Part shown: piece by piece, positions 1 through 64,000 of the stretch
How the letters are laid out: every line of letters begins with the position of its first letter
How positions within the stretch are numbered: the first letter of the stretch is position 1
Source of the DNA: Acetobacteraceae bacterium
Lineage (GTDB): Bacteria > Pseudomonadota > Alphaproteobacteria > Acetobacterales > Acetobacteraceae
DNA length: 64,000 nucleotides
Assembly: GCA_965198565.1 (NCBI GenBank)
Contig: OZ240665.1
Location: forward strand, 4,215,514 to 4,279,513
Direction: 5' to 3'
Notes under the pieces: model-generated
Told to the model about the DNA's origin: nothing
The model's input: only the letters and a program-made list of their open reading frames with translations
Database searches by the model: none
Made by a program: the position numbers and the translations under genes

Positions 1-1
1 G

Positions 2-217
2 ATCGACGGGCAGGATGACGGCAGCATCGTGTGCGACCAGTTGCGGCCGGACGTGGCGCAGGCGGGGTTCGGCAGCGCGCGGGCGGGGTGGCGGTATTGT
101 CCGCCGCCGGTGGCCCCGGGCGGGGGGGCGCGGCGGATGGAGCTGGTGGAGGCGGGGGGGCTGGCAGTGGAACTGGTGGTGGAAGGGCGGGCGGCCGAGG
201 GGGTGGTGGTGCCGTAG
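2..217 (+). CDS. 3' end of a hypothetical protein (runs off the left edge)
   Basis: Open frame from base 2 (IDGQDDGSIVCDQLRP...) to TAG at 215-217, convergent with trxA; no recognisable motif. Confidence 0.35.
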   Translation: MDGQDDGSIVCDQLRPDVAQAGFGSARAGWRYCPPPVAPGGGARRMELVEAGGLAVELVVEGRAAEGVVVP

Positions 218-253
218 TGCTGCTTGGTCCGACGCCGTTACTTGCGGCAGCCA

Positions 254-286
254 CCCTCCCCCACCCGCTCCCGCCAGGGGAGAGGG
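254..286 (+). repeat. REP-like palindrome, CCCTCACCCC/CCCTCTCCC..GGGAGAGGG family (degenerate copy)
   Basis: ccctcccccacccgctcccgccaggggagaggg followed by ctttttt; lies between convergent genes. Confidence 0.75.
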
Positions 287-315
287 CTTTTTGGGGCGGT
301 TCCGAGCGCGGGGGG

Positions 316-642
316 TTAGATGGAGGCCTGGACCCAGGCCTTGAGTTGGCTCTTGGGGAGGGCGCCGACTTGGGTCTCGGCGGGCTTGCCGTCCTTGAAC
401 AGGATCAGGGTGGGGATGCCGCGGACCTGGTAGGTGGTGGGGGTCATCGGGTTCTCGTCGATGTTCACCTTGGCGATCTTGACGCGGCCCTTGAGCTCGG
501 CGGCGATCTCCTCGAGCGCCGGGCCGATCATCTTGCAGGGGCCGCACCACTCGGCCCAGAAATCCACCAGCACCGGGCCAGGGGCGTCCAGCACGTCAGC
601 CTTGAAGGTCGCGTCGCTTACGGCGACGGTGTTCTCGCTCAT
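316..642 (-). CDS. trxA: thioredoxin
   Basis: [14 protein letters not shown] motif and VRGIPTL; ATG at 642; follows addA as in the conserved alphaproteobacterial cluster. Confidence 0.97.
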
Positions 643-691
643 GGTTGTTCTCCGATCACAGCAGATAAGGTGGTCGCTCGGGGCGAGTCGA

Positions 692-3600
692 TCAAGTTGT
701 AGGGGTATGCGCGTCGAGCAGGTCGTCCGGGAGCGGCATGACGGTTGCGGTGCGGGTCCAGACCAGAGCGCAGTGGACGGGGCGGCCGGGGACGATCTGC
801 TGCAGCACGGCGCGATAGGCGGCCATCTGGCGCAGGTAGAGCACGGGGACGCGGTCGGGGGAGTCGGGGGCGTCGCGGTTGGTCTTGTAGTCGGCGAGCA
901 GGACGGCGTCCTCGAGGATGGCGAGGCGGTCGACCTGCCCGGCGATGACGGCGCCGCCGACCAGGCCGGTGAGCGGCTGCTCGGCGCGGCCATGGGGGCC
1001 GAACAGGGGGCGGAGGGCGGGGTGGTCGAGGATGGCCATGACCTCGGCGGCGAGGCTGGCGGGGGCGCCGGCGGCGCGGACAGTGGCGGCGACGGCGGCG
1101 GGGCGGTCGGCGGCCGGGAGGTCGGGCGCGTGCTGCAGCAGGCGGTGTACCAGGGTGCCGCGTTCGAGGGCGGCGGCGTTGGTGGCGAGGGGCGAGGCGG
1201 CGTGGGGGACGGGGCCGAGGGTGGCGTCGGCGGGGCGGCTGGGGGCGAGCGGGCGCGGGCGGGCGGGCTCGGCGGGGGGCGGATGCGGCACCCAGTCGGG
1301 CGGCAGGCCGGCCCAGGGGGGCATGGGCGCGTGATCGGGCGGGGGGGGTGCGGCGGCTTGGCGGGCCGGGGCGGTTTGCGGCGTGGCGTGGATGAGGGTG
1401 CCGTCCTGGTCGGTGGCGCCGAGGCGGGCCATGCCGCGCTGCACGGCGGAATACCAGCTTTTGTCGTCCAGGGGGCGGTGGGTCTGCCAGCCGCAGACGA
1501 CCAGGCGGTCCTCGGCGCGGGTGAGGGCGACGTAGAGCAGGCGGTTGTATTCCTCGAGGCGTTTGGCCTTTTCAGTTTCGCGCAGGCGGGTGACGGCGCG
1601 GCAGCGCAGCGCGGCGTACGGGGACCAGAGTGAGAGGTCATCTCCCGTCCAGACCAGGCTGCCGCCGTCGGGCGGGAGGGCGGTGGTGTCGGGCAGGATC
1701 ACCACGGGGGCTTGCAGGCCCTTGGCGCCGTGCACGGTCATGACGCGGACGGCGTGGCCGGCGCCCTCGGCCTCGCGCTTCACCTCGGCGCCGGATTGGC
1801 GCAGCCAGTGCAGGAAGCCCTGCAAGGACGGCGGGTGGGACGCGGCGTGGGCCAGGGCGGCGCCCAGCAGCTCGTCGATCGGTTCGGCGGCTTCGGGGCC
1901 CAAGCGGCGCAGCAGGCGGGCGCGGGCGCCGAGCGGGCCGAGGGCTTCCACCAGCAGGGCGTGGGGGGCGGCGTAGTCGACGCGGGCGAGCAGGGTCTGC
2001 AGAAAGCTGGTGACGCGCTGCCACTCTGGGCGCTCGGCGGCGCGGGTGCGCAGGGCGTCCCACAGCGACCAGCCGCGGCCGATGGCAAGTTCCATGAGGT
2101 CGTCGTCGGTGAGGCCGCCGAGCGGGCTGGTGAGCACGCAGGCGAGGGCGAGGTCGTCCTCGGGCAGCAGCAGGGTGTCGCAGAGGGCGAGCAGGTCCTG
2201 CACGGCGGGTTGCTGGGTGAGCGCCAGGCGGTCGAGCCCGGCGACGGGGACGCCGAGGGCTTTGAGGCGGCGCACCACGGCGCGGGCGAAGTCGCCGCGG
2301 CGGCGCACCAGGATGAGGATGTCGCCGGGCTGGATGGTGCGGCCCTGGCTGGGCAGCGGGGCGGTGCCGATGGCGGCGGCGACCCATTGCGCCAGGGTGT
2401 CGGCGAGGAGTTGCGGCGCGGTGGTGAGGCCGTGGTTGCGGCGGGCGACGGCCCAGGGCTCGGGCAGCTCCTCCTGCGGGCGGGGGGTGATGGGCCAGAG
2501 CTCGACCTGGCCGGCGTGGCCGACGCGATGGGCCTGATGGTGCAGTTTCTCGTCGGGTCCGAGGACGCCGGCGGCGGCGGTGAGGTCGTCGAAGACGGCG
2601 TCGACCAGGGCGAGGACGGGGGGGGTGGAGCGAAAGGATACGTCGAGCACGGTGTCGCGGAAGTTGCCGGAGGCGGCGATGGCGGCGTCACGCATGATGG
2701 CGCGCCAGCGGTCGAACTCGGCGGGTTCGGCGCCCTGGAAGGAGTAGATCGACTGCTTGCGGTCGCCGACGGCGAAGACGGTGCGCTTGGTGTCGCGGGC
2801 GGCGGCGCCGGCGAAGAACTCGGCGGTGAGGGCGCCGGCGATGGCCCATTGGTCGGGGGCGCTGTCCTGCACCTCGTCGAGCAGGACGTGGTCGAGGCCG
2901 CCGTCGAGCTTGTAGAGCACCCAGGCGGCGCCGGGGTCGATCAGGAGCTGACGGGTGTGGCTGATGAGGTCCTGGTAGTCCATCAGGCCGGCGAGTTGCT
3001 TGCGGCGCTGCAAGCGGGCGAAGACGGGGGCGGCCAGGGTGAGCACGGCGTTGGTGGCGGCGGCGACGTGGAGGGCACGGCGGTCGTCCTCCACGGCAGC
3101 GACGCGCTCGGCTTCGGTGAGGAGAGTTTCCTGCAGGCCGGGCTCGGCCTGGGACCATTTGCCGCGGCAGAGTTTGCGCGGATCGCCGTCTTCGCGGAGC
3201 AGGAGGGCGACCCACTCGGACCAGTGCTCCTGGCGCAGCTCGGGCGGGAGGTCGAGCCAGCCGCGCAGGTTGGCGGCGGTGGTGTGCTCGCCGGGGCTGG
3301 CCTTGGCGGAGGCGAGCTGGGCGATGGCGTCGCGCAGGCCCGGCGTGCTGGTGGCGACGGCGGCGGCGATCAGGCCCGCGTCGTCTCCGGACACGTCCAG
3401 GGCGCGCTCGAGGCGGAGCAGGCGGGCGGGGGCGGGCAGGTTCAGCACGGGCTCGAGGCGCTGCACGTGGGGGCGCAACTCGGCCAGCAACTTGCCGAAC
3501 TCGCCGTCGCGTACCAGGCCGGCGATGGTGCGCAGGGCGTCCGGGTCGGCGTCGGCGATGGCGGCCTCGCGGGCGGCGGTGAGCTCGGCGTGGCTGTCGG

Positions 3601-4075
3601 CGTCCTCCATCAGGCGGAATTGCGGGGCGATGGCGGCCTCGAGCGGGAAGCGGCGCAGCAGGGACTGGCAGAAGGCGTGGATGGTGCTGATACGCATGCC
3701 GCCGGGCAGGTCCAGCACGCGGGCGAACAGGGCGCGGGCGCGGTGGGTGACTTCGGGGTCCGGCCGGATGGCGCGCTCTTTGAGGGCGGCGATCAGGGCG
3801 GGGTCGTCGAGGGTGACCCATTGGCCGAGGATGCTTTGCAGGCGCAGCGCCATCTCGGCGGCGGCGGCCTTGGTGTAGGTGAGGCAGAGGATGCGGGCCG
3901 GGTCGGCGCCGGCGAGCATGAGGCGGAGCAGGCGGTCGATCAGCAGCTTGGTCTTGCCCGACCCGGCAGAGGCGGCGACGAAGGCGGAGACCTCGGGGTC
4001 GGAGGCTTGGTGCTGCAGGCTGTTGGCGCGGGCGGAGGCTTGCTCGGGGAGAGTGCGCGGGGGAATGGCGTTCAT
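692..4075 (-). CDS. addA: double-strand break repair helicase/nuclease AddA
   Basis: ASAGSGKT Walker [41 protein letters not shown]-terminal GQVDRL..DYKT nuclease; ATG 4075 overlaps the addB stop. Confidence 0.96.
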
Positions 4076-7000
4076 TCCGGGTCCTCCAGCGCGGCCCATT
4101 CGGCGACGCGGGCGAGCTGGGTGTAGTCGGAGAAGCGCGGGGCGCGGCCGGGGTGGGGCTGGGAGAGATAGGGGTGCGCCGGGTCGTCGAAGGCGGCGAC
4201 CAGGGCGGCGAGGCTGGCGCGGGCGGTGGCGACCGCTTCGGGCAAGGCGCCGGCGGTCTTCAGCCTGCCTTCCACTTTGCCAGGGACGTGGCCGCCGGTG
4301 AGATGCCAGTAGGTGAGTTCGCCGACGGGGTGGGCGAACTCGGGGCCAAACGCGCCGGATTCGGCCATGGCGGCTTCCAAGGGGAGCTGGGGCGCCAGGC
4401 CGCTTTCGACCTCCTTGTTGGAGGGGGGCGTGCCGGTCTTGTAGTCCAAGATGGCCAGGGTGGCGTCGGCTCTGCGCTCGATTCGGTCGGCGCGGCCGGT
4501 GAGGACGAAGGGCGGTTCGGTGGCCAGCGTCCAGGTGCCGTCGTGTTCGGAGACGATCTCGACCGGCTTGGCGGCGACCCGGCGGGCGGCTTCCTGCTCC
4601 GCGACCCATGCGGCGATGCGCTGCAGGCGGGGGCGCCACCAGGCAGCCAAGGCGGGGCGGAGGTCGGCTGCGGCCAAGGCGGTTTCCATGGCCGCGGCAA
4701 GGCGGGCTTCGGCGTCGGGCGGGAAGGTGGTGCCGTGGGCGGCGAGGAAGGCGTGGATGGCGTCGTGGACGACGGAGCCGTAGTCGGCGGCGTCGGCGGG
4801 TTCCTCGATGGGCGGCAGGGCGCGCAGGCGCAGGATGTGGCGGGCGTAGAGGGCGTAGGGGTCGCGCAGCCAGGTCTCGATCTCGGTGACGCGGAGGCGG
4901 CGGGGGCGCACGGCCACGGGCGGGCATGGCGCGGGGGGGTGTAGGCGGGGGACGGGGCCGGCCGGCAGGTCCAGCGCGCGGGCCCAGGCGGCGGCGGGGT
5001 GCTCGGGCAAGTGGCTGCCGGCGCCGCGGAGCATGGCCTCGAGCCGTTGCAGCCAGCGGGCGGGGACGGCGGGGGCGCCGTCGCGGCGGCGGGAGCAGGA
5101 CAGGACGACGTGGGGGGCGGCGCAGGCGGTCATCACCCAGTCATGCGCCATTTGGCCGACGGCCGCTTCGGGCGAGGGTAGGCCGGCGGCGGCGCGCATC
5201 GGGCGGCTGAGCCAGGGGCCGGGGTCGGCGGCGGCGGGCCAGACGTTTTCGGCCAGGCCGCCCAGCACGATGAGGTCGGCGCGCTGCAGGCGGGCCTCGA
5301 GCAGGCCCCAGATGAAGATGCGGGGGTGCTCGGCGCCGGTGCGGCCGCGCAAGGCCCGGCGGCTGCGGACGGCGACGTTGGCGAGCAGTTGGTCGAGCAG
5401 GCCGGGGAGCGTCGCCGGGTCTTGCGGGGGGAGGACGGCCAAAGCGGGCATGGCCTGGGCGAGCAGGGTGGCGAGGGCTTGGCCGTCCTCGCCGGACCAG
5501 AGGCGTTCGGCGCCGGGTTCGGCCGGGGTGGCGGCGAGGGCTTCGGCGGCGGTGAGCAGGGCGGCCAGGGCGGCTTGGGGCGGCGTGCGGGGGGTGGCGG
5601 CGAGGGTGAGCAGCGGGGTGAGGCAGGTGTCGAGGGCGGCAAGCAGGCGCTGGGCCGAAGGGGAGCGGGCGATGCCGTGGAGGCCCGGGAGGCCGGGCTT
5701 GGGGGCGGGGCCGCGCAGGCCGTCGAGTTCGAGGCTGCGGGCGGCGGCGCGGCAGGCGGACGGCGTGAGGCCGGCGGCGGCGAGCGGGTGCTTGAGCAGG
5801 GCGAGCAAGGGGACGGGGCGGAGCTGCTCGGCGATGGCGGCGGCGAGCAGGCGCAGGAACACGGCGGGCGGGGTGGCAATGAGGGGCTCGCCGGCGCTGT
5901 CGTCGGCGATGACGCCGAAGCGGCCGAGCTCGACGGCGACGCGGCCGGCGAGGTCGCGGTCGGGGGTGACGAGGGCGGCGCGGTGGCCGGGGGTGTCGAG
6001 GGCACGGCGGAGGATGAGGGCGATGGCGACGGCCTCTTCCTGCTGGTCGGCGGGGGTGAGGCGGTGGAGCTGCTCCCTCTCCCTCTGGGAGAGGGTCGGG
6101 GTGAGGGGCGGACTCGGCTGATTCGGGGGCGTGGGCCTACCCTCACCCAACCCTCTCCCAGAGGGAGAGGGCTTTTTGGGGGGGTGGGGGGTGGGGGTGC
6201 GCCAGGCGGTTAGGGCGACTGCGGGGAGGAGGGCGCGGTTAAGCAGCTCGACGCGCTCGGAGGGGGTCGCAGACGGCGAGTCCCATGGCTCCACGTCGCC
6301 GCGGGTGGCGCCGAGGGCGGTGAGCAGGCGGCAGAGGGCGGACTGGGGGTGGGTGTCTTCCAGGGCGTCCCAGGCGGGCTCGGGAAGCGCCAGGTCTAGG
6401 CCGGGGAGCACGACGCGGCCGGTGGGGAGGCTCGCCACCACACGCAGCAAGCGGGCCACGGCGGGGATGCCGCCCGTCGAGCCGGCGGCCAGAACGGGAT
6501 GCAAGGGCGGGCGGTCCTGCCAGGCGCGGGATTGGGCGTCCAGCAAGGCGACCTGGCGAGCGGCGGGGTTCATCAGGGCGTTGTCCGCGAGCCAGGCGGG
6601 CCAGGCGGCGGTCACGATCTGCAGGAAACGCAGGGTGATGCCCCAGTGCGCGGCGTAGTTCTCGGCGGCGAGGCGGGGCAAGGCTTGGGCCAGGTCGACC
6701 TCGGCGCGCTCGGCCTCGTCCATCAGGGCGGCCAATTCGGCGGCCAAGGGCCAGGCGCGGTCGGCGGTGGCGGGGGCGCCGAAGCGGCCCTCCAGCGCCA
6801 TGATCAGGCGGCAGAGATGGGCCAGGCGCACGGGGGCGGCGACGGCTTGGGGCAGGTGCAGGCTGCCGGCCATGGCCAGGGGGGCCTCGTCCAGCGCGCC
6901 GAACGCGGTGATGCGGGGGAGCAGGCAGGGGCGGCCCTCGGTTTGGGCCAGGAACGCCTCGGTGAGGGAGCGGGCGGCGCGGCGGGTGGGGAGCAGGATC

Positions 7001-7104
7001 AGGCCCCTGGCGGCGGCGAGCGGGTCAGACCCGGCGCGGGCGAGCCAGTCGGCGGCGATCAGGTCCAGAAAGGGCTGGCCGGGGCCGATGGTGCTGAGCT
7101 TCAC
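4072..7104 (-). CDS. addB: double-strand break repair protein AddB (carries a 42-codon repeat-derived insert)
   Basis: LLLPTRRAAR, EEAVAIAL, RAALVTPDRDLAGRV, LRDPYALYAR, GRADRIE..DYKTG; synteny with addA. Confidence 0.95.
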   Translation of the reverse strand: MKLSTIGPGQPFLDLIAADWLARAGSDPLAAARGLILLPTRRAARSLTEAFLAQTEGRPCLLPRITAFGALDEAPLAMAGSLHLPQAVAAPVRLAHLCRLIMALEGRFGAPATADRAWPLAAELAALMDEAERAEVDLAQALPRLAAENYAAHWGITLRFLQIVTAAWPAWLADNALMNPAARQVALLDAQSRAWQDRPPLHPVLAAGSTGGIPAVARLLRVVASLPTGRVVLPGLDLALPEPAWDALEDTHPQSALCRLLTALGATRGDVEPWDSPSATPSERVELLNRALLPAVALTAWRTPTPHPPKKPSPSGRGLGEGRPTPPNQPSPPLTPTLSQREREQLHRLTPADQQEEAVAIALILRRALDTPGHRAALVTPDRDLAGRVAVELGRFGVIADDSAGEPLIATPPAVFLRLLAAAIAEQLRPVPLLALLKHPLAAAGLTPSACRAAARSLELDGLRGPAPKPGLPGLHGIARSPSAQRLLAALDTCLTPLLTLAATPRTPPQAALAALLTAAEALAATPAEPGAERLWSGEDGQALATLLAQAMPALAVLPPQDPATLPGLLDQLLANVAVRSRRALRGRTGAEHPRIFIWGLLEARLQRADLIVLGGLAENVWPAAADPGPWLSRPMRAAAGLPSPEAAVGQMAHDWVMTACAAPHVVLSCSRRRDGAPAVPARWLQRLEAMLRGAGSHLPEHPAAAWARALDLPAGPVPRLHPPAPCPPVAVRPRRLRVTEIETWLRDPYALYARHILRLRALPPIEEPADAADYGSVVHDAIHAFLAAHGTTFPPDAEARLAAAMETALAAADLRPALAAWWRPRLQRIAAWVAEQEAARRVAAKPVEIVSEHDGTWTLATEPPFVLTGRADRIERRADATLAILDYKTGTPPSNKEVESGLAPQLPLEAAMAESGAFGPEFAHPVGELTYWHLTGGHVPGKVEGRLKTAGALPEAVATARASLAALVAAFDDPAHPYLSQPHPGRAPRFSDYTQLARVAEWAALEDPE
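6075..6171. repeat. inverted doublet of the CCCTCTCCC..GGGAGAGGG repeat inside addB
   Basis: Copies at 6075-6107 (reverse) and 6140-6171 (forward); same arrangement as the intergenic doublet at 10117-10213. Confidence 0.92.
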
Positions 7105-7832
7105 CGTGTTTCGCCCGTGTCGCTGTGGTGCAGCGCTCCCTCGGCGGTGGAGAGGTCCTCCGGGCGGCTCAGGTGGAACCAGAGGCCGTCATGCACCACC
7201 GCGCGAAGGCGGCCGGCGGCGATGGCGCGGTCCCACATGGCGTTGGCGCTGAAGGGCGGGCCGGGCGGGTCGGCGAACAGCGCGGGGGTGGCGAGCTGCA
7301 CGCCGGCATAGACATAGGGCAACACTTCGCGCTCGCGGCGGCGGCGGGGCGTGCCCCAGGGATCGAGCGCGAAATCCCCCTGCCCTGCCTCGCCCTGGAC
7401 CTGGTGGGTGCGATGCAGCAGCAGGATGGCGTCGGTGCGCGCCGGGTCGAATGCGGCGGCGAGGCGGTCGAGGGTGGAGGATGGGCCGTCGAGCCAGAAG
7501 CTGTCGCCGTTGATGACGTAGAACGGGGCGTGGGCGAGGGCGCCCGCGGCGAGGGCGGCGGCGACGGCGCCTCCGGTGTCGAGCAAGTTGGGTTCGGGGC
7601 GAAGGATCACCTGCGGGCCGCCGGCGCGGGCGTGGAGGTGCTGGCGGACCAGGTCGCCGCGCCAATGGGTGTTGACCACGGCGCGGGTGACTCCGGCGGC
7701 GTCCAGGCGGTCGAGCGCATGGTCCAGCAGGGGGCGGCCGCCGAGCGGGAGCAGGGGCTTGGCGGTGTGCGCGGTGAGCGGGCGCATGCGCCGGCCGAGC
7801 CCGGCGGCGAGGACCATGGCCTGGTGTATCAT
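7101..7832 (-). CDS. murU: nucleotidyltransferase, MurU-like (MurNAc-1-P uridylyltransferase family)
   Basis: AMVLAAGLGRRMRPLT..KPLL, LDTGG, VINGD; conserved position between tsaE and addB. Confidence 0.8.
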   Translation of the reverse strand: MIHQAMVLAAGLGRRMRPLTAHTAKPLLPLGGRPLLDHALDRLDAAGVTRAVVNTHWRGDLVRQHLHARAGGPQVILRPEPNLLDTGGAVAAALAAGALAHAPFYVINGDSFWLDGPSSTLDRLAAAFDPARTDAILLLHRTHQVQGEAGQGDFALDPWGTPRRRREREVLPYVYAGVQLATPALFADPPGPPFSANAMWDRAIAAGRLRAVVHDGLWFHLSRPEDLSTAEGALHHSDTGETR

Positions 7833-8278
7833 CGCAGCCGGTGCGTCCAGCCGGAGAGGGTGGCGATGCGGGCGTCGCCGTCGGGGGCGAGTTCGATGGA
7901 GAGGGCGTCGTCGGGGCGCAGCACGTCGAGCCGGGTGGCCCATTCGACGACGACGACGCCTTGGCGGGCCTCGTCCCAGCCCAGTTCGATGACGCCGCCG
8001 GGACCGTCGAGGCGCCAGAGATCGAAGTGGTAGAGCGGGCCGGCGGCGGTGCCGTATTCCTGCACCAGGGTGTAGGACGGGCTGGGGACCTCGAGCGCCG
8101 GGTCGTCGGCGGCGGCGCGGATGAGGGCGCGGGCGAGGACGGATTTGCCGGCGCCGAGCGGGCCGTCGAGCAGGATGGCGTCGCCGGGCCGGAGCGCGGC
8201 GGCGATGCGGGCGCCGAGCGCCTCGGCGGCTTCGGGTGTGGCGAGCCGGAGGCGGAGGGGCGATGCGGTCTCGAGCAT
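7829..8278 (-). CDS. tsaE: tRNA threonylcarbamoyladenosine biosynthesis ATPase TsaE
   Basis: LDGPLGAGKS, VPSPSYTLVQEY, HFDLWRL, VVEW. Confidence 0.95.
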   Translation of the reverse strand: MLETASPLRLRLATPEAAEALGARIAAALRPGDAILLDGPLGAGKSVLARALIRAAADDPALEVPSPSYTLVQEYGTAAGPLYHFDLWRLDGPGGVIELGWDEARQGVVVVEWATRLDVLRPDDALSIELAPDGDARIATLSGWTHRLR

Positions 8279-8360
8279 GGGACGATGTTAACCGGTGTGA
8301 ATGCGGCCTGCCAGATGGCGGAGTGCTTGCACGAGAGGCGGGCGACGCTAGGTTCCCGGC

Positions 8361-9374
8361 ATGAGCCAAACGCTTGAGACGGATGTCGCCATCATCGGGG
8401 CCGGGCCGGCGGGGCTGTTCGCCGCGTTCGAGTGCGGCATGCTGAAGCTGCGCTCGGTGCTGATCGACGCGCTGGGCGACGTGGGGGGCCAGTGCACGGC
8501 GCTGTATCCGGAGAAGCCGATCTTCGACATTCCGGCGCATCCGGCGATCGCCGCCGGGCACCTGATTTCGCAGCTCGAGATGCAGATCGCGCCGTTCGCG
8601 GTGCCGCGGCTGCTGGGGCAGCGGGTGGAGCGGTTCGAGGGTGCGGCGGGGGCGTTCCGGTTGCGGACGGAGGGCGGCTGCGAGGTGGCGGCGCGGGCGG
8701 TGCTGCTGGCGGCGGGGGCGGGCGCGTTCGGCCCCAACCGGCCGCCGCTCGAGGGCTTAGGCGCGTATGAGGCGGCCGGGTCGGTGCAGTATCACGTGCG
8801 CCGGCGGGACGATTTCGTCGGCCGCCAGGTGGTGATCGCGGGCGGCGGGGATAGCGCGGTGGATTGGGCGTTGTCGCTGAAGGATGTGGCCGAGCGGGTG
8901 TATGTGGTGCATCGCCGGGGCAAATTCCGGGCGGCGCCGGAGACGTCGGCGCAGTTGGCGGCGGCGGCGGAGCGGGGGGAGATCGAGCTGGTGATCCCGT
9001 ACCAGTTGCACGCGCTGCAAGGGGCCGCGGGGGCGCTGACCGGGGTGGAGGTGGCGCATCTGGATGGCAGCACCCGCATGCTGGCGGCGGACCGGCTGCT
9101 GCCGTTCTTCGGGCTGTCGATGGACCTGGGGCCGATCGCGGGCTGGGGGCTGGAGCTGGAGCGACACCACGTCCAGGTGAGCCCGGCGACGTGTCAGACC
9201 AGTGTGCCCGGCGTGTTTGCCATCGGCGACGTGGTGACCTATCCCGGCAAGCTGAAGCTGATCCTGCAGGGTTTCAGCGAGGCGGCGATGGCGGCGCATG
9301 CGATCCATCCCATCGTGCATCCGGGGGAGGCGCTGCATTTCGAGTACTCCACCAGCAAGGGCGTGCCGGGCTGA
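8361..9374 (+). CDS. ferredoxin--NADP(+) reductase, thioredoxin-reductase-like type
   Basis: IIGAGPAGL, GGQCTALYPEKPIFDIP, GGGDSAVDWA, GDVVTYPGKLKLILQGF; no CxxC. Confidence 0.88.
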   Translation: MSQTLETDVAIIGAGPAGLFAAFECGMLKLRSVLIDALGDVGGQCTALYPEKPIFDIPAHPAIAAGHLISQLEMQIAPFAVPRLLGQRVERFEGAAGAFRLRTEGGCEVAARAVLLAAGAGAFGPNRPPLEGLGAYEAAGSVQYHVRRRDDFVGRQVVIAGGGDSAVDWALSLKDVAERVYVVHRRGKFRAAPETSAQLAAAAERGEIELVIPYQLHALQGAAGALTGVEVAHLDGSTRMLAADRLLPFFGLSMDLGPIAGWGLELERHHVQVSPATCQTSVPGVFAIGDVVTYPGKLKLILQGFSEAAMAAHAIHPIVHPGEALHFEYSTSKGVPG

Positions 9375-9416
9375 CATCGGGGTTGCGCGCGCCTATGTGG
9401 CTGACAAGGAGACACC

Positions 9417-10088
9417 ATGACCCGATTTGATGACGACGACGACGAGCCCGACGCCCCGGAGACGCCGAACCGTCCCGACGTGCCGGAGCCGATGGGGCCG
9501 GAGCCAAAGGAGCCCGGCGATAACCGGACGCTGAATTCGCCGATCAACGAGCTGGAATCGCGGCTGCTGAAGCAGCGTAAGGTGCTGGTGTTCGGCGCGA
9601 TCAACGACAAGGTGGCGCGGGACGTGACGGGCCGCTTGCTGGCGCTGGCCAGCGAGGGGGATGCGCCGATCGACGTGTATATCAACTCGCCGGGCGGGCA
9701 TGTGGAGAGCGGCGACACGATCCACGACATGATCCGGTTCGTGGACGCCGAAGTGCCGGTGCGGGTGATCGGGACCGGCTGGGTGGCGAGTGCGGGGGCG
9801 CTGATCTTCATCGCCGGGCGCAAGGAGCGGCGGCTGTGCCTGCCGAACACGCGGTTCCTGCTGCACCAGCCGATGGGCGGGGTGCGCGGGCCGGCGACGG
9901 ACATCGACATCGAGGCGCGCGAGATTATCAAGATGCGCGAGCGGATCAACCGCATGATCGCGGCGGAGACGGGGCAGGACTACGAGCGGGTGCTGGTGGA
10001 TACGGACCGGAACTACTGGATGAGCGCGGACGAGGCGATTGGGTATGGGCTGGTAAGCCGTGTGGTGCGGTCGGCCGCGGAGTTCTGA
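9417..10088 (+). CDS. clpP: ATP-dependent Clp protease proteolytic subunit (paralog with Asn at the catalytic Asp position)
   Basis: YINSPGG, VASAG, FLLHQP, TDRNYWMSA..A..YGLV. Confidence 0.93.
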   Translation: MTRFDDDDDEPDAPETPNRPDVPEPMGPEPKEPGDNRTLNSPINELESRLLKQRKVLVFGAINDKVARDVTGRLLALASEGDAPIDVYINSPGGHVESGDTIHDMIRFVDAEVPVRVIGTGWVASAGALIFIAGRKERRLCLPNTRFLLHQPMGGVRGPATDIDIEAREIIKMRERINRMIAAETGQDYERVLVDTDRNYWMSADEAIGYGLVSRVVRSAAEF

Positions 10089-10116
10089 CGGGGTTGTCCA
10101 CTGTGCTCTCCCTACT

Positions 10117-10213
10117 CCCTCTCCTTCTGGGAGAGGGCCGGGGTGAGGGGTGCACGCGCGCGATTGATGGTGCCGTTGGCCCCCTCACCCTGCTCTCTCC
10201 CAGAGGGAGAGGG
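10117..10213. repeat. inverted doublet of the CCCTCTCCC..GGGAGAGGG repeat (possible bidirectional terminator)
   Basis: Copies at 10117-10149 and 10182-10213, then a T-tract; between convergent clpP and dadA. Confidence 0.9.
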
Positions 10214-10242
10214 TTTTTTAAATTGGGTCGGGGTTGGGCGGG

Positions 10243-11496
10243 TCAGGCGTAACGGGCGAGGGATAGGTCCTCATACTCGATGTCGGGGCGGCGGGCGGAG
10301 ATTAGGTCGGCCAGAACGCGGGCCGAACCGCACGACATCGTCCAGCCTAAGGTGCCATGGCCGGTGTTCAGCGACAGGTTGGCCAGCTTGGTGGCGCCGA
10401 TGATGGGGGTGCCGTCGGGGGTCATCGGGCGCAGGCCGGTCCAAAAACTGGCCTTGCGCACGTCGCCGCCGCGGGGGAACAGGTTGCTCACCGAATAGGC
10501 CAGGGTCTTGCGGCGGGGCTCGGACAAGACGGAGCTGAAGCCGGCCAGCTCGGCGGTGCCGCCGACGCGGATGCGGTCGCCCAGGCGGGTGATGGCGACC
10601 TTGTAGGTCTCGTCCATGACGGTGGAGACGGGGGCCTCGGACTCCTGCTCGATCGGCACGGTGATGGAGTAGCCCTTGACCGGGTAGACCGGGATCTCGA
10701 TGCCGAGCGGGGCCAGCAGGCGGCGGGAGAAACTGCCCAGCGCCACGACGTAATGATCGGCGACATGGCGCTGGCCGCCGGCCAGCACGGCGGTGATGCG
10801 GCCGGCGTCGTGCTCGAGACGCTCGATCTGCACGCCATAGCGGAACTGCACGCCGCGTTCGGCGGCATAGGCGGCTAGCCGCTGGGTGAACTGGTGGGCG
10901 TCGCCGGTCTCGTCGCCGGGCAGGCGCAGGCCGCCGACGATGGCGGCCTCGGCACGGGCCAAGGCGGGCTCGGCGGCGATGCAGCCCGCCGGGTCCAGCA
11001 GCTCGTAGGGCACGCCGCGCTCGGCCAGCACGGCGGTGTCGTCGGCGACGTGGTCGAGCTGCTTCTGGGTGCGGAAGAGCTGCAGCGTGCCGCGCTGGCG
11101 GTCGTCGTAGTGCAGGCCGGTTTCGGCGCGCAGCGCGCGCAGGCCGTCGCGCGAGTATTCGGCCAGGCGGACCATGCGGGCCTTGTTCAGGTGGTAGGCG
11201 GCCTCGGTGCAGTTGCGCAGCATGAGGGCCATCCAGCGCCACATGAAGCCGTCCAGCATGGGGCGGATGACGAGCGGGCTGTGCTGCATCAGCATCCAGC
11301 GCATGGCCTTGAGCGGCACGCCGGGTCCGGCCCAAGGGGCGGAGTAGCCCGGCGAGACCTGGCCGGCATTGGCGAAGCTGGTCTCCATGCCGGCGGCGGG
11401 CTGGCGGTCCAGCACCAGCACCTCGTGGCCGGCCTGGTGCAGGTAGTAGGCGGAGGTCGTGCCCACCACGCCAGCGCCGAGAACGATGACTTTCAT
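10243..11496 (-). CDS. dadA: D-amino acid dehydrogenase
   Basis: [58 protein letters not shown]. Confidence 0.96.
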
Positions 11497-11607
11497 TGCA
11501 CACAGGATGTCGCACGCTGGCTGGGCCTTGCAAGGCCGCGCCGCCCGCATTGCCGTTTGGGCGCCAGGGTGGCAGCGTAGTGCGGGCGGCTGAGGGGGGG
11601 GACGGCG

Positions 11608-12318
11608 ATGGCGGTGAGCAAGGTGTATCAGAACGCAACGGACGCTTTGGCCGGCGTGCTGAAGGACGGCATGACGATCATGTCGGGCGGGTTCGGGCTG
11701 TGCGGCATTCCCTCGGTGCTGATCGAGGCGATCCGGGAGTCGGGCGTGAAGGACCTGACCGTGGTGTCCAACAATGCCGGGATCGACGACGCCGGGCTGG
11801 GGCTGCTGCTGGTGAGCCGGCAAGTGCGCAAGATGGTCAGCTCGTATGTCGGCGAGAACCAGACCTTTGCCAAGCAATTCCTGGCGGGGGAGCTCGAGAT
11901 CGAGTTCAATCCGCAGGGCACGCTGGCCGAGCGGATTCGCGCGGGCGGGGCGGGCATTCCGGGCTTCTACACCGCGACGGGCGTGGGGACGGAGGCGGCG
12001 CAGGGCAAGGATGTGCGGCAGTTCGGCGGCCGGGACTACGTGCTGGAGACGGGGCTGGTGGCGGACCTGGCGATCGTGCACGCCTGGAAGGGCGACCCGG
12101 AGGGCAACCTCGTCTACCGGATGACGGCGCGCAACTTCAACCCGATCATGGCGGCGGCGGCGGCGGTGACGGTGGCGCAGGTGGAAGAGCTGGTGGAGCT
12201 GGGCTCGTTCAATCCGGACCACATCGTGACGCCGGGCATCTTCGTGCAGCGCGTGGTGCCGGTGCCGGGATTGGTCAAGCGCATCGAGCAGCGCACGACC
12301 CGCAAGCACGCAGCGTAA
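11608..12318 (+). CDS. scoA: 3-oxoacid CoA-transferase subunit A
   Basis: [38 protein letters not shown]. Confidence 0.92.
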
Positions 12319-12330
12319 GGAGCCGCAAGA

Positions 12331-12984
12331 ATGGCCTGGACCCGCGACCAAATGGCTGCGCGCGCGGCGCAAGAGCTGGAGGACGGCTTCTACGTCAACC
12401 TGGGCATCGGGATACCGACGCTGGTGGCCAACCACATTCCGCCGGGCATGACGATCAAGCTGCACAGCGAAAATGGCATGATGGGCATGGGGCCGTTCCC
12501 CTATGAGGGCGAAGAGGACCCGGACCTGATCAATGCGGGCAAGCAGACGGTGACCACCCTGCCCTCGACCAGCTTCTTCGACAGTGCGGAGAGCTTCGCC
12601 ATGGTGCGGGGCGGGCACATCCAGCTCACCATCCTGGGCGCGCTGCAGGTGGCGGAGAATGGCGACCTGGCGAACTGGATGATCCCGGGGAAGATGGTGA
12701 AGGGCATGGGCGGCGCCATGGACCTGGTGGCCGGGGTGAAGCGGGTGGTGGTGCTGATGGAGCACGCGGCCAAGGATGGCTCGCCGAAGATCCTCAAGCA
12801 GTGCAACCTGCCGCTGACCGGGGCGGGGGTGGTGAACCTGGTGGTGAGCGACCTGGCGGTGTTCGACGTGGCGCGGCCGGGGCTGACGCTGGTGGATCTG
12901 GCGCCGGGCGTGACGCTGGACGAGGTGCGGGCGAAGACGGAGGCCGAGTTTGCCGTGCATGCGGGCCTGCGTCGCGATTCGTAG
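12331..12984 (+). CDS. scoB: 3-oxoacid CoA-transferase subunit B
   Basis: [13 protein letters not shown] catalytic Glu, GMGGAMDLV. Confidence 0.92.
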
Positions 12985-12985
12985 G

Positions 12986-13050
12986 TGTTGGTTGTCTGGC
13001 GACGCGTTGTTGGTTGTCTGGCGACGCGTTGTTGGTTGTCTGGCGACGCG
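12986..13050. repeat. 22-bp tandem repeat x3 (VNTR)
   Basis: tgttggttgtctggcgacgcgt repeated three times without spacers, between the scoB stop and tRNA-Ala. Confidence 0.95.
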
Positions 13051-13144
13051 GGGTCGTGCGGCGTGTGGTGGTGTTGGCGGGTTGAAGTTGGCGGCTGGGC
13101 GGCGTATTGAGCCGCCTCCGCGTTGCTAAGCCGCGCGGCCGGAT

Positions 13145-13220
13145 GGGGCCATAGCTCAGTTGGTAGAGCGCCTGAATGGCATTCAGGAGGTCAGCGGTTC
13201 GACCCCGCTTGGCTCCACCA
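13145..13220 (+). tRNA. tRNA-Ala (anticodon GGC)
   Basis: GGGGCCATAGCTCAG...CCTGA-ATGGCAT-TCAGG...GGTTCGA...GGCTCCACCA, 76 nt with encoded CCA. Confidence 0.97.
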
Positions 13221-13333
13221 TCGCGAACGATAGGTCCGTCAGAAGACCAGGCGCGGCAGGCCGGAACAACTGCGGCCTGGGAGCGCGAGAGGCCGATATT
13301 GCGGACGTGAGGCTCGTGAGGCGGTCTGGTGTG

Positions 13334-13894
13334 TCAGTACGGAGGGAGACGCGCTGTGCCATCCTGTGGCGGGAGCATGCGGTTTAACAGCCCATCGCGC
13401 CGCACCGCGACATGCCACGCGGTGGCAAACACGTGCAGCGCCACCAGCGCGTAGACCCCCCATTGTCCGAGCAGGTGGGCCGTTTTGGCGGCATCATCCA
13501 GGCTTTTGTTCTCTGGCAGCGCAGGAAGATCGAACAGCCCAAGATATGAGACCGGCTTGCCGCTGGCCGACTGCAAATAGCCGCTGACCGGCATCAGCAG
13601 CAGCAAGAGATAGAGCAGCCAATGGGTGACCCGCCCGACCCATTCCATCGCTTGGGACGTCCCGCCGGGCAGGGGCGGCGGAGGGTTCATGGCGCGCCAG
13701 GCGAGCCGCATGACCACAACGGCAAAGATCGTGACGCCCAGCGATCGGTGGATGACGAACAGCCAAGATCGCTCCGGGCTTGGTGCCAGGGAAACCACCA
13801 CCCAGGCGACCGGCAAGACCGCTAGGATCAGCAGCGCAGTGAGCCAATGCAGCGCCTGCGCCGTCAGGGTATAGCGGGAGCCTGCTTGGTTCAT
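13334..13894 (-). CDS. cytochrome b561 (CybB/YceJ family)
   Basis: YT..AQALHWL, HRSLG, THWLLY..LLLMPVSGY, HLLG, LHV..TAWH: heme-ligating His pattern. Confidence 0.9.
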   Translation of the reverse strand: MNQAGSRYTLTAQALHWLTALLILAVLPVAWVVVSLAPSPERSWLFVIHRSLGVTIFAVVVMRLAWRAMNPPPPLPGGTSQAMEWVGRVTHWLLYLLLLLMPVSGYLQSASGKPVSYLGLFDLPALPENKSLDDAAKTAHLLGQWGVYALVALHVFATAWHVAVRRDGLLNRMLPPQDGTARLPPY

Positions 13895-14195
13895 GGCGTG
13901 ATCTTGATAGCGTCCTCAGGTTGCATGAAATGAATCGACTGACTCTAGCGGGGCGCAATCATGGGCGCCAGGGGGCTCGCAAGCACCGACGCCCCAGGTG
14001 AATTTTCTGCAACCATTGGCGGCAGGACCGTGTACACGGCCCGCAAGACCTGCACGCTCCCCCAGTGGAAACCTTAATCATGCCCAAACCCGCGTAGAAT
14101 GCCGCCATCACCCAGTCGCTGGGCACCAACAACGCGGCACCCGGCTGTAAGGCCATGATGGTCGCCGGCGTTATGGACTGCGAGGTCCACTCGGT

Positions 14196-15437
14196 ATGCT
14201 GGGGGCAATGAGGCGGTGGGGTGGTCTGACGCTGTTGCTGCTCAGTGTCGTGCCTCTCCTGCTCAGTGTCGTGCCTCCGGCGCAAGCTGGCGGGCGGACG
14301 CTTCATGACGCGATTGCCGAAGCCTGGTCGAGGGAACCTGGACGCGCCAATTTCCAGGCCCGTCAAGCCACGGCAGCCGCCAACAATCGGGCTGGCGCCG
14401 CCCTCGTGCCGAACGCGCCGACGGCAACAGGCAGCTACGTCAACGACAGGATTGCCGGCAGCAATTACAACTACATAACGTCACAGGTGGAAGTCAGCAC
14501 GCCGGTGTGGTTGCCTGGCGAGGGGACAGCAACCCAGCATGCGGCGCAGGCTGACGCCGCGGCGGCGTCGGCCAGTGCCGAGGCGGCGCATCTCGACGTG
14601 GCGAAACAGGTCATCAGCCTGGTCGCGAATGCCAGGTTGGCGGCGGACGCGCGGGACGTGGCGGCCCGTCAGGTGATGATCGATCAAACCCTCGGCCGGG
14701 ACCTGCAACGCCAAGTGTCCGTCGGGGAAACCGCGCAAAGCGACCTGCTCGCTGCAGATGCCGAGACGGCGAGTGCGACCATTCGACTGAACGACGCGCA
14801 AGCGCAGCTCGAGGCAGCGCTGATCCAACTTGCGGCCGTGACCGGCTCCCGCGAGCTGCCGTCGCTCAGCGTGGCCGCTTTGCCGGCGAACACCGAAGCG
14901 GACGCGATCGCCAGCAACCCACTGCTTGCGGCAGCGGAGCAGGCGGTGACGGCGGCGCGAGCGCGAGCGCGGTTGGTTGACATACAGGATCGAGACGACC
15001 CCGAGATCGGCCTCGAAGGCATCAACGAAAAACAGCCGGGCACACGATGGGACACGCGTTTCGGCGTCACGTTCACGTTCCATTTCGCGACGGAGGCTCG
15101 CAACGCACCGCGCCGGGCCGCAGCGGAACAGGCCGTCACCGCGGCGACCGTGCAGGCGGCTTTGCTCCGCCGGGAGCTGATCGCGGCGCTCCAACTCGCG
15201 GCGGCAACCAAGGACAATGCAGCGCGGACCGTTCAGGCTGCTGAGCGTGGGGCAGTCGCGCTCGACCGCCGCCGGGTGCAGGTCGAGCAGGCCTGGCGCC
15301 TGGGCGAGATGCCGTTCATCGAGTTCCTGCGCGCCAACGTGCAGGCGCTCGATGCCGATCTGACACGCAGGAGAGCTCGGACCAGCCTGCAGCTTGCGCA
15401 GGTGCAGCTCGCCATCGCTGCCGGAGTGATCCCATGA
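14196..15437 (+). CDS. TolC/CzcC-family outer membrane efflux protein
   Basis: Signal peptide, helical Ala-rich body, first gene of a CBA-ordered RND operon; start may be 14208. Confidence 0.8.
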   Translation: MLGAMRRWGGLTLLLLSVVPLLLSVVPPAQAGGRTLHDAIAEAWSREPGRANFQARQATAAANNRAGAALVPNAPTATGSYVNDRIAGSNYNYITSQVEVSTPVWLPGEGTATQHAAQADAAAASASAEAAHLDVAKQVISLVANARLAADARDVAARQVMIDQTLGRDLQRQVSVGETAQSDLLAADAETASATIRLNDAQAQLEAALIQLAAVTGSRELPSLSVAALPANTEADAIASNPLLAAAEQAVTAARARARLVDIQDRDDPEIGLEGINEKQPGTRWDTRFGVTFTFHFATEARNAPRRAAAEQAVTAATVQAALLRRELIAALQLAAATKDNAARTVQAAERGAVALDRRRVQVEQAWRLGEMPFIEFLRANVQALDADLTRRRARTSLQLAQVQLAIAAGVIP

Positions 15438-16576
15438 AGCAAGCCCGCTGTTTGCCCTGGCAAGTCGCGGCTGCGCTGCTGCTCGCTGGCCCCGCCATGG
15501 CCGCCGATCCGCCCGGCCTGGTGCACATGAGTGCGGAGCAGCAGAAAACCGTCAGCCTGCATCTGGCAGCGGCCGAGCGCCGCCCGATCAGTGAGCCGGT
15601 GCGCGTGACGGGAAACGTGGCCTACGAACCGAGCCATGTCGCCATCCTGCGGTCATTCGGCGAGGCCCGGCTGACCCGCGTGATGGTCGAGCCCGGGGAT
15701 GTCGCGGCCGCCGGGCAAGTGATCGCCGAACTCGAGATGCCAAGCTTGCTCACGGCTGAGCAGGATCTCCTCGCCGGGCAAGCCTCCTCGAAGGAGGCAG
15801 ATGCTGCCGTAGCCGTGGCCCGCGCCGCGCTGGCCCGCGCCAACACGCTGGTCAAGGGCGGGTCGTTCGCCCAGGCCGAGGCCGACCGGCGGCGCTTGGT
15901 GCTGGCGCAGGCCGAGGCAAGCAAGGAGGTGGCATCCGCCAGGGAGGCTGCCTTGCGGACGGCAGTAGCCAGGCTCGGGCCACTCGGCACGTCCGGCATG
16001 GCAGGCCTGCGTTCGCCACTTTCCGGCATCTTCATTGCTGTGGACGCAACCTCGGGCGAAGTGGTCGAGGGCGGCCGCAGTTTGATAACGGTTGCCGATC
16101 TCTCGACGGTCCTCGTGCTCGCCAACGTGCCGGAACGCAGCGCCGCCGAAGTCTCGGTCAACGACCCGGCGCAGATCAGCCTGCCCGAGGCAGGCCGGGT
16201 CTGGACTGGCCGCGTCGCCACTTTGGCCGCGGCGCTCGATCCGCAGGCTCGCACTCTCCCGGTGCGCATCCCGGTCGCCAATCCGGATGGCGCCCTGCGC
16301 GTCGGCATGTTCGCGGACGTGACAATCACCAGCATGCGTGGCCGGGACGCCGTGACGGTGCCCACCTCGGCGGTGCAGCTCGTGGCGGACAAGCACGTCG
16401 TCTTCACCCCGGCCGGGGGCGACGGCTTCCAGAGTCACGACGTCCAGCTCGGTGTGCAGCAACCCGACTGGGATGAAATCCTGGGTGGCGCGATCAAACC
16501 CGGCGCGCCGGTGGTCACCGACGGCAGTTTCGACCTGAAGGCGCTCCTGCAGAAATCGATGCTCGGCGGAGGCTGA
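15434..16576 (+). CDS. RND efflux periplasmic adaptor (CzcB/CusB family)
   Basis: LRSPLSGI..V....GEVV, VADLSTV, LDPQARTLPVR, LRVGMFA; ATGA overlap with TolC. Confidence 0.9.
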   Translation: MKQARCLPWQVAAALLLAGPAMAADPPGLVHMSAEQQKTVSLHLAAAERRPISEPVRVTGNVAYEPSHVAILRSFGEARLTRVMVEPGDVAAAGQVIAELEMPSLLTAEQDLLAGQASSKEADAAVAVARAALARANTLVKGGSFAQAEADRRRLVLAQAEASKEVASAREAALRTAVARLGPLGTSGMAGLRSPLSGIFIAVDATSGEVVEGGRSLITVADLSTVLVLANVPERSAAEVSVNDPAQISLPEAGRVWTGRVATLAAALDPQARTLPVRIPVANPDGALRVGMFADVTITSMRGRDAVTVPTSAVQLVADKHVVFTPAGGDGFQSHDVQLGVQQPDWDEILGGAIKPGAPVVTDGSFDLKALLQKSMLGGG

Positions 16577-16580
16577 CCGG

Positions 16581-19500
16581 GTGCAGCGTTTCTTTGCCGC
16601 CATCGTGGCGCAGCGATGGCTGGTGATCGTCCTGGCTGCGGCGCTGGTGGCAGGCGGCTGGTTCAACCTGCAGCAACTCGCCATCGACGCGGTTCCGGAC
16701 ATCTCGCCAAAGCAGGTGATGATCCTGACTGAAGCGACCGGGCTGGGTCCGCTGGAGGTGGAGCGTCTCGTCACCATCCCGATCGAGATGCAAATGACGG
16801 GCTTGCCGCTGCTGGCGGACGTGCGCTCCACGTCCCGCTTCGGCCTGTCCGCCGTCTACGTGACTTTCGATGACAGCGCGGACGTGCAGGTAGCCCGTGG
16901 GCAAGTGTTCGAGCAGTTGCAGCAGGCCAAGGACGCCATGCCGCCCGGCGTCGGCACGCCGCAGGAAGCGCCGTTCGCGACCGGGCTCGGCGAGATCCTG
17001 GAATTCGAGCTGCGCGGGCCTGGCTTTACGCCGATGCAGCTCTACGAGACGCTGCAATACAAGATCGTGCCCCAACTCCGCCTCGTCCCGGGCATCGTGG
17101 CGGTGGACGTTTACGGCGGCGAGCTACCGACCTACGACGTCCAGGTCGACCCCGATCGGCTCCGGGCCGTGGGGCTCAGTCTGACCGACGTATTTTCCGC
17201 GCTGCAGGCCAACAACGCCGCCCGCGGTGGCGCCGCGATCGAGCGCCACGACGAGCAGCAGATCGTCCGCGGCCTGGCTCTGGCGAGCAGCAAGGCCGAC
17301 ATCGCCGCCATCGTGCTCAAGGCCGCCGTGGGCGGCGTGCCAGTGACGGTGGGCGATGTTGGAACCGTCACCATGGCGCCCAAAGCCCGGCTCGGCGCCG
17401 TGACGCATGATGGCGCCGGTGAGACCATCCTGGGTGTCGCCGACATGCAGTATGGCCTGAATGCCAGCGGGGTGCTCGGTCCGCTCAAGGCGAAGCTGGC
17501 CGAGGTGCAGAAAACTCTACCGCCGGGCATGGAAATGGTGCCGTTCTACGACCGTTCGGACCTGATCCACCGCGCCATCGACACGGTCACGCACAACCTG
17601 GTCGAGGGCGCCTTGTTGGTGATCGGCATCCTGCTGCTCATGTTGGGCGGGATCCGCGCCGGGCTGATCGTGGCGGCCGTGATCCCGGCATCCATGATGA
17701 TTGCCTTCGCGGGCATGCGCGCCTTCGGCATCTCCGGCAACTTGATGAGCCTTGGCGCCATCGACTTCGGCCTGATCGTGGACGGCGCCGTGGTGCTGGT
17801 CGAGAACGTGCTGCGACGGCAGTCGGAAGCGGGCGAAGGGGAGACAGCGCCCGCGCGCATCGTGCCCGGCGCTGCGGCCGAGGTCGCCCGGCCGGTCGCT
17901 TTCTCGGTCGCCATCATCCTGATGATCTACCTGCCGGTGCTGACCCTGCAAAGCGTGGAGGGCAAGACGTTCCGGCCGATGGCGGAGACGGTGATGATCG
18001 CGCTCGCCGGGGCGCTGTTCGTGACCATGCTGGCCGTCCCCGCACTGGCCGCCGCCTTGCTCAGCAGCAAGCCCGCCAAGCGCGACACTGTCCTGGTACG
18101 TTGGGCACGGCGCAGCTACACGCCGGTGCTGGACCGCGCGATGAAGCACCCCTGGCTGACAGCAGGACTGGCGGCGGCCCTGTTCGCCGGGTCGGTGTTC
18201 CTGGCGACGCGGCTTGGCGGCGAGTTCATCCCGCAACTGTCGGAAGGGGCGATCGTCGTCACGTCCAACAAGCTGCCGTCGATCAACCTCGATGCGTCGC
18301 TGCAGACCGTCACCGAGATCGAGCGCGTCATCCGCAGCTTTCCGGACGTCCAGACGGTGGTTTCGCAGACCGGGAGCGCCGCCACGCCCACCGACCCCAT
18401 GGGCGTGGAGAGCACCGACAGCTACGTGATCCTCAAGCCGCAAAGCCAATGGACAACGGCGAGCACGCAGCAGGGGATCCGCGACGCCATCGAGAAGAAG
18501 GTCAAGGCCGCCATTCCCGGCCCGGATTTCGAGTTCTCGCAGCCGATCGAGATGCGCATGGACGACCTGCTGCAGGGCGTGCGCACGCCGGTCTCGCTGA
18601 CCTTCTACGGCCAGGACCTCGCAACACTGACGAAGCTGGCCGACCAAGCCGAAGACGTGATCGGCAAGATCAAGGGGGCAGGCGATGTGCAGGCGCAGCC
18701 CCTGGGCGGGTTGCCCGCGCTCACCATCCGCATCGACCGCGCCCGCCTCGCGCGCTTCGGCATCAACGCGCAGGACGCGCTGGCTGTGGTGGCAGCGATC
18801 GGCGGCAGCCAAGTCGGCACGGTGTATGGCCCAGGCAACGACGAGACGCCGATCCAGGTCCGCATTCCGCCCGAGATGCGGGCGGACATGGAGCGGATCC
18901 GCGCCTTGCCGGTCGGGCTTGGCAATGGCGGTTCGGTCACGCTCGCCGACGTCGCCGACATCTCGGTGGCCGACGGGCCCTCGCAGGTGCTGCGCGACAA
19001 GCTCGAACGCAAGATCGACGTCGAGATCGACGTCCAAGGCAGGGATGTCCAGAGTTTCGTCGCCGACGCGCAGAAAGCCGTGGCGGCCGGGATCAAACTG
19101 CCCCCGGAATACACGATGGAATGGAGCGGGCAGTTTCAGAACCTGCGGAGTGCCTCGGCGCGGTTGAGCCTCGTGGTGCCGGGCGTGCTGGCGATCGTCG
19201 CGTTGATGCTGTTCATCCATTTCGGCAGCCTCAGGCTGATGGCGCTCATCCTGCTGAACATTCCGATGGCGGCGACGGGCGGGATCGTGGCCCTGACACT
19301 GAGGGGGATGCCGTTCAGCGTGACGGCCGCCATCGGCTTCATCTCGACCTTCGGCATCGCGATCTTGGATGGCACGGTTCTGGTGAGCTACATCGAGGAA
19401 GAGCGTGCGTCCGGCGCTAGCCCGGCGAAGGCCGCACGGGACGCGGCGGAGAAGCGGCTGCGCCCTGTCCTGACCACGGCGCTGGTGGCGTCGATCGGGT

Positions 19501-19727
19501 TCGTGCCCATGGCCGTCTCGACCAGCGCGGGAGCCGAGGTGCAACGCCCACTTGCCACCGTCGTGATCGGAGGCCTGATCACCGCGACCTTCCTGACCCT
19601 GCTTGTGCTGCCATCGCTGTATCCGCGCATCGTCGGCGCGCGGTCGGCTTCCTCGAACAGCCCCGGCGATGGGGGCGCCAAAGCGGCAGCAACGTCCGAC
19701 CCAGAGCCGCATGCGCCAAGTCCGTAG
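16581..19727 (+). CDS. czcA: heavy-metal efflux RND transporter, CzcA/CusA family
   Basis: IDAVPDIS, GNLMSLGAIDFGLIVDGAVVLVEN, RLRPVLTTALVASIGFVPMA..GAEVQRPLATVVIGG. Confidence 0.93.
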   Translation: MQRFFAAIVAQRWLVIVLAAALVAGGWFNLQQLAIDAVPDISPKQVMILTEATGLGPLEVERLVTIPIEMQMTGLPLLADVRSTSRFGLSAVYVTFDDSADVQVARGQVFEQLQQAKDAMPPGVGTPQEAPFATGLGEILEFELRGPGFTPMQLYETLQYKIVPQLRLVPGIVAVDVYGGELPTYDVQVDPDRLRAVGLSLTDVFSALQANNAARGGAAIERHDEQQIVRGLALASSKADIAAIVLKAAVGGVPVTVGDVGTVTMAPKARLGAVTHDGAGETILGVADMQYGLNASGVLGPLKAKLAEVQKTLPPGMEMVPFYDRSDLIHRAIDTVTHNLVEGALLVIGILLLMLGGIRAGLIVAAVIPASMMIAFAGMRAFGISGNLMSLGAIDFGLIVDGAVVLVENVLRRQSEAGEGETAPARIVPGAAAEVARPVAFSVAIILMIYLPVLTLQSVEGKTFRPMAETVMIALAGALFVTMLAVPALAAALLSSKPAKRDTVLVRWARRSYTPVLDRAMKHPWLTAGLAAALFAGSVFLATRLGGEFIPQLSEGAIVVTSNKLPSINLDASLQTVTEIERVIRSFPDVQTVVSQTGSAATPTDPMGVESTDSYVILKPQSQWTTASTQQGIRDAIEKKVKAAIPGPDFEFSQPIEMRMDDLLQGVRTPVSLTFYGQDLATLTKLADQAEDVIGKIKGAGDVQAQPLGGLPALTIRIDRARLARFGINAQDALAVVAAIGGSQVGTVYGPGNDETPIQVRIPPEMRADMERIRALPVGLGNGGSVTLADVADISVADGPSQVLRDKLERKIDVEIDVQGRDVQSFVADAQKAVAAGIKLPPEYTMEWSGQFQNLRSASARLSLVVPGVLAIVALMLFIHFGSLRLMALILLNIPMAATGGIVALTLRGMPFSVTAAIGFISTFGIAILDGTVLVSYIEEERASGASPAKAARDAAEKRLRPVLTTALVASIGFVPMAVSTSAGAEVQRPLATVVIGGLITATFLTLLVLPSLYPRIVGARSASSNSPGDGGAKAAATSDPEPHAPSP

Positions 19728-19729
19728 TT

Positions 19730-19836
19730 CTAGAGCATGATTGCTTCTGATAGGCGAAGCGATCATGCTCTAACTCTTTGTTTGAGAGGCTGATTCACGC
19801 ATCAGGTTGTTTCAACCTGATGCGATCAGGCTCTAG
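19730..19836. repeat. CIR/RIME-like 107-bp palindromic element
   Basis: CTAGAGC...GCTCTAG termini, two internal hairpins (agagcatga..tcatgctct; cgcatcaggttg..caacctgatgcg) and a GATTC (GANTC) site. Confidence 0.85.
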
Positions 19837-19993
19837 CGCGCCTCAGGCTGACCAACGTGGCATCGATTAGCAATTGCAGCTCCGCTCCCGTCACTGTTTG
19901 ATGATCACCCTGCTTGTTGGTAACGAGAGGCGTTAGACGAAGCCGATATCGAGATCCAGTCCCAAAGCGGTTGGTGCTGGTGAAGCAGGGCGC

Positions 19994-20447
19994 GTGGATA
20001 CTTCACTCAACCGGCGCGGTATCCTGAAGCTCGGTGGACCTGCGGCTACAGCTCGTCTTCCATCCTTCGTCCGATCGGCTGCGGCGCAGGCGGCATCCGC
20101 TCCACCCTCCCGTCTTCGCCCTACGCCGCCGATGGCAGCCTTAACCGGTGGACCATCAACGGCGCGGCCTATGCGGACACCATGGTGATGGTCGAGCCAA
20201 TGCTCCGGTCGCCCAGGAGCGGCGCTATCGGCTGCGCAGGCGCAACACCAGCGACGACATCCACCCGATCCACCTGCACCGGCACAGCTTCGAGATGATC
20301 CGCACCGCTGACAGACCTCCATCCGGCGTGATAGATGTGGCAATCGCGTTGACCGGTTTCCTGCTGCTGGAGCACGGGCGTGTGCCGCCACTCGCCATTG
20401 TTGGTTTCTGCGTTGTTGCCGCTCTCGTTTCGGCGTCAGTGACATGA
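19994..20447 (+). pseudogene. decayed multicopper oxidase remnant joined to a ChrA-like C-terminal fragment
   Basis: Tat peptide LNRRGILKLGG (frame of 19994), RWTING (frame of 20149), RYRL..N.SDDIHPIHLHRHSFE (frame of 20148), then DVAIALTGFLLL..RVPPLAIV. Confidence 0.75.
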
Positions 20448-21706
20448 CCCTGCTCGCCTCGCCCTGGAGCACGTGGGGAATTGCTGGGCTGGCCACGGCC
20501 GGCGTCATCACGCGCCCGTTCTCCTGGCCAGAGTTCATCTGGGCTGTTGCCGGGGCTGGCCTGCTCGTGCTGCTCGGCTTGCTCTCGCCGGCCGAAGCTT
20601 GGTCCGGCGTGGCCAAGGGAACCGACGTCTACCTGTTCCTGACCGGCATGATGCTGCTGTCCGAGCTGGCCCGGCAGGAAGGCTTGTTCGACTGGCTGGC
20701 CGCTCACGCCGCCGCCCAGGCGAGGGGCTCGGCCGCGCGATTGTTCAGCCTCGTATTCGCCGTCGGCACGGTCGTCACCGTGTTCCTATCCAACGACGCC
20801 ACGGCCGTGGTGCTCACGCCCGCGGTCGCGGCCGTGGTCAAGACCGCACAGGCGAAGCAGCCGCTGCCGTACCTGTTCATCTGCGCCTTCATCGCCAACG
20901 CCGCGAGCTTCGTGCTACCGATCTCCAACCCGGCGAACCTGGTCATCTACGGCAGCCACATGCCGCCGCTGCTGCATTGGCTGCCGCAATACGCGCTGCC
21001 ATCGGTGCTCTCCATCCTCGGCACCTACGCTGTGCTGCGCTTCACGCAGAGTGCCTCGCTGCGTCAGCAGGTGTCGGCCGATATCGACAAGCCCGCGCTC
21101 TCGGGCGGTGGCAAAATGGCTGCGGTCGGCATCGTTGCGACGGCACTGGTGCTGCTGGCGTGTTCGGGTTTCGACATCCAGCTCGGGCTGCCGACCTTCC
21201 TGGCCGGGCTCGCAACGGCGATCCTGGTGCTGACCCGCTCGAAGAACGGCGTCGGCGTGACCGCGAAAAACATCTCCTGGGGCGTGCTGCCGCTCGTCGC
21301 CGGCCTGTTCGTGCTGGTGCAGGCGCTGGAGAAAACCGGCGTCACGCGGGCGCTTGCCGACCAGGTGCAGGGCATCGTCCAGCAATCCGCGACCCTTGCG
21401 GCTTGGGGCGCGGGCGTCGTGCTCGCGGTTGGCTGCAACCTCGTCAACAACCTGCCCGCCGGCCTCGTCGCCGGCCGCGTTGTCGAGTTGGCGCATGTGC
21501 CAGAGCACGTGCGCCGCGCGGTGCTGATCGGCGTCGATCTCGGACCGAACCTGTCGGTGACCGGTTCGCTGGCGACGATCCTGTGGCTGACGGCGCTCCG
21601 ACGCGAGGGTCAGAGCGTCAGCGCCTGGGCATTCCTCAAGCTCGGCGCCCTGGTTATGCCGCCGGCGCTGCTCTTGGCGATCGCAGGCGCGTTCGCCTTT
21701 GGCTAA
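20444..21706 (+). CDS. ArsB/NhaD-family (arsenic-transporter-like) permease
   Basis: YLFLTGMMLLSELAR.EGLFDWLA, LSNDATAVVLTP, IANAASFVLPISNPANLV, NNLPA, GVDLGPNLSVTGSLATILW. Confidence 0.88.
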   Translation: MTLLASPWSTWGIAGLATAGVITRPFSWPEFIWAVAGAGLLVLLGLLSPAEAWSGVAKGTDVYLFLTGMMLLSELARQEGLFDWLAAHAAAQARGSAARLFSLVFAVGTVVTVFLSNDATAVVLTPAVAAVVKTAQAKQPLPYLFICAFIANAASFVLPISNPANLVIYGSHMPPLLHWLPQYALPSVLSILGTYAVLRFTQSASLRQQVSADIDKPALSGGGKMAAVGIVATALVLLACSGFDIQLGLPTFLAGLATAILVLTRSKNGVGVTAKNISWGVLPLVAGLFVLVQALEKTGVTRALADQVQGIVQQSATLAAWGAGVVLAVGCNLVNNLPAGLVAGRVVELAHVPEHVRRAVLIGVDLGPNLSVTGSLATILWLTALRREGQSVSAWAFLKLGALVMPPALLLAIAGAFAFG

Positions 21707-21727
21707 ACCAATAAAGGAGACACGGAA

Positions 21728-22183
21728 TTGCAGAACATCAGCTCGGCTTGGCTGTATCCCCTCATCCTGGTCGCTGGCGCGCTGCAGGCGTGGGGGCCGC
21801 CGATGAACGGTGCGCTTCGCAAATCGCTGGAAAACCCCTGGCTCGCCAGCATCATCTCGTTCCTTCCGATCGTGGCCTTGCTGATGGTGCTGTGGTTCTG
21901 CCTGCCCACGCCGCTGCCGACGGCCAAGGGTATCGGCGGATTGCCCTGGTGGGCGCCGTTGGGCGGCTTGCTTGGCGCCTTCGCCGTGATCATGGGCCTG
22001 TTGTTCGTGGACAAGATCGGCGCCGGGCCGTTCGCCGGGCTGACCATCACGGCCAACATCCTGATGTCGCTGCTGATCGACCAGTTCGGCCTGTTCGGGA
22101 TGGAGCAGCACAGCCTCAACATCTGGCGCATCCTGGGCGGCGCTTTGATGACGGCCGGCATCGTCCTGATCGCGGCGTTCTGA
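21728..22183 (+). CDS. DMT family transporter (YdcZ/DUF606-like)
   Basis: Small five-TM protein with NGALR, PWW..LGGLLGA, SLLIDQFG; TTG start after GGAGA. Confidence 0.8.
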   Translation: MQNISSAWLYPLILVAGALQAWGPPMNGALRKSLENPWLASIISFLPIVALLMVLWFCLPTPLPTAKGIGGLPWWAPLGGLLGAFAVIMGLLFVDKIGAGPFAGLTITANILMSLLIDQFGLFGMEQHSLNIWRILGGALMTAGIVLIAAF

Positions 22184-22404
22184 GTTTGGATGGCTACGAT
22201 GACGCGGCTCACCGGAAGCTAGGCGCGCGACCAGCTATTCCGGCCGAAGCCCACGGTGGCAAGCCTGGTCGAGCTGAATTCTTGGCTGGGAGCCCAGTGC
22301 ATTGCCTATACCAAGCGCCACGACCACCCGGCGTTACGGTGTAACAGACCGTCGACCCGGCGACCCTGTTGCCTGGTCGTCTGGCCAGCCACTCCATTGG
22401 CGCC

Positions 22405-22419
22405 CGGCAAGATTTGCCG
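22405..22419. promoter_or_regulatory. FlbD-type enhancer (ftr-like inverted repeat)
   Basis: CGGCAA-GAT-TTGCCG perfect inverted repeat about 60 bp upstream of the sigma54 promoter of flgF. Confidence 0.65.
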
Positions 22420-22479
22420 CATGGGTCGAAAACGACCCCTTAGACTGCACAAACATGGCTGAAAACCGTCACCCGCAGG

Positions 22480-22494
22480 TGGCACAGGCTTTGC
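22480..22494 (+). promoter_or_regulatory. sigma54 (-24/-12) promoter of flgFGAH
   Basis: TGGCAC-AGGCT-TTGC, exact GG-N10-GC spacing. Confidence 0.85.
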
Positions 22495-22528
22495 GGAAGA
22501 GGGAGGGAACAGAGTTTGAGGCCATGCC

Positions 22529-23269
22529 GTGGAGAACGCGACGACGATTGCTTTGTCCCGCCTTGTAGCGCAGCAGCGCGCGATGGACGTGACTGCTTCC
22601 AACCTAGCCAACGCAAACACACCCGGCTTCAAAACAGAAAAGACCTTGTTTGCGGACTGGCTGGATAAGCAGTCCGGCGTGACCGCTCCGCGTGGCGGGC
22701 AGGCGCTGGTTTTCACGCAAGATCGCGCGACCTATCGCGAGCAGGCGGATGGCGCGGTCGACAAGACTGCAAACCCGCTCGATCTCGCTATCGCGGGCTC
22801 CGGTTTCTTTACCGTGCAAAGCAAAGCCGGGCCGATGCTCACTCGGGCGGGCCGCTTCGATCTGCAACCCGACGGGACCGTTGCAGATGCCCAGGGGGAC
22901 GCGTTGCTCGATACGCAAGGCAAGCCGCTCAAAGTCACCAGTGCCGACACGATGTTGGCGGTGAGCAGCGACGGAACCTTGAGCAGCGAGAATGGCCAGC
23001 TCGGCAAGATCGGGATCGTGGCGCCCGCGGACCTGAACCGGATGCAGACGGAGGGCGGCAGATTGCTGTCGGCGCAAACGCCGACGTCCCCGGTCGATCA
23101 ACCTAAGGTCATGCAAGGCGCGTTGGAAAACAGCAACGTGGAACCGATCGCAGAAACGACCAGCATGATGAGCGAGCTTCGCGAGTTCCAGTTCGTCACG
23201 CAGTTTGTCGAGGCGGAGAGCCAGAGACAGCAAACGTCGATCGACAAACTGACCCAGCACCAGTCCTAG
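22529..23269 (+). CDS. flgF: flagellar basal-body rod protein FlgF
   Basis: SNLANANTPGFK, NPLDLAI.G.GFF, TRAGRF, LENSNV. Confidence 0.93.
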   Translation: MENATTIALSRLVAQQRAMDVTASNLANANTPGFKTEKTLFADWLDKQSGVTAPRGGQALVFTQDRATYREQADGAVDKTANPLDLAIAGSGFFTVQSKAGPMLTRAGRFDLQPDGTVADAQGDALLDTQGKPLKVTSADTMLAVSSDGTLSSENGQLGKIGIVAPADLNRMQTEGGRLLSAQTPTSPVDQPKVMQGALENSNVEPIAETTSMMSELREFQFVTQFVEAESQRQQTSIDKLTQHQS

Positions 23270-23338
23270 GGCTTGTCGCTCTAGGCCTGACTTCTCCCAT
23301 CAAACGACTGCTCGACTACTCTCAAGGAACCTGCACAA

Positions 23339-24124
23339 ATGAGATCGCTGGACATCGCAAGCACTGGCATGCAAGCGCAGCAAACCAATGTCGACGTCAT
23401 CTCCAACAACCTCGCCAACATGACGACGACGGGATTCAAGCGGCGCCGGGCCGAGTTCCAGGATCTGATCTACCAGAATCTTCGGCGGGTGGGCTCCAAT
23501 ACGTCCGATACCGGATCGGTGGTCCCCGCCGGGGCGCAAGTGGGCTTGGGTGTGCGGACGGCGGCGATCTATCCCATCAATGAACAAGGCACGCTGCAGC
23601 AAACGGCCAACAGCCTGGACCTGGCGGTCCAAGGCAACGGCTACTTTCCCGTCACGCTGCCATCGGGCGACACGGCCTACACCCGCGACGGCACGTTCGG
23701 TCTCTCGCCGGACGGCACGATCGTCACGGCGGACGGCTATCCGGTCGGCGCTGGCATCACGGTGCCAACCAACGCAACCGCGATCACCATCAGCACGAAT
23801 GGACAAGTGCAGGCCAGCGTCGCCGGGCAAGTCGCGCCGCAGACGGTGGGAACCCTGCAGCTTGCGGTGTTTCCGAACGAGGCAGGCTTGGATGCCCAGG
23901 GCAGCAACCTCTTTCTGCAGAGCGGCGCCAGTGGCTCGCCGACGACGGGAGCGCCTGGCGCGGCCGGGTTCGGCACTGTGTTGCAGGGCTTCGTCGAAGG
24001 ATCCAACGTCAACGTCGTCACCGAGATCAGCAACTTGATCACCGCGCAACGAGCCTATGAGATGAACAGCAAGGTGATCACCACGTCGGATCAGATGCTG
24101 TCCACTCTGACGAACCTACGGTGA
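23339..24124 (+). CDS. flgG: flagellar basal-body rod protein FlgG
   Basis: ISNNLANMTTTGFKR.RAEFQDLIYQ, YTRDG.F, EGSNVNVV.E...LITAQRAYEMNSK. Confidence 0.97.
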   Translation: MRSLDIASTGMQAQQTNVDVISNNLANMTTTGFKRRRAEFQDLIYQNLRRVGSNTSDTGSVVPAGAQVGLGVRTAAIYPINEQGTLQQTANSLDLAVQGNGYFPVTLPSGDTAYTRDGTFGLSPDGTIVTADGYPVGAGITVPTNATAITISTNGQVQASVAGQVAPQTVGTLQLAVFPNEAGLDAQGSNLFLQSGASGSPTTGAPGAAGFGTVLQGFVEGSNVNVVTEISNLITAQRAYEMNSKVITTSDQMLSTLTNLR

Positions 24125-25104
24125 TCTCGATGTGCATCCGGCTTTTCCCGCTGATGACGCTGGGCCTGGGGCTGGTTCTTTGCCCGCGGGTTCATGGCGA
24201 GACGTTGCGCAACGCCACTGAATTGCACACGGATCTGGTACATCTATCGGATTTGTTCGAGGGCGTCGAACATGACCGCGCCATCGGCCCCGCACCGGAG
24301 TTCGGCGGACGGATTTTAGTCGAAGCGGCCCAACTCGATGCAATCGCCCGCCAGTTCGGGCTGAATTGGCACAGCAGCAATGCGGGTGATCGGGTGTTCC
24401 TGAGCCGACCGGGCAGCCCGTTTACCACCGAGCAGGCGATGGCGGTGTTGCGTCCGGCGCTGCAGCTTGCCGGCGTCTCGAGTGATGCAGACATCGACCT
24501 GCAAGGCTATGCACCGCCGATGCTGCCCCCAGGAGAGCCCGTCTCTGGCGAGATACAAGGCCTGGAGTATGAGCAAGACAGCGGCCGGTTTACCGCCCTG
24601 CTCACCCTTGCCGCACCTGAGATGCAACTGGTGCGAACGCGCGTTTCGGGTCGCGTTCAGGAGATGGTCAGTGTTCCGGTTGCCAATCGCCGGCTGCTCC
24701 CAGGCGATTTGATTGAACAGAGTGACGTGAAAATGGGGCGTCTGCGCGCCACAGCGGTCCGCAACGAAGTTGCGCGTACGCCGGATCAGCTCATCGGGAT
24801 GGCAGTACGCAAACCGGTTGGCCCCGGCATACCATTCGGAGTTGCCGATTTCGGTCCACCGGTGGCGGTTCGCAAAGGCCAACTGGTCCATATCGAGCTG
24901 CAATATCCAGGACTGCTCATCTCGGCACAGGCGATGGCCGCAGAGAGCGGGGCGGTGGGCGACCACGTCCGCGTGGCCAATCTCACTTCGCACGCAATGC
25001 TCGATGCCGAAGTCGTTGGTGGCGGGCAGGTTCGTCTGACGGGGTCCCCGGTCACTTCTGCCGCCACGTACAACCCTCGTTTGCCGTCGGAGATTAGGCC
25101 ATGA
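24121..25104 (+). CDS. flgA: flagellar basal-body P-ring formation chaperone FlgA
   Basis: SAF-like C-terminus, VRKGQLV, A.ESGAVGD.VRVAN; position between flgG and flgH. Confidence 0.88.
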   Translation: MISMCIRLFPLMTLGLGLVLCPRVHGETLRNATELHTDLVHLSDLFEGVEHDRAIGPAPEFGGRILVEAAQLDAIARQFGLNWHSSNAGDRVFLSRPGSPFTTEQAMAVLRPALQLAGVSSDADIDLQGYAPPMLPPGEPVSGEIQGLEYEQDSGRFTALLTLAAPEMQLVRTRVSGRVQEMVSVPVANRRLLPGDLIEQSDVKMGRLRATAVRNEVARTPDQLIGMAVRKPVGPGIPFGVADFGPPVAVRKGQLVHIELQYPGLLISAQAMAAESGAVGDHVRVANLTSHAMLDAEVVGGGQVRLTGSPVTSAATYNPRLPSEIRP

Positions 25105-25859
25105 AGAAGTCGTTCCGGGTGTCGCTGTTCGGCTGCTCGGCCCTCGTCGTGTCGATCATGCTCACGGGTTGCGGGACCTTGACAAAGCTGTCCGAAATCG
25201 GCCGGCCACCCAGCATGACTGAAACGAGCAACCCGACCGAAGATCCCAATTGGCGCCCGGTGACCATGCCGATGCCGCGTCCGCAAGCGGCGCCAACGGA
25301 AGCCAACAGCCTGTGGCGCTTTGGCAGCCGGGCGTTCTTCAAGGACCAGCGCGCGGCACAAGTGGGAGATATCCTCACAGTGCTGGTGAACATCGCGGAT
25401 AAGGGCGTGCTCGACAACGCGACGGGAGCGACACGAACCGGCACCGAAAATGCTGGCGCATCCAACCTCCTGGGCCTGGAGACCATGCTTCCCAAGCTCA
25501 TCAACAAGAACCTGAACCCGAGCGCTTTGATCAACACCAACAGCACCAACACCAACACGGGAACGGGAACTATCAAGCGGGATGAGACCGTTACGTTGCG
25601 CGTGGCTGGCGTGGTGACGCAGGTTCTGCCGAACGGGAACCTGGTCGTCGAGGCGCGTCAGGAAGTTCGCGTCAACAGCGAGTTGCGTGAGCTCAAGGTG
25701 AGTGGTGTGGTTCGTCCGCAGGACATCGCGAGCGACAACACGGTCGTCCATGATCGGATGGCCGAAGCGCGGATTGCTTACGGCGGCCGCGGCACACTGA
25801 CGGAGGTGCAGCAGCCGCGTTACGGTCAGCAGGTGATGGACGCAATACTTCCTTTCTGA
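25101..25859 (+). CDS. flgH: flagellar L-ring protein FlgH
   Basis: Lipobox LTGC, NSLW..GSRAFFKDQRA..VGDILTV, LPNGNLV, GVVRPQDI, RIAYGGRG. Confidence 0.96.
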   Translation: MKKSFRVSLFGCSALVVSIMLTGCGTLTKLSEIGRPPSMTETSNPTEDPNWRPVTMPMPRPQAAPTEANSLWRFGSRAFFKDQRAAQVGDILTVLVNIADKGVLDNATGATRTGTENAGASNLLGLETMLPKLINKNLNPSALINTNSTNTNTGTGTIKRDETVTLRVAGVVTQVLPNGNLVVEARQEVRVNSELRELKVSGVVRPQDIASDNTVVHDRMAEARIAYGGRGTLTEVQQPRYGQQVMDAILPF

Positions 25860-25874
25860 TCGGGCACTATGGTC

Positions 25875-25902
25875 TGCTCAGCCTGGCCGTTCAGGCTGAG
25901 CA
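25875..25902. terminator. stem-loop after flgH (possible terminator, no U-tract)
   Basis: TGCTCAGCCTG-gccgtt-CAGGCTGAGCA, perfect 11-bp stem. Confidence 0.4.
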
Positions 25903-25981
25903 AGCTCGAGCGCTGGTGCTCTTTTGGACAGCGGCAGCAATCTGCTAGCTAGCCTGGAGTCAGCCGAGGATCCCGCTGCTT

Positions 25982-28042
25982 TTGGACGACCCACTCGCTC
26001 CGTTGCTTGCTCCGGTGTCCGACTTGAACGGCGTGGGCCCGGCCACTGCGGAGAAGCTCGCCCGGCTGACCGGGGGCCAGCGCGTGCGAGATTTGCTGTT
26101 CCACCTGCCGGACCGCTTCATCGATCGCCGCTCGCGCGCCAGCATCAAGGACAGTGTTGCGGGCCAGGTCACGACCTGGGACGTCGAGCTGGCCGGGCAC
26201 GAGCCGGCGGAAAAGCCCAACCATCCCTGGCGTATCCGCGTCACCGACGGCACCGCATTCGCCGAGCTGGCGATTTGGGACAAGCAGCGGCTCGGCAGCG
26301 TCATCAGGGCACAGGCTCGCACCGCCTGGGTGGTGAGCGGGCGGGTGGAGGCATTCGGCAGCCGCCTCTCCATGCGGGACCCGGCGTATGTGGTGGAGCG
26401 GGGGAACGCCGGGTCGATTCCGGCGATCGATCCGGTCTGGCCGATGACGGCGCGCCTGTCCGCCCGCGAGCTGCGCGCCGCCATGGCGGCCGCCGCCGCG
26501 CGGGTGCCGGCGCTGCCCGAGTGGCATGACGCGGCCATGCTGCGTCGCTACGGGTGGCCGAGTTTCCGGGCGGCGTTGCTGGGGCTGCAGAGCCCGGCCG
26601 AGCCGCCTTCGCCCGCACTCCGCGGCCGGCTCGAATACGACGAGCTGCTGGCGCACCAGCTCAAGATCGGCTGGATGCGGCGGCGCGAGCGCAACCGCCC
26701 GGGCCGCGCTTTGGAAGGCGGCGGCGCCTTGCGGGCGGAGGCGCTGCTGCGGTTCGGCCTCCCCCTCACCGCGAGCCAAGACCGCGCCCTGGCAGAGATC
26801 AGCGCCGACCTCGCCGCGCCCCGGCGCATGATCCGGCTGCTGCAGGGCGACGTGGGCAGCGGCAAGACGCTGGTCGCGGTGTTGGCCATGTTGACGGCGG
26901 TGGAGGCGGGCGCCCAGGCGGCGCTGATGGCGCCGACCGAGGTGCTGGCAAAGCAGCATTTGCGCACGCTCGAGCGGCTCGCCCCCTGCCCTGTCGGGCT
27001 GCTCACCGGGTCGATCACGGGGGCGGCGCGGCGCAACCTCTTGCTCGCCCTTGGCAACGGCCGGCTGCCCATCGTCGTCGGCACCCACGCGCTGTTCCAG
27101 GAGCCGGTCGCATTCCGCGATCTCGGCCTGGCGGTGATCGATGAGCAGCATCGCTTCGGCGTGGAGCAGCGGCTGATGCTCGGCGACAAAGGCGACCGGA
27201 CGGACTTGCTGGTCATGACCGCCACCCCGATCCCGCGCACGCTGCTGCTGACCCATTGGGGCGAGATGGACGTGAGCCGCCTGGTGGAGAAGCCGGGCGG
27301 GCGCCGGGCGATCCGCACCAGCCTGCATTCCTTGGGCGCCTTCGAAGGCGTGGTGGAAGGGATCGGGCGGGCGCTGGAGCGGGGCGAGCAGGTCTATTGG
27401 GTGTGTCCGTTGGTGGCGGACAGCATGGCGTTGGACCTGGCTGCCGCGGAGGCGCGCTTTGCCGACCTGCGCGCGCGCTTCGGCCCCCAGGTCGTCCTGG
27501 CGCACGGCCAGCAGGACACGGGGGCGCGGGACGCGGCTTTGGCGAGTTTTTCTGCCGGGCAGTCTCGCCTGCTGGTCGCGACGACCATCATCGAGGTCGG
27601 CGTCGATGTGCCCGGCGCGAGCGTGATGGTGATCGAACATGCCGAGCGCTTCGGGCTGGCCCAGTTGCACCAATTGCGCGGCCGTGTCGGGCGCGGGGCG
27701 GCGCAGAGCTACTGCCTGTTGCTGCACGAGGACGGATTGAGCGAGACCGCGCGGCAACGATTGCTGCTGCTGCGGGATACCGAGGATGGGTTTGTGATCG
27801 CAGACGAAGACTTTCGCTTGCGCGGCGCGGGCGACTTGCTCGGCAAGCGGCAGTCTGGGGCGCCCAAGTTCAGGCTGTCGAATTTCGAGGCGCAGGATGG
27901 CATGCTGCGGGTCGCGAGCCAGGATGCGGCCGTGCTGCTGGAGCGGGACCCGGAACTCACCGGCGAGCGAGGACAGGCCGCGCGGCTGCTGATGCGGTTG
28001 TTCGACCGCGACGCCACGTTGGGGACGCTTGCGGTGGGCTAG
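25982..28042 (+). CDS. recG: ATP-dependent DNA helicase RecG
   Basis: LLQGDVGSGKT, MAPTEVLAKQH, VIDEQHRFGV, MTATPIPRTL, QLHQLRGRVGRG, DFRLRGAGD. Confidence 0.97.
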   Translation: MDDPLAPLLAPVSDLNGVGPATAEKLARLTGGQRVRDLLFHLPDRFIDRRSRASIKDSVAGQVTTWDVELAGHEPAEKPNHPWRIRVTDGTAFAELAIWDKQRLGSVIRAQARTAWVVSGRVEAFGSRLSMRDPAYVVERGNAGSIPAIDPVWPMTARLSARELRAAMAAAAARVPALPEWHDAAMLRRYGWPSFRAALLGLQSPAEPPSPALRGRLEYDELLAHQLKIGWMRRRERNRPGRALEGGGALRAEALLRFGLPLTASQDRALAEISADLAAPRRMIRLLQGDVGSGKTLVAVLAMLTAVEAGAQAALMAPTEVLAKQHLRTLERLAPCPVGLLTGSITGAARRNLLLALGNGRLPIVVGTHALFQEPVAFRDLGLAVIDEQHRFGVEQRLMLGDKGDRTDLLVMTATPIPRTLLLTHWGEMDVSRLVEKPGGRRAIRTSLHSLGAFEGVVEGIGRALERGEQVYWVCPLVADSMALDLAAAEARFADLRARFGPQVVLAHGQQDTGARDAALASFSAGQSRLLVATTIIEVGVDVPGASVMVIEHAERFGLAQLHQLRGRVGRGAAQSYCLLLHEDGLSETARQRLLLLRDTEDGFVIADEDFRLRGAGDLLGKRQSGAPKFRLSNFEAQDGMLRVASQDAAVLLERDPELTGERGQAARLLMRLFDRDATLGTLAVG

Positions 28043-28101
28043 GGCCGGGGTGGAACACGTCCATGGCCGAGCCGGTGCAGTGTGAGGCAGAAGGGGGGCG
28101 C

Positions 28102-28210
28102 TGACCGTATTTGGGCCGTTAGCGGACCGTCGGCTATGGAATGGGGAGATTGCGTCTATCAGACTTTCGCTGCCGGCTCTCTACCGGCCTATAAAAGCCA
28201 AAGCGGAAAT
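28102..28210. repeat. left flanking GACCG/GTCGGC..AGCGGA palindromic units of the orphan cassette
   Basis: tgaccgtatttgggccgttagcggac followed by cgtcggcta...aaagcggaaat. Confidence 0.45.
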
Positions 28211-28350
28211 TGAGAAGCCCTCACTGCAGATCCCCATTATGGAATTGCAGCCCTGCACCCTTCCATAACGTCCATTCTCAAGACCTGGCGGGGCTCAATA
28301 CAGGACCGCCGCGCAGGAGATTCGAGTGCCTAATCGGGTGTTATGGCAAG

Positions 28351-28761
28351 TCATCTTTGGGCATCAGGTGGCAACGGGGTAATGCGGAAAGCACCACCTT
28401 GAACTGCTGGCAGAACTACTCCGAAAACAGTCCCGAGAGGAAGCTTATACCATGCATGTCCGTCCCAGCAGTCGCCTGTAATTTTAGTAACCACGACACA
28501 ATCAACCGGACCATTGGCGCGAGCATAGTGGCGGGGACCGAGAGGATATATATTTTGCCACGCCTTGCCGTCCCAGCACCGGTTATCTTTGTCAAATCCG
28601 AAACAGACAATGTTAGTTCCGGCAGGCTGAAAACCGCCACCGCGCATTGCAGGTAAATTCACGCCATAGATGCCAACTTCTTCGGCCTTAGCGCCTTCTA
28701 ACGGTACGACAGCCACGATAATGGCGAAAGCTAGAATGAGACCGCGAGTTCTGTTGATCAT
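28351..28761 (-). CDS. secreted hypothetical protein with a duplicated CWDGxAW motif
   Basis: Signal peptide (AxA-E cleavage), two C-x7/8-CWDG-x-AW..PLG repeats, lower GC, 5 nt after the upstream ORF stop. Confidence 0.75.
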   Translation of the reverse strand: MINRTRGLILAFAIIVAVVPLEGAKAEEVGIYGVNLPAMRGGGFQPAGTNIVCFGFDKDNRCWDGKAWQNIYPLGPRHYARANGPVDCVVVTKITGDCWDGHAWYKLPLGTVFGVVLPAVQGGAFRITPLPPDAQR

Positions 28762-28766
28762 TTGAG

Positions 28767-29033
28767 TTACGTATTGCCAAGAGTTTTTCCACTCTTTGCG
28801 CGTTCTACGATTTCTTCAATTTGGGCAGGGGATTGGCCGTATTCATCAGCTAGGACCAGCCGGAACTTGCTTTCGGTCAGACCCTTGCCGTCATCCGGCT
28901 CACTGCCATCAGCAAGATTGAGCCCGTGAATGGATCGCCCTGTTTCCCTCGTCTTGTCCGACAAAGCCAAGGTCATAAAGCGCCATTCGCCTTCGGTGTC
29001 TTTCCAGCCTTTGTAACCTACCTGGCTCATCAT
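28767..29033 (-). CDS. small hypothetical protein (88 aa)
   Basis: Strong AGGAGG RBS directly before ATG, balanced composition, lower GC. Confidence 0.7.
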   Translation of the reverse strand: MMSQVGYKGWKDTEGEWRFMTLALSDKTRETGRSIHGLNLADGSEPDDGKGLTESKFRLVLADEYGQSPAQIEEIVERAKSGKTLGNT

Positions 29034-29343
29034 TCCTCCTTCTCGGGCCTATGCCGGATGATCCTAACCCACTTTTTGCAACCCGGATTGCAACCTCGTC
29101 TGCTGACGCATTTTCGGGTGTGAAGGCGCAAAGCAGGACGATACAGGTAGCACCGCTAACCGTGCGTACCGTGTGAGGAAGTCTCCTCGGCATCGTCTAG
29201 CTCTCCGTAAACCCAGGTATTCAGCAACCCATGAGTGGCACCATCCGATCATGCCCGCAATCAAGCAGTCCCGAAAGTCGACTTTTGGCGGAGCCCGCAC
29301 GGCATGCCGCATCAAAGTCTTACGTGTTCCGAAAGATATGACC

Positions 29344-29452
29344 GTGTCCGCTTTCCAATCATTCCCGGCCACCCCGATCTCTAGCGGTCATGTCCGCTTC
29401 CGGGCATTCACGTGGTGAGGGTGAGCGGCCGACATTGGCACGAAGCGGCCAT
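29344..29452. repeat. right flanking tandem GTCCGCTT..AGCGGNCAT palindromic units
   Basis: gtgtccgctt..tagcggtcat (29344-29391) abutting atgtccgctt..aagcggccat (29390-29452). Confidence 0.55.
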
Positions 29453-29457
29453 CCAGC

Positions 29458-30198
29458 CTAAGATCCAGAAAACCAGTCATACCCCTGCTTCTCCCAATAC
29501 CCGCCGGGATACGTGTTCGTCACCTCGATCGCCTGCACGTTCTTCGCACTCTTGAAGCCAAGCTTAATCGGAATGCGCAGTCGAACCGGAGCGCCCCACT
29601 CCGCGGTCAACGGCTTACCCAGGAAGTCCAGCGCGAGAATGGTCTGCGGGTGGAGCGCACTCGCCATGTCAATGCTCGTCGAGTAACCGTCGAAGCAGCG
29701 GAACGCGACGTAGCGGCAGCGTAAATCCGCCCCGACCCGGCGCAAGAAATCCCCAAGCGGAACACCGCCCCACTGGCCGACCTGGCTCCAACCCTCGATG
29801 CAGATATGCCGGGTGATCTGGCTCGATTGGGGCAGCGCGCGGAGCTTCTCCACCATCCAAGGTGTCCGGTCAGCGACTTGGCCGGCAACCTCGAGCTGCC
29901 ATCCCGCAGGGACCGGGCGCACTTGCCAGTCCTCGTAGAAGGCGTTGAACCGGAACGGGTGAGTGATGGCGGACGCTGGATAGGTCTCCGCCAGGCGGTT
30001 CGGGTTGAACAAGGCGGCCTGAATCCGGTCGTTCAGCCGCAGCATGGCCCACAGCGCCGCGTTGATGCCCGTGTGAGTCCCCAGGTCGCAGCCGGTCAGC
30101 AATGTCAACGAGCCAAGCGACAGCCCGTGACGGATCAGCCCGCGCCGTTGCAAGCGGCGCAGCTCGGCCCGCAGCCCCGCCGGGTCAATCACCGTCAT
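29458..30198 (-). CDS. molybdopterin-dependent oxidoreductase, MsrP/YedY-like
   Basis: Tat-like RRGL..LTGC, TRHICIEGWS, HPQTILA, GAPVRLRIPIKLGFKSAK, GGYWE..GYDWF; RBS GAGGAGG. Confidence 0.9.
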   Translation of the reverse strand: MTVIDPAGLRAELRRLQRRGLIRHGLSLGSLTLLTGCDLGTHTGINAALWAMLRLNDRIQAALFNPNRLAETYPASAITHPFRFNAFYEDWQVRPVPAGWQLEVAGQVADRTPWMVEKLRALPQSSQITRHICIEGWSQVGQWGGVPLGDFLRRVGADLRCRYVAFRCFDGYSTSIDMASALHPQTILALDFLGKPLTAEWGAPVRLRIPIKLGFKSAKNVQAIEVTNTYPGGYWEKQGYDWFSGS

Positions 30199-30808
30199 GG
30201 TAAGCCTCCTCGGTCCGGACGCCGACCACCATCGAGACCAGCGTGCGGGGAAACAGCAACACGAGCGCAAGATGGATCACGACGAAGGCGGCAATCGCAC
30301 ACATCAAGCCGAGATGGATCAGCCGAGCGGTCGGATAACCGCCGAACAATCCGGTCAGCCAGCCCAATTGCACTGGCTTCCAGATCGAGAACCCGGTGAC
30401 GACCGCGCCACCGATCGCGGCGATCACCAGCACATACAACAGTCGCTGCACAGCATTGTACACGCCGACTTGGTGCGCCAGCCGGAACCGTATGGCCAGC
30501 AGCAGATCACGCCAGACGTCGGCAAGCCGGGGGCGACCCAGCGCGCGGCGCAGATGTCCGCTGGCGAGCCCGTAGATCAGGTAGGCCGAGCCATCGACGA
30601 GCAGGATCCACATCGCCGATAGATGCCAGGCGATCCCGCCGGCGAGCCAACCCCCCAACGTCATCCATTGCGGCACCGTGAACGGCAGGCTGGGCGAGGC
30701 GTCGTAGATCTCCCAACCGCTCAGCATCATGCAGAGCACGGCATATGCGCCGATCCAATGCATCACTCGCACCGGCCATGGATGCGCCGGCCGGATTGTA
30801 TCTCGCAA
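30185..30808 (-). CDS. cytochrome b/b6-domain membrane partner of the Mo-oxidoreductase
   Basis: HPWPVRVMHW, SGWEIYDASP, LGGWLAGGIAWHLSAMW, YNAVQR..Y, WKPVQ, AR.IH; TTG start inferred. Confidence 0.88.
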   Translation of the reverse strand: MRDTIRPAHPWPVRVMHWIGAYAVLCMMLSGWEIYDASPSLPFTVPQWMTLGGWLAGGIAWHLSAMWILLVDGSAYLIYGLASGHLRRALGRPRLADVWRDLLLAIRFRLAHQVGVYNAVQRLLYVLVIAAIGGAVVTGFSIWKPVQLGWLTGLFGGYPTARLIHLGLMCAIAAFVVIHLALVLLFPRTLVSMVVGVRTEEAYHDGD

Positions 30809-30874
30809 TCTTCGTATCCCCTTTGCCGTCTGGCGCGTATGTAGCTTACACAGTTTGACCAGCAAGGATCGATC

Positions 30875-31555
30875 ATGATGCTCCGCCGCCTCGGATTTAC
30901 CGCCGCCCTCGCGTCACTTCCATTGCTTGCACACGCCGCAGCATCCGCGCCGCATGTGCGCGGCACCGTCTCCAGCATCAACGGCGACAGCGTCATGGTG
31001 CACACGGTCGACGGAACCGACGTCACCGTGCATCTAACGCCGACCACGAAGTTCGCCGAAGTGAGCAAGTCCAGCTTGGACGCGATCGGCCCCAACACGT
31101 ATATCGGGACCGCAGCCAAGGACACTGGGTCGGGCCGGCTGATCGCACTCGAGGTCGTGGTGTTCCCGGAAGCGATGCGGGGCACGGGCGACGGGCATTA
31201 CGATTGGGATGCGCTGCCCGACAGCACCCTGTCCGGCGGCAGCGCCGTTTCCAGCACCATGACGAACGGGACGGTGACGAAGGCGTCCGCCAGCGCCGGC
31301 AAGGTCGACAGCACGATGACGAACGGCAATGTCGCAGCCAGCACTGCGGCGGGCGGCGCCAAGCAACTGACGGTGACCTACAAGGGTGGGCAGCAGCAAA
31401 TCCTGGTGCCGCCGACCGCGCCGATCGTGATGATCGCGCCCGGTTCACGCGCCGACCTCACGCAGGGCGCCCACGTGGTGGTGACGGAGGCGAAGGATAG
31501 CGACAATGCCGCCTCGTTCGCGATCGGCATGAACGGCATCATGCCGCCGATGTAG
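30875..31555 (+). CDS. periplasmic protein, DUF5666-like OB-fold repeats
   Basis: Signal peptide, HVRGTV, ALEVVVFPEAMRGTGDGHYDWD, STMTNG repeated; divergent from the MsrPQ-like pair. Confidence 0.8.
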   Translation: MMLRRLGFTAALASLPLLAHAAASAPHVRGTVSSINGDSVMVHTVDGTDVTVHLTPTTKFAEVSKSSLDAIGPNTYIGTAAKDTGSGRLIALEVVVFPEAMRGTGDGHYDWDALPDSTLSGGSAVSSTMTNGTVTKASASAGKVDSTMTNGNVAASTAAGGAKQLTVTYKGGQQQILVPPTAPIVMIAPGSRADLTQGAHVVVTEAKDSDNAASFAIGMNGIMPPM

Positions 31556-31612
31556 CGCCGCCGGCGCCCGTGGCGGACACGGGTCGGATTGACGTTGAAA
31601 CAGGCCTCGCCA

Positions 31613-32935
31613 TCATGTTCGCCAACGGCTCTGATAGGGTGGCAGGCCGAGGTTCTCGCGCAGCGTCGACCCGGCGTACTCGGTGCGGAAGCGTCCTCGC
31701 CGCTGCAGCTCGGGCACGACGAGCTCGACGAAATCGTCGATGCCCTGCGGCAAGTGGGTGGGCGTGATGTTGAAGCCGTCGGCAGCGCCGTTGTCGACCC
31801 ACTGCTCCATACCGTCCGCGATCTGGCTGGCGGTGCCGATGAGGCGGAAGCCCTCGCCCGCGGCGTACTCGTTGTAGAGCTGGCGGATGGACAGGTTGTC
31901 GCGCTGGGCCCGCTGCCACCAGCCATAGGCGATGCTGCGGACTTTGGCGCCCTTCGGCTCCGGGACGGGTCCGTCCAAGTCGTAGCCCGACAGGTCCCCC
32001 ATCAAGCCGTAGATGCGCGCCAGGCCCGCCAGCGGGTCGAGCAAGGACTGCAGTTGCTCGAGCTTGTCGCGCGCCTCCTGCTCGGTGCGGCCCACGATGG
32101 GGACCAAGGCGGGCATGATCTTGAGGCTGTCGGGCTCGCGGCCGAACTTGGCCATGCGGGCTTTGACGGCGGCGTAGTAGTCCTGGGCTGGGCCGAGGCC
32201 GTTGATGGACGCATACACCACGTCGGCGTCTGCCGCGGCGATCTCCTGGCCCATTGGGTTGGCGCCGGCCTGCACGAGGAGGGGGCGGCCCTGGGGGGTC
32301 GGCTTGACGCTGAGCGGGCCGCGGACGGCGAAGTGGCGGCCTTTGTGGTTCAGGACATGCAGCTTCGCCGGGTCGTAGAACACGCCAGAGGCTTTGTCCT
32401 CGAGGAACGCGTCCGGCTCCCAGCTGTCCCAGAGCCCGGTGACCACGTCGACGAACTCGCGGGCGCGGTCATAGCGGGTGTCGTAGTCGAGATGGCTGTC
32501 GCGGCTGAAGTTCCAGGCTTCCTGCTCGGACCAGGAGGTGACGATGTTCCAGCCGGCGCGGCCGCCGCTGATGTGGTCGAGCGAGGCGAACTTGCGGGCG
32601 ATGTGGTAGGGTTCGTTGTAGGTGGTCGATGCCGTGGTCACCAGGCCGATCTGGCGGGTCATGGGTGCCAACGCCGACAGCAAGGTGAGGGGTTCGAGCT
32701 CGACGTTGCGGTTGGAGCGGCAGAGTGAGCCGGGCGGGTCGTCATTGGCGCGGACGCCGATGCCGTCGGCGAAGAACACCATGTCGAACTTGCCCTCTTC
32801 CGCGCGGCGGGCGCAGCGCAGGAAGTGCTGGAAGTCCGACGCGCCGGCGGCGGGAACATCTGGGTGGCGCCAGGCGGCGTCGTGGTAGCCGAGATAGCGC
32901 ATCGACAAGCCGAGCCGGATTTGTCGCTTGCTCAT
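31613..32935 (-). CDS. LLM-class flavin-dependent monooxygenase (NtaA/DmoA/SnaA family)
   Basis: AEEGKFDMVFFAD, IGLVTTASTTYNEPY, SLDHISGGRAGWNIVTS, LWDSWE, PQGRPLLVQAG, VPELQRRG.FR..Y...TLRENLG. Confidence 0.93.
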   Translation of the reverse strand: MSKRQIRLGLSMRYLGYHDAAWRHPDVPAAGASDFQHFLRCARRAEEGKFDMVFFADGIGVRANDDPPGSLCRSNRNVELEPLTLLSALAPMTRQIGLVTTASTTYNEPYHIARKFASLDHISGGRAGWNIVTSWSEQEAWNFSRDSHLDYDTRYDRAREFVDVVTGLWDSWEPDAFLEDKASGVFYDPAKLHVLNHKGRHFAVRGPLSVKPTPQGRPLLVQAGANPMGQEIAAADADVVYASINGLGPAQDYYAAVKARMAKFGREPDSLKIMPALVPIVGRTEQEARDKLEQLQSLLDPLAGLARIYGLMGDLSGYDLDGPVPEPKGAKVRSIAYGWWQRAQRDNLSIRQLYNEYAAGEGFRLIGTASQIADGMEQWVDNGAADGFNITPTHLPQGIDDFVELVVPELQRRGRFRTEYAGSTLRENLGLPPYQSRWRT

Positions 32936-33097
32936 GAGTAGAGGGTGAGGCTCCCAGTGGTCGCGGAACGCCAGGCTAAACCGGGCACTTCTTCGCGCAA
33001 AGGGGCGGGACGACGCTTTGTTTACGGATGGCGCAATGAAACAGCGTTTCTGACCTTCCGACCGTCAACTTCTCGTTGACAGCGGCGAAATGGAATG

Positions 33098-33172
33098 AAA
33101 AAAGGGCGGCACCTCTCGATGCCGCAAGTTTAGGGAGGAAACGTCCAAAAAACAGCGCGCAACGCGCAACTG
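33098..33172 (-). ncRNA. MmgR/SuhB (alpha-r8)-like small RNA
   Basis: Minus strand reads ..GUUUCCUCCCUAAACUU-GCGGCA-loop-UGCCGC-CCUUUUUU; UUUCCUCCCU core plus Rho-independent terminator; 5' end estimated from the promoter. Confidence 0.75.
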
Positions 33173-33178
33173 CCTGGG

Positions 33179-33229
33179 TATAAAGCCACTACCTTACGAC
33201 GGTGGCAAGCCCTTTTGTGCGCCGCACAA
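33179..33229 (-). promoter_or_regulatory. sigma70-type promoter with upstream TTGTGCG-N-CGCACAA palindrome for the sRNA
   Basis: -35 TTGCCA (33208-33203), AT-rich -10 near 33184-33179, palindrome at 33215-33229. Confidence 0.55.
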
Positions 33230-33306
33230 CTGTTTGACGGCGAATTTGCGCGAAGTCGCTTCGCAGTGGGTGTTGAGTTCGCAGTGGGTGTTTGGGGGGC
33301 CTCGCA

Positions 33307-33342
33307 CCCTCACCCCGACCCTCTCCCGCCCGCGGGAGAGGG
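33307..33342 (+). repeat. CCCTCACCCC..GGGAGAGGG repeat copy
   Basis: 33300-33346 is identical over 47 bp to 60931-60977. Confidence 0.92.
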
Positions 33343-33362
33343 AGATGTCCTCTGAATGCGGT

Positions 33363-33656
33363 TCAGTAAGCCTGATTGCTTCGGTTGCCGGGTTCGACCA
33401 GCGTTATGCCAGACGGCAGGGTGTCGCCCGAGTTCGAGGGCAGGTCTGCCGGGGCTTGGATCGCGGGACCACCGCGCAGCAGGTCACAGCTCCAACGCCA
33501 GCCGGCCGGCTCAGCCGATAGTTGCGAGGCTTGCTCGTGACGGCAGCGGCAGCCGGATTCCGTCACCTGGCCGTCCAGCTCGGGGCCGCACCGCGGCAGC
33601 AGCGGCGCGGCGAGCGCAGGCTCCATACAGCAGAGGACAATCAGCAACCAGCGCAT
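33363..33656 (-). CDS. small secreted Cys-containing hypothetical protein
   Basis: Signal peptide ..PALA-A, CGPELDGQV..GCRC...GWRWSCDLLRG. Confidence 0.65.
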   Translation of the reverse strand: MRWLLIVLCCMEPALAAPLLPRCGPELDGQVTESGCRCRHEQASQLSAEPAGWRWSCDLLRGGPAIQAPADLPSNSGDTLPSGITLVEPGNRSNQAY

Positions 33657-33690
33657 GGGGCAAGACTATGCGCTGGAGCTTAAGCACGGG

Positions 33691-34059
33691 TTAACGCGGC
33701 CCGAAATGGCGCTCCAGGATCGCAATGTTGCGCAGGTTGGCCTTGAACGTCATGTCGAACAGGTCGCCGAGGATGGGCACGCTGCCGCCGACGACCTCCA
33801 AGCCGACGTTGGCCAGCATCTGCATGAGCTTGGGCCGAGGCACGCCCAGCCGATACGCCTGGTAGACGATGTAGAGCGAAATCACGCCGAGGACTGCGTC
33901 GCCGCCGCCGGGGACCAGGCCGATCAGGCTGTTCAGGCCGAAGCGGAAGCGCAGCCCCGGGATGCGGAACGCGCCGTCCACAAGCCAGGCAAACTTGCGC
34001 AGGCGCCGCACGGTTGCTGCCACGTCGGAGACATCGGCGAACTCGGCGTATGCGGTCAT
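33691..34059 (-). CDS. DUF4112 family membrane protein
   Basis: A.LVDGAFRIPG..FRFGL..LIGLVPG.GD, VPILGDLFD..FKAN.RN. Confidence 0.9.
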   Translation of the reverse strand: MTAYAEFADVSDVAATVRRLRKFAWLVDGAFRIPGLRFRFGLNSLIGLVPGGGDAVLGVISLYIVYQAYRLGVPRPKLMQMLANVGLEVVGGSVPILGDLFDMTFKANLRNIAILERHFGPR

Positions 34060-34123
34060 GATCTCATCACCCCAGGCTGGCCGGCCAGGATGTCGTCAAT
34101 GGTGGCTTGGTTTACAATTGCCC

Positions 34124-35710
34124 CTAGCGTCGAAGGGTGGCGAGCACGCCGGTGGCGAATCCGGTCAGGGCGTCGCCGGCGATGACGCCGCCGGCGAACA
34201 CCTCCATCTCGGTCGTGGCCGCCGGGCCGCGAACCTGGCGGTAGGCCAGCCGCACGGCCACCCCCACCAACACGGCCCAGCCAGCGGCCGGCGCCACCAG
34301 CAGCATCCCGGTCGCGAACAGCACGCCGAGCTGGCGCTTGGGCCCGCCCAGCGCCTGCAGCAGCACGCCAGGGACCGCCCACAAGGCAAGCTGCCGGGCG
34401 ACGCCGGGCGCGGCTCCGGCCTTGATGGTGGCGACGTAGACCTTGGCCACGGGCGCCACGAGATTGGCCGCGAAGTAGCCGCGGTAGGACAGCAGGACCA
34501 CGATGGCGGCGATCACGAAGGCGAACAGGGCGGCGAAATACTGCTGCAAGCGCCCTGCCCGCTCGAACGCCGGGTCGATGCCCTCGCCGCGCAGCATGAA
34601 GCCGGCCTTGAGATCGTAGCCCATGTCGGCGAAGGCCGGGCCGGTGGCGGCGGAGAAGCCGACCAGCAGCGCCAGGGAGGTGGGCGGGAAGCCGATCAGC
34701 ATGCCGATGATGAGCGTGATCAGCGCCACGGCGAAGGCGGGGAACCAGCCGGAATGCATCGCCGCCAAGCCCACGATCAGCTCGTGCACCAGGGCGGCGA
34801 AGGCCGCGTAGACCACGAACGCCACCAGCATGCCCGGCCCGAGTTCGCCCCAGACGCCGCCCATGAGCGCGATCAGCACCGCGATGGCGACGTAGGCGAG
34901 CGCGCCCAGGCCGAGGGAGCGGCCGGAGCCGGGGGTGGCGGCGTGGGCCGCGCCGCGGGTGCGCAGCATCACCATCGCCACCTGCACCAGCGCCACCAGG
35001 CCGGCGCCGATCATCAGGCCGTGGGGGATGTAGGCGGCGGCCACGTCGTAGCCGGAGAACAGCGACTTGGAGTAGCCGCGCAGCAGCAGCCCGGCGCCGA
35101 ACATGGTCAGCGCCCAGACATTGCCGATGAAGGCGACGCCAAAGGCGGACATGGGGATGCCGAGGACCCCGGTGCCGACCGCCCCCGCGAGCACGCCGCC
35201 GCCCAGCAGCAACAGCCGGCTGCCGCCCTGGTCGCCGGCGCGGATGGCCTCCGCCGCCGCGACGCCGGGCGGCCACGCGCCCTCGGCCGGGAAGGCGCGG
35301 GAGCCGAACAGGCGGTAGAGCATGGTCGCGTCCACCAGCATGGCCAGGGCGACGCCGCCAAGCAGCGGCAACACCAGGTCCGACCGGCCGAGCAGGAAGG
35401 GGATGCCGATCGGCAGCAGCAGGCTGTTGCCGGCGCCGAACGTGGCGGCGGAGATGGCGCTTTGGGCCAGGTTCTGCAGGTGGATCGAGCGGTAGCGGGC
35501 GAACCCCGGCAGCGGTACCCGGGCCAGGCCCATCGCCACCAGCGCGCCGACGATGGCGGTGTTGGCGGTGACCCCCAGGGTCACCAGAAGCTGCATGCCG
35601 ATGATGGCGCCGACGATGCAGAGCGGCGTCAGCAGGAGCAGGGTGGCGGGCTCGAACAGGGTGGGGTGGCGGGTGCTGGCCGGCTTGCTGGTGACGGTGT
35701 CAGCATCCAT
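34124..35710 (-). CDS. OPT/YSL-family oligopeptide transporter
   Basis: Multi-TM protein; QNLAQSAISAATFGA, FPAEGAWPPGVA.AEAI.AGD, PAFADMGYDLK, GGVIAGDAL. Confidence 0.85.
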   Translation of the reverse strand: MDADTVTSKPASTRHPTLFEPATLLLLTPLCIVGAIIGMQLLVTLGVTANTAIVGALVAMGLARVPLPGFARYRSIHLQNLAQSAISAATFGAGNSLLLPIGIPFLLGRSDLVLPLLGGVALAMLVDATMLYRLFGSRAFPAEGAWPPGVAAAEAIRAGDQGGSRLLLLGGGVLAGAVGTGVLGIPMSAFGVAFIGNVWALTMFGAGLLLRGYSKSLFSGYDVAAAYIPHGLMIGAGLVALVQVAMVMLRTRGAAHAATPGSGRSLGLGALAYVAIAVLIALMGGVWGELGPGMLVAFVVYAAFAALVHELIVGLAAMHSGWFPAFAVALITLIIGMLIGFPPTSLALLVGFSAATGPAFADMGYDLKAGFMLRGEGIDPAFERAGRLQQYFAALFAFVIAAIVVLLSYRGYFAANLVAPVAKVYVATIKAGAAPGVARQLALWAVPGVLLQALGGPKRQLGVLFATGMLLVAPAAGWAVLVGVAVRLAYRQVRGPAATTEMEVFAGGVIAGDALTGFATGVLATLRR

Positions 35711-35716
35711 CGGGCT

Positions 35717-38700
35717 CTACTCCGCGGCGTTTTGGAGCGCGGCGCCGTACACCGCATGGGCGGCCGCCGCGCTGATGCGGCCCTCTTGCAAGTCCTCGGC
35801 CACGGCGGCGGGCAGCCGATCCTCGGCCGCGCCGTAGCCAGCGCCGCCGGCGAACACGATCTCGGCGATCTCGCCGGGATGGGTGAGCGTGACCAGCTCG
35901 CCGGCGCCGCAGTCGCGCAGGAGCGTGCCATCCGGCTGGCGCACGCCGGCGAAGGCGTGGCAGCCCGCCAACCCGCCGGACAGGCCGGGCAGCACGGCTT
36001 TTGCGCCCTCGGGGAACAGCGCGGCCAATGTGGGCAGGCCGTCGTCGTGCAGCTTGCGGAAGCGCACGCGCTGGCCCAAGCCGCCGCGCGACCGCCCTGC
36101 CCCGCCGCTGTCGGTCAGGAAGCTCTTTTCCTCCACCAGTACGGGCACGCGGGCCTCGAACACCTCGATGGCGGTGTTGGCGGCGGAGGTGGGGTAGAGC
36201 AGTCCGGACTTGCCGTCGCCGTGCGCGCTGCCGCCCTGGCCGCCGCCCATGAACAGGTGGTCGGCGTAGAATGCGCCGGCGCCGTCGCGGCCGGAGACGT
36301 TCACCGCCACCGGCAGGCCGGTGGGCGACTGGACGGCCTTGGGCGCCGCCTCGGCCAGGGCGCGGAAGATGGCGGGGGCCAGATACCAGCCGGTCCGGGT
36401 GCGGGAGGCGACGGCGGCGGGGCGGGTGCAGTTCACGATGGAGCCCTCGGGCGCGGTGACGCGGAACGGGCGGTAGCAGCCGGCATTGCCGCGCACCTGC
36501 GGCGTCAGCATGCATTTGAGCGGGTAGGTGGCATGCGCCGCGGTGTAGTTCAGGGTGGAGTTCACGCCGCCTTGGGCGAGCTGGGCGGGCGCGCCGGCGA
36601 AGTCGATGGCGATCTCGTCGCCGGCGACGGTGACCGACACGGGGAGGGTCAGCGCGGCATCGACCGGGCTGAAGGAGACGGTGCTGCGGTAGGTGCCGTC
36701 CGGCAGGGCGCGGATGGCGGCGCGCATGGCGGCCTCGGCGCGGTCCTGCACGATGGCGGCCAAAGCGGAGAGGTCGGCCAGGCCGTATTCGTCCATGAAG
36801 GCGGCCAGGCGTTGCGCGCCGATGCGGTTGGCGGCCATGAAGGCCTGGATGTCGCCGAGCACTTGGGCCGGGTTGCGCACGTTTTCGGCAATGATGGCGA
36901 ACAAGTCGGCATTGTCCACGCCGGCGCGGGCGAGCTTCATCGGGGGGATTTGCAGGCCCTCGTCGAAGATTTCGCGCGCGCGCAGGCTGTCGCGGGTGCC
37001 GCCGATATCGGCCACGTGGCCGACGGTGCCGACCAGCGCCACCACCCGGCCGCCCTGGAACACGGGGGAGACCACCGCGATGTCGAACAGGTGCCCGGCG
37101 CAGAGCCAGGGGTCGTTGGTGACCAGCATGTCGCCGGGCTGCAGGGTTTCGACGGGGAAGCGGGCCAGCAGGGCTTTGACCGCCCGCGGCAGGGTGAGGT
37201 TGAACACGGGCATGGCGCGGGGGGAGTGGGCTAGGGTTTCGCCCGCCGGGTCGAGCAGTTCGCAGGCGAAATCCTGGGATTCGGCGATGATGAGCGAGAA
37301 GGCGGTGCGGATGATGGTGAGCCACATCTCGTCGACGACGGTGGTGAGGCGGCTCCACATGATCTCGAGGGCGATTGGGTCCGCCTCGATGGCGGCGCGG
37401 GCTTCGGCGGGGGACATGTCGGGGCGCACCAGGCTCATCCGCGTGGCGGCGGCGACGGTGATGCGCAGGTTGCCCGCCGGGTCGATGCGCAGGCGGTCGC
37501 CGGGGGCGACGACGGTGGTGCACTCGCGCTCCTCGATGATGGCGGGGCCGGGGATTTCGGTGCCGGGTGCGAGCAGGGCGCGGTCGTAGACGGCGGTTGG
37601 CTGGAAGCCGTGCTCGAACCAGGCCGGGCGCTCGCCCTTGCGGGCTGAGCGGCTGCCGGGGCTCACGGCGGGCAGGGCGAGCGCCGGGACGGGGCCGGTG
37701 ACGGTGACGCGCAGGCTCACGACCTCGATGGCGGCGCCGGCGTGCATGGCGGCGTAGCGGGCGGCGTAGGCGGCGCTGAATGCGGCGACCAGGGCGGGCT
37801 GACCGGTGTCGGCCAGGGCGGCGGGGGGGAGCGGCACGGTGATCTCGTGCATCTGGCCGACGAGGCGCATGTCCGCCGCGCGGGCGACCTGCTGCACGGC
37901 CACGCCGGCGGCGCTCAGCTCGGCGCGGGCTGCTGCCTCCAGCTCGGCGAGGGTGCGGTCCAGCACGGCCAGGTCGGCGGCCGCCAGGCGGGTCGGGCGG
38001 GAGCGCACGCGGCTGGCGGAGAGTGGCGCGGCCAGGAAGCCCAAGGCGGAGGCGGCGCCGGAGGCGGGGGGCACGATGACCTCGGCGATGCCGAGCGCGC
38101 GGGCGACTTCGGCGGCGTGGGCGGGGCCAGCGCCGCCGAAGCCGACCATGGCGTAGCGGCGCGGGTCGCGGCCGCGCTCCACCAGGTAGACGCGGGCGGC
38201 GTCTGCCATGCTCTCCACCACCACCTTGTGGATGCCCCAGGCGGCCTGCTCGGGCGACAAGGCGAGTGGGGCGGCGACTTGCTCGAGGGCGGTGCGGGCG
38301 GCGGCGGGGTCGAGCTGCATGGTGCCGCCGAGGAAGAACGCCGGGTCGTAGTAGCCGAGCACGAGGTTGGCGTCGGTGACGGTCGGGCGTTGGCCGCCGC
38401 GGGCGTAGCAGGCTGGGCCGGGTGCGGCGCCTGCGGAGTGCGGGCCGACCCGGAGCAGGCCCACCGCGTCCAGCGCTGCGATGGAGCCGCCGCCGGCGCC
38501 GATCTCGATCATGTCCACTGTGGGCGCCTTGATCGGCAGGCCGGAGCCTTTCTTGAAGCGATGCTCCCGCGCGGCCTCCAGCAGGGGGGCGATCTCGGCG
38601 CGGCCGTCCTCGATGAGGCAGGCCTTGGCGGTGGTGCCGCCCATGTCGAAGGCCAGCAGGTCGGTGCAGCCGGCTTGGGCGCCGAGCAATGCTGCGGCCA

Positions 38701-39511
38701 AGGCGCCGCCGGCCGGGCCGGATTCGAGCAGTCGGACGGGGAACTGGCGCGCTGCCTCGAGCGACAGCAGGCCGCCCGCGGAGTGCATCAGCCAGAGCGG
38801 GCCGGCGAACCCGGCGGCGCGCAAGGTGCCCTCCAGGCGCTGCAGGTAGCGCGAGACCAGCGGCTGCACGTAGGCGTTGGCGCAGGTGGTGACGCAGCGG
38901 GCATATTCGCCGATCTCGGCCACCACGGCGGAGGAGACCGACACCGGCATGGCGGGCAGCAGCTCGGCCACGATGGCGGCGGCTTGCTGCTCGTGCTTGG
39001 GCTCGCGATAGGCGTGGAGGAAGCAGATGGCGATGGCCTCGGCGCCGGCCGCCTGCAGGGCGCGCGCGGCCCGGCGCACGGCTTCGGCGTCGAGCGGGGT
39101 GACGACGCGGCCGTCGCGGTCGATGCGCTCGGGCACTTCGAGGCGGCGGCGGCGCGGCACCAGGGGGTCGGGGTAGGTGAGGAACAGGTCGTAGATGTCG
39201 TAGCGCTGCTCGCTGCCGGCCTCGAGCACGTCGCGGAAGCCTGCGGTGGTGATCAGGCCGAGGTCAGCGCCCTTGCGCTCGATGACGGCGTTGGTGACCA
39301 GGGTGGTGCCGTGCACCATCTCGGCCACGTCCGCGAAGCCGGCGCCGTGTTCGGCGAGGATGTGGCGCACGCCCTCGAGCGCGCCGCGCGCCGGGTCGTC
39401 GGGGGTGGTGAGGCATTTGTGCAGCCGCATGGCGCCGGTGCGGCCGTCGACCAGGACGAAGTCGGTGAAGGTGCCGCCGATGTCGAAGCCGAGGCGGAGC
39501 GATGCTGTCAT
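35717..39511 (-). CDS. fused hydantoinase A/B (5-oxoprolinase family) ATP-dependent cyclic amidohydrolase
   Basis: [36 protein letters not shown] (A half); [36 protein letters not shown] (B half); ATG overlaps the gshB stop. Confidence 0.92.
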
Positions 39512-40515
39512 TGGGTTACGCTGCGCTCCGCCAATTTTCCTTCGATGCGGTCCCAGATGGCGGCGGCGAGGTCCACGCCGTCGAAGCGGGCCACCTCCTG
39601 CAGGCCGGTGGGCGAGGTGACGTTGATCTCGGTGAGCCAGTCGCCGATCACGTCGATGCCGACGAACAGCAGCCCGGCGGCGCGCAAGGTGGGGCCGATG
39701 CGGGCGCAGATTTCGCGGTCGCGCGCGGTGAGGGGGGATTTTTCCGCGCGGCCGCCGACATGCATGTTGGAGCGGGCGTCGCCGGTGGAGGGCACGCGGT
39801 TGACGGCGCCCATGGCCTCGCCGTCGACCAGGATGATGCGCTTGTCGCCGAAGCGCACGGCCGGCTCGTAGCGCTGGATCATCAGCGGCTCGCGGGAACG
39901 GGACCAGTGCATGTCCAGCAGGGAGCCGAGGTTCTCGTCGCCGTCCTTGAGGCGGAACACCCCGGTGCCGCCGTTGCCGTAGAGCGGCTTGACGATGATG
40001 TCGCGGTATTCGTCGCGGAAGGCGCGGATGGCCGCCGGGTCCCAGCTTATGAGGGTGGGGGGCATGAGTTCGGGGAAGTGGGTGACGAGGAGCTTCTCGG
40101 GGGCGTCCCGCACGCTCTTGGGGTCGTTCACCACCAGGGTGTGGGGGTGGACGTGCTCCAGCATGTGGGTGGCGCTGATATAGGCCATGTCGAACGGCGG
40201 GTCCTGCCGCATGAGCACGACGTCGACCTGGGCGAGGTCGAGCGTTTCTTCCGGGCCGAAGCTGTGGTGGGCGCCGCGGACGCGCTCGACGCGGATGGGG
40301 CGGGCGCGTGCGGTGAGGCGTTCGGTGCGCTGTTCGAAGGGGGGGCCGGCGGGCGTGGTCTTGCCTTCGGCCAGGCTCATGTTGCGCACTTCGTAGTGCC
40401 AGAGGGCATGGCCGCGGCGCTGGGCCTCGAGCATGAGGGCGAAGGTGGAATCCGCGTCGATGTTGATGGGCTCGATCGGGTCCATCTGGACCGCGACCTT
40501 CAGCGGGTTCGGCAT
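39508..40515 (-). CDS. gshB: glutathione synthetase
   Basis: [62 protein letters not shown]. Confidence 0.97.
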
Positions 40516-40553
40516 GGCTGATCTCGCTTGCAAGTCGTGACCTGGCGCCGGAG

Positions 40554-40578
40554 GGAACGGCGGTGGCGCGGCCTCGTT
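40554..40578 (+). promoter_or_regulatory. EcfG (sigmaT/RpoE2) general-stress promoter
   Basis: GGAAC-N16-CGTT, 35 nt upstream of ATG 40614; downstream genes are stress-type. Confidence 0.8.
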
Positions 40579-40613
40579 TGGATAGCCAGACTAAACGAAA
40601 AAGGGAAACGCTT

Positions 40614-41042
40614 ATGAGACTTGCTTTGACAGCCGCCGCCCTCGTGGTGGCAGCGGGAACGGCGTTCGCGCAGACCTCGGCCACTACGCCGAACAGCGCC
40701 GGGACGACGGCAGCGACGCCGAGCCAGGTCCAGACTGGGACCACGCCCAGCGCCGGCCCGAGCCCGACAAGCGCGCAGGGTGCGACGGGTACCGCGCAGG
40801 GTGCGACGGGTGCCGCGCAGGGTGCGACGGGTGCTGCGCCGTCGCAGGCGGCGACCACGCCGGCGCCGGGTCGCAACAGCTTCACCCAGCGCCAGGCGGC
40901 CAGCCGGATCCGGCGCGCGGGCTACACCGACGTGTCCGGCCTGAAGAAGGACGGGCAAGGCGTTTGGCGTGGCACGGCGAAGAAGAGTGGCAGCCAGGTT
41001 GGCGTGTCGCTCGATTACAAGGGCAATGTGGTCGGCCAGTAA
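40614..41042 (+). CDS. secreted protein with a C-terminal PepSY-like domain and a 21-bp tandem repeat
   Basis: Signal peptide; NSFT..QA..RI..AGY.DVSGLKKD.QGVWRG; AQGATG(T/A) x3 at 40773-40835. Confidence 0.85.
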   Translation: MRLALTAAALVVAAGTAFAQTSATTPNSAGTTAATPSQVQTGTTPSAGPSPTSAQGATGTAQGATGAAQGATGAAPSQAATTPAPGRNSFTQRQAASRIRRAGYTDVSGLKKDGQGVWRGTAKKSGSQVGVSLDYKGNVVGQ

Positions 41043-41090
41043 CCAGTAATCTGGGCCGAGATTTGCCATAATAAGTGAAAGGACTGCACC

Positions 41091-41708
41091 ATGCGTACAG
41101 TTGCGCATCTCTATGACGACTACGGCACGGCTCAAAAGGTCGTTAGCGAACTCGAGGCGGCCGGCTTCAGCCATGATCAGGTGAGCTTGATCGCAAACCA
41201 AGGTGGATCGTCCACGCCCGGGGCGGACGCGACGGGCGGCACGAAGAGCGGCACGGGGACTGGCGCGGGTGCGTCCATCGGCACCCTCGTTGGCGGTGGC
41301 GCCGGGCTGCTGGCCGGCATTGGCGCGCTGGCGATTCCGGGCGTGGGGCCGGTGGTGGCGGCCGGTTGGCTGGTTGCGACGTTGACGGGCGCTGGCGCTG
41401 GCGCGGCGGCGGGTGGGCTGCTGGGCTCGCTGGCTGGCGCGGGCGTGCCGGAGCAGGACGCGCATGTGTATAGCGAGGGCGTTCGCCGCGGCGGTTCGTT
41501 GGTGACGGTTCGCGCGGAGGATGCGCAGGCGGCGGAAGCTGAGACGATCATGCAGCGGCACAACCCGGCGGACATCCAGCAGCGTGGGGCGACCTACCGC
41601 AGCACGGATTCTTGGGCTGGCTTCGACCCGAACCGGGCTGGGTTGACGCCGGAGGAACTCGCTGCCGAGCGGGCGCGCATTGCCACGAGTTCCTCGTCCG
41701 GCGTGTAG
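41091..41708 (+). CDS. general stress protein (YflT-like, Gly-zipper membrane segments)
   Basis: LYDDY..A..VV.ELEAAGF, GLLAGIGALAIPGVGPVVAAG, A.VY.EGVRRGG.LVTV. Confidence 0.88.
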   Translation: MRTVAHLYDDYGTAQKVVSELEAAGFSHDQVSLIANQGGSSTPGADATGGTKSGTGTGAGASIGTLVGGGAGLLAGIGALAIPGVGPVVAAGWLVATLTGAGAGAAAGGLLGSLAGAGVPEQDAHVYSEGVRRGGSLVTVRAEDAQAAEAETIMQRHNPADIQQRGATYRSTDSWAGFDPNRAGLTPEELAAERARIATSSSSGV

Positions 41709-41854
41709 GTTTGTACTAGCGGTTCGACAGAACCGCCCCGTCGTCCTGAGCGGGGTGCGGTGCCAAAGCGCACCGCACCGTGCGAGGTTCGTGGGGCGGC
41801 ATAGGCCGCGTCGCCTTCCCCTACGATCACGCGTCATCCAGAGGAGCGTCTCCG

Positions 41855-42583
41855 ATGCCGGCGACTGCCACTGCCATTCCGATCCTGTCGGACAACTATG
41901 CTTGGCTGTTCAAGGACGGTGCGACCGGGTTCACCGCGGTCGTGGACCCGGCGGAACTGGGCCCGATCGAGGCAGCGATTGCTGGGTCAGGCGGTCGGCT
42001 CGACATGATCCTGCTCACGCACCATCACGACGACCATATCGCGGCGGTCGAGCCGCTGCGGCAGCGCTATGGGGCCAGCGTTGCCGGGGCTGAAGCGGAC
42101 GCTCGGCGCCTGCCGAAGCTGGATATCGCGCTGCAGGAAGGCCAGCATGTCGAACTGGGCGATGCGACGGCGCGGGTAATCGACACGCCGGGTCACACGG
42201 TGGGGCATATTTCCTTCTTCATTGGGTCCGGCAGCATCCTGTTCTGCGGCGACACGCTGTTCAGCCTGGGCTGCGGCCGGCTGCTCGAGGGCAGTGCGGC
42301 CGACATGTTCGGCAGCCTGCAGAAACTCGCCGCGTTGCCGGGCGAGACGCTGGTGTGTTGCGGTCATGAGTACACGCAGAGCAACGCTCGCTTCGCCGTG
42401 ACTGAGGAGCCCGGCAATATGTCGCTGCGGGACCGCGCTGCGGAGGTAGATCGGTTGCGGGCGGCTGGGCAGGCGACGGTTCCGACGCGGCTGGCCGAGG
42501 AACTTGCGGCCAATCCGTTCCTGCATGCGGCGAATGCGGAGGAGCTTGGCGCGATGCGGTCGCGGAAGGACAATTTTCGGTAG
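41855..42583 (+). CDS. gloB: hydroxyacylglutathione hydrolase (glyoxalase II)
   Basis: DNYAWL, LTHHHDDH, TPGHT.GH, GDTLFSLGCGR, CGHEYT..N, E...NPF. Confidence 0.95.
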   Translation: MPATATAIPILSDNYAWLFKDGATGFTAVVDPAELGPIEAAIAGSGGRLDMILLTHHHDDHIAAVEPLRQRYGASVAGAEADARRLPKLDIALQEGQHVELGDATARVIDTPGHTVGHISFFIGSGSILFCGDTLFSLGCGRLLEGSAADMFGSLQKLAALPGETLVCCGHEYTQSNARFAVTEEPGNMSLRDRAAEVDRLRAAGQATVPTRLAEELAANPFLHAANAEELGAMRSRKDNFR

Positions 42584-42689
42584 CGGCGGGTGGTGGTCGC
42601 CGGGAGCCCCCAAGTCGGTGGGAGCCCGCTGGATTGCCACGCCGCCTAAGAAGGCGGCTGGCGATGATGAGACTTTCATGCTTGGCCCG

Positions 42690-42722
42690 CCCTCACCCCG
42701 ACCCTCTCCCAGAGGGAGAGGG
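42690..42722 (+). repeat. CCCTCACCCC..GGGAGAGGG repeat copy
   Basis: ccctcaccccgaccctctcccagagggagaggg between convergent gloB and the ankyrin gene. Confidence 0.92.
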
Positions 42723-42743
42723 AGAGGGACGAGCGGAGGGGGG

Positions 42744-43361
42744 TTAGTGGGCGGGGTTGAAACCTAGGAAGCCGACGGCAGGGTTGGCGGTTCCGCCGTT
42801 GCCGGCGAACAGCGCCGGGTTTTGCGGCCGCGCGGCAGCCTCGGTCACCCGATTGCGCGGCCGTGTCGCGGCGCGGGCTTGGCGGGCGGCGCGGCGCTCG
42901 GCGGCGGTGGGTGGCGGGGCTGCTAGGGCTTGAGTGGACGTCTGCGGACCACGCTGGCCGCCACCACCGCCGCGCAACGAAAGCAGCAGGAAGGTGATGT
43001 CGTTGCGCGCGAGATCGACCGACAGCTCGGTCGGGGTCAGGCCGAGCAGGTTGGTGGCGTCAAGGTCGGCGCCGCGCGAGAGAGCGTCACGCGCGGAGCC
43101 GATGTCCCCGCGGTTGATGGCGTCGAACAGCGCCTCGGTCGGTGGCAGGTCGGCGGTCGCGCGGTCGGCCGGGACCATGGTATCGGGCCGGGCCCGGGCG
43201 CCGGGGACGGCGGCGGGCGGTGGCGCGGCCGGCTTCAGCGAGGGCTCCGGCGCCTTTGGTGCGCCCGACCCGAGGCCCTGCTGCGTGAGGCCCTGAGCGA
43301 AGCACGCCGGTGCGACGAAGAGCAAGCCGACCAGGAGGGGGGCAAAGTATCTGAACGTCAT
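42744..43361 (-). CDS. secreted ankyrin-repeat-like protein
   Basis: Signal peptide; LFDAINRGD...ARDALSRGADLDATNLLGLTP..L. Confidence 0.75.
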   Translation of the reverse strand: MTFRYFAPLLVGLLFVAPACFAQGLTQQGLGSGAPKAPEPSLKPAAPPPAAVPGARARPDTMVPADRATADLPPTEALFDAINRGDIGSARDALSRGADLDATNLLGLTPTELSVDLARNDITFLLLSLRGGGGGQRGPQTSTQALAAPPPTAAERRAARQARAATRPRNRVTEAAARPQNPALFAGNGGTANPAVGFLGFNPAH

Positions 43362-43408
43362 GGCGTGCTCTTAGCCAATTCGACGGCGAGTTTCCAGCAT
43401 CCCGGCGC

Positions 43409-44353
43409 TCACTGGGGCGCGGGCGCGGGCGCTGGAGTTACGGCCTCTGGCGTGACCGCCGCTTGTGTCGCGGCGCTTTGAGGACGGTTCATCATGGTGC
43501 CGGTCATGGGGATGAAGAACACGCCGACATCGCGCTTGGAATGCACCTTGCCGGCATCGTCCTTGGTGTAGATGTAGAGCACCTGGCCGCGCTTGAACGG
43601 CTGGCCGATGGGGATGACCATGCGGCCGCCGGGCTTCAACTGCTTGAACAGGTCCGGCGGGGGATACTGCGCGGCGCAGGTGACGATGATGATGTCGAAC
43701 CCGCCCGGGACCTCGGGCCAGCCGAAATAGCCGTCGCCGACGCGGCTCGAGATGTTGTCGTAGCCGATCGGGTTCCACAGCTTTGCGGTGGCGGTGCCGA
43801 GCGGCTGGATGATCTCGATGGTGTAGGCGTGCTGCACGATGCGGGACAGCAGCGAGGACTGGAAACCGCTGCCGGTGCCGATCTCCAAGGTCACGTCGCT
43901 GGCGGTTGGGCGACATACCTGGGTCATGTAGGCTTGGCCGAGATAGTCCGACAGGGCGGAGCCGTAGCCGATGGCCCAGGGCTTGGGGTCGGCCTCGTAG
44001 GCTTCGCCGCAGAAGCTGCGGCCGTCGGCGTAGTTGTATTGGAAATACTCGCGCGGCACGGTTTCGAAGGCCTGCAGCACGACGGGGTCGGCGGTTCCCA
44101 GGTGGGCCTTCAGGTATGATTGGATCAGCGCGAGGGCGGCCGGTTTGCGGGCCTGGATGGCGGCGAATTGGGCGTCGGTGAGTTCGAGGGGGCGGCCGGA
44201 CTTGTGCATCGCGGCCTCCAACGCCTGGCGCGTCCAGGATGCGCCTGCGGCGAGCGGGGCGGCTTCTGCGGCGAGCGGGATGATGGGGGCCAAGGCGCAG
44301 GCGCAGGCTGTGGCCAGGGCATGACGCCGGGTCAGGTGGGGGATGGCTGCCAC
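43409..44353 (-). CDS. protein-L-isoaspartate O-methyltransferase (PIMT/Pcm)-like protein with a Tat-type signal peptide
   Basis: VPREYF, LEIGTGSGFQ, GDGYFGWPE, FDIIIVTCAA, QLKPGGRMVIPIG, FIPM; N-terminus LTRRHAL..AEA; GTG start inferred. Confidence 0.85.
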   Translation of the reverse strand: MAAIPHLTRRHALATACACALAPIIPLAAEAAPLAAGASWTRQALEAAMHKSGRPLELTDAQFAAIQARKPAALALIQSYLKAHLGTADPVVLQAFETVPREYFQYNYADGRSFCGEAYEADPKPWAIGYGSALSDYLGQAYMTQVCRPTASDVTLEIGTGSGFQSSLLSRIVQHAYTIEIIQPLGTATAKLWNPIGYDNISSRVGDGYFGWPEVPGGFDIIIVTCAAQYPPPDLFKQLKPGGRMVIPIGQPFKRGQVLYIYTKDDAGKVHSKRDVGVFFIPMTGTMMNRPQSAATQAAVTPEAVTPAPAPAPQ

Positions 44354-46824
44354 TGCACGGCCTTTCGCGAAGACATCGAGGTGGCCCAGGCTATAGCATA
44401 GGCGCCGGCCGCAGCCAGCAGGACCCAGTGGATTCCGGCCTGGGTTATCAGAAGGTTTGCCAACGGCGTGGCCACGACGCTGAAGGCGCCGTTCACGGCC
44501 CAGGCGAAGGGCAGCATCGGCCCCGACCCCAGACGGCGAAGACCGAGTGGAAACGGCATGCCGAGCGCCACCGACACCGGCGCCAGCATCGCCACGACGA
44601 TGGCCGCCCGCAGCGCCAGCGGCCAGGCGAGGGTGGCCAGCAGCAAGGGCGTGAGCACCTGGGAGGCGGCAATGCACCACAGGATGGCGAACGAGACCGC
44701 CACGGTGATGGCGCGGGGCGACAGCCGCTCCGCCAGCAGACTGCCGCCCCCGGAGCAGATCAGCATGGCGGTCAGGACGAGGGCGAAGGCGGCGGTGGGA
44801 TCGTTCAGGTAGAGGCTGGTGCGCTCGATGGCGGCGAGTTCGATCATGAGAAAGCCCAGGCCGAGGGCGGCGAAATAGGCCACCGGCCGCAGCGCCGCCA
44901 GGGCCGGCACGCCCAGCCGTTTGCCCGACCAGATCGGCACCGCCAGCACCAGGAGTGCGACCAGGGCCGCCTGGGCCAGCACGGCGAGGTTCACCACCTG
45001 GCCGATCTCGGGTTGGGGCAGGATTTCCAGGCGGCGCAGGATGGAGCCCAGGTGGTCGAGCCGCAGCACGTTGTAGTAGCTCGGGCGGTCCAAGGTGGCG
45101 GGGGCGAGCGAGAAGGCGGCGTCGGACGCGGTCGGCTGGTCGCGCAGCACCGCCATGGCCTCGTCGGCGATCGCGTCGTCCGACCCGGCGTCCGGCGCGG
45201 ACTCGCCCTGGTCGAACGAGACGGCTGGCAGGTCGTTGTAGAGGCCGGCGCGGGCGGCCACCACGTCGATGCCGGGGTAGTAGGAGACGTCGAACGAGCG
45301 GGCGTCGCACCAGCGCCGGATGGCGGCGATGTCGGCTTGGCTCCATGGGCGGGGGGAGAGGAGGATGCGCACGTTCCAGGCGGAGCGGTAGATGACGACA
45401 TGGGCCGCCGGGTCGGTCGCGCTGGTGGCGCCGGTCGCGCTGGTCGCGCTGGTGGCGCCGGTGGCGCTGGTCGCGCCGGTGGCGCTGGTGGCGCTGGTCG
45501 CGCGCAACGCGTCACGGGCGGTGGCGAGCACGCGCAGGGCATAGACCGGGAAGTCGCGGATCGACACCGGGAGCGAGACGATGCCGGCCGGCCCCACGGC
45601 CTCGAGGTCGGCCGCCACGCTCTCCACGGTGAAGGCGGCGGCGTTGACGGGGGTTTCGTCCAGGAAGTCGGACGATATGTCGATGACGTCGTAGGCGGAG
45701 GAGTGTCGCACGGCGGCCAGGAGGCTGGCGGCGGAGAGGTGCACGCTGGGACTGGTGGCGAGAGGCTGAGAGCCGCCGAGGCCGGCGCGCAAGGCACGGG
45801 CGATCACCGGGTCCGGCTCGAGCACGTCGAGCTGTCGCGCGCCCAGGGCCTGCGCCTCGGCGACGCGGAAGCCGCCGGAGCTGCCGGCGATCAGGGCGCG
45901 GGCGCCGGGGCGCAAGGCGTAGGGCAGCGCGGACAAGGCGGCGGGCGCGTAGCCGACGTCCAGCGGGCCGGGCTTGGGCAAGGCGGCGATGCGGGCGCCG
46001 TCGCGGTAGAGGCCGAAGGCGGTGGGCGGGCCGGGGAGGTTCAGCAGGGCCAGGTTGCTGGAGACGTCGGTGTCCAGCCGCTCGGTGAAGTCGTCGAGCT
46101 CGGCGTAGAGGCCGCGCGGGCTGACCACTTGGGCGACGGTGCGGCTGCCGGGCACGTGCAGCGGGGCGTAGATCGGTTTGAAGTCGTTGTAGGCGGCGCC
46201 GTTGGCGAGCAGCAGTCCGAGTTCGCCCACGACCAGGAAGGCGACCCCGGCGAACCCGGCCCGGCGGTCGGGCCCGAACCAGCAGGCGGCGGCGAACGGC
46301 AGCAGCAGCACGCTGACCAGCAGGAAGGGGTGGACGAGCCACATCAGCCCCAGCACCAGGGCGGACCCGGCGCCGGCGCCCAGCAGGTCCGCCCCGTAGA
46401 CGGCGCCGACGCGGTCGCTGTCGAGCACGAAGCAGAGGCTGATGTAGAGCCCGGTCAGGTAGAACACGGGCAGCAGGACGGCGTAGTAGAGCGCGATGAA
46501 GCCCAACTGGCCGCCGAACGTCGCCGGGTTCTGCATCTCGAGCGGGTTGAACGGGTTGGCGGCCATGGCCACGAAGCCGGCAGCGGCCGCCAACACGAGG
46601 GCCGGCGGCAGCCAGGCGAGCCAGAGCTTGGCCCGGCGCACCAGGGCGTCGCGGCACAGCGCCACCGTGACGCCACTGAAGGCGAAGCCGGCCATGGCGA
46701 TGGAGATCACCCAGTAGCCGTATTCGGACCACTTCGCGACGGCGAAATAGCGCGTGAGGGCGGTCTCCAGGCCGACCGCGGCGGCGGAGACCAGGAAGAC
46801 GGCGGGCAGCCGGGCGCGGATCAC
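44332..46824 (-). CDS. polytopic membrane protein with a spermidine-synthase-like SAM-dependent methyltransferase domain
   Basis: N- and C-terminal TM bundles; central ALIAGSSGG, LEPDP, YDVIDI; WAVNGAFSV; GTGA overlap with the upstream stop. Confidence 0.8.
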   Translation of the reverse strand: MIRARLPAVFLVSAAAVGLETALTRYFAVAKWSEYGYWVISIAMAGFAFSGVTVALCRDALVRRAKLWLAWLPPALVLAAAAGFVAMAANPFNPLEMQNPATFGGQLGFIALYYAVLLPVFYLTGLYISLCFVLDSDRVGAVYGADLLGAGAGSALVLGLMWLVHPFLLVSVLLLPFAAACWFGPDRRAGFAGVAFLVVGELGLLLANGAAYNDFKPIYAPLHVPGSRTVAQVVSPRGLYAELDDFTERLDTDVSSNLALLNLPGPPTAFGLYRDGARIAALPKPGPLDVGYAPAALSALPYALRPGARALIAGSSGGFRVAEAQALGARQLDVLEPDPVIARALRAGLGGSQPLATSPSVHLSAASLLAAVRHSSAYDVIDISSDFLDETPVNAAAFTVESVAADLEAVGPAGIVSLPVSIRDFPVYALRVLATARDALRATSATSATGATSATGATSATSATGATSATDPAAHVVIYRSAWNVRILLSPRPWSQADIAAIRRWCDARSFDVSYYPGIDVVAARAGLYNDLPAVSFDQGESAPDAGSDDAIADEAMAVLRDQPTASDAAFSLAPATLDRPSYYNVLRLDHLGSILRRLEILPQPEIGQVVNLAVLAQAALVALLVLAVPIWSGKRLGVPALAALRPVAYFAALGLGFLMIELAAIERTSLYLNDPTAAFALVLTAMLICSGGGSLLAERLSPRAITVAVSFAILWCIAASQVLTPLLLATLAWPLALRAAIVVAMLAPVSVALGMPFPLGLRRLGSGPMLPFAWAVNGAFSVVATPLANLLITQAGIHWVLLAAAGAYAIAWATSMSSRKAVQWQPSPT
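45415..45501 (-). repeat. in-frame 9-bp tandem repeat encoding (AT[S/G])x9-AT
   Basis: gcgaccagc/gccaccggc units inside the methyltransferase-like gene. Confidence 0.9.
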
Positions 46825-47675
46825 GGCAGGGCGGCGGCTTGCAGGAACCGCAGCATCTCGGCGTCGAACCGGGTCGAGTCGTCGATGAACAAGGCATGCC
46901 CCGCGTCGTCGTAGATGTCCGTCCATACCGCGGGATGGTGCTCGCGCAAATTCTCCGCCTGGCCGGCGAGGCGCGGGGTGACGATGTAGAGGATCGGCTT
47001 GGTGACGCTGTAGATCGCGTCGCGCCAGAACGAGCGGGGCACGGGGTAGGCCAGCAGCAGGGCGGAGGCGTCGGGCGGGGTGTGCAGCGCGGCTTCGGTC
47101 AGCTCGTCGAGGAACTCGGGGGTCTGCGGGCGGTGGAACATGCTGCGGACGAAGCGGGCCATGGCCAACTCGCGGGAAGCTGGCCGCACGGGGGGGCGGG
47201 AGGCGGGGCGCGGTTGGGGCGGCGGCGGGTTCTCGCCCACGGAGTTGTCAATCAGCACCAGGGCGGCGATGTTGGCGTCGCCGGCCTCGTGCACGTAGGC
47301 CAGGCAGTCCAGCACGCCGAGCGACCAGCCGACCAGCACGATGCGGCGGGTGTTCAGCACGCGCACGAGGTCTCCGATGTCGGCGCCGCGGCGGTAGGGT
47401 TCGTAGCCGGTGGCGGGGATGTCGCTGCTGCCCTGGCCGCGGGGGTCGAGCGCCACGACGTGGTAGCTGCGGGCGAAGAACTCGATCTGGAGCTGGAAGA
47501 TCCAGGCTGGCATGGTCCAGCCGGGGACGAACAGCAGGGTGGGCGCGGCGGGATTGCCGGCATCGATATAGTGCAGGCGGACGCCGTCGCTGGTGGTAAA
47601 ATATCGGTCGGCGGCGCGGCCGGCGCTCGGCAGGGCGATCAGCAGGAGTAGGATGAGCGGGGCGAGCGCACGCAT
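46821..47675 (-). CDS. secreted alpha/beta hydrolase
   Basis: Signal peptide; LLFVPGW, DPRGQGSS, GWSLG nucleophile elbow, AGHALF. Confidence 0.92.
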   Translation of the reverse strand: MRALAPLILLLLIALPSAGRAADRYFTTSDGVRLHYIDAGNPAAPTLLFVPGWTMPAWIFQLQIEFFARSYHVVALDPRGQGSSDIPATGYEPYRRGADIGDLVRVLNTRRIVLVGWSLGVLDCLAYVHEAGDANIAALVLIDNSVGENPPPPQPRPASRPPVRPASRELAMARFVRSMFHRPQTPEFLDELTEAALHTPPDASALLLAYPVPRSFWRDAIYSVTKPILYIVTPRLAGQAENLREHHPAVWTDIYDDAGHALFIDDSTRFDAEMLRFLQAAALP

Positions 47676-47741
47676 GGCCCGTTATGGCGGCAGCGGGCGG
47701 TGGCCTGTCAAATGGAATAGGACGGGGGAATAGGACGGGGG

Positions 47742-47924
47742 ATGAACGAGCCGGACGAACCAGAGGAGTCCAACCGTGGCAAGGTGGTCGCGCTGGTGGT
47801 GGTGGTGCTGCTGGTGGTGGGCGGCTTCTGGCTGGAGCAGCGGCTGAGCGCCGGGTCGAAGATCCAGGACTGCGTGATGGCGGGGCGGACGAATTGCGCG
47901 CCGATCTCGACGTCGGGGGGATAG
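47742..47924 (+). CDS. small single-TM hypothetical protein
   Basis: TM helix followed by KIQDCVMAGRTNCAP (two Cys); GGGGG RBS within a 13-bp duplication. Confidence 0.7.
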   Translation: MNEPDEPEESNRGKVVALVVVVLLVVGGFWLEQRLSAGSKIQDCVMAGRTNCAPISTSGG

Positions 47925-48213
47925 GGGGGGTGAGCGGCGTCGTTATGCCGAGGCAAGGTGTCCCCCTCGGCCTCCATGTCTTCGGTGCTGTGGCGAGAGC
48001 GTCACGAGCTTGGGGCAGAACACCTGCCAGCGTCGGGGCGATAGAGGTCACGCCTGGAACGCGGGGAACACGATGGAGCAGGTCGCCTCTCCCGGCGCTT
48101 TATCCGCAACGGCGAGGTAGGTTTCGTTGCCATGGTTTGCCGTCTGCTGAGTAGGTTGGCTGGTTCACGGCGGGCGCTAGTTCGAACCTCAAGGGTGGCG
48201 CGGGCTCATTTGG

Positions 48214-49332
48214 TCACCGAAGCGCCGCAAATGCCTCCAGCGTGCTTATGGTGTTGCCTGCGATGGCGCGGACCGTCTCCCGCTTGCGGGCATGTCCCTG
48301 ACGATTGAGCTCTTCCTCAACCATCTCCTTCGTGACGCTGCCGGGATGGATGTCCCACAAACGGCAGGCGACACGGCGGATGGTCAGTGTCTCGTCCTCG
48401 TAGGGCTGGTACTCTCCATTGCCCATGGCCTTGCGGGTCATGCGGTAATCCCTCCATAGCGTCTGAGCGGTGGAGGTATTGAACGTATCAGGGTGTGCGC
48501 GAAGTAGCTCCGCGCATGTGGCATCCGGATGGGCGGCAAGGAAGCGATGGGCAACTGCCTGCTGCGTTTCCTTTCTATCACCGCGTGCCTTGTGAGCCAT
48601 CGAGCCGGAGTCTGCTGGGCGATTTGGTCGTGTTGCAGGCTGCGCTGGGGCGGCCCGGACGGGATTTAATGAGCTGGCATGGCGTTCCCCAGCTAGCGCC
48701 ACCTCAGGCGTCACTGCCGGAGACATAGAAGGGGCATGGGAATGGAGGACGAGTCCGAGCTTCTGTGCCTTGGCATGGGCCTCCGCCAGGACGAGCGGCA
48801 GCTTGCGTAGCCGTTCGATGGAGTATGGCTTCAGCGCTTCACGCTCGGAGTAGCGGACGGATGCGGTCGCCAGCATCCGCTCGATGATCGGTATCTTCCA
48901 TGTGAGATAGGTCTTCTCGCAACGGCCACCGCCTTCGTTCCAGAGCGGTACGCCCTTGCCAAGAAAGTCTTTGACGACCGCCGTCTCCATTCGAATGCGC
49001 TGGGTTTTGCCGGCGACCGGCTCCTCGCGGATGTGGATGTGGCCGCCGCCCCCAGCTATGAGCATCGCGTTGATCACGAGTTCGGTCCAGATGTCGTCTG
49101 CCGGGCTCGTGTAGTGATCGAAGCGTCCGGGTTTGCTGCCGACCCTGGCATACCGTCCGGTCTCGCCGACATAGTAGCCGCCAGACCGGAACGCGATGAA
49201 ATACAAGCCGCCGCAATCCGGGGGCGCGGGGAAACGAAGTCCGCCATTCGATCCGACCGTGATCTCGCCGAGCGGCCGGAAGCCCAGCCTCTCAATAATT
49301 GTCGTGGCCCGGATTGCCGTTGGCTGCCGCAT
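48214..49332 (-). CDS. GIY-YIG-like nuclease domain fused to C-terminal helical repeats
   Basis: GLYFIAFRSGGYYVGET..R, later RMETAVV (Glu) and PLWN (Asn); lower GC; TTGCCA-16-TATCCT promoter at 49387-49360. Confidence 0.65.
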   Translation of the reverse strand: MRQPTAIRATTIIERLGFRPLGEITVGSNGGLRFPAPPDCGGLYFIAFRSGGYYVGETGRYARVGSKPGRFDHYTSPADDIWTELVINAMLIAGGGGHIHIREEPVAGKTQRIRMETAVVKDFLGKGVPLWNEGGGRCEKTYLTWKIPIIERMLATASVRYSEREALKPYSIERLRKLPLVLAEAHAKAQKLGLVLHSHAPSMSPAVTPEVALAGERHASSLNPVRAAPAQPATRPNRPADSGSMAHKARGDRKETQQAVAHRFLAAHPDATCAELLRAHPDTFNTSTAQTLWRDYRMTRKAMGNGEYQPYEDETLTIRRVACRLWDIHPGSVTKEMVEEELNRQGHARKRETVRAIAGNTISTLEAFAALR

Positions 49333-49416
49333 AGCTGACGCCGTGATCAGTTGGACTTCAGGATAGAGGCCTACTGCCGGGTGGCAATATGCTCGTGGCG
49401 AGGCCGGCCCAACCGC

Positions 49417-49598
49417 GTCATTCCCGATCGAACCGCGCAGCGGAGACCGGCTGAATGAAGGCTTACATACATTTTCCGTTCCGTTGCCCCCCAGACGCCC
49501 ACCCCGACCCTCTCCCGCCCGCGGGAGCCCCGCGGGAGAGGGAGATATTCACCGGCTGGAAGCTGTGTGAATCGGGAAGGATCAAGTTCGGGCATGAC
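49417..49598. repeat. composite nested repeat (GTCAT..ATGAC REP-like arms around a CCCTCTCCC-family copy)
   Basis: gtcattcccgat (49417-49428) pairs with atcgggaa (49571-49578); ggatcaagttcgggcatgac matches 60151-60170; inner copy at 49498-49542. Confidence 0.7.
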
Positions 49599-49654
49599 GA
49601 CCGTGAGCAGGTAGAAGGCCTATGCGATAGCCATGTTTGCACGGACGTAAGCCC

Positions 49655-51046
49655 TTAACCCGCCCCGGCCGGCAGCACGCCGCGGTCGATGGCGTCGCAG
49701 AACAGCCTCCAATCTTGCTCGGACTGGCGGGCGTAGGCCAGGGCGAAAGCGGCAATGGACTTGGCGAAGCCGGGGCCGCCGCCGATGTAGCCGCTGATGG
49801 CCGCCGCGTCGCCGGTGCGGGCGTGGGCGCGGGCCAGGGTGCGGCCGCATAGGTCGGCGTAGAAACCCAAGGCACTCTCCATGGTCACGCCCACGGCGGA
49901 CAGGCGCGAGTCCTTCAGGGTGCGGACGTAGAAATGGCGGCCGTCCGGGCCGGGCTTGGTCCAGCCGAGGAAGATGTCCGACGCGGCCTGCAGCATGCGC
50001 TGGCCGACCACCACGCGCTCGCCCTGGTTGGCGAACTGGCTCGGGCCGGCGAACGGGGCCAGCACGGAGTCCTGCGCCTGCTTGAGCTGCAGCATGAGCG
50101 GGTGGCCGTCGGGGTCGGTGAACAGGCCCACGGCGCAGAAGGTGCCGACGCTGCCGATGCCCACCACCTTGAAGGCGACATCCTGCAGCGCGTAACGGTC
50201 GAGCAAGACGCGGCGCTCGGGCAGCAGGCTGCGGGCGAAGGTGCGGAACAAGGTGCGGGTGTCGGCGTCCTCGGCTTGGGACAAGCGGAACACGGCGGGG
50301 GGCTTCTCGCGGATGCGCCACTTGCCGCCGTCTTGCACCGCGAGGCCGTAGGCGGCCTTGCTGCCGTCCAGCGCGGTTTTCAGGCGCCGGTGCTCCTGCG
50401 CGCGCACCCGGGCCTTGGCCACGGCAGCCACGGCCGAAGCCAGGTCGACCCGCGTGCTCCAGGCGGCGTTGGGCGCCATCGCGGCCAGGCGGGCGAGCGC
50501 CTCGGCATAGGCGTGCACTGCCGTGAACGCCAAGCCATGGCACGCCTCCTGCGGCATGCCGCGGTCTGCGCCGGCGAGCACCAGGCTGGCCGCCAGGCGC
50601 TTCACGTCCCACTCGAACGGGGCTGGCAGGGTTTCGTCGAAGTCGTTGACGTCGAACACCGGAACGCCCTCGGGGGAGGCGTAGGCGCCGAAATTGGCCA
50701 GGTGGCAGTCACCGCATGCCTGCACACGCAGGCCGCTCGAGGGGGTGCTGGCGAGGTCGGCCGCCATCACCGCCGCGGCGCCGCGCAGGAAGGTGAATGC
50801 GCTCGCCCGCATCCGCTGGTAGCGCATGGGCAGCAGGCGGGCGATGCGTCCCTCGCCCTGCAATTGCAGCACTTGCACCGGGTCGCGGCGATTGGGCGGC
50901 GGCGACCAGATGGCGTGGCCGCTGCGGGGCACGGTCTTGCGCAGGCTGACGCCCCAGGCGCGGCGGTCCTGGGCGGTGTGCAGCGCCGGGTCGGGGAGGG
51001 TCACGTTCAAAAGAGGGGCGTCATCGCTGTGGGGAAGCCCAACCAT
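49655..51046 (-). CDS. DUF2252 family protein (kinase-like fold)
   Basis: RY.RMRASAFTFLRGAAAVMA.DL, CGDCHLANFG, FDVNDFDE, WDVKRLAAS, KVVGIGSVGT, YVRTL.D; start uncertain. Confidence 0.92.
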   Translation of the reverse strand: MVGLPHSDDAPLLNVTLPDPALHTAQDRRAWGVSLRKTVPRSGHAIWSPPPNRRDPVQVLQLQGEGRIARLLPMRYQRMRASAFTFLRGAAAVMAADLASTPSSGLRVQACGDCHLANFGAYASPEGVPVFDVNDFDETLPAPFEWDVKRLAASLVLAGADRGMPQEACHGLAFTAVHAYAEALARLAAMAPNAAWSTRVDLASAVAAVAKARVRAQEHRRLKTALDGSKAAYGLAVQDGGKWRIREKPPAVFRLSQAEDADTRTLFRTFARSLLPERRVLLDRYALQDVAFKVVGIGSVGTFCAVGLFTDPDGHPLMLQLKQAQDSVLAPFAGPSQFANQGERVVVGQRMLQAASDIFLGWTKPGPDGRHFYVRTLKDSRLSAVGVTMESALGFYADLCGRTLARAHARTGDAAAISGYIGGGPGFAKSIAAFALAYARQSEQDWRLFCDAIDRGVLPAGAG

Positions 51047-51071
51047 CGTGTGATGAGGACGTAGCACGAGA

Positions 51072-51146
51072 TGGTGGGCGCGACAGGGATTGAACCTGTG
51101 ACCCTTCGCGTGTGAAGCGAATGCTCTACCGCTGAGCTACGCGCCC
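51072..51146 (-). tRNA. tRNA-Val (anticodon CAC)
   Basis: GGGCGCGTAGCTCAGCGGTAGAGCA-TTCGC-TTCACAC-GCGAA...GGTTCAATCCCTGTCGCGCCCACCA. Confidence 0.96.
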
Positions 51147-51204
51147 ACTGTGCTCGGCGGCTGTCCTAGCGGCGTCTCTGGCCTGTGTCTAGCGGCCCGG
51201 CAGC

Positions 51205-52572
51205 TTACGCGCCGGCTCGCGCCGTGGTGCGGAGCAGGCTTGCCAATGCCGCGGCGCCGGCCGCGCCCATGCCGAGCAGCAGCGCCAACGTGACACCCCG
51301 GGCCGGCGCCAGCTCGAAGCACAGCGCCACCAGGGCTGCCCCCAAGGTCTGCCCCAGCAGGCGGGCGGTGGCCACCATGCCGCTCGCGCCGCCGCTGCGG
51401 TGGGGCGGGGCGGAGGCAATCATCGCGCGGTTGTTCGGCGCGTTGAAGAAGCCGAAGCCCAAGCCGCAGAGCGAGGTGCGCCAGACGATATCGACGTCGG
51501 AGGGGTGGGCCGGCAGCGCCGCCAGCAGCAGCAAGCCGGCCGCCATCGCCGCCAGACCCGCCGCACCCAGCCGGGCCGGGGAGTAGCGGTCGGACAGGCG
51601 GCCGGCGGCGGGCGAGATCAGCGCCACCATCAGCGGCCAGGGGGTGAGCAGCAGCCCGGTGGCCACCTGGCTGCGGTGCAACGTCACCTGCAGCAGGAAG
51701 GGCATGGCGACGTAGGCCAGGCCTTGGGCGGCGAAACAGCACATGGCGGCGGCGGCGGAGAGCGCGAACAAGGGCACGCGCAGCAAGTCCACCGGCAGCA
51801 AGGGCGCCGGGAGGCCGCTCTGCCGGCTTACCAGCGCCACGCCTGCCACCACGGTGAGAGCGAACTCCGCGGCCACGATGGCGGCTGGCTGGCCATGCGC
51901 CAGGCCGTCCACGCCGGTGATCAGCAGCCCCAAGCTGGCGGCGCAGAGCAGCGCGCTGAGGGTGTCGAACCGGGCGGCCGAGTGCGTCGTCTCGGGCAAG
52001 ACGCGCCACGACACGGCCAGGGTGAACAGCCCGATGGGCACGTTCACCGCGAACAGCCAGGGCCAATGCGCGACGGAGAGGATGGCGGAGGCGACGGTCG
52101 GGCCGACGGCGGAGGCGATGGAGCCGACGGTCGTGTTCATGCCGATGCCGCTGCCCAGGCGATGGCGCGGGAATACGAAGCGGATCAGCGCCACGTTCAC
52201 GCTCATCATTCCGGCGGCGCCGAGGCCCTGCAGGACGCGCGCCATGGTCAGCACCAACAGGCTGCCGGAGAGGGCGCAGAGCAGCGACGCCACCACGAAC
52301 AGCACCAGGCCGCCGATATGCACCCGGCGGTAGCCCGCGCGCTCGCCGAGCGAGGCCAGGGGCAGCAACGACATCGTTACCGCGAGCTGATAGGCGTTCA
52401 CCACCCAGATCGAGGCGGCGTTGGTGACGCGCAGGTCGTGCGCGATGGTGGGGAGCGCGATGTTGGCGATGGCGCTGTCCAGCACCGCCATGACCAGGCC
52501 GAGCGCCACGGCGAGTGCGGCCCAGTAGAGCTGCGGCGGCGCTAGCCCGTCCGCTTCGGCGCCTGCGCTCAC
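51205..52572 (-). CDS. DHA2 (14-TM) MFS transporter
   Basis: LDSAIANIALPTIA, WVVNAY, ARVLQGLG, W.WLFAVNVPIG, AGRLSDR; GTG start inferred. Confidence 0.92.
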   Translation of the reverse strand: MSAGAEADGLAPPQLYWAALAVALGLVMAVLDSAIANIALPTIAHDLRVTNAASIWVVNAYQLAVTMSLLPLASLGERAGYRRVHIGGLVLFVVASLLCALSGSLLVLTMARVLQGLGAAGMMSVNVALIRFVFPRHRLGSGIGMNTTVGSIASAVGPTVASAILSVAHWPWLFAVNVPIGLFTLAVSWRVLPETTHSAARFDTLSALLCAASLGLLITGVDGLAHGQPAAIVAAEFALTVVAGVALVSRQSGLPAPLLPVDLLRVPLFALSAAAAMCCFAAQGLAYVAMPFLLQVTLHRSQVATGLLLTPWPLMVALISPAAGRLSDRYSPARLGAAGLAAMAAGLLLLAALPAHPSDVDIVWRTSLCGLGFGFFNAPNNRAMIASAPPHRSGGASGMVATARLLGQTLGAALVALCFELAPARGVTLALLLGMGAAGAAALASLLRTTARAGA

Positions 52573-52579
52573 GGCGGCA

Positions 52580-53575
52580 TCAATAGGTGGCGAAGATGCG
52601 GCGGATGTCTGCCGGGTCGGACGTTTGCGCGAGCGCCAGGGCGAGCAGCAGCCGCGCCTTTTGCGGGTTGAGGTTGTCGGCGATGAGGAAGCCGCTTTCC
52701 CGTGCCTTGGTGCCGGCGAAGGTGCGGCCGCTGCCGGCGCGGGTGGATTGCACCACCACCACGCCCTGCTGCACCGCCTCGCGCAGGGCTTCGGCCTCGG
52801 CGGTTCCCGGGAAGCCGGGCGCGAAGCCGGCGGAGACGATGCCGCGGGCGCCGGCGGCGAGGAATGCGCGCGACGCGGTGCCGTCGGCGCCGACATAGGC
52901 GTAGGCTATGTCGACGCGGGGCAAGGCGTCGAGCCGCGTGATGTCGAACTCGGTGTCCGGCATGTGGCGGCGCAGGGGGGCGCGGTAGAACGCCACGCCG
53001 TCGCCGTCGGCATGGCCGAGGACGCCGAAGTCGGGGGTGCGGAAGGTTTGCAGCCGGAAGGTGGAGGTTTTCGTCACCTCGCGGGCAGCGTGGATTTCGT
53101 CGTTCAGCATCACCAGCACGCCCATGCGGCGGGACGCCGGGCTGGCGGCGACGCGGATGGCGTTCACCAGGTTCATGCCGGCATCGGTGGAGAGGGCGCT
53201 GGCGGGGCGCTGGCTGCCGGTGATGACGACGGGGACGGGGACTTTCAGCACCAGGTTGAGGAAGAACGCGGTCTCCTCGAGCGAGGCGGTGCCGTGGCCG
53301 ATGGCGATGCCGTCGAGGCCGGGCATGTCGGCCACCAATTGGCTGCAGAGTGCGGCGAGTTCTTTCCAGACGGGAAAGTCGATGTCGTGGCTGACCATGG
53401 TGCGGAAGTTGATCGGGACGACGTCCGCGATTTCGGCCCATTGCGGGAACATGGCGGCGATCGCGTCGGCCTGCATGCGGTTGCCGGTTGCGCCGTAGTC
53501 CAGGATGTCGAGCGGGCCGGCGCCGAGCGAGGAGATCGTGCCGCCGGTGCCGATGAAGGCGACGCGAGGCTTCAC
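52580..53575 (-). CDS. asparaginase-family amidohydrolase with a variant active site
   Basis: GTGGTIS, HGTASLEET (canonical HGTDT), TGSQRP, AREVTKT, NLNPQKARLLL. Confidence 0.9.
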   Translation of the reverse strand: MKPRVAFIGTGGTISSLGAGPLDILDYGATGNRMQADAIAAMFPQWAEIADVVPINFRTMVSHDIDFPVWKELAALCSQLVADMPGLDGIAIGHGTASLEETAFFLNLVLKVPVPVVITGSQRPASALSTDAGMNLVNAIRVAASPASRRMGVLVMLNDEIHAAREVTKTSTFRLQTFRTPDFGVLGHADGDGVAFYRAPLRRHMPDTEFDITRLDALPRVDIAYAYVGADGTASRAFLAAGARGIVSAGFAPGFPGTAEAEALREAVQQGVVVVQSTRAGSGRTFAGTKARESGFLIADNLNPQKARLLLALALAQTSDPADIRRIFATY

Positions 53576-54270
53576 GCCGCCACGGCCTGCGGCTGAGCCA
53601 GGGATGCAACCAGCATGTCGGTGTCCATGAGGTCGGTGAAGAAGGCATAGAGCGCGGTGAGCGAGGCGTCGTGTTCCGCTTGGGTCAGCGCTGCGTTGCC
53701 GTCGCTGACCATGACGACGCGGAAGTTGGCCATCATCGCGTCGCGGGCGGAGGATTCGCAGCAGACATTGGTGAGGGTGCCGGTGATGAGCACGGTGTCG
53801 ATGCCGCGGGCGCGGAGCAGGTTCGGCAAATCCGAAGTGCCGGGATAGAAGGCGCTGAAGCGGTATTTGCGCACCACGGCGTCCTGCGGCTGCACATCCA
53901 TGGCGGGCCAGAATTGTTGGCCGAAGCTGCCTTCGGTGAGGGCGGCGATGCGGCTGCGGCGGGTGGGCGGGGCGGCCATGTCCTGCAGGACGGACCAGTC
54001 GGTGAGGCAGCGCTCGTCGTGCGTGTTCATGATCCAGAACACGGCGCCGCCGGCCTGTCGCACGGCGGTGGCCAAGCGGTTGATGGTGGGGACGATGGCG
54101 ATGGCGGCCTCGCAGGCGGTGTAGCCTGCGGCGGCGTCCATGTAGGCGTTCTGCATGTCGATGACGACGAGCGCGGTGCGCGCCGGGTCGAGGTTGGCGA
54201 ATGGGTGTTCGGTGCCGCGCCGGGCCACGACGCGGTCGATGATGGATTGCGGAATGGTCACGCCGTTCAT
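53572..54270 (-). CDS. cysteine hydrolase / isochorismatase family, RutB-like
   Basis: TALVVIDMQNAY (Asp), KYRFSAF (Lys), TNVCCESSARDA (Cys). Confidence 0.92.
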   Translation of the reverse strand: MNGVTIPQSIIDRVVARRGTEHPFANLDPARTALVVIDMQNAYMDAAAGYTACEAAIAIVPTINRLATAVRQAGGAVFWIMNTHDERCLTDWSVLQDMAAPPTRRSRIAALTEGSFGQQFWPAMDVQPQDAVVRKYRFSAFYPGTSDLPNLLRARGIDTVLITGTLTNVCCESSARDAMMANFRVVMVSDGNAALTQAEHDASLTALYAFFTDLMDTDMLVASLAQPQAVAA

Positions 54271-55280
54271 CGGAACGCTCCCTCCTGTGGTTGCAGCATG
54301 TCGGCGACGCGCAGGCATCGGGCCATGCGGCCGGGCGCGGGGTAAACCGGGTTAGGAAGATCCTTGCGGCAGGCCGGCATCGCCATGGGGCAGCGCGGCG
54401 CGAAACTGCAGCCGGGGGGCAGGCGGCGCATGTCGGGCGGGCTGCCGGGGATGGCGGCGATGTCCTGCTCCGGCGGCTGGTCGTGCACGGTGGAGGCGAG
54501 CAGCCCGGCGGTGTAGGGGTGCGCGGGGCGGCGCAGCACGTCGGCGACCGGGCCCTCCTCGATCACGCGGCCGGCGTACATCACGGCGACGCGGTCGGCG
54601 ATCTCGGCGGCGACGCCCAGGTCGTGCGTGACGAAGATGGTGCCCATGCCCATGTCCTGCTGCAGGCGGCGCAGCAGGATCAGCACCTGGATTTGCACGG
54701 TGGCGTCGAGCGCGGTGGTCGGCTCGTCCGCCAGCAGCAGTTGCGGGCCGCAGGACAGGGCGATGGCGATCATGGCGCGTTGGCGCAAGCCGCCGGAGAG
54801 TTCGTGCGGATAGGCGTCGACCCGGCGTTCCGGCGAGGGGATTTTCACCAGGTCGAGCAGCTCGATGGCGCGCGCCCTGGCCTCTGCTCGGGTGCCGCCT
54901 TTGTGGCGGCGGATCATTTCGGTCAGGTGTTGGCCGATGGTGTAGACGGGGTCGAGCGCGGTCATGGGTTCCTGGAACACCATGGCGACGGCGCCGCCGC
55001 GGAACTGGCGCAGCGCACGGCCTTGCAGCGACAGCACGTCCTGCCCGGCCAAGTGCACCTGGCCGCCGACGCGGGAGCGGGTCGGCGGCAGCAGGCGCAT
55101 CAGCGCTTTGAGGGTGACGGACTTGCCGGAGCCGGACTCGCCGAGCAGGCACAGCACTTCGCCGGCGCGCAGGCTGAAACTGGCGCCGCTGACTGCGTTC
55201 ACGGTCGCTTCGCGGGTGACGAATTGGACGGTCAGGTCCTGCACGTCGAGCAGCGGGGCGGCGGGGCGGCCGATGTCCAT
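54267..55280 (-). CDS. peptide/nickel ABC transporter ATP-binding protein (DppD-like)
   Basis: [39 protein letters not shown], Cys-rich C-terminus. Confidence 0.95.
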
Positions 55281-56332
55281 CAGGCGGCCAGGGCGCGGGA
55301 GTGGCCAGACGCCCTATCGGTCATGTGGCAGGCGGCGACGTGGCTCGAGCGGTCCTCCCACTGGCCCAGCAGCGGGGCGCGGCTTTGGCAGACGGGTTCG
55401 ACGTGGGGGCAGCGGGTGTGGAATCGGCAGCCGGAGGGCGGGTTGATCGGGCTTGGCGGGTCTCCCACGATGGGCGGGGCGGTGATGCGGCGTTCGGCGT
55501 CCATCGACAGGCGGGAGCCGAGCAGCGCCTGGGTGTAGGGGTGCTGGGCGCGGCGGAACACCTCGACCGCCGGGCCCAACTCCACCACTTGGCCGAGATA
55601 CATCACGAGGACGCGGTCGCTGATGTAGCGGACGACGTTGAGGTCGTGGCTGATAAACAGGTAGGTGAGGTTCAGGGTGCGCTTGAGCTGGCGCAGTAGG
55701 TTCAGCACCTGGGCTTCAACCGATTTGTCGAGGGCGGAGACGGCTTCGTCGAGGATGACCATGCGGGGGCCCATGGCGAGGGCGCGGGCGATGTTCACCC
55801 GCTGCTTCTGGCCGCCGGAGAGTTCGTGCGGGTAGCGGGGGCCGAATAGGTCTGGCCTAAGGCCGACCTTGGTGAGGATGTCCTGCGCGATGCGGCGGGA
55901 CTCGGCGCGGCTGCTGCCGTTCACCATGGGGCCGAACGCGACCGAGTCCTGCACCGGCATGCGCGGGTTCAGCGAGGAATAGCTGTCTTGGAACACCATC
56001 TGCACTTGGCGGCGCAGATCGGCCACGCTGATGCCTTGGGTGGCGGCCACGGCGTCGCCGTCGAACACCAGTTCGCCGGCTTGCGGCGCGATGAGATGCA
56101 GCAGCAGCCGCGCCAGGGTGGACTTGCCGCAGCCGGATTCGCCGACCACGCCCAAGGTCTCGCCCTTGAACAGGGTGAACGACACGCCGTCCACCGCGCG
56201 CACGACGGCGCCGCGGCCGGCGCCCTTGACCTTGAAGTGGCGCTTTAGCTCGCGGGCGATCAGCATGGGTTGCGCGGCGCCGCCGCGGTCGCGGGCGTCG
56301 ACATAGGTGTTGCCTTCGAGGGTCGTGCTCAA
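55280..56332 (-). CDS. peptide/nickel ABC transporter ATP-binding protein (DppF-like)
   Basis: [52 protein letters not shown]; TTG start overlaps the upstream stop. Confidence 0.95.
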   Translation of the reverse strand: MSTTLEGNTYVDARDRGGAAQPMLIARELKRHFKVKGAGRGAVVRAVDGVSFTLFKGETLGVVGESGCGKSTLARLLLHLIAPQAGELVFDGDAVAATQGISVADLRRQVQMVFQDSYSSLNPRMPVQDSVAFGPMVNGSSRAESRRIAQDILTKVGLRPDLFGPRYPHELSGGQKQRVNIARALAMGPRMVILDEAVSALDKSVEAQVLNLLRQLKRTLNLTYLFISHDLNVVRYISDRVLVMYLGQVVELGPAVEVFRRAQHPYTQALLGSRLSMDAERRITAPPIVGDPPSPINPPSGCRFHTRCPHVEPVCQSRAPLLGQWEDRSSHVAACHMTDRASGHSRALAA

Positions 56333-57231
56333 ATCCGCACGTCCATGGCGGCGCGCACGCCGTCGCTCACCAGGTTGAAGCAGATCGAGGTGATGAAGAT
56401 TGCGACGCCGGGCATGGCGCAGCCGATCGGGTCGACGTAGAGCGATTGGCGCAGAGTGCTGAGCATGAGGCCCCAGTCCGCGGTGGGCGGCTGCACGCCC
56501 AGGCCGAGGAAGGAGAGGCCGGAGGCGAGCAGGATGCTCACGCTGACCAGGCTCGAGGCGTAGATGAACACGGGGCCGAGCACGTTGCCGAGCACGTGGT
56601 GGCGCACGATGGTGAGGGTGCCGGCGCCGCTGGCGCGGGCGGCCTCGATGTAGTCCAGGTTCTTGATTTGCGCGGTTGCGGTTTCTGCGACGCGGCACAT
56701 GGCGGGGATGAACACCAGGCTGAGGGAGATGATGCCGTTGCCGATGCCGCCGCCCATGGCGCCCGAGATGGCCACGGCGAGCAGGATGGAGGGGAAGGCG
56801 TAGAACACGTCCATGGTGCGCATGATGGCGGTGTTGGTGACGCGGCCGGCGAACCCGCCGACCACGCCTAAGGTTCCGCCTACGACGGTTGCGACCAGCA
56901 CGGGGGCCAGGCCCATCATCAGCGAGATACGGCCGCCGTAGAACAGGCGGCTCATCATGTCGCGGCCGAGTTCGTCGGTGCCCCAGGGGTGGCCGCGCCA
57001 GCCGAACGGCTTGAGGCGGCCGATGATGCTTTGCGCGTAGGGGTCGAAGGGTGCGACCAGGGGTGCGGCGATGGCGAGCAGCACGATGAGCAGCACGACG
57101 GCGCCGAACGCCAGCGTGATCCAGTCATGGCGCAGGCGGTAGGCGACGGATTGCCAGTAGCTGCGCACCTTGGTGGCGGGCGCGGGGTCGGCCTCGCTGG
57201 TGGGGGCCAGGGAGATTGCGGTGTCGCTCAT
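56329..57231 (-). CDS. peptide/nickel ABC transporter permease (DppC-like)
   Basis: HPWGTDELGRD, YIEAARASGA, LSFLGLGVQPP..DWG. Confidence 0.95.
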   Translation of the reverse strand: MSDTAISLAPTSEADPAPATKVRSYWQSVAYRLRHDWITLAFGAVVLLIVLLAIAAPLVAPFDPYAQSIIGRLKPFGWRGHPWGTDELGRDMMSRLFYGGRISLMMGLAPVLVATVVGGTLGVVGGFAGRVTNTAIMRTMDVFYAFPSILLAVAISGAMGGGIGNGIISLSLVFIPAMCRVAETATAQIKNLDYIEAARASGAGTLTIVRHHVLGNVLGPVFIYASSLVSVSILLASGLSFLGLGVQPPTADWGLMLSTLRQSLYVDPIGCAMPGVAIFITSICFNLVSDGVRAAMDVRI

Positions 57232-57241
57232 GTCGGCTGCG

Positions 57242-58198
57242 TCATGCGCGTCTGATCCGCGGGTCGATGAGGGCTTGCAGCAGGTCCACCACGAGGTTAG
57301 TGGCGACGAAGATCAGCGACAGCGCGAGGATGGTGCCCTGCAGCACGGGGATGTCGCGGTTGATGATCGCTTTGTTGAGCAGGAAGCCGCTGCCGGGCCA
57401 GGTGAACACGGTTTCCACCAGGATGGAGCCGCCCATGAGGTAGCCGAATTGCAGGCCCATGACGGCCAGCACCTGGGGCGCGGCGTTTTTCAGCACGTGG
57501 CGGATCACTGCGGCTTCGCCGAGGCCCATGGCGCGCAAGGTGGTGACGAAATCCTGGTTGCGCACTTCCGCCACGGCGGCGCGGGTGGTGCGGGCGATGA
57601 TGCCGATGGGGATCATGCTGAGCGTGACCACCGGCAGCACGAGGAACTGGGCGTCGCTCCAATGCCACAGCACGAAGGCGGCGGAGCCGGACTCTCCCAT
57701 GCCGCTTGCGGGGAGCACCATGTATTGCACCGCGAACAGGATCACCAGCACGAGGCCGAGCCAATAGTTCGGCAGGCTCACGCCGATGACCGCGGCGCCG
57801 GTCACCACGCGGTCGAGCAGGCGGCCGGGGAAGCAGCCGGCGAACGCGCCCATGCCGAAGCCCATTGCGAACGAGATCGGCACCGCGAACAGGGCGAGCA
57901 TGGCGGTGTTGGCGAGCGAGCCGAACACTTCGAGCGTCACGGGGCGTTGGGTGGCGATGGAGCGGCCGAAATCGCCGTGCAGGACGTGCCACAGCCAGAG
58001 CACGTATTGCACTGGGATTGGCCGGTCGAAGCCATAGGCGTGTTTGATGATGGCGATCGTGTCTGCGGTTGCGTCTGGCGGCAGCACGGTTTGCAGCGGG
58101 TCGCCGGGCGCCAGGTAGACCAAGGAGAAGCACACCACGCTCACCCCGAGCGCGATGGGGATCGCGAACAGGATGCGCCGGACGACGTAGCCGAGCAT
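57242..58198 (-). CDS. peptide/nickel ABC transporter permease (DppB-like)
   Basis: PGDP, GDFGRS, QDFVTTLRAMGL, ETVFTWPG.G, RDIPVLQG. Confidence 0.95.
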   Translation of the reverse strand: MLGYVVRRILFAIPIALGVSVVCFSLVYLAPGDPLQTVLPPDATADTIAIIKHAYGFDRPIPVQYVLWLWHVLHGDFGRSIATQRPVTLEVFGSLANTAMLALFAVPISFAMGFGMGAFAGCFPGRLLDRVVTGAAVIGVSLPNYWLGLVLVILFAVQYMVLPASGMGESGSAAFVLWHWSDAQFLVLPVVTLSMIPIGIIARTTRAAVAEVRNQDFVTTLRAMGLGEAAVIRHVLKNAAPQVLAVMGLQFGYLMGGSILVETVFTWPGSGFLLNKAIINRDIPVLQGTILALSLIFVATNLVVDLLQALIDPRIRRA

Positions 58199-58208
58199 CA
58201 GGCTGCTC

Positions 58209-59789
58209 CTAAGGGGAGACCGTGATCGGCGTCAGGTCCTGGAACCAGTTCTGCGCCTGCACGAAGCCATGGACCTTGGGGGAGAGCGCGCGAGGGTTGA
58301 GGTCGTGCACGATGAACACCATCAGGGCTTGCGCTGATTCGTATTCGTTGAGCTGGGTGAGCAGCGCCATGCGTTTTGCCGGGTCGAATTCCTCGAAGAT
58401 TTGCTTGACCAAGGACTCGGCTTCCGGGGTGCCGAAGTGGCCCCAGTTGCTGCCGGCGGGCGACCAATAGGCCTCGGCGACGGGCTTGATGATGGCGCTC
58501 ACCGGGTCGAGCAGGCCGCGGGAGGCGTTCAGCGCGTCGATGTTGGGGTATTTCGGCACGCCGGAACGGCTCACGTCGAGCAGGGCGTTCCAGTCCATGA
58601 CGTCGAACGTGACCTGGAAGCCGGCGTCTTCCAGTTGCTGCTTGACCAGGTCGTTCATGGTCAGGGATTGCATTTGGCCGGAGCCGGACGTGGAGATCGC
58701 GACGGTGATCTTGCAGGGGAGGCAGCCGGCCTGCTGCAGCAACGCATGCGCCTTGGCCTTGTCGAACTTGTAGATCACCGGGTGGCCGTAATACGGCATC
58801 GTGGGCGGGACCTCGGCGTATTCCGGGATGGCCAGGCCGCCCACCAGGTCCACCACGTCGGCGCGGTTGATGGCGTAGTTGGCAGCCTGGCGCACCCGCA
58901 GGTCGGTGAACGGGCCGCGGGTGAAGTTCAGGATGTAGGGCCAGTTGTGCGGGTAGGTGTTGGTGATGATCTGCATGCCGGCGCGCTTGAGCACCGGGAT
59001 GGCGTCTGGCGCCGGGGCTTCGACGAAGTTCACTTGGCCGGAGAGGAGGGCGGCGGTGCGGGTTGCGGCCTCGGGCATGGGCAATAGGATGAGCCTATCC
59101 TGCTTCGGTACGCGCGCCGGGTCCCAATAGTCCTTGTTGGGCACCAGTTCCATGCGTTCATGCGGGGTCTCGCTGGCGAAGCGGTAGGGGCCGGTGCCGG
59201 AGGGTTGGGCAGCGTAGGCGTCCCAGTTGTCGTGCAGCGCTTCGGCCCGGCAGCGGCTGATCATCAGCACGTAGGACATGTCGTAGGGGAAGAGGGATTC
59301 GACGAACTTGGTGTTGATGGCGACGGTGTGGTCGTCGATTTTTTCGATGCTGTCGTAGTTGGTCAGGTAGGCGCGGGAGAGGGCGAATTGCTGGGTGTAG
59401 AATTGGGGCGCCTTCGGGTTGGCGATGCGGCCGAAGTTCCAGATCACATCGTCGGCGGTGAAGTCGCAGCCGTCATGCCACTTCACGCCCTGACGCAGGG
59501 TGAAGATCCAGCGCTTGTGGTTGTTCGGGTCGACGTGCCACTCGGTGGCCAGGCCGGGTTTGATGTCGGAGGGCTGGTTGCTCTTGGAGAGGTCCCAGTT
59601 GATCAGCGCGTCGTAGAGATTGTAGCCGACGAAGCGGAAGCCTTCGAAGCCTTGGTCTGGGTTGCCGGTGTCGACGGGGAGGTCTCCGGCGGTCATCGCG
59701 ACGGTGAGCACGCCTTGGGCTTGGGCTGGGCGGGATGGGAGCGTTCCGGCCACGAGCAAGGCGGTGGCAAGCAGGGACATTCGAAGCAT
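58209..59789 (-). CDS. ABC transporter substrate-binding protein, family 5
   Basis: Signal peptide; PGLATEW, FTLRQGVKWHDG, GTGPYRF, DLRVRQAANYAINR. Confidence 0.95.
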   Translation of the reverse strand: MLRMSLLATALLVAGTLPSRPAQAQGVLTVAMTAGDLPVDTGNPDQGFEGFRFVGYNLYDALINWDLSKSNQPSDIKPGLATEWHVDPNNHKRWIFTLRQGVKWHDGCDFTADDVIWNFGRIANPKAPQFYTQQFALSRAYLTNYDSIEKIDDHTVAINTKFVESLFPYDMSYVLMISRCRAEALHDNWDAYAAQPSGTGPYRFASETPHERMELVPNKDYWDPARVPKQDRLILLPMPEAATRTAALLSGQVNFVEAPAPDAIPVLKRAGMQIITNTYPHNWPYILNFTRGPFTDLRVRQAANYAINRADVVDLVGGLAIPEYAEVPPTMPYYGHPVIYKFDKAKAHALLQQAGCLPCKITVAISTSGSGQMQSLTMNDLVKQQLEDAGFQVTFDVMDWNALLDVSRSGVPKYPNIDALNASRGLLDPVSAIIKPVAEAYWSPAGSNWGHFGTPEAESLVKQIFEEFDPAKRMALLTQLNEYESAQALMVFIVHDLNPRALSPKVHGFVQAQNWFQDLTPITVSP

Positions 59790-60024
59790 CGCACTCTCCC
59801 GCATCGGCGCGCCAATTCGCCGTTAATGCGGGTCAGCATGGGGCCGGGTTAATGTTTAGGCAAGGAAAGAAAGGGGTAGACTTAGAGTGCGGGTTTAGAG
59901 GGCAGTTGCTGCGGTTAAGGGCAGTTTAGTTGGTTTTGGTGTGGGTGCGAGGCGGGGTTTGCGCGTTGTTGCTCTCGCGGTGGTTCGCGGTTGGTTTTGG
60001 GCGGCGGATGGGTGCGCAGGTCAG

Positions 60025-60057
60025 CCCTCACCCCTGCCCTCTCCCAGAGGGAGAGGG
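60025..60057 (+). repeat. CCCTCACCCC..GGGAGAGGG repeat copy
   Basis: ccctcacccctgccctctcccagagggagaggg. Confidence 0.9.
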
Positions 60058-60142
60058 AGATGTTCTTCGGCGGTGGCAGGCGAAGAAGCCGTGGGCGGCG
60101 ACATTGCGTAAACGGGCGTTTACGTCACGCGCGGGACCCCGT

Positions 60143-60170
60143 GGATGCCCGGATCAAGTCCGGGCATGAC
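60143..60170. repeat. REP-like hairpin of the GTCATGCCCGG family
   Basis: gg-atgcccgga-tcaag-tccgggcat-gac. Confidence 0.8.
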
Positions 60171-60223
60171 GGTGTGGGGACGGGGTCGGCCAAAACGCTC
60201 GCGCGGGGGCGCTTTGCCGCGGG

Positions 60224-60850
60224 CTATCCGTCTGGGATGGTGGCGGGGACGCGGAGGAGCGTGCGCTGCGGCGGGTCGGGCTGGCACGGGGCCTGGGGTT
60301 GCTCGCGAGGCTCGGTGTCGTTGGCGGCTTGGTGCGGGGGCTGGTCGCGGTTCGGTTGGGCCGAGGGTTCGATGCCGAAGTCGGCGAGGATGCCGGCGAC
60401 GACGTGTTCGAGCGGTCGGGCGCCGAGGGATTCGGGGCGCTCGACGCGTTCAAGGCGGTCGGGGCGCTCGGGGTGCAGGGTTTCGGCGCGCTCGAGGCGC
60501 GTTGGGGTCGTCTCTGCCGCTTGAAGGCTCGGGATGCGCGCGGGGCGGGTGGCGGTGGCCGCGGGTGGCGTGGGGTGGGCGAGCTTTTCGATGAGCAGGA
60601 CGGTGCGGCGGACGCCGGTCGTGGTGCGGTCGAAAGCCTGGCTGGCGCGGTCGAGCATGGGGCCGTGGTCGACGCCGGGGAGTTCGGCGGCGCGGGTGGC
60701 GGTGGCGTGGATCTGGCGGGCGAAGTCAGTGCCGAGCTCGGCCAAGGTGAACAGCATGGCCTGGCAGCGCTCGATCATGGTCTCGGGCGTGCTGGCCGGC
60801 GCTGGGGGGGCGCAGGATTGGACTTGGTCGTAAGAGTGCGCCGTTCTCAT
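60224..60850 (-). CDS. hypothetical protein (helical N-half, low-complexity C-half)
   Basis: 208-aa ORF with ATG start and high-GC codon pattern; flanked by repeats on both sides. Confidence 0.6.
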   Translation of the reverse strand: MRTAHSYDQVQSCAPPAPASTPETMIERCQAMLFTLAELGTDFARQIHATATRAAELPGVDHGPMLDRASQAFDRTTTGVRRTVLLIEKLAHPTPPAATATRPARIPSLQAAETTPTRLERAETLHPERPDRLERVERPESLGARPLEHVVAGILADFGIEPSAQPNRDQPPHQAANDTEPREQPQAPCQPDPPQRTLLRVPATIPDG

Positions 60851-60937
60851 GAACGGATCATGAACACGCGGGGGGCGGGAGTTGCAAGGGGTTTGTCGGG
60901 GGGTTGTGCTCGAGACGCCGAGGATTGTGCCCTCGCA

Positions 60938-60973
60938 CCCTCACCCCGACCCTCTCCCGCCCGCGGGAGAGGG
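60938..60973 (+). repeat. CCCTCACCCC..GGGAGAGGG repeat copy
   Basis: Identical to the 33307 copy. Confidence 0.92.
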
Positions 60974-60984
60974 AGATATCTTTG

Positions 60985-61053
60985 GCGATCAGGGCGTTAG
61001 AGAGGCTGATTCACGCATCACGTTGTTTCAACCTGATGCGATCAGGGCGTTAG
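60985..61053. repeat. half CIR-like element with a 16-bp direct repeat
   Basis: gagaggctgattcacgcatca.gttgtttcaacctgatgcgatcagg nearly identical to 19784-19830; gcgatcagggcgttag at 60985-61000 and 61038-61053. Confidence 0.85.
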
Positions 61054-61970
61054 TGGAAGAGGGTGGGGCTCCATAAGGCCATGGGGACGCCGGACTGGGT
61101 GTCGAGGCCTAGGCGCAGGGTCAGCCAACCCATGGTGGCGCCGACGGTGCGCTGATACAGGCTGCCGAGCTGGAGGTCCTGCACGGGGAGGTCGGCGCTG
61201 ACGCCCTTTTCCTTGGCCAGCCAGTCGCGGGCGGCTTGCTCGCCGCCGATTTCGTCGACCAGGCCGAGCGTCAGCGCCTGGCGGCCGTCGTAGGCGCGGC
61301 CGTCGGCCAGTTCGCGGACCTTGGCTTCGTCCATATGGCGGCCCTGCGCCACGATGGTGACGAACTGGCCGAACAGGTCGCCCACCAGGGCCTGGAGGTA
61401 GTCGCGGCCGGCGGTCGACATCGGGTGGGTGAAGGACGGCTGGTCCTTCAGCGGGCCGGAGACGATCGGGTCACTCTGCACGCCGATCATGCTGAGCAAG
61501 CCGCCGACATTGCCAGTCTCGAGGATGACGCCGATCGAGCCGGTGAGGGTCGCGTCGCTGGCGAAGATGCGGGCGGCGGGCACGCTGATCATGTAGCCGG
61601 CGGAGGCTGCGGTGCCGCCCATCACCGTCACCAGGGGCTTGGCGGCGGCCACGCGGACCAGGGCGTCATGCAGGCTCTCGCCGCCGGCGACGCTGCCGCC
61701 GGGGCTGTCCACGGCGAGCATCACGGCGGCCACGCTCTTGTCGCGGGCCAGCGCGTCGATGGCCTGGAGCAGCTTGCGGTCTTCGGTGATGATGCCGCTC
61801 ACCGTGATGCGGGTGATGTGCTGGCCGCCCAGCGAGACCGGCCCGGCGCCGCGAACGGCGTAGACCACGGCGCCCACGACGGCCACGATGGCGACCAGCC
61901 GCCAAAAGAACAGGCGGCGCTTGAGACGCCGCCTGTCGATCAGCAGGTCCGCTTCCAGACCCTCGGCCAT
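61050..61970 (-). CDS. sppA: signal peptide peptidase SppA (S49)
   Basis: VDSPGG, AASAGYMIS, TLTGSIGV, F...VA.GR, DGRAYDG.QA...GLVDEIG; follows rpsA. Confidence 0.94.
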   Translation of the reverse strand: MAEGLEADLLIDRRRLKRRLFFWRLVAIVAVVGAVVYAVRGAGPVSLGGQHITRITVSGIITEDRKLLQAIDALARDKSVAAVMLAVDSPGGSVAGGESLHDALVRVAAAKPLVTVMGGTAASAGYMISVPAARIFASDATLTGSIGVILETGNVGGLLSMIGVQSDPIVSGPLKDQPSFTHPMSTAGRDYLQALVGDLFGQFVTIVAQGRHMDEAKVRELADGRAYDGRQALTLGLVDEIGGEQAARDWLAKEKGVSADLPVQDLQLGSLYQRTVGATMGWLTLRLGLDTQSGVPMALWSPTLFH

Positions 61971-61976
61971 GCGCGC

Positions 61977-63707
61977 TTACTCGCCGCTCTGCTGATTGCG
62001 GCGACGGATCGCCGCACCCAGGATGTCGCCGAGCGAGGCGCCGCTGTCGGAGGTGCCGAACTCGGCGACCGCCTGCTTGTCCTCCTCGATCTCGCGGCCC
62101 TTGATGGTGAGCGAGAGCTTGCGGGCGGCGCGGTCGATGGCGGTGATCTTGGCGTCCACCTTCTCGCCGACGGCGAAACGGTCGGGGCGTTGGTCCTGCT
62201 TGTCGCGGGCCAGCTCGGCGCGGCGGATGAAGCCGGTGAGCACCTCGTCCACCTTCACCTCGATGCCGTTGGCCTGCACCGCGGTGACGACGCAGGTGAC
62301 GACGTCGCCCTTGTGGACGCGGGAGAGGGTGTCGGCCGCCGGGTCTTCGTGAAGCTGCTTGATGCCGAGGGAGATGCGCTCCTTCTCGACGTCCACATCG
62401 AGCACCTTGGCGCGGATGACCTGGCCCTTGTCGTATTTGGCCATGGCGAGTTCGCCGGGCTCGTCCCAGGAGATGTCGGACATGTGGACCATGCCGTCGA
62501 TATCGGCGCCGATGCCGATGAAGAGGCCGAACTCGGTGATGTTGCGGAGTTCGCCCTCGACCTCGGTGCCGACCGGGTGCAGCTCGACGAACTCTTCCCA
62601 GGGGTTGCGCTGGACCTGCTTGAGTCCGAGCGAGATGCGCCGCTTGGAGCTGTCGACGTCCAGCACCATGACGCCGACTTCCTGGCTGGTGGAGACGATC
62701 TTGCCGGGGTGGACGTTTTTCTTGGTCCAGCTCATTTCGGAGACGTGGACCAGGCCTTCGACGCCGGGCTCGAGCTCCACGAAGGCGCCGTAGTCGGTGA
62801 TGTTGGTGACGCGGCCGGTGAACTTGGCGCCGGGCGGGTATTTCGCCGCGACACCTTCCCATGGGTCGGCCTCGAGCTGCTTCATGCCGAGGCTGATGCG
62901 CTGGGTGTCGGCGTTGAAGCGGATGACCTGGACGCGGACCTGCTGGCCGATGGTGAGCGCCTCGGAGGGGTGGTTGATGCGGCGCCAAGCGATGTCGGTG
63001 ACGTGGAGCAGGCCGTCGACGCCGCCGAGGTCCACGAAGGCGCCGTAATCGGTGATGTTCTTCACCACGCCATCCAGGATCATGCCTTCCTTGAGGCCCT
63101 GGATCAGCTCGGAGCGCTGCTCGGCGCGGGTTTCTTCCAGCACGGCGCGGCGGCTGACGACGATGTTGCCGCGGGCGCGGTCCATTTTCAGGATTTGGAA
63201 CGGCTGCGGGGTGCCCATGAGGGGGCCGACGTCGCGGACGGGGCGGATGTCCACCTGGCTGCCGGGGAGGAAGGCGACGGCGCCGCCGAGGTCGACGGTG
63301 AAGCCGCCCTTGACCCGGCCGTAGATGGTGCCGTTGACGCGCTGCTGGGCCTCGAAGGCTTTTTCCAGGTTGGTCCAGGCCTCTTCGCGCCGGGCCTTTT
63401 CGCGGGAGAGGACGATGGAGCCGTCGCGGTCCTCGTAGCGCTCGACGAACAGCTCGATGAGGTCGCCGGGCTTGACCTCGGGGGCGGCGCCGGGGGGGCC
63501 GAACTCCTTGAGGGCGACGCGGCCTTCGCTCTTGAGGCCGACGTCCACGATGGCGAATTCGTCGGTGAGGCGGAGGACGCGGCCGGTGACGACGGAGCCG
63601 TCAAAGCCGGTGTCGCGGCCGAGGGTCTCGTCGAGCAGGGAGGCGAAGTCCTCGTCGCCGGGGTTGTGGGAGGTGGAATAGTCGTAGGCGACGGCGCTGG
63701 ATGCCAT
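61977..63707 (-). CDS. rpsA: 30S ribosomal protein S1
   Basis: Tandem S1 domains (VKGGFTVDL, VKNITDYGAFVDLGG, TDYGAFVELEPGVEGLVHVSEMSW); ATG 63707 inferred. Confidence 0.98.
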   Translation of the reverse strand: MASSAVAYDYSTSHNPGDEDFASLLDETLGRDTGFDGSVVTGRVLRLTDEFAIVDVGLKSEGRVALKEFGPPGAAPEVKPGDLIELFVERYEDRDGSIVLSREKARREEAWTNLEKAFEAQQRVNGTIYGRVKGGFTVDLGGAVAFLPGSQVDIRPVRDVGPLMGTPQPFQILKMDRARGNIVVSRRAVLEETRAEQRSELIQGLKEGMILDGVVKNITDYGAFVDLGGVDGLLHVTDIAWRRINHPSEALTIGQQVRVQVIRFNADTQRISLGMKQLEADPWEGVAAKYPPGAKFTGRVTNITDYGAFVELEPGVEGLVHVSEMSWTKKNVHPGKIVSTSQEVGVMVLDVDSSKRRISLGLKQVQRNPWEEFVELHPVGTEVEGELRNITEFGLFIGIGADIDGMVHMSDISWDEPGELAMAKYDKGQVIRAKVLDVDVEKERISLGIKQLHEDPAADTLSRVHKGDVVTCVVTAVQANGIEVKVDEVLTGFIRRAELARDKQDQRPDRFAVGEKVDAKITAIDRAARKLSLTIKGREIEEDKQAVAEFGTSDSGASLGDILGAAIRRRNQQSGE

Positions 63708-64000
63708 GGGGGTCGGGATTTCCTGTCGGGGGCGCGGGGTGGCGCCGGGGGTTTGCGCATCCGGGGAGGACACGGCTTGCCCACGATGGTGGGCCGGGTT
63801 TCGGGGTCTGGGAGGGGAACACCACGCGCGGGTGGGGAGTGTCAAGGGGAAGCTGGTGGGTGGGATCGGTATTAAAGATAGTGCAGTGGTGGTTTGATAC
63901 GGGGTGACGTTGTTAAAGGGACTGAGATGGCGCGTTCGGGGCGCATCTCCTAGCCGCGGGTTGATGTCTACCCTTTGGTGGGTGGGGTCCGGCGCTGGAT

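Follow-up and report, generated by a model that had tools for sequence, protein, structure and literature searches.

The addB gene of the Acetobacteraceae genome studied here contains, translated in frame, an inverted doublet of the BoxC/PIT/TM_ECO repeat family. The best overall explanation, to which a probability of about 0.75 is given, is that this doublet was copied into a linker of AddB, is tolerated there as a passenger, and is one of a series of insertions recurring at permissive loops of the protein. Alignments across Acetobacteraceae point to two recurrent AddB hot spots, which are new here. The window, i.e. the whole stretch of DNA analysed, comprises 64 kb of a genome of roughly 4.7 Mb.

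The addB gene and its inserted doublet

The gene and its neighbour addA were identified by profile matches; the addA start and the addB stop overlap by 4 nt (ATGA).

4072..7104, minus strand: addB of alphaproteobacterial type, 1010 aa, an intact ORF with the insert; TIGR02786 (addB_alphas), 904 bits
AddB residues 739-977: PDDEXK_1 (Pfam), profile match
692..4075, minus strand: addA; TIGR02784, 1082 bits; N-terminus MNAIPP...

The doublet consists of the following parts.

6075..6107, plus strand: TM/BoxC unit 1, type B-like, CCCTCTCCC-TCT-GGGAGAGGG-TCG-GGGTGAGGG; antisense to addB; encodes ...PLTPTLSQRER
6108..6138: doublet spacer, 31 nt; encodes RPTPPNQPSP
6139..6171, minus strand: TM/BoxC unit 2, in inverted orientation to unit 1; A-like type with TT as its second loop; encodes KPSPSGRGLGEGR
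6172..6184, plus strand: element tail CTTTTTGGGGGGG, the same tail as after the copies at 254-286 and 10182-10213

Each unit is 33 nt long, and the inverted-repeat arms (6075-6100 and 6146-6171) comprise 26 nt with 96% complementarity. Unit 1, in full CCCTCTCCCTCTGGGAGAGGGTCGGGGTGAGGG, shows 0 mismatches to the window consensus and fits the strict published TM_ECO pattern. The addB ORF crosses the segment without a stop, and three of the six combinations of orientation and frame of the doublet are open (stop-free). A preliminary description of this DNA had recorded two inverted, in-frame copies of a common repeat in addB, which holds, with the correction that the second starts at 6139 and not at 6140; the peptide that it quoted next to ALTAWR, lying between ALTAWR and QLHRLTPADQQEEAVAIAL, is exactly what ORF 4072-7104 encodes there. 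The 126-nt segment that it delimited (6073-6198, AddB residues T303-E344) does hold the repeats, but it overstates the size of the insert, for which the net value is 102 nt.

In an AlphaFold2 model of AddB (mean pLDDT 82), insert residues 307-336 have a pLDDT below 50 and residues 303-339 are coil; the insert adds about 34 Pro/Gly/Ser-rich residues, for which a disordered loop is predicted. The best structural match of the model was AddB of B. subtilis (4cej_B/3u4q_B). This is a match in fold only, the AddB profile search of the PDB sequences having given 0 matches, and for that reason the insert is not placed residue by residue on the B. subtilis protein.

Identity of the repeat unit

The BoxC/PIT/TM family has been known since the 1990s, for roughly 30 years, and its elements have, to our knowledge, no established function or mode of spread. 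By its sequence, the repeat unit in addB is a member of this known family and no new repeat. The preliminary description called it the most common intergenic repeat of the window, where it is the sole real interspersed family found, but its long-known identity had been missed. Rfam at gathering thresholds returned two tRNAs only in the window and no family for the repeat.

The TM_ECO pattern, with one mismatch allowed, is 5'-CCCTCNCCC N3-6 GGGNGAGGG N3 GGGNGAGGG-3' (Holder et al. 2015, PMC4666352); the strict pattern is present in five copies of the window, including that at 6075-6107, and the unit at 6139-6171 fits with a second loop of 2 nt. Blastn matches were obtained in 4309 of 5426 E. 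coli genomes; where each record matches best, the arms are 90-99% identical, and in some records, e.g. in the hrpB-mrcB spacer, the entire 99-nt doublet aligns. The architecture is also common to the E. coli elements, in which a unit with loop CCG/TCG and a unit with loop TT(A) form an inverted doublet of about 99 nt: the addB doublet pairs types B and A, with TCG as second loop of unit 1 (type B, Table 1 of PMC4666352) and TT in unit 2 (A-like). Besides E. coli, other proteobacteria carry BoxC/PIT/TM_ECO elements (Hoyne et al. 2000, 2002, as cited in PMC4666352).

In E. coli K-12 the 23 BoxC copies are reported as 'always located intergenically' (PMC4666352), whereas here a doublet is translated within a conserved repair gene. 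The intragenic copy is nevertheless a BoxC member, as the intergenic site describes the E. coli copies and is no part of the sequence definition. The T-run tail is a feature of the subfamily present here, unlike the E. coli elements. An intramolecular purine-motif triplex has been described for E. coli oligonucleotides in vitro, unseen in vivo (PMC4666352); for the single strand of the addB element, structure was computed as hairpin folding only. Holder et al. report TM_ECO without a link to mobile elements (PMC4666352).

Copies in the window and abundance in the genome

The window contains 10 matches to the 21-nt core of the repeat, where 100 shuffles give an expectation of 0, and the 64 kb hold 11 units in total. 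Besides the addB doublet, the copies are as follows.

10117..10219, plus strand: the same doublet with T-run, intergenic, between convergent clpP-like and DAO-oxidoreductase genes
254..296, plus strand: single TM unit, degenerate, likewise followed by the CTTTTTGGGG tail
33307..33342, minus strand: single TM unit, GCCCGC-loop subfamily
42690..42722, minus strand: single TM unit, identical to unit 1
49496..49542, minus strand: single TM unit whose stem-loop is duplicated internally
60025..60057, minus strand: single TM unit
60938..60973, minus strand: single TM unit; over 50 nt it shares 98% identity with the 33307 copy

The intergenic doublet at 10117-10213, already pointed out in the preliminary description, aligns with that in addB without gaps over 141 columns (84% mean column identity, shared T-run tail); the spacer has the same length of 31 nt in both and is partly conserved between them.

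Word depth over the arms is about 800-1900 times the flank depth in the same-organism data (X1/X2). In data set X4, which yields empty-site contigs of the close relative described below, words of the spacer reach about 15 times single-copy depth, as would fit some 15 doublets with an alignable spacer. The number of units in the genome appears to be of the order of 10^3, or about 365 when extrapolated from the strict pattern, far above the published single-genome maximum of 143 (PMC4666352). As far as copy numbers so estimated can be taken, the BoxC family is hugely expanded in this one alphaproteobacterium.

Derived state of the insert and recurrence across Acetobacteraceae

As judged from the alignment of orthologues, the doublet in addB is a derived insertion. 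The linker at the insert position has 9 aa in about 90 of 100 AddB orthologues and 43 aa in the window. In the LLPA..DQQEEA interval, 89 of about 101 orthologues have 23 aa between the motifs, where the window has 57. A gap of 30-40 aa had been predicted in the preliminary description and is what the alignment gives; a linker of equal length in orthologues, named there as the contrary outcome, was not the case, the linker being fixed at 9 aa and the site being empty in a close relative.

6065..6187: replaced segment, 21 nt (GACAGGCCGGCGATGTCCGCC, encoding ADIAGLS) in the close relative; joint 6064->6188, X3 and X4 contigs

This relative has about a quarter of the 31-mers in common with the window, and its empty site reads WRTPTP-ADIAGLS-RL. 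The net gain against the empty site is 102 nt, i.e. 34 codons; of the 126-nt segment, TPTP on the left side and, approximately, EQLH on the right side are ancestral linker, of which some 12 nt were apparently replaced. At this single clean filled/empty pair neither a target-site duplication nor defined ends can be read, the ends being ambiguous by about 10 nt. Loss of an ancestral linker elsewhere was ruled out by the arms, almost identical to the genome consensus, and by the short linker of the close relative.

TM inserts were found at two positions of AddB.

Site A, about residue 279: TM inserts in loci L016, L021, L023, L032, L048, L049, L050 and L053
Site B, the insert site of the window: TM inserts in the window, L002 and L004

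Judged against the nearest empty-site relatives, these represent, on a conservative count, at least seven independent TM insertions, all confined to two AddB loops that lie about 28 residues from each other. Insert peptides, frames, orientations and even repeat families vary between lineages. Older inserts decay by deletion: P0058 retains the P0112 insert in decayed form, and comparison of L050 with L053 shows an insert kept and decaying in frame. Outside AddB, in-frame TM copies were detected in an APH-family kinase (L013/L036) and at the N-terminus of LolA (L040). For the 43-aa insert peptide, a word-indexed protein search gave 0 candidates and a full HMMER scan of 1.84 billion representatives gave two weak matches; because of this latter result, protein search is unfit as a census of coding-sequence copies.

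Origin and retention of the insert

A BoxC/PIT/TM_ECO doublet, each element of it composed of a G/C-rich hairpin and a third G-rich block, was probably copied, as a single unit of some 103-110 nt, into the AddB linker of 9 residues, which runs from the helix ending ...ALTAWR to the strand LHRL opening the next helicase-like domain. The event is recent, later than the split from the relative with the empty site. Since the net length is divisible by three and half of the orientation and frame combinations are stop-free, AddB remained intact, with about 34 residues gained. Genes would often be hit, because the genome apparently holds about a thousand units, and survivors would be limited to permissive loops. 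Most likely the insert is a selfish or passenger repeat that a permissive linker tolerates, and not an adaptation; it may carry a small cost or benefit. We infer movement of the doublet as a unit, neutrality, and selection acting as a filter, and have shown what the element is, its derived state, the empty site, the intact frame, the disorder prediction and the recurrence at two AddB loops.

The restriction to two sites may exceed what permissiveness alone explains. It is possible, though doubtful, that the AddB loops are mutational targets as well, the copying preferring C-rich runs of proline codons (CCCNCCCC) that resemble the element arms, for example by template switching or microhomology-mediated repair. 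Such a preference would agree with the concentration of the TM events, together with one unrelated palindromic doublet, in the same two loops, while further low-confidence loops of the AddB model (404-406, 578-589 and 713-722) are insert-free in the sample; with the otherwise rigid length of site B among orthologues; with the left junction ACCCCCACCCC, which adjoins the element tail CCCC-AAAAAG; and with a rough count in which five of about eight coding-sequence TM events in the fetched loci fall in addB, about 15% of the sequence. That sample, however, is addB-centred, neither a consistent target motif nor a duplication was evident, and the enlargement of site A by different repeat families, and by simple tandem repeats in L029 and L045, speaks for tolerance by the protein and not for a target of a single element. 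A bolder version is considered unlikely, namely that the BoxC/TM doublets, as a non-autonomous element, are actively being copied with a genuine preference for certain targets and repeatedly write low-complexity loops into Acetobacteraceae proteins. If true, the AddB hot spots would reflect mechanism too, e.g. break repair at C-rich, structure-prone DNA, an RPE-like process would exist in bacteria other than obligate intracellular parasites, and filled/empty pairs in conserved genes would make the mobility mechanism of the family directly readable.

Tolerance of a passenger is also preferred to a function of the insert, either as a loop altering AddB (linker, partner or DNA contact) or as a hairpin tuning translation or stability of the addB-addA mRNA, which we regard as quite improbable. 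The sense RNA does fold as one long hairpin (-77 kcal/mol, z = -5.9), inserts have been kept over 10-25% protein divergence in the L016/P0058/P0112 clade, and the orientation keeps a terminator-like motif, formed by the tail and the adjoining hairpin, off the sense strand. Nevertheless, most orthologues have no insert, the region is predicted to be disordered, the inserts differ among lineages in all the respects listed above and old copies are being deleted; PIT elements of E. coli, moreover, had neither promoter nor terminator activity when assayed (PMC4666352). The 'protein innovation' and the effect of mRNA hairpins on addB/addA expression put forward in the preliminary description find no support. 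A terminator acting on the sense strand of addB was ruled out, the terminator-like match being on the plus (antisense) strand only. Least probable of all is an artefact or decay, that is, a mis-assembled doublet interior, or addB as a young pseudogene with a frame open by chance. The region is rich in homopolymers, and Logan contigs of the same organism (X1/X2) cover 5700-6098 and 6151-6600, leaving the 52-nt interior 6099-6150, which includes the spacer, without a spanning contig at 99% likeness; the spacer length, and with it the frame, depends on the assembly and the open ORF. Both flanks run into the arms with 0 differences, which confirms the two junctions. The 1010 open codons, about 80% identity to relatives over the full length and the equivalog score reached also argue against this reading, as do comparable in-frame inserts in many independent assemblies.

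Comparison with other repetitive elements

Rickettsia palindromic elements (RPEs) are palindromic repeats of about 100-150 nt that lie in frame in unrelated housekeeping genes and encode a peptide compatible with the fold (Ogata et al. 2000, as presented in PMC10969869). The analogy drawn in the preliminary description is apt, since here too a palindromic repeat is inserted in frame in conserved genes (AddB, APH-family kinase, LolA) and adds a peptide, in AddB a predicted disordered loop. The likeness is one of behaviour, and membership in the RPE sequence families is implausible in view of the host, the GC content and the TM_ECO identity. In contrast to the obligate intracellular Rickettsia, the bacterium here belongs to the Acetobacteraceae, has a high GC content and is presumably free-living; the added peptide is of low complexity, predicted to be disordered and without a conserved fold or sequence family; and within a single protein the same two loops are hit repeatedly. 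The phenomenon would thereby be extended to a high-GC genome outside obligate intracellular bacteria.

In REPINs, two REP sequences form an inverted doublet that RAYT transposases mobilise (Bertels & Rainey 2011, PMC3116915). The elements of the window share with them short hairpin repeats, single or as inverted doublets, a conserved spacer length and, judging from the window and X4, a doublet as the replicating unit. They differ in the lack of a conserved GTAG/CGTC tag (tag criterion in PMC3733652): the unit flanks vary between copies (gcccg, cgca, gtcag, ccta), and GTAG is present in one copy only.

We know of no parent insertion sequence for the BoxC/TM element. Like intragenic MITEs with in-frame fusions (ERIC, Correia and cyanobacterial MITEs, reviewed in PMC10969869), it is small and non-autonomous, has terminal inverted repeats and is translated within an ORF; at the one filled/empty pair, the ends of which are ambiguous by about 10 nt, no target-site duplication was visible.

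Insertions under coding constraint provide exact filled and empty sites, which are rare for intergenic copies and could reveal the route of copying. The two positions of alphaproteobacterial AddB tolerate 30-70 extra residues and could be used in tagging.

The addB Locus and Identity of the Repeat

The addB gene was found to carry, within its coding sequence, a doublet formed by two inverted units of a repeat of about 33 nt (TM unit) and their spacer. The features concerned are as follows (window positions).

4072–7104, minus strand: addB, 1010 aa; TIGR02786 (double-strand break repair protein AddB, alphaproteobacterial type), 904 bits, equivalog
Directly after addB, 4-nt ATGA overlap, minus strand: addA; TIGR02784, 1082 bits
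6075–6107, plus strand: TM unit 1, CCCTCTCCCTCTGGGAGAGGGTCGGGGTGAGGG
6139–6171, within addB: inverted copy of unit 1
10117–10213: second doublet, between convergent clpP-like and DAO-oxidoreductase genes
254; 33307; 42690; 49496; 60025; 60938: further TM units

The arms (6075–6100 and 6146–6171) were 96% complementary, and the AddB translation, ...ALTAWR-TPTPHPPKKPSPSGRGLGEGRPTPPNQPSPPLTPTLSQRERE-QLHRLTPADQQEEAVAIAL..., was stop-free across the insert, confirming the in-frame repeat doublet reported in the preliminary description. The addA open reading frame (692–4927, minus strand) continues without a stop for about 284 codons ahead of the true addA start at 4075, into addB; this is a high-GC effect and does not imply a longer protein.

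The unit fits exactly the pattern 5'-CCCTCNCCC N3-6 GGGNGAGGG N3 GGGNGAGGG-3' of Holder et al. 2015 (PMC4666352), for an element named in succession BoxC, PIT (potential intrastrand triplex) and TM_ECO, of which copy no. 20 of Escherichia coli K-12 is CCCTCTCCCTGTGGGAGAGGGTCGGGGTGAGGGC (PMC4666352). In blastn searches with positions 6060–6190, 4309 of the 5426 complete E. coli genomes were matched (best match per record 90–99% identical), and the whole 99-nt doublet aligned in some E. coli records. One such E. coli match, in the hrpB–mrcB spacer, shares its layout (hairpin-third block, spacer, third block-hairpin) and, as in E. coli, a unit with TCG/CCG in the second loop (type B) is paired with a TT(A) (type A-like) unit. 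Across 262 proteobacterial genomes the published census counted 3610 copies, and no genome had more than 143. Their presence goes together with local variability of the genome, and they showed no connection to known mobile elements; a triplex formed by the single strand was observed in vitro and not in vivo, and earlier experiments had detected neither promoter nor terminator activity (PMC4666352). Of the 23 E. coli K-12 copies the paper says that they are 'always located intergenically' (PMC4666352), whereas the addB copy lies inside a coding sequence. The repeat is an already known family; its location in coding sequence and the hot spots in AddB appear to be new.

Abundance of the Repeat

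Shuffled sequences gave an expectation of 0 for the 21-nt core, which the window contains 10 times; 5 copies in the window fitted the pattern strictly, and 9 once two substitutions or a second loop of 2 nt were allowed. TM units aside, a general repeat scan of the window revealed no real interspersed family. The addB and 10117 doublets aligned without gaps over 141 columns (84% mean column identity), their 31-nt spacers being partly conserved, and the word depth across the doublet spacer was about 15x single-copy depth in X4, a public sequencing run of a related organism; judged from sequence, the doublet behaves as one unit. In the runs of the window's own organism (X1, X2) the summed word depth over the TM arms (6072–6171) was roughly 800–1900x that of the single-copy flanks, and the 11 hairpin units of the 64 kb window extrapolate to about 800 in the 4.67 Mb genome. 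Both are rough estimates, and they suggest that the genome may contain TM units in the order of a thousand, many more than the 143 TM_ECO that are the highest published count for one genome.

In the unit at 49496–49542 the stem-loop shows an internal duplication (CCCGCCCGCGGGAG-CCCCGCGGGAGAGGG) of the kind that slippage inside the hairpin would produce. Positions 45388–45531 are occupied by 9-nt repeats in tandem (GGTGGCGCT and GGTCGCGCT variants, in about 14 registers); this array has no relation to the TM family and probably falls within a coding region.

Derived State and Assembly Support

When the 60 best AddB homologues were aligned, nearly all had 9 residues between WR and GLxRL, against 43 in the window. 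Some 30 species-representative genomes, ranging from Acetobacter to Acidisphaera, had the short linker as well, and the interval from LLPA to DQQEEA measured 23 aa in 89 of about 101 sequences. While X1 and X2 contain the window sequence, X3 and X4, from other, related organisms, share 22–24% of its 31-mers; their contigs join 6064 to 6188 through 21 letters, GACAGGCCGGCGATGTCCGCC, read in the addB frame as WRTPTP-ADIAGLS-RL, the standard linker, so that the net gain is 102 nt, or 34 codons. By this comparison the addB doublet is a derived, recent insertion, in which TPTP on the left represents ancestral linker and EQLH on the right probably does so. The tail CTTTTTGGGG (sense strand CCCCAAAAAG) is part of the element, since copies 254–286 and 10182–10213 also precede it. 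No target-site duplication was visible between the filled site and the empty site of X3/X4; about 12 nt of ancestral linker seem to have been replaced, leaving the insert ends uncertain by about 10 nt.

From unique sequence on either side, contigs of X1 and X2 extend into the two arms with 0 differences (5700–6098 and 6151–6600), and thus the doublet and its junctions are real. Over 6099–6150 there were no same-organism contigs at 99% likeness; the stops were symmetric at the inner arm ends, and this gap by itself would account for the amount of sampled words missing from the run index. The G-run-rich hairpin may have caused a dropout of coverage or k-mers, or heterogeneity may be the cause; for the length of the spacer the only vouchers are the assembly and the open reading frame. 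A paralogous doublet elsewhere is spanned by contigs, unlike 6099–6150.

Recurrence at Two AddB Loops

Insertions were found at two places in AddB: site B, the linker holding the window's insert, and site A, a loop 28 residues upstream (about residue 279), ahead of helix 282–302. Each carrier was counted against its nearest empty-site relative, and clades possibly sharing an event were merged, giving at least 7 independent TM insertions across both sites and one further event by a second palindromic repeat family.

Insertions in AddB (L, fetched addB loci of relatives; P, homologue proteins)
Site A, loci with TM units or doublets: L016, L021, L023, L032, L048 (P0116), L049 (P0103), L050 (P0112), L053 (P0058)
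Site A, events: L016/P0058/P0112 clade; P0103; P0116; L032/L023; L021 ambiguous
Site B, TM events: window; P0002/P0003; P0019 (degenerate doublet)
Site B, second palindromic family, inverted doublet: L001 10001–13144; L002 5001–8099

The closest database relatives, P0002 and P0003 (79% identical), carry at site B a different palindromic doublet, GTCATGCCCGGACTTGATCCGGGCATCCACG ... CGTGGATGGCGGGATCAAGTCCGGCCATGAC (peptide MPGLDPGIH...VDGGIKSGHD), and behind it one TM hairpin that has partly decayed. The proteins of L050 and L053 are 90% identical and have one common insert, minus 12 nt in frame in L053, so that inserts persist through speciation and decay.

The second-family unit GTCATGCCCGGACTTGATCCGGGCATCCACG translates to MPGLDPGIH or DGxIKSGHD, and a single unit of this family lies at window positions 60141–60172, adjoining a TM unit. 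Site A also holds simple tandem peptide repeats (RVASGPQTA x2.5 and WPMQS x3, in L029 and L045) and, in P0049 (L051), a 64-aa non-TM insert.

TM Units in Other Genes

The fetched loci, roughly 0.9 Mb in all, also contained TM units in frame in other genes. In L013 (8444–8476) and L036 (8426–8460) they separate the two Pfam-matched halves of an APH-family kinase whose gene lies upstream of addB. A LolA homologue of L040 carries a doublet in frame in its N-terminal part, ahead of a signal-peptide-like stretch and with no alternative start codon downstream. In L040 two tandem TM units also separate addB from addA by about 150 nt, against the 4-nt overlap of its relatives; this pair and the LolA doublet occupy 7651–7725 and 12955–13048. 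By a rough tally addB, about 15% of the sequence sampled, took 5 of some 8 events within coding sequence. The kinase gene of L036 has additional tandem TM copies.

Placement in the Protein and Origin of the Insertions

In an AlphaFold2 model of AddB (49 homologues; mean pLDDT 82, pTM 0.68) residues 303–339 are predicted as coil, with pLDDT <50 at 307–336, flanked by helices 282–291 and 299–302 and by strand 346–349 and helix 354–368. The best structural matches were chain B (AddB) of the Bacillus subtilis AddAB structures, then AdnA and RecC. By analogy with UvrD-type helicases, the insert would lie at the junction of the first and second RecA-like domains, in the degenerate helicase half of AddB; a PDB sequence search with AddB gave no match. 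Three of the 6 orientation and frame combinations of the 103-nt unit are stop-free and its net length is divisible by three, so that insertion into a tolerant loop leaves the protein whole about half the time.

The best-supported account is that of a selfish or passenger repeat, which would reach genes through sheer copy number and be retained only where the protein tolerates it. The two loops may be merely permissive or could also be preferred targets, their C-rich proline codons resembling the arms of the element; other low-confidence loops in the AddB model are without inserts, and site B otherwise keeps a fixed length, leaving room for mutational bias. The likeness to Rickettsia palindromic elements drawn in the preliminary description holds, while its proposals of protein innovation and of an effect on expression found no support. 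Peptides, frames, orientations and repeat families vary by lineage, old copies decay and most orthologues are insert-free, which argues against a specific function. An influence on addB–addA expression is possible; the hairpin-plus-T-run motif was found on the antisense strand only, with none on the addB sense strand, and the sense RNA of the insert could form one long hairpin (computed –77 kcal/mol, z = –5.9).

Follow-up and report, generated by a model that had tools for sequence, protein, structure and literature searches.

The window analyzed here is a stretch of 64,000 nucleotides from an Acetobacteraceae genome, referred to below as G000. It contains the recG helicase gene on the plus strand (25982–28042; Pfam DEAD, Helicase_C, RecG_dom3_C and RecG_wedge) and, on the minus strand, a gene for an MsrP-like molybdopterin oxidoreductase (29458–30270; PF00174, E 9e-29). 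Between them, with the 3′ end of recG as one border, lies a low-GC islet of approximately 1.4 kb (28043–29457). Its GC content of 0.50–0.57, against 0.68 for the whole genome, agrees with a preliminary description of this DNA, made from the sequence alone, in which an AT-richer stretch had been noted. Two ORFs occupy the minus strand of the islet, namely ORF2 (28767–29033, 88 amino acids, of uncertain coding status) and, 5 nt downstream of it, ORF1 (28351–28761, 136 amino acids), with GC3 values of 0.55 and 0.45, respectively, compared to 0.80–0.89 in the neighbouring host genes. As previously described, no integrase or transposase was found within 28043–29457 by domain search. No Rfam family was matched, and BLAST searches with both flanks and the whole islet revealed no further copies in G000 or in 24 genomes of the same genus. 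Scans for terminators and promoters gave nothing significant, and neither did the folding of single sequences, where the folds were no better than those of shuffled sequences (z −1.2 to +0.8).

The recG gene shows 73–82% DNA identity to the recG genes of the 24 same-genus genomes, with the match stopping at the stop codon. The msrP-like gene is part of a three-gene module with a cytochrome b561 gene (30185–30865) and a gene for a 226-amino acid protein. This module is kept in relatives G011, G018 and G019, and in the first two of these an ECF-sigma-like gene follows msrP in place of the islet. Among the 25 genomes, recG and msrP are adjacent in G000 alone, and in every relative synteny breaks down on either side of both recG and the msrP module. 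An empty recG–msrP site, which the preliminary description had suggested as a comparison, is therefore not possible.

The predicted product of ORF1 is secreted; it has a signal peptide and contains four invariant cysteines and two CWDGxAW repeats. Its homologs comprise 19 metagenome proteins with 44–80% identity and one protein in a sister genome (alignment A1), while a pattern search of 185,579 species genomes and a search of 400 genomes of the class recovered only G000. For ORF2, a search among 5.8 billion proteins gave only the self-hit, and no Pfam, PHROG or NCBIfam family was assigned. Of the two ORFs previously called orphans, only ORF2 thus retains that status. ORF1 weakly matches the repeat motif of RSL, a fucose lectin from Ralstonia, with a score of 15.4 bits for NF052355, where the cut-off is 100, and nearly all of its PDB profile matches (E 0.002–0.2) are to RSL. 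Like the two-repeat fucose lectins RSL and BambL, ORF1 is small and secreted with a tandem C-W-D-G-x-x-W repeat; it differs in its repeat spacing (36 instead of 45 amino acids) and its four conserved cysteines. The predicted model (pLDDT 76.5) found no fold match in the PDB with Foldseek (best E 7.4). Assignment as an RSL-type fucose-binding lectin is thus not supported, the score being below the family cut-off and no match to a beta-propeller blade fold having been found. The homologs elsewhere lie in an IS3 and TraG region, in an integrase island, near IS110 and at one chromosomal site, with similarity limited to the coding sequence and no R units (see below) around them. The homolog in the sister genome (G024) lies in another low-GC islet without a clear R. 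On the reading favoured below, ORF1 would be mobile cargo belonging to a rare family of secreted proteins.

The four repeat units named in the preliminary description were all found where it had placed them, and they were described there as paired units at both ends of the islet. On the right, the minus-strand element at 29384–29458, which begins directly after the msrP-like stop codon, consists of a 28-nt dyad (ATGGCCGCTTC-GTGCCA-ATGTCGGCCGC), a variable stretch and a 3′ arm (GGAAGCGGACAT). This element was among the sequences that seeded alignments A2 and A4, and with covariance models R1 and R2 it scores 64.7–64.8 bits (E 1e-12 to 2e-15). A scan with these models placed it in a repeat family, here designated R, that delimits low-GC accessory islets at many loci. 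Abutting it is a short or partial unit (29338–29392, minus strand, GACCGCTAGAG..GGAAAGCGGACAC; 7.3 bits), whose tandem-unit junction, AGCGGAC-N1-2-G.CCGCT, recurs at other islet ends. The left-hand units, also on the minus strand, are degenerate. A terminal R-type dyad closing the islet (28100–28127, scored as 28100–28135; GTCCGCTAACGGCCCAAATACGGTCAGC) reaches 7.3 bits alone, and the neighbouring unit (28121–28216; TTCCGCTTTGG..CATAGCCGAC) gives only 6.2 bits in a full-length alignment to R2 (E 0.36 in 1.6 kb), with a resemblance to a weak R downstream of recG in genome G010. With scores of 6–7 bits, the left-hand units are interpretable only because a GTCCGCTAAC..CGG.CA unit, preceded by ..AGC.GAC and 1 nt, closes other islets, namely one at 3.504 Mb in G000, that of locus 1 in G010, and those on contigs C61 and C141 of G015. 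A further degenerate unit, ccgaaagtcgac, had been proposed near 29270–29282. A repeat-pair search showed this to be a perfect-centre palindrome (CCGAAAGTC/GACTTTTGG, 29271–29288) in the upstream region of the cargo. It does not score above noise with R2, nor does it fold significantly (z −1.2), and it is not regarded as an R unit.

R is a dispersed repeat of approximately 75 nt, with about 10 copies in G000 (E ≤ 1e-3) and 0–12 per genome in the 24 same-genus genomes. Across the latter, approximately 35 copies were detected at E < 0.01 (alignments A2 and A4; models R1 and R2), and its occurrence is mostly in Acetobacteraceae. Each copy opens with a 28–29-nt dyad of two inverted arms of about 11 nt (ATG.CCGCTT. 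and ..TCGG.CAT) around a 6–7-nt centre, followed by a variable stretch and a third arm, AAGCGGACAT, which pairs with the first. Between the arms, which are separated by 45–55 nt, lies a conserved internal box. In 40 aligned copies the termini read G[GT]CCGCTT and AAGCGGAC[AG]T. In the terminal stem, 89.9% of stem cells are paired, CG to UA changes occur at two of seven pairs, and the observed count of double changes was reached in none of 500 shuffles. RNAalifold detected no consensus structure in the R alignment. R has no T-run, and it folds no better than shuffled sequences. The short motif itself, as given in the preliminary description, is not enriched genome-wide. GTCCGC-N-GCGGAC matches number 86 against approximately 100 expected, with flat spacing and with the hairpin order no commoner than a control order, and counts of TGTCCGCTT and of ATG.CCGCTT..AAGCGG.CAT pairs were likewise at chance. 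As no account of R was found in the literature, the repeat is apparently undescribed.

The copies of R show a clear polarity. They lie 0–120 nt past stop codons on the strand of the gene, and in 20 of 35 copies a host-like gene on the same strand ends no more than 150 nt away on the 5′ side, compared to two of 35 on the 3′ side. Over 1 kb, GC content is 0.65–0.68 on the 5′ side and 0.57–0.59 on the 3′ side, the mean of 0.59 on the 3′ side comparing with 0.685 for 1896 control gene ends in G000. Values below 0.58 were found for 40% of R copies and 1.2% of control gene ends (Mann–Whitney p 1e-18), the controls being drawn from G000 only and the related genomes being non-independent samples. A second R-like match 0.9–2 kb away was found on the 3′ side at nine of 24 loci and on the 5′ side at one of 24. 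This second unit, which closes the islet, is usually weaker and of mixed orientation, direct in some islets and inverted in others. The recG islet of G015 is bounded by two R copies in direct order, and same-strand pairs 1–3.4 kb apart occur on several contigs, the longest array seen being of two.

Comparison of the sister species G010 and G015 showed different cargo at three orthologous loci with flanks 90–96% identical, and at two of the three the breakpoints fall within R units. At locus 1, where the flanks are 95–96% identical, unrelated cargo of 1.49 and 0.57 kb is found, with one break at position 25 of R and the other inside the second unit. This locus is empty in two other species, G014 and G012. 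At the recG–MFS locus, 1.2 kb with BrnT/BrnA in G010 corresponds to 3.6 kb with a resolvase and ABC-3C in G015. Here divergence begins about 30 nt outside R, which counts against R as the site of exchange. At locus 3, cargo of 1.9 kb is replaced by 1.1 kb and the element end boxes also diverge (65–74%), so that the elements may differ as a whole. At an orthologous locus, the copies of R are far more divergent than the sequences flanking them. It should also be noted that a separate, high-copy GC-rich REP is present at swapped-cargo junctions.

In several genomes and metagenome contigs, R is followed at a distance of 85–90 nt by the start of a gene for a tyrosine recombinase of 213 amino acids. 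On contig C190 of G012 the order is R, 87 nt, int, vapBC, R and the next gene, and on contig C128 of G017 an int fragment follows R after 88 nt. Remnants of int lie directly 3′ of R in G004 and G006, and int adjoins R on contig C10 of G018. Five scored metagenome contigs (among L113–L120) share the arrangement of an MFS stop codon, 36 nt, R (55.9–56.7 bits), 87 nt, int, Phd, PIN, 10 nt and a second R. In such complete elements the repeats are in direct order. The layout of a tyrosine-recombinase integrative element, with int beside a candidate att site and related sites at the ends, is thus found in relatives, and the window islet presents the sites without int. The same is true of most R-bounded islets. 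The recombinase gene usually rides inside an element and is not a fixed platform gene; in G000 it is present only as a truncated pseudogene copy (2283785–2284108). At 11 of approximately 14 recombinase loci in the genus, and at a Plastoroseomonas locus, no R was detected nearby. The protein matches XerC/XerD models far below their cut-offs, has no long N-terminal arm-binding domain and belongs to a family of 8000 or more members.

Other candidate enzymes were considered. A serine resolvase adjoins R in G015, but it has a TGTCCC-N16-GGGACA site of its own, and the serine resolvases of G000 have no dyad upstream. Intact Tn5053/Tn7-like TniB elements do not carry R and were rejected as owners of the R ends. 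Neither G000 nor 22 of the 24 relatives have a RAYT or Y1 HUH transposase (PF01797). It had been suggested earlier that a recombinase or an HUH nuclease might accompany the repeats; only the former does so. No integron integrase was found in G000 (TIGR02249 best match 82.5 bits against a cut-off of 265).

On balance, the explanation favoured here is that the 1.4-kb stretch beside recG is a small, horizontally acquired packet carrying ORF2 and ORF1, one of a family of low-GC packets in this Acetobacteraceae genus that are delimited by R and moved by site-specific recombination. R would be the att-type site of the 213-amino acid recombinase, which probably moves the packets, and they would enter and leave by recombination at the R dyad. 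Packets without int, that of the window included, may have been inserted or exchanged by a recombinase encoded by another copy. Since only a truncated recombinase gene is left in G000, the ten R sites of this genome have probably become frozen relics, together with their islets. The preliminary description had proposed gene-cassette capture, integron-like in logic and acting in trans. The comparison largely supports this idea, with a repeat family, cargo swaps, empty sites and a linked recombinase; the recombinase is mostly carried within the elements and a pseudogene in G000, and in this the proposal fits less well.

It is conceivable, though unlikely, that R is a REP-like 3′-end element, acting as a terminator or mRNA stabilizer, and that it takes no part in the exchange. 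Insertion-tolerant gene ends would then collect foreign DNA, and homologous recombination between conserved neighbouring genes would exchange the cargo, as happens with the minimal mobile elements of Neisseria. The position of R just after stop codons on the strand of the gene would suit such a role, as would the conserved core genes flanking swapped cargo, the majority of islets without a recombinase and the separate REP at the same junctions. In Alphaproteobacteria, most REPs likewise follow coding regions, and no transposase is dedicated to them (PMC3733652). However, low-GC DNA adjoins R far more often than it adjoins gene ends in general, both breakpoints at locus 1 lie inside R units, orthologous R copies diverge much more than their flanks, and the distance from R to the recombinase start codon is fixed in several genomes. 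The lack of a T-run and the unremarkable folding also argue against a terminator. A chance origin of the window units, as inverted repeats in AT-richer intergenic DNA, is consistent with the motif count, the z-scores near 0 and the low scores on the left, and could still apply to 28121–28216; for the islet it is scarcely credible, as it is refuted for the right-hand unit by 64.8 bits and by dozens of relatives with conserved internal boxes.

The islets might also be non-autonomous or decayed cut-and-paste transposons that target gene 3′ ends, with R as subterminal transposase-binding repeats (TG..CA ends), which is considered quite improbable. Against the empty sites of G014 and G012, the locus 1 element of G010 and G015 has imperfect inverted repeats of 24 nt at its termini (GTGGTGTTGCAAGTTGAAATCCGG and a partner that matches it at 19 of 24 positions) and a flanking direct repeat of about 10 nt, CGGCA[AC]GGG. 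Together these form a transposon signature, which counts against the favoured reading; the end boxes recur at further G015 loci, and the tandem R units at islet ends would also fit. However, no copy of the TTGAAATCCGG box was found in G000, where the window R abuts the msrP stop codon and leaves no room for one. Moreover, inner cargo differs between G010 and G015 within constant terminal boxes, with breaks at R dyads, intact TniA/TniB elements lack R at their ends, and no Y1/HUH or DDE transposase linked to R was found. Very improbable is a role of the recombinase as a FimB/FimE-like invertase, with R pairs as the inversion sites of a phase-variation switch. Invertases of this type are of the same size as the recombinase, which has no long N-terminal arm-binding domain, and the second R-like unit is inverted in several islets. 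However, the complete elements have direct repeats, and inversion would leave the presence, absence and replacement of cargo between species unexplained.

If R is indeed the site at which a small tyrosine recombinase moves packets of one to four genes, this would explain the origin of many low-GC islets at gene ends that hold orphan, toxin–antitoxin or defence genes without a recombinase; such hotspots have been described in pangenome studies and seldom explained. Model R2 would then be a means to find and delimit them, and the 213-amino acid enzyme and its site of about 28–75 nt would form a very compact pair open to direct testing. More tentatively, R and the recombinase might represent a second cassette system, integron-like but decentralised, in which miniature integrative packets of 1–3.5 kb insert at a structured site of about 75 nt just after host genes. 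Such packets would carry toxin–antitoxin, defence or single orphan genes, and an enzyme acting in trans could exchange them between many chromosomal sites throughout the Acetobacteraceae, and perhaps far beyond, given the size of the recombinase family.

Minimal mobile elements in Neisseria are whole-gene cassettes that vary by strain between the same conserved genes, with short repeats (dRS3/NIME) at the junctions, and they are thought to be moved by transformation and flanking homology. The R islets resemble them in the different cassettes between the same flanks and in the junction repeats, but their breakpoints lie within R, to which a recombinase gene is linked. The dRS3 repeats correspond to the CGTC-1 REPs, and REPs tagged with CGTC or TGTC are described from Alphaproteobacteria (Di Nocera et al., 2013; PMC3733652). 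REPs and BIMEs share with R a palindromic, extragenic form, a position downstream of coding regions, a TGTC-type head, frequent pairing and the lack of a dedicated HUH transposase. However, REPs are hairpins of 20–40 nt with loops of 4–5 nt in tens to hundreds of copies, whereas R is approximately 75 nt long, has about 10 copies per genome and is associated with low-GC cargo and a tyrosine recombinase.

Xer-dependent modules, namely the IMEXs and the pdif/dif modules of Acinetobacter plasmids (PMC6449649; PMC13141974), are also small, carry toxin–antitoxin or accessory genes and have 28-nt sites of an 11-6-11 dyad form. They encode no recombinase themselves, and a tyrosine recombinase acting in trans mobilizes them. 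R has a comparable 11-6/7-11 form, but it shows no sequence relationship to the dif-type sites of G000 (CATAA..TTATG), and it differs in its extra third arm, its dedicated 213-amino acid enzyme and its chromosomal location at gene 3′ ends. With regard to integrons, the statement in the preliminary description that the units are not attC sites was confirmed, the termini of R being G.CCGCTT/AAGCGGAC and not RYYYAAC/GTTRRRY. The R system has no IntI, attI platform or long arrays, its recombinase lies inside some of the elements, and its sites are scattered behind many different host genes. It nevertheless shares with attC sites and CALINs a short site (approximately 75 nt in R, 57–141 nt in attC) whose centre varies between conserved inverted repeats at the termini and in which pairing is kept by compensatory change. 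As in integron cassettes and CALINs, the cargo is promoter-poor and accessory (toxin–antitoxin, defence), many cassettes are without their own recombinase, and a tyrosine recombinase is implicated.

In the one-contig genome (4.67 Mb, 67.8% GC; window at 4,215,514-4,279,513), recG (25982-28042, +) and a gene for an MsrP-like molybdopterin oxidoreductase (29458-30270, -) converge on a 1.4 kb interval, confirmed as a low-GC stretch with values down to 0.50-0.57. This islet (28043-29457) carries two ORFs on the minus strand: ORF1 (28351-28761; 136 aa), with a signal peptide, four invariant cysteines and two CWDGxAW repeats, and ORF2 (28767-29033; 88 aa). Their GC3 values of 0.45 and 0.55 lie far below the 0.80-0.89 of the adjoining host genes, indicating that both are foreign. 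The preliminary description called both ORFs orphans, which holds for ORF2, with a self-match only in protein searches, but not for ORF1, which has 19 metagenomic homologs and another in a sister genome. The sole outside resemblance of ORF1 was to the Ralstonia fucose lectin RSL, a weak repeat-motif match (15.4 bits, cut-off 100; PDB profile E 0.002-0.2), and its moderately confident predicted structure (pLDDT 76.5) gave no fold match; a lectin role is therefore only a lead. The only same-genus ORF1 homolog (G024:C1:4198600-4199990, L032) shares a different lower-GC islet with two small uncharacterised ORFs, flanked by malonyl-CoA decarboxylase-like and pqiA-like genes (names read from sequence only), and no clear units of the repeat R described below were found there. 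Metagenome homologs on contigs L019, L020 and L022 occur in mobile contexts: beside an IS3 transposase and a TraG/T4SS coupling protein, within an island that carries an integrase and close to an IS110 transposase.

GTCCGC..GCGGAC-type palindromic units had been proposed to bracket the islet. This bare motif was not enriched, as GTCCGC followed by GCGGAC within 60 nt occurred 86 times in the genome against about 100 expected, with flat spacing, and the stricter ATG.CCGCTT..AAGCGG.CAT pair was not commoner than its reversed control. BLAST found no copies of either islet flank in this genome or 24 same-genus genomes, no Rfam family matched the islet regions, and the unit regions folded no better than shuffles. 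Taken alone, these results would dismiss the proposal. The exact-pattern matches of the relatives shared internal sequence beyond the arms, and covariance models built from an eight-sequence alignment (R1) and from 40 sequences (R2) described a dispersed repeat of about 75 nt, R, with about 10 copies in the genome at E<=1e-3 and about 35 at E<0.01 among the 24 relatives (0-12 per genome). The right unit (29384-29458, -; 64.8 bits) belongs to this family, while the abutting right unit (29338-29392) scored 7.3 bits and the two units at the left end of the islet 7.3 and 6.2 bits.

The consensus of R is ..ATGG/TCCGCTT-T/CGCGCCCATCTCGGACATTCAG-(~20 variable)-CCCGAAAGCGGACAT, and a second subfamily has CGACCCCAAGTCGGTCATAA as its internal box. 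Positions 1 to 28-29 form a dyad of two inverted arms of about 11 nt around a 6-7-nt centre; a 3' arm repeats the right arm of the dyad and pairs with the first arm. Pairing in this stem reaches 89.9%, and its CG<->UA double changes exceed all 500 shuffles; RNAalifold called no consensus structure on the R alignment. By pattern scan R occurs mainly in Acetobacteraceae MAGs and Lichenicola, and literature searches and Rfam yielded no prior description. A short R-like palindrome distant from the islet (14865-14911, +; GGCCGCTTTGC-11 nt-GAAGCGGAC; 23.6-25 bits, E about 0.002) could represent the family in minimal form. Several other short R-like palindromes (16-22 bits) are grouped at 1358.8-1365.1 kb, next to the second of two decayed TniA/TniB/TniQ-type transposon remnants outside the window (G000:C1:542846-546000 and 1366643-1368836), one of which an IS66-family element has split. 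A different REP-like repeat, GC-rich and present in high copy number (ggggccaagggcggggcgctgccccggaccccgccaaaggacggggtcctctggacacc), directly follows the recG stop in G010 (L046, G010:C28, about 8090-8190) and G015 (L047, G015:C50), adjoins other R junctions and has >40 further copies in G015. The TGTCCGCTT motif also gave a false cluster at G000:C1:3466596-3466880, again beyond the window, which proved to be an ORF-internal tandem repeat of a 21-nt coding unit (GATGCCCGCTTCGGGCAGATC with its variants; about 14 units).

With each copy oriented by its own strand, R was found to be polar. The 1 kb 5' of R has a GC content of 0.65-0.68 and the 1 kb 3' a mean of 0.57-0.59, against 0.685 downstream of 1896 control gene ends; GC fell below 0.58 at 40% of R copies vs 1.2% of the control ends (p 1e-18), the controls coming from the genome under study and the related genomes being non-independent samples. 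A host-like gene end lies within 150 nt, on R's strand, on the 5' side of 20/35 copies and the 3' side of 2/35. Four of the ten copies in the genome head sharply bounded islets of 1-2.75 kb whose far ends match the left-end junction in the window (..AGC.GAC, one base, GTCCGCTAAC..CGG.CA), and a second R-like match 0.9-2 kb away was found 3' at 9/24 loci and 5' at 1/24. The cargo consists of typical accessory genes, including BrnT/BrnA, a resolvase with an ABC-3C system, an 813-aa AAA/STAND-like NTPase and unknowns. The recG-side islet of G015 (L047:5523-8247, G015:C50) holds an ABC-three-component-type system (HNH/CTD10 protein, 75-aa ORF, 582-aa DUF2326 protein); adjoining it is a 191-aa serine resolvase with its own TGTCCC-N16-GGGACA site. 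Two loci from different species bins (L058, G018:C180; L060, G017:C90) agree at every base (100%) in the 2 kb compared downstream of R, and apparently also in the R copies and upstream ORF; either the transfer was very recent or the bins are cross-contaminated.

The recG-msrP adjacency is confined to the genome under study, so the empty site of the islet itself cannot be looked for. The msrP module (29458-31555; MsrP-like oxidoreductase, cytochrome b561 and a 226-aa secreted protein) is kept together in G011, G018 and G019 with everything surrounding it rearranged, and the position of the islet after msrP is taken in G011 and G018 by an ECF-sigma-like gene. In the sister species G010 and G015, three R loci have common flanks and different cargo. 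Between recG and an MFS gene the cargo is 1.2 kb in G010 vs 3.6 kb in G015, with R at the distal edge in both and an extra short direct R at the recG edge in G015. At locus 1 the flanks are 95-96% identical and the cargoes (1.49 vs 0.57 kb) unrelated; identity ends at the dyad centre (25 nt into R) and resumes within the second unit. The outer arm on the left follows the flank and the remainder the cargo, with the reverse on the right, a pattern of sequence breaks as would be expected for attL/attR hybrids. Locus 1 is empty in G014 and G012. At locus 3 (1.9 vs 1.1 kb) the end boxes have diverged (65-74%), so the entire element may differ.

A gene for a 213-aa tyrosine recombinase, int, is linked to R. 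Contig G012:C190 carries R, 87 nt, int, vapBC and a second direct R; in G017:C128, G004 and G006 the spacing from R to the start of an int homolog or remnant is the same, and in G018:C10 such a gene lies directly against R. Independent metagenome contigs read MFS stop, 36 nt, R (55.9 bits), 87 nt, int, Phd, PIN, 10 nt and a closing direct unit R' (12.7 bits), which lacks the left arm and keeps the internal box and 3' arm. Given roughly 100 R matches in about 110 Mb and adjacency at at least three of about 14 recombinase loci, the linkage is by our estimate far beyond chance. The recombinase family is very large (8000 or more proteins), and many of its members are encoded on short contigs. A recombinase, for whose co-occurrence a check had been proposed, is present beside R in relatives; the genome under study has a truncated copy only (2,283,785-2,284,108), with a decayed R remnant upstream. 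HUH/RAYT transposases, and with them the HUH nuclease named in the preliminary description, were excluded as the enzyme of R, as were integron integrase, serine resolvases and TniB-type transposons.

The favoured reading, put at slightly better than even, is that this small tyrosine recombinase acts on R as its att-type site and that the islets bounded by R represent miniature integrative packets. The enzyme would bind R and cross over at the dyad centre; autonomous packets would have the form R-int-TA-R', and the many packets lacking int, the window islet included, would be inserted or swapped by enzyme supplied in trans. The islets of this genome are probably now fixed relics. The suggested integron-like capture system with different sites accords in this form with what the comparison shows: the repeat family with its polarity and bracketing, the swaps, the empty site and the R-linked recombinase. 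Binding, crossover and trans action of the enzyme are inferred.

Compared with the empty site, the locus 1 inserts of G010 and G015 also carry terminal inverted repeats of 24 nt and a direct repeat of ~10 nt. These give that locus a two-level structure and keep alive a rival reading of the islets as decayed non-autonomous transposons with R as subterminal repeats; the terminal box, however, has no copy in the genome under study, and this reading is judged unlikely. Somewhat less improbable is that R is a REP-like terminator element beside insertion-tolerant space, with exchange through flanking homology. R resembles the alphaproteobacterial CGTC/TGTC REPs (PMC3733652) in position and in being without a transposase, but differs from them in size, copy number and internal structure. 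An inversion switch appears very improbable, and chance, now tenable for the weak left units only, is given almost no credence.

As an att-type site, R would serve islets with a logic similar to that of integron attC cassettes; the R-type units are indeed not attC, as first stated, and the enzyme is not the integron integrase IntI. A similar logic is also seen in the Xer-dependent dif modules (PMC6449649, PMC13141974), from which R islets differ in that their sites are not dif and their enzyme is not XerC/D.

Follow-up and report, generated by a model that had tools for sequence, protein, structure and literature searches.

Whether the tight packing of a glutathione synthetase gene with genes for a fused hydantoinase/oxoprolinase and an OPT-family permease reflects a bacterial gamma-glutamyl cycle, or the chance meeting of a housekeeping gene and a catabolic module, is the question raised by this locus of an Acetobacteraceae bacterium. 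The window analysed spans 64,000 nucleotides, and the three genes lie on its reverse strand in the order gshB (39508..40515), hyuAB (35717..39511) and OPT permease (34124..35710). A first-pass annotation had read them as a possible single operon for glutathione synthesis, salvage and uptake, and its description of the layout proved accurate. gshB starts with ATG (an alternative TTG start is open at 40533) and ends in a TGA placed inside the hyuAB start (ATG-ACA, read as caATGAca), the ATGA overlap occupying 39508..39511. The TAG of hyuAB, a gene for 1264 amino acids, is separated by the 6-nt spacer AGCCCG (35711..35716) from the permease ATG at 35710, and a GGAG lies 9 nt before that ATG. On the distal side follows a DUF4112 gene (33691..34059, reverse strand, Pfam DUF4112). 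Upstream, the Pfam and NCBIfam matches identify a secreted PepSY-like protein (40617-41042), a YflT-like protein (41091-41708) and the glyoxalase II gene gloB (41780-42583; TIGR03413, 280 bits), all on the forward strand and all ancestral divergent neighbours of gshB; gloB, placed about 1.3 kb away by the annotation, is transcribed divergently at 1.27 kb from the gshB start.

The identity of gshB is clear. Its product matches both domains of prokaryotic GshB (PF02951, GSH-S_N, and PF02955, GSH-S_ATP) and exceeds the equivalog cut-offs (NF003573, 442 bits against 272; TIGR01380, 405 against 299). The gene is single copy and sits at its ancestral locus, as the orthologues in relatives are 76-87% identical and have the same divergent neighbours. 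The genome has one GshA, one GshB and at least seven GGT-family loci, while a search for a ChaC-type cyclotransferase found none in it.

The fused protein carries Hydant_A_N, Hydantoinase_A, Hydant_A_C and Hydantoinase_B in this order (E values from 1e-17 to 2e-136, all above the Pfam cut-offs), together with both phosphate-binding motifs of the ATP site, FDIGGTFTD and FDMGGTT (DxGGTxTD, DxGGT). It is a member of the hydantoinase/oxoprolinase family and a putative ATP-dependent ring-opening amidase. The eukaryotic 5-oxoprolinase OPLAH (EC 3.5.2.9) is likewise a HyuA-HyuB fusion, and the protein had on this ground been likened to the eukaryotic enzyme. The fusion itself is real, but the argument drawn from it is weak: the closest relative in the PDB is a fused bacterial-type N-methylhydantoinase (7hk5_A, 608 bits over residues 6-1260, identity estimated from the alignment at ~40%), and because of this the fused architecture, as far as sequence comparison goes, does not single out 5-oxoprolinase. 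Assignment as the caprolactamase CapAB fails too, the scores of 530.8 and 214.8 bits lying far below the NCBIfam cut-offs of 1000. Bacterial homologues named 'Opl' hydrolyse valerolactam and caprolactam, and it is Pxp that acts on 5-oxoproline (10.1101/2021.12.09.472016, PMC11033972). The fused clade is large, with thousands of database members, all unnamed. At least four further Hyu loci are present in the genome. One of them, at genome positions 4038674-4042348, is a second fusion with genes for a luciferase-like monooxygenase, a histidine kinase and an S9 peptidase nearby; this neighbourhood gave no pointer to a 5-oxoprolinase role.

The 528-aa permease belongs to the OPT family (TC 2.A.67). 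Pfam OPT (PF03169) matches its C-terminal half only, at 48.3 bits against a cut-off of 25.8; 29 of the 30 nearest protein-atlas clusters are OPT (score 0.98), and NCBI names its relatives OPT/YSL. The gene is single copy in the genome, and the small bacterial subfamily to which it belongs is otherwise rare, being found in 1 of 300 and 1 of 400 genomes. The yeast OPT protein Opt1/Hgt1 imports glutathione, and known glutathione importers occur among both Dpp-type and OPT transporters.

A functional tie between gshB and the two downstream genes should be visible in relatives. We compared 79 loci of HyuA-HyuB orthologues from other species (58-82% identity), 24 other species of the genus and 80 metagenome loci of OPT relatives. 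gshB was found within 6 kb of the enzyme gene in 0 of the 79 loci, beside hyuAB in 0 of the 24 species, where the gshB and hyuAB halves of the junction match separate places, and beside the permease in 0 of the 80 metagenome loci; the linkage is known from this genome only. The relatives retain the gloB-YflT-PepSY<>gshB arrangement without the 5.4-kb hyuAB-OPT pair, and in one of them (G004) a DUF4112 gene, 87% identical to the one that marks the distal edge of the insertion here, directly follows gshB, giving the same arrangement minus 5.4 kb. Conversely, in another relative (G024) the hyuAB-OPT cassette is located between xseA and folE, which in our genome are adjacent and 180 nt apart. The sister enzyme in a third relative (G002) has intergenic DNA upstream, and the gshB of that genome is on a different contig. 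These comparisons bear out what the first-pass annotation had offered only as its alternative, that a hydantoinase and OPT module landed behind gshB.

The junction is consistent with such a history. The hyuAB genes of relatives likewise begin with ATG-ACN (Met-Thr), and the embedded TGA is thus native to the cassette; because of this the ATGA overlap, read from the sequence, is not an evolved coupling device but the place where the gshB frame runs into the TGA of the native hyuAB start. Similarity of gshB to its relatives stops about 20-30 nt upstream of the junction. The leader of G002 hyuAB is weakly similar to the gshB tail, and a 9-nt imperfect repeat (GTAACCCAA / GTAAACCAA) is present at the two ends of the cassette; both similarities are too short to interpret. 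Direct or inverted repeats, a 75-base repeat and REP-like elements were sought at the cassette junctions, and integrase or transposase genes at its flanks, and none were found in this genome, which is a point against the relocation of a mobile cassette.

The partners that are conserved differ from gshB. In about 28 of the 79 genome loci, and in 27 of the 66 metagenome loci that were informative, hyuAB is immediately followed by an OPT gene. A Dpp-like ABC system is the neighbour of the fused enzyme in about 27 of the 79, and the two importer types have replaced each other at least three times on the enzyme tree. What is conserved is the fused enzyme together with an importer of the peptide type, either OPT or Dpp-like ABC. 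An IclR regulator recurs in about 26 loci, and an AroM-LuxR regulator and AroM in 8 and 5 loci, respectively; AroM adopts the fold of hydantoin/Glu racemases and contains two conserved Cys, and a search of our genome found no AroM gene. An M20 protein is a further recurrent neighbour, and the linked protein scores as an aminoacylase (TIGR01891, 345 bits) and not as a carbamoylase (TIGR01879, 32 bits only). The best solved relative of a linked binding protein is AgaA (122 bits) and the third best E. coli GsiB/YliB (115 bits), both too weak to decide the substrate.

From the side of the permease, OPTs 50-80% identical to it adjoin AroM, DUF917 and DUF1177. Among the 80 metagenome loci of the subfamily, 29 have the fused enzyme, 29 have DUF917/DUF1177 and 0 have both, the class with neither being inflated by many short contigs; AroM is present in 29 of the 80. 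Genes for OPT, AroM, DUF917 (S-Me-THD-like), DUF1177 and hydantoin racemase have been reported in the neighbourhood of non-CDPS cyclodipeptide oxidases (Andreas & Giessen 2024, PMC11055893), where the OPT / AroM / DUF917 / DUF1177 set is described as uncharacterised; apart from that paper, our literature search on AroM with oxoprolinase, on DUF1177 and on S-methyl-thiohydantoin desulfurase yielded no usable information. Because one small OPT subfamily pairs with either HyuAB or DUF917/DUF1177 and never with both, the hyuAB-OPT pair appears to belong to a widespread gene set for the catabolism of cyclic amides or peptide derivatives.

The explanation that we favour, with a probability of about two in three, is that a mobile accessory hyuAB-OPT cassette was relocated behind gshB and that it serves ring-opening catabolism, not glutathione recycling. 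The two-gene cassette would have moved in this lineage to between gshB and its former DUF4112 neighbour, and the join would have replaced the last few gshB codons, leaving a frame that ends at the TGA inside the ATG-ACN start of the cassette. The junction is too tight for a terminator or an obvious promoter, and this geometry suggests that transcription of the cassette probably starts at the gshB promoter and that hyuAB is probably translated by termination-reinitiation. The OPT permease would import a small cyclic amide, which the fused enzyme would phosphorylate or otherwise activate before opening the ring by ATP-consuming hydrolysis; general enzymes would then process the linear product. 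The substrate would most likely be peptide-derived, a 5-substituted hydantoin, a diketopiperazine or a pyroglutamyl compound; 5-oxoproline itself would be an unsupported candidate. The pair would be part of the OPT / AroM / DUF917 / DUF1177 gene set, with HyuAB replacing DUF917/DUF1177, and the adjacency to gshB would be a recent accident of rearrangement and not a sign of a glutathione cycle.

The alternative that survives best, though we consider it unlikely, is that the fused enzyme is a general 5-oxoprolinase replacing PxpABC in housekeeping damage control, independently of glutathione, and that the permease scavenges external pyroglutamate or pGlu-peptides. pxpA was not found in the closed, 99.2% complete genome, which also counts against the favoured relocation reading, as the removal of 5-oxoproline may fall to one of the Hyu paralogues; a two-gene cassette without downstream enzymes moreover fits glutamate as a product that needs no special catabolism. 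The enzyme is nevertheless patchily distributed, present in 15 of the 24 genus genomes, and the complementarity with pxpA expected of a housekeeping 5-oxoprolinase was not observed: all 4 of the 24 genomes with pxpA also have the fused enzyme, and four genomes at least 91% complete have neither. The substrate-responsive regulators, the racemase-like AroM and the M20 aminoacylase point instead to an exogenous, chiral substrate that yields an acyl-amino acid, and the other Hyu loci, the second fusion included, could serve for damage control.

Somewhat less probable is the gamma-glutamyl-cycle operon proposed at the outset, with an OPLAH-type 5-oxoprolinase and an OPT importing glutathione or gamma-glutamyl/pyroglutamyl peptides, both coupled to gshB. 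The tight joining of the three genes is real, the fusion of eukaryotic OPLAH and glutathione import by Opt1/Hgt1 offer precedents, and with many GGT-family loci, gshA and gshB in a genome lacking pxpA, a 5-oxoprolinase is otherwise unaccounted for. Against this, the gshB linkage recurs in no other genome, and the conserved partners of the cassette (importers, IclR, AroM-LuxR, AroM and M20 aminoacylase) are unrelated to glutathione. N-methylhydantoinase is fused too, the bacterial 'Opl' homologues open other lactams, the ChaC-type cyclotransferase was not found in this genome, and within the genus the enzyme is present in all four genomes that have pxpA, while four genomes at least 91% complete have neither. 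More improbable still is that the capture by gshB was itself selected, creating a newly assembled gamma-glutamyl-cycle operon in which a 5-oxoprolinase and an importer of glutathione, gamma-glutamyl or pyroglutamyl compounds are co-expressed from one promoter. The setting for such a capture is a species without PxpABC and ChaC and with many GGTs.

Least credible is that the enzyme is a classical hydrolase of hydantoin or N-methylhydantoin (creatinine pathway) that has recruited a permease. In favour of this, the fused N-methylhydantoinase is the best solved relative, and the AroM that partners the enzyme in relatives has the hydantoin-racemase fold. Against it, that solved relative is only moderately similar, amidases for N-carbamoyl-amino acids or N-carbamoylsarcosine are not among the linked genes, and the linked M20 protein is not a carbamoylase.

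The gshB linkage is thus a lineage-specific rearrangement and provides no basis for annotating a 5-oxoprolinase or a glutathione importer. On the relocation reading, the locus would be a natural example of a catabolic cassette without its own regulator, wired to the promoter and stop codon of a housekeeping gene, and the relocated cassette is accompanied by reciprocal empty sites in sister species. The large fused clade can now be tied, tentatively, to an uncharacterised gene set, and the mutually exclusive pairing of HyuAB and DUF917/DUF1177 with one OPT subfamily would narrow the substrate search for both to small, chiral cyclic amides.

Several known systems resemble the cassette in part. 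OPLAH and yeast Oxp1 share with HyuA-HyuB a single polypeptide, the same order of halves, a similar length and the ASKHA-type ATP motifs, whereas the gene studied here is accessory and mobile, and its linkage to glutathione genes is not conserved across genomes. The N-methylhydantoinase (PDB 7hk5/9h03, 1288 aa) has the fused architecture in common with it, but genes of the creatinine or carbamoylsarcosine pathways are not found near hyuAB. CapAB and the valerolactam hydrolase OplAB of P. putida are of the same family and open lactam rings at the expense of ATP; they are two-subunit enzymes, unlike the fusion, their partner genes (aminotransferase, beta-oxidation) differ, and they illustrate that bacterial genes labelled '5-oxoprolinase' often act on other lactams. 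In the agropinic-acid catabolism of Agrobacterium, the HyuA/B-like lactamase AgaF/G acts on an N-substituted pyroglutamate, and a family-5 ABC importer with the binding protein AgaA is coupled to this Hyu-type lactam opener; the similarity is weak, and our cassette has an OPT in place of the ABC importer. The closest parallel is the OPT / AroM / DUF917 / DUF1177 gene set, which draws on the same OPT subfamily: in relatives, AroM and IclR are found alongside the fused enzyme, import can fall to a Dpp-type ABC system instead, and the fused HyuA-HyuB would fill the hydrolase slot of DUF917/DUF1177, from which it is mutually exclusive in 58 loci. The cassette behind gshB, having lost AroM and the regulator, appears to be a reduced version of this set.

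The three genes and their junctions are real, and all three are encoded on the minus strand of a closed 4.67-Mb Acetobacteraceae genome (G000) that is most closely related, among named organisms, to Rhodopila and Acidisphaera. The gshB gene (39508–40515; Pfam GSH-S_N and GSH-S_ATP) scored 442 bits against the NCBIfam glutathione synthase equivalog (cut-off 272); it is single-copy and lies 2.1 Mb from gshA, and a TTG at 40533, upstream of its start, is open too. As the first-pass annotation had it, the gshB TGA overlaps the ATG of hyuAB (35717–39511), a 1,264-aa ORF with Hydant_A_N, Hydantoinase_A, Hydant_A_C and Hydantoinase_B in order, and six bases separate the hyuAB TAG from a 528-aa OPT-family permease (34124–35710). 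The Pfam OPT match of the permease (48 bits) is confined to the C-terminal half and no NCBIfam profile matched it; its nearest protein-atlas clusters are all OPT (0.98). The glyoxalase II gene gloB (41780–42583, plus strand), placed earlier at about 1.3 kb, starts 1.27 kb from the gshB start, and between them lie, also on the plus strand, a secreted PepSY-like gene (PepSY_2 domain, 40617–41042) and a YflT-like gene (41091–41708). The PepSY_2 gene occupies what looks like intergenic sequence upstream of gshB, keeps that position in relatives and contains a 21-nt tandem repeat (40772–40839; 3.2 copies, 95% match) encoding AQGATG-type repeats.

A HyuA–HyuB fusion is not diagnostic of 5-oxoprolinase, since, among solved structures, the best full-length relative was a fused 1,288-aa N-methylhydantoinase of bacterial-type sequence (608 bits), followed by the caprolactamase CapA (359 bits). 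Scores far below the NCBIfam cut-offs for caprolactamase and acetophenone carboxylase place the enzyme in a distinct, unnamed clade; its relatives are publicly named only "hydantoinase B/oxoprolinase family protein" or, automatically, "5-oxoprolinase/N-methylhydantoinase." In Pseudomonas putida, the genes that carry the oplBA annotation encode hydrolysis of valerolactam and caprolactam, and it is a PxpABC paralogue that the organism needs for using 5-oxoproline (10.1101/2021.12.09.472016, PMC11033972). The enzyme could be a housekeeping 5-oxoprolinase independent of glutathione, and neither pxpA (LamB_YcsF) nor ChaC was found in G000, which has at least seven GGT-family loci. In the genus, pxpA is rare (4 of 24 genomes), all four carriers also have the fused enzyme, and four genomes at least 91% complete have neither, giving no complementary distribution across the 24. 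Several lines lower the odds of a 5-oxoprolinase, and we regard the housekeeping role as unlikely. G000 also encodes several split HyuA/HyuB pairs and a second fused paralogue (39% identical; chromosome C1:4038674–4042348, loci L002/L140) in an uninformative context. That paralogue adjoins a luciferase-like monooxygenase gene; another such gene (31613–32935) lies 1.2 kb past the cassette, and a stand-alone HyuA paralogue sits 1 kb from purD.

The junctions had suggested a bacterial gamma-glutamyl-cycle operon, a proposal that the synteny of relatives did not bear out. Within the genus, six genomes with complete loci have fused-enzyme orthologues 78–82% identical with OPT directly downstream, and seven further genomes have orthologues 63–64% identical; gshB is upstream in none of these carriers. 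A one-genome-per-species scan yielded 79 loci with orthologues 48–82% identical (from Rhodopila, Acidisphaera, Roseomonas/Pseudoroseomonas, Bosea, Neorhizobium, Rhizobium, Burkholderiaceae and others), none with gshB within 6 kb. When an 800-nt probe across the gshB/hyuAB junction was searched against the genus's 24 other species, its gshB part (positions 1–369/381) and its hyuAB part (399/415–800) matched apart in every case, and gshB was absent from all 80 OPT-subfamily loci from metagenomes (L144–L223; OPTs 50–80% identical to that of G000, many contigs short). The linkage is thus peculiar to G000, and a genuine glutathione-cycle operon appears quite improbable.

Compared with sister species, the gshB locus has gained the pair, as the alternative in the first-pass annotation, a hydantoinase and OPT module landing behind gshB, had envisaged. 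Relatives show the order gloB, YflT-like, PepSY-like and then divergent gshB, and in the same-genus genome G004 gshB is directly followed by a DUF4112 gene 87% identical to window positions 33691–34059, just past OPT. Because these loci have gshB without the pair, the window holds the ancestral order plus 5.4 kb. Reciprocally, hyuAB–OPT sits between xseA and folE in G024, genes that are adjacent in G000 with 180 nt of REP-like repeats between them; G004 and G005 carry the pair after a 1,130-aa glycosyltransferase gene. The closest enzyme, a fully supported sister in the tree, is that of G002, where low-GC intergenic DNA lies upstream of hyuAB and gshB is on another contig. No repeats, integrase or transposase were found flanking the insert in G000. 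Homology of gshB to relatives stops about 20–30 nt before the hyuAB start, and the relatives' cassettes likewise begin ATG-ACN (Met-Thr); the ATGA "coupling" is therefore what results when the gshB frame reads on as far as the TGA contained in this native start.

The REP-like palindromic element (core CCCTCTCCC...GGGAGAGGG, about 40–120 nt) gave about 1,000 blastn hits genome-wide; two copies fill the xseA/folE gap (C1:4010461–4010640, outside the window), where G024, a sister species, carries hyuAB–OPT, and one lies near 33295–33348. A sister cassette also occurs in MAG locus L059 (CAZZVB010000050.1), labelled "uncultured Burkholderiaceae," which, judged by length and coordinates, appears to be one and the same contig as G002:C50 (Acetobacteraceae); this label and that of a MAG fragment called "Janthinobacterium lividum" both look like errors of binning or naming.

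Enzyme and importer form a conserved unit. OPT lies directly downstream of the fused enzyme in about 28 of the 79 loci, and in about 27 the enzyme adjoins a Dpp/Opp-like ABC system (family-5 binding protein, two permeases, two ATPases) whose binding proteins are weakly similar to GsiB/YliB (115 bits) and AgaA (122 bits). The transporter type switches at least three times in a tree of 53 full-length enzymes, which points to one imported substrate class and interchangeable importers. An IclR regulator is upstream in about 26 loci, and the closest clade has an AroM–LuxR fusion in eight loci and stand-alone AroM in five. The AroM model (pLDDT 93.7) has a predicted Asp/Glu/hydantoin racemase fold, its top structural matches being hydantoin racemase 2eq5, arylmalonate decarboxylase, maleate isomerase and glutamate racemase; of its two conserved Cys residues, one is fully invariant and the other almost so. 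No AroM gene was found in G000, which leaves its copy with enzyme and importer alone, as in several sister species. A classical (N-methyl)hydantoinase, for all the likeness to the best solved relative, is very improbable, the M20 hydrolase at several loci scoring 345 bits against the aminoacylase/carboxypeptidase subfamily TIGR01891 and only 32 bits against the carbamoylase subfamily.

The OPT subfamily is small, with 497 cluster representatives (E ≤ 0.001) among 1.84 billion proteins and one occurrence each in 300 sampled Alphaproteobacteria and 400 sampled Pseudomonadota; one of these two genomes has hyuAB upstream, the other IclR, OPT and an S-Me-THD-like (DUF917) gene. Among the 80 metagenome loci, 29 have the fused enzyme, 29 DUF917 and/or DUF1177, none both, and 29 AroM, which accompanies either. 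Such mutually exclusive partners within one OPT subfamily suggest that fused HyuAB and DUF917/DUF1177 fulfil equivalent functions, acting on a related substrate. One metagenome protein (P0319, an 863-aa gene call) joins Hydantoinase_B and OPT domains, either a real HyuB–OPT fusion or a frameshift or gene-calling artefact at the 6-nt junction.

We favor, at roughly two chances in three, a reading in which the inserted enzyme–importer pair, with its kinship to this gene set, would share the gshB promoter and be translated by reinitiation at the ATGA, OPT would import a small chiral cyclic amide, probably peptide-derived (of hydantoin, diketopiperazine or pyroglutamyl type), and the fused enzyme would open the ring at the expense of ATP. 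In a complete example of the related loci, the order is PucR regulator, Asp/Glu/hydantoin racemase, OPT, DUF917, DUF1177 and AroM. Andreas and Giessen found hydantoin racemase, DUF917, AroM, di/oligopeptide ABC transporters, OPT and peptidases coenriched near non-CDPS cyclodipeptide oxidases and describe all of them as uncharacterized (PMC11055893); the pair is akin to this known yet uncharacterized OPT/AroM/DUF917/DUF1177 gene set.

Follow-up and report, generated by a model that had tools for sequence, protein, structure and literature searches.

SAM-dependent methylation in bacteria is treated as a cytoplasmic process, and PIMTs are normally cytoplasmic enzymes. The CheR/CheB system reversibly methylates glutamates of chemoreceptors by means of a SAM-dependent carboxyl methyltransferase and a methylesterase. 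We know of no source of SAM in the bacterial periplasm. Full-text literature searches returned no periplasmic methyltransferase system and no SAM export route, and searches on periplasmic or exported PIMT and on COG4262 gave nothing relevant.

NHMT of A. nidulans (AN4663) is an N-terminal histidine methyltransferase acting on secretory-pathway proteins in the ER (PMC10349129). Its seven TM helices extend to aa 215 and are followed by a spermidine-synthase-like SAM methyltransferase domain; the TM region is needed for activity, E340 binds SAM, and the E340A variant is inactive, while the topology of the protein was not mapped in that work (PMC10349129). The plant Golgi possesses GoSAMT SAM transporters, lumenal pectin methyltransferases and pectin methylesterases (10.1101/2021.07.06.451061; PMC9946043).

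The locus considered here lies in a 64,000-nucleotide stretch of an Acetobacteraceae genome (GCA_965198565.1, contig OZ240665.1, positions 4,215,514 to 4,279,513 of the forward strand), hereafter the window. Its three genes encode a hydrolase (HYD), a large membrane protein (MEMB) and a PIMT-like protein. This trio is previously undescribed. Judged from its sequences and predicted structures, it would imply that methylation takes place beyond the cytoplasm, in a location for which no SAM is known.

Gene layout and co-inheritance of the trio

Three overlapping genes are read directly from the minus strand, as the first-pass annotation had reported: HYD (46821-47675, 284 aa), MEMB (44332-46824, 830 aa counted from GTG) and the PIMT-like gene (43409-44353, 314 aa counted from GTG). 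Both overlaps that it had listed are present. The stop codon of HYD and the GTG start of MEMB share the tetranucleotide GTGA (46821..46824, minus strand), which points to translational coupling, and a 22-nt dual-coding overlap (44332..44353, minus strand) encodes the MEMB C-terminus (..VQWQPSPT and stop) together with the start of the PIMT-like protein (VAAIPHL..). The latter overlap is kept in most Acetobacteraceae loci, with both encoded peptides conserved. HYD and MEMB are spaced by 0-42 nt in 68/68 Acetobacteraceae loci, and 4-nt overlaps of this pair are seen in loci L088 and L089 as well. Promoter and terminator scans found nothing, and among sequencing runs of any kind none labelled as RNA covers the region, two of the runs being untyped.

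The genes stay together in other genomes, which agrees with their earlier reading as an operon; a lack of co-occurrence, which the first-pass annotation had named as grounds for refutation, is not observed. MEMB adjoins the PIMT-like gene in 70/71 Acetobacteraceae loci, HYD adjoins MEMB in 68/68, and the association recurs in other phyla. A PCMT gene lies directly beside MEMB in seven of ten distant MEMB relatives; the named distant records with the trio or the pair belong to Hydrogenedentes, Lambdaproteobacteria and Gammaproteobacteria. The same hydrolase is found upstream in three of these seven PCMT-MEMB loci, in a fourth (L090) the esterase-like gene is of another kind, and the hydrolase is absent from some lineages (L083, L084). 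Since no PCMT neighbour was found in the other 3/10 distant relatives, the MEMB family appears to work without PCMT too. The PIMT-like gene occurs in at least 565 species-level genomes. The MEMB family comprises 6936 representative clusters, and MEMB is annotated as 'hypothetical' almost everywhere. The trio is one co-inherited unit across bacterial phyla.

Other neighbours of the module were considered as well. A link to AmmeMemoRadiSam genes had been suggested, and the 11 neighbourhoods with Pfam annotation contain none of them. No polyamine genes are linked to the module, and no precursor peptide or maturase genes lie near the PIMT-like gene. The ORF starting 47 nt past the PIMT-like stop (42744-43361) had been labelled ankyrin-like; this label finds no backing in Pfam, even with the limit relaxed to E<=10, and the gene was rejected as a module member, being not conserved with the module. 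A linked transporter as a general supplier of SAM was rejected too: in only 32 loci is there a DHA2-type MFS gene upstream, and this reflects local synteny. A TLC/MFS nucleotide-transporter-like gene stands in the module operon at one locus only (L089). The UbiE-like methyltransferase beside the module in L081 is without a signal peptide, so it gives no evidence for further exported methyltransferases.

Export signals and enzyme families of HYD and the PIMT-like protein

HYD matches the Pfam models Abhydrolase_6 (62.5 bits) and Abhydrolase_1, and its closest solved structures are the aryl esterases 1va4 and 4x00 (E ~1e-27). Methyl esters are hydrolysed by the alpha/beta hydrolases BioH and PME-1; the match of HYD to the NCBIfam BioH model is weak (22.5 bits vs 207). 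The nucleophile elbow GWSLG contains Ser118, and His260 is located in GHALF; both residues are invariant in orthologues of three other lineages. The translation begins with a predicted Sec-type signal peptide at about aa 1-22 (47610..47675, minus strand; MRALAPLILLLLIALPSAGRA, with A next after the cleavage point), and hydrophobic leaders are also found on the HYD orthologues of L010, L081 and L089. Taken from its sequence, HYD is a predicted exported serine hydrolase of the aryl-esterase/perhydrolase type.

The PIMT-like protein matches PF01135 with 123.5 bits (Pfam cut-off 20.3) and the V. cholerae PIMT 4l7v with E 5.5e-30. It falls below both NCBIfam pcm equivalog cut-offs (NF001453 and TIGR00080; 138.1 vs 188 and 104.5 vs 159). 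Weak RiPP-type PCMT matches were obtained with TIGR04364 and TIGR04188 (61 and 60 bits vs cut-offs of 320 and 380). The AF2 model of this protein, built from a shallow alignment, was of low quality (pLDDT 50). The motifs LEIGTGSG, GDGYFGWPE, QLKPGGRMVIP, LTRRHAL...AEA and SALSDY picked out by the first-pass annotation are all present in the translation. The PCMT catalytic domain was delimited by Pfam and alignments to aa 80-286 (43496..44116, minus strand); it contains the invariant loop GYGSALSDYLGQAYMTQ, motif I LEIGTGSGFQ, Glu180, GDGYFGWPE, FDIIIVTCAA and QLKPGGRM. The SAM-binding motif I, the post-I acidic residue and motifs II and III (LEIGTGSGFQ, E180, GDG and FDIIIVTCAA) do not vary among 20 homologues, and their alignment to 4l7v is gapless.

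The substrate loop of the PIMT-like protein reads SALSDY where QTISQP, of the family pattern (A/Q)TIS(A/Q)P, is usual; only the carboxylate-binding Ser is kept and the flanks differ. The changed loop is invariant across phyla, and this combination may mean a different, specific substrate. The MEMB-coupled exported PCMTs of L084 and L090 retain the canonical (Q/V)TIS loop. The substrate of the PIMT-like enzyme may thus not be isoAsp, and isoAsp repair, one of the earlier proposals, is only a possible purpose of the module.

A twin-arginine signal peptide is predicted at aa 1 to ~31 (44261..44353, minus strand), with the RR codons at 44324-44329 and a cleavage-type site (AEA followed by A) at its end. 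The leader LTRRHAL...AEA has the motif, hydrophobic core and AxA site of a Tat signal, and export is predicted from them; the Pfam TAT_signal model gave no match to the protein at E<=0.01. R9 and R10 are invariant and the AxA sites conserved in the 20 aligned PIMT-like homologues, and an (S/T)RRxhh-type motif is found in at least 75/76 evaluable Acetobacteraceae loci.

The genome's own gene call starts the PIMT-like protein at Met49 (P0001, 266 aa). Read in this way, it would be an ordinary cytoplasmic PIMT, and the leader would be untranslated or an artefact of the overlap. The first seven codons do overlap MEMB, and for this reason their conservation alone proves little. Residues 8-48, however, lie past the overlap and are conserved, with RR and W40 invariant and the hydrophobic core and AxA site present. 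Homologues are called at 300-330 aa and conserve the sequence upstream of Met49, and the upstream GTG is therefore the right start. A Shine-Dalgarno-like GAAAGG box stands 7 nt ahead of this GTG, and orthologues in other phyla carry unambiguous signal peptides. A start downstream of the RR motif, which the first-pass annotation had named as grounds for refuting its proposal, is thereby made very unlikely; the cytoplasmic reading is effectively refuted, its probability being minimal. The present call of the PIMT-like gene has a truncated start, and the annotation is corrected here.

All seven distant partner PCMTs carry signal peptides: four are clearly Sec-type, one is signal-like without RR (L084), one is hydrophobic (L089) and one is Tat. 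Their occurrence in other phyla suggests that export is ancestral. The export signals earlier assigned to the hydrolase and the PIMT homologue are therefore upheld at the sequence level.

The Tat system exports folded, cofactor-loaded proteins. It had been proposed that the enzyme may leave the cytoplasm with SAM bound. In its fuller form, this explanation holds that the Acetobacteraceae PIMT-like protein folds and takes up SAM before it leaves the cytoplasm by way of Tat and then performs one turnover, with MEMB having no part in cofactor supply. The near-invariance of the twin-arginine leader in the clade fits such a route. However, the orthologues in other phyla, 56-62% identical and with the same loop and neighbours, have plain Sec signals; Sec-type proteins cross the membrane unfolded and must fold outside, so SAM-bound export is not the general mechanism. 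A stoichiometric enzyme would also be a poor fit to the strongly conserved catalytic site, and the obligate MEMB partner would be left unexplained. We regard this explanation as improbable even for the Acetobacteraceae.

Predicted topology and central domain of MEMB

In the AF2 model, MEMB consists of seven TM helices, a ~400-aa domain with the spermidine synthase fold and seven further TM helices. The pLDDT is 71.8 overall and ~90 in the TM parts; values below 50 affect about one fifth of the model, for the most part within the central domain. Pfam and NCBIfam gave no match for the window MEMB. The N-terminal bundle (aa 1-206; 46207..46824, minus strand) has helices at 6-27, 33-56, 65-89, 100-134, 136-160, 166-183 and 188-206, with conserved Glu20 and Arg25 in TM1, and its N-terminus is predicted inside. 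The central domain (aa 207-603; 45016..46206, minus strand) is followed by the C-terminal bundle (aa 604-830; 44332..45015, minus strand), the C-terminus of which is also predicted inside. The content of K+R is 12.2 in predicted inside loops vs 0.96 outside in 25 homologues, and 11.8 vs 0.8 in distant MEMB relatives (n=15). Since the central domain lies between two odd-numbered bundles with both termini inside, we infer that it is periplasmic.

This topology is supported by a natural fusion, P0388, in which one extra TM helix follows the MEMB C-terminus and precedes an esterase domain; such a helix is needed to place the esterase outside. The C-terminal domain of P0388 shares 35% identity (E 3e-46) with the esterase-like protein of L090, which bears a signal peptide and is encoded beside PCMT-MEMB. 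The blastp search of HYD and the PIMT-like protein against 150 MEMB-family representatives found no similarity, so none of these representatives is fused to either of them. A 9/27-nt tandem repeat (45415..45503, minus strand) encodes an insertion rich in (A/G)TSAT, placed in a central-domain loop that is modelled with low confidence; the insertion is unique to this genome and absent from 24 aligned homologues.

The TM bundles of MEMB show no significant similarity to those of NHMT, to MFS proteins or to each other. The hhalign comparison of the TM parts of MEMB and NHMT gave E 0.16 and probability <1%. MFS, including 'fused MFS-spermidine synthase' (NF037959), was rejected, as there was no match at E<=1 for the window MEMB and 9 relatives. 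An internal duplication of the two 7-helix bundles was rejected as well: the alignment is collinear (TM1 with TM9) and not significant (E 0.073).

The core of the central domain (aa ~297-421; 45562..45936, minus strand) is predicted to be spermidine-synthase-like, that is, of the class I methyltransferase type. It contains the Gly loop AGSSGGF, the invariant Glu336 (LEPDP) and D382/D386. Its top Foldseek matches are the spermidine synthases 1xj5, 6qmm, 1inl and 3gjy, with probability 1.0, TM-score (target) 0.45-0.51 and E of only ~6e-3. The MEMB family profile matches the aminopropyltransferases 1uir (E 1.1e-12) and 1inl (E 1e-12). In the PDB sequence search these matches came from the diverse profile A3, and the close-homologue profile A2 gave only chance-level ones (DJ-1, E 0.1). 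The window MEMB does not match PF01564, to which its distant full-length relatives P0258 and P0387 score 29.7 and 33 bits vs a threshold of 22.9. The earlier label 'spermidine-synthase-like' is thus borne out by the family profile and by the fold prediction, but such similarity cannot be detected in the window protein itself. On this evidence MEMB is a predicted spermidine-synthase-fold protein.

The acidic residue of GGGDGG selects decarboxylated SAM. In MEMB this residue is absent; the glycine loop is GSSGGF, not the textbook GxGxG or GGGDGG, and across the PCMT-coupled clade it reads GxxGG(F/Y). Two invariant aspartates, D382 and D386, lie close to where the catalytic D-S-T-D motif would be; the spacing differs and the alignment there is ambiguous.

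Aligned by hhalign, MEMB 305-421 matches NHMT 310-423 with a probability of 91.9% and E 7e-7, in a comparison for which NHMT was represented by one sequence, reconstructed from OCR text. E340 of NHMT aligns with E336 of MEMB, which is invariant in 25 homologues. NHMT thus appears to be the closest characterised analogue of MEMB. The first-pass annotation had regarded the membrane protein as a possible SAM relay. A mere relay is disfavoured by the methyltransferase-fold domain, predicted to face the periplasm, and by the NHMT-like build; by this analogy and the model, MEMB is probably not just a relay.

The SAM-fold proteins may also be seen as binding proteins or pseudoenzymes, for instance a periplasmic receptor and a transporter for SAM, SAH, MTA or polyamines, with no methylation outside the cell. 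This would agree with the lack of known periplasmic SAM, the degenerate motif I of the window MEMB and the nucleotide-transporter-like gene in the L089 operon. On the other hand, the catalytic and SAM motifs and the substrate Ser of the PIMT-like protein are invariant across phyla, MEMB retains the Glu with which NHMT binds SAM, and a conserved esterase partner, even present as a fusion, fits ester chemistry better than uptake. We give this explanation little credence.

A further alternative is that, instead of damaged proteins, the module modifies a non-protein envelope molecule, such as the peptidoglycan stem peptide (with the free carboxyl and amine of D-isoGlu or mDAP) or an amino-acid-containing lipid head group. 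In this case the PCMT-like protein would act as the O-methyltransferase and MEMB as a second, N-directed methyltransferase, with the esterase trimming what is made. Enzymes for lipid-linked or wall substrates typically have a catalytic domain that faces the periplasm and sits on a large helix bundle, and spermidine-synthase-like methyltransferases attack nitrogen nucleophiles (NHMT, METTL13). The retention of D382 and D386 near the aminopropyltransferase DSTD position is in line with this, and the changed but invariant loop GYGSALSDYLGQAYMTQ of the PIMT-like protein fits one specific substrate. Against it, the PCMTs of L084 and L090 keep the loop of isoAsp enzymes, and wall- or lipid-synthesis genes are not consistently linked to the module in the neighbourhoods examined. 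How SAM would be supplied is as much a difficulty here as for periplasmic protein methylation. This alternative deserves consideration but is rather unlikely.

Proposed module and its relation to described systems

The reading that we prefer is a periplasmic SAM-dependent methylation module, to which we assign a probability of roughly 0.5. All working parts of the trio would be on the outer side of the cytoplasmic membrane. MEMB would represent, in bacteria, the '7-TM + spermidine-synthase-like methyltransferase' architecture, of which NHMT is the sole characterised example. It would give SAM access to the periplasm through or along its helix bundles, and would then use SAM itself and/or supply it to its obligate partner. 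The PCMT partner may form a methyl ester on a free, isoaspartyl-type alpha-carboxyl of an envelope peptide or exported protein, and the exported HYD may remove or process that methyl ester. Envelope methylation as drawn by the first-pass annotation survives in the co-inherited unit, the export signals and the spermidine synthase fold; SAM-bound export, the ankyrin gene and the mere relay have been dropped from it.

A bolder version can be put forward only tentatively, as we hold it to be somewhat doubtful. According to it, the trio would be a dedicated multi-phylum machine in which the 14-helix MEMB conducts SAM across the membrane, presents it on its outward-facing domain and feeds the exported PCMT, with the esterase reversing the modification; the 7-TM and spermidine-synthase-like build shared with NHMT would be an ancient and universal way of methylating exported molecules.

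If the preferred reading is true, the trio would add a new class to the chemistry by which envelopes are modified or repaired, and the route by which SAM reaches an extracytoplasmic compartment would be identified. It would also provide a bacterial model, open to genetics, for 7-TM methyltransferases in the secretory pathway of eukaryotes, which are poorly understood.

Compared with bona fide PIMTs (V. cholerae 4L7V, E. coli 3LBF), the PIMT-like protein shares the fold, the family, the SAM motifs and the loop Ser. Unlike them, it has a cleavable Tat signal (Sec elsewhere) and is predicted to be extracytoplasmic; it also has a conserved extension of ~35 aa after the signal (W40...KP71), and its partner is always MEMB rather than surE/nlpD. 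The RiPP-associated PIMT homologues (FxLD, TIGR04364; ATP-grasp maturase methyltransferase, TIGR04188) likewise belong to the PCMT superfamily; they have a specific peptide as substrate instead of damaged proteins, but they are themselves cytoplasmic.

CheR/CheB differs from the trio in being cytoplasmic, in having other folds and in lacking a membrane SAM-fold partner. The plant pectin system is similar in that carboxyl methyl-esterification takes place outside the cytosol, a membrane protein brings SAM and esterases reverse the reaction. However, its proteins are unrelated and eukaryotic and its substrate is a polysaccharide, whereas SAM transport by the bacterial module is something that we only infer.

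The central domain of MEMB appears homologous to spermidine synthase and other aminopropyltransferases, including the membrane-anchored PRK03612 type (COG4262), but it is predicted to lie outside the cell, and the window protein fails PF01564. NHMT and MEMB both have an N-terminal 7-TM region (1-215 vs 1-206) and a spermidine-synthase-like domain at the same offset, and NHMT acts in the secretory pathway, a compartment equivalent to the periplasm. Unlike NHMT, MEMB continues past the domain with another bundle of seven TM helices; it is bacterial and is coupled to a PCMT and an esterase.

Gene order and the leader of the PIMT-like protein

Three tightly packed genes were read directly on the minus strand of the window, which has a G+C content of ~70%. 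These are HYD, an exported hydrolase (46821-47675, 284 aa), MEMB, a 14-helix membrane protein (44332-46824, 830 aa from GTG), and the gene of a PIMT-like protein, an exported PCMT-family homologue (43409-44353, 314 aa from GTG). HYD and MEMB share a GTGA stop/start overlap at 46821-46824, MEMB and the PIMT-like gene overlap by 22 nt (44332-44353), and a GAAAGG box lies 7 nt ahead of the PIMT-like GTG. This arrangement agrees with the first-pass annotation, and all motifs quoted there were found in the window translation. In Pfam, the PIMT-like protein matches PCMT (PF01135, 123.5 bits), HYD matches Abhydrolase_6/_1, and MEMB gives no match. The PIMT-like protein scores under all pcm equivalog cut-offs of NCBIfam (138 vs 188). 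No second PCMT was found within the window, and a promoter and terminator scan of the region gave no matches. Among runs of any kind that were searched, two of them untyped, none was labelled as RNA. Directly upstream of the module, a 372-aa ORF without a Pfam match (48214-49332, minus strand) lies where the G+C content drops to 0.64 (vs ~0.70).

A 205-aa ORF with a signal-peptide-like start (42744-43361, minus strand) lies 47 nt 3' of the PIMT-like gene and had been called ankyrin-like. A Pfam search at E<=10 gave nothing for it, and it is confined to the closest relatives, at varying positions and sometimes elsewhere in the locus. By this distribution it is placed outside the module.

The public gene call for the PIMT-like protein (P0001) begins at Met49, giving 266 aa and dropping the whole Tat leader. 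Most homologues are 300-330 aa long and conserve the leader, so the start does not lie downstream of the RR motif; several homologue entries of 260-285 aa look cut at the N-terminus in the same way as P0001. In an alignment of 20 homologues, the N-terminus reads MAAIPxLTRRxLL with R9 and R10 invariant; next come a hydrophobic core, rich in Ala, and AxA-type sites. The overlap with MEMB covers just the first seven codons, so the overlapping frame does not account for the conservation of the RR pair and the core. Scanning 185,579 species genomes with a sequence pattern gave 565 loci encoding this PIMT subfamily. Among the best 80 of them, almost all from Acetobacteraceae or Rhodospirillales, 73 carry the strict twin-arginine pattern and a further 2 show RR with slightly altered neighbouring residues; 4 of the 80 were without the anchor motif used for scoring (evaluable n=76). 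The Tat-like leader suspected from the first reading is thus borne out. The stretch 44332-44353 is dual-coding: across Acetobacteraceae loci, (Q)WQPSPT at the end of MEMB and MAAIP(H)L at the start of the PIMT-like protein are both conserved, which implies that selection acts simultaneously on the two frames.

Among the 20 homologues, identity over the mature part is 69-86%, and its loop GYGSALSDYLGQAYMTQ is invariant. The catalytic domain aligns to the V. cholerae PIMT (4l7v) with E 5.5e-30 and short gaps only. In this alignment SALS pairs with QTIS, and thus the substrate-binding serine is retained.

Distribution of the module

Among the best 80 loci, MEMB lies immediately upstream of the PIMT-like gene in 70 of the 71 with enough flank, HYD immediately upstream of MEMB in all 68 of 68, and the MEMB/PIMT-like overlap is kept in most. 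The sole exception (L054:8001-8855) is a PIMT-like copy with SRRAIL, MEMB and the hydrolase being absent within 8 kb. The co-occurrence expected by the first-pass annotation is therefore found, and the pairing recurs outside Acetobacteraceae. On the sequence evidence, the trio is co-inherited and translationally coupled. A 524-aa DHA2-type MFS gene lies upstream of the module at L091:2915-4489 and 31 other loci, often with an Acyl_transf_3 gene; these neighbours are local synteny in an Acetobacteraceae subset and are absent from the window.

A profile of distant MEMB relatives was used to pick proteins with retrievable contigs, and ten neighbourhoods were examined. The order hydrolase-MEMB-PCMT occurs at L081 and L088 (Lambdaproteobacteria), and at L089 behind a TLC/MFS transporter. 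MEMB-PCMT is found at L082 (Hydrogenedentes) and L083, PCMT-MEMB at L084 (Gammaproteobacteria), and a second-type esterase followed by PCMT-MEMB at L090; PCMT is not adjacent to MEMB at L085, L086 and L087. All 7 PCMTs partnered with distant MEMBs have N-terminal signal peptides, which points to extracytoplasmic location as the conserved property; the MEMB-PCMT pair appears to be ancient. The leaders are plain Sec-type at L081, L082, L083 and L088 (with Pro/Ala-rich linkers in two of these) and hydrophobic at L089. The L084 protein combines a leader with the canonical GHGQTISQPY loop, and that of L090 a textbook Tat motif (NRRAFLTG) with a VTIS loop. Identity of the Sec-type orthologues to the window PIMT-like protein is 56-62%, and they too have the invariant loop. 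Judging by these orthologues, SAM pre-bound and carried through Tat, as had been proposed, cannot be the general cofactor route for PIMT-like enzymes.

A link to AmmeMemoRadiSam, also raised earlier, was seen in none of the 11 Pfam-annotated neighbourhoods, and no consistently linked transporter was found around the module loci. The MFS transporter at L089:2879-4144 bears a TLC (ATP/ADP-transporter-like) signature at its N-terminus (PF03219, 31 bits); its gene runs into the start of the hydrolase gene, and hydrolase-MEMB-PCMT complete the four-gene operon. This protein, found at this single locus, is a candidate nucleoside-cofactor transporter. The exported PCMT of L081 is directly followed by the gene of a UbiE/Methyltransf_11-type methyltransferase (L081:8397-9242), which lacks a signal peptide.

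The membrane protein and the hydrolase

Clustered at 50% identity, the MEMB family comprises 6936 clusters with E<=1e-3 (880 with E<=1e-30), and its members, ~800 aa long, are nearly always annotated as hypothetical. The window MEMB itself has no domain match; full-length relatives (26-34% identity) score above the threshold of PF01564 (spermidine synthase), with the match falling at the aligned position, and a profile of 15 diverse members matches the aminopropyltransferase structures 1uir (1.1e-12) and 1inl (8e-11). The AlphaFold2 model (pLDDT 71.8 overall, ~90 in helices) consists of seven helices (aa 6-206), a ~400-aa domain and seven further helices (aa 604-816). Its top Foldseek matches in the PDB are spermidine synthases, with a TM-score (target) of 0.45-0.51 and a weak E of ~6e-3. 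In aminopropyltransferases, the acidic residue of GGGDGG selects decarboxylated SAM; the glycine loop of MEMB, AGSSGGF, is without this residue. The ribose-binding Glu E336 (LEPDP) and the acidic D382 and D386 are invariant. A 9/27-nt tandem repeat at 45415-45503, ~10 copies of GGTCGCGCT-like units (plus strand), adds to MEMB 24 aa rich in (A/G)TSAT; this insertion is absent from all 24 aligned homologues and falls in a central-domain loop with pLDDT <50.

In 25 close homologues, predicted inside loops hold on average 12.2 Lys+Arg vs 0.96 on short outside loops; for 15 relatives belonging to other phyla, the values are 11.8 and 0.8. With seven helices on each side and both termini inside, the predicted topology implies that the central domain must be periplasmic. 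In P0388, a MEMB relative of 1162 aa, the last core helix is followed by a positively charged stretch, one extra hydrophobic helix and an esterase-like domain. This C-terminal domain (FSGGY motif) is 35% identical (E 3e-46) to the 424-aa esterase-like protein with a signal peptide that is encoded upstream of PCMT-MEMB at L090:2742-4016. P0388 is thus a naturally fused protein that joins the MEMB core, an extra TM helix and an esterase-like domain. If the core C-terminus is inside, one extra helix exactly suffices to place the esterase-like domain outside, and this helix serves as an independent check on the predicted topology.

HYD had been described as secreted, and it carries a Sec-type leader. 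Orthologues from three other lineages keep both its nucleophile Ser118 (GWSLG) and His260 unchanged. The nearest solved relatives are aryl esterases/perhydrolases (1va4, 4x00; E ~1e-27), and the BioH model matches weakly; HYD fits a putative esterase for small esters.

Proposed mechanism and known counterparts

Two module members carry predicted export signals, two have SAM-methyltransferase folds with conserved binding residues, and the esterase partner is sometimes fused. All catalytic domains would meet in the periplasm, where MEMB would give access to SAM, being itself an NHMT-like enzyme and/or a cofactor supplier. The PIMT-like enzyme would methyl-esterify a free alpha-carboxyl of the isoaspartyl type, and HYD would remove or process the methyl ester. 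The probability of this mechanism of periplasmic SAM methylation and de-esterification as a whole is put at about one half. The earlier picture of an envelope-targeted trio acting together in methylation was right in outline; isoAsp repair, also put forward there, would be one possible purpose. The substrate would be either exported proteins or a wall/lipid component. The changed yet invariant loop of the PIMT-like protein argues for a specific substrate; an isoAsp-type ancestor is indicated by the canonical loops at L084 and L090. Mildly acidic pH favours the isomerisation of Asp, and many of the module hosts are acidophiles; that this would suit a repair role is only a thought.

A literature search for an exported PIMT, for COG4262 function and for a periplasmic methyltransferase found none described. 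The observation holds, and the module is robust; the system is undescribed, built from variants of familiar enzyme types in an unexpected compartment.

The closest characterised analogue of MEMB is the fungal N-terminal histidine methyltransferase NHMT (AN4663), in which a seven-TM region extends to residue 215 and is followed by a spermidine synthase (SpdS)-like methyltransferase domain (PMC10349129). This enzyme resides in the ER, is solely responsible for methylating His1 of secreted LPMOs, and loses activity on deletion of the TM region or mutation of E340; its authors raise the possibility that the ER lumen has a limiting supply of SAM and cite plant Golgi SAM transporters (PMC10349129). 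The papers on these transporters (GoSAMT) present the same logic in another kingdom, with a transporter working alongside a lumenal carboxyl methyltransferase and a methylesterase (10.1101/2021.07.06.451061; PMC9946043). The NHMT protein was rebuilt from the supplement DNA with OCR block lengths repaired, giving a stop-free product of 558 aa that has E340 in register. In hhalign against the MEMB alignment, NHMT 310-423 pairs with MEMB 305-421 (91.9% probability, E 7e-7), E340 coincides with MEMB E336, and a weak collinear match also spans the preceding beta-hairpin; the TM parts gave no significant similarity with this single fungal sequence. The relay role proposed earlier for MEMB needs revision: with its NHMT-like build, MEMB is probably not merely a relay. 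The seven-TM and SpdS-like build of NHMT is met in a very large bacterial family. MEMB shares the build of the one known membrane methyltransferase acting on exported proteins and differs from it in adding a second helix bundle.
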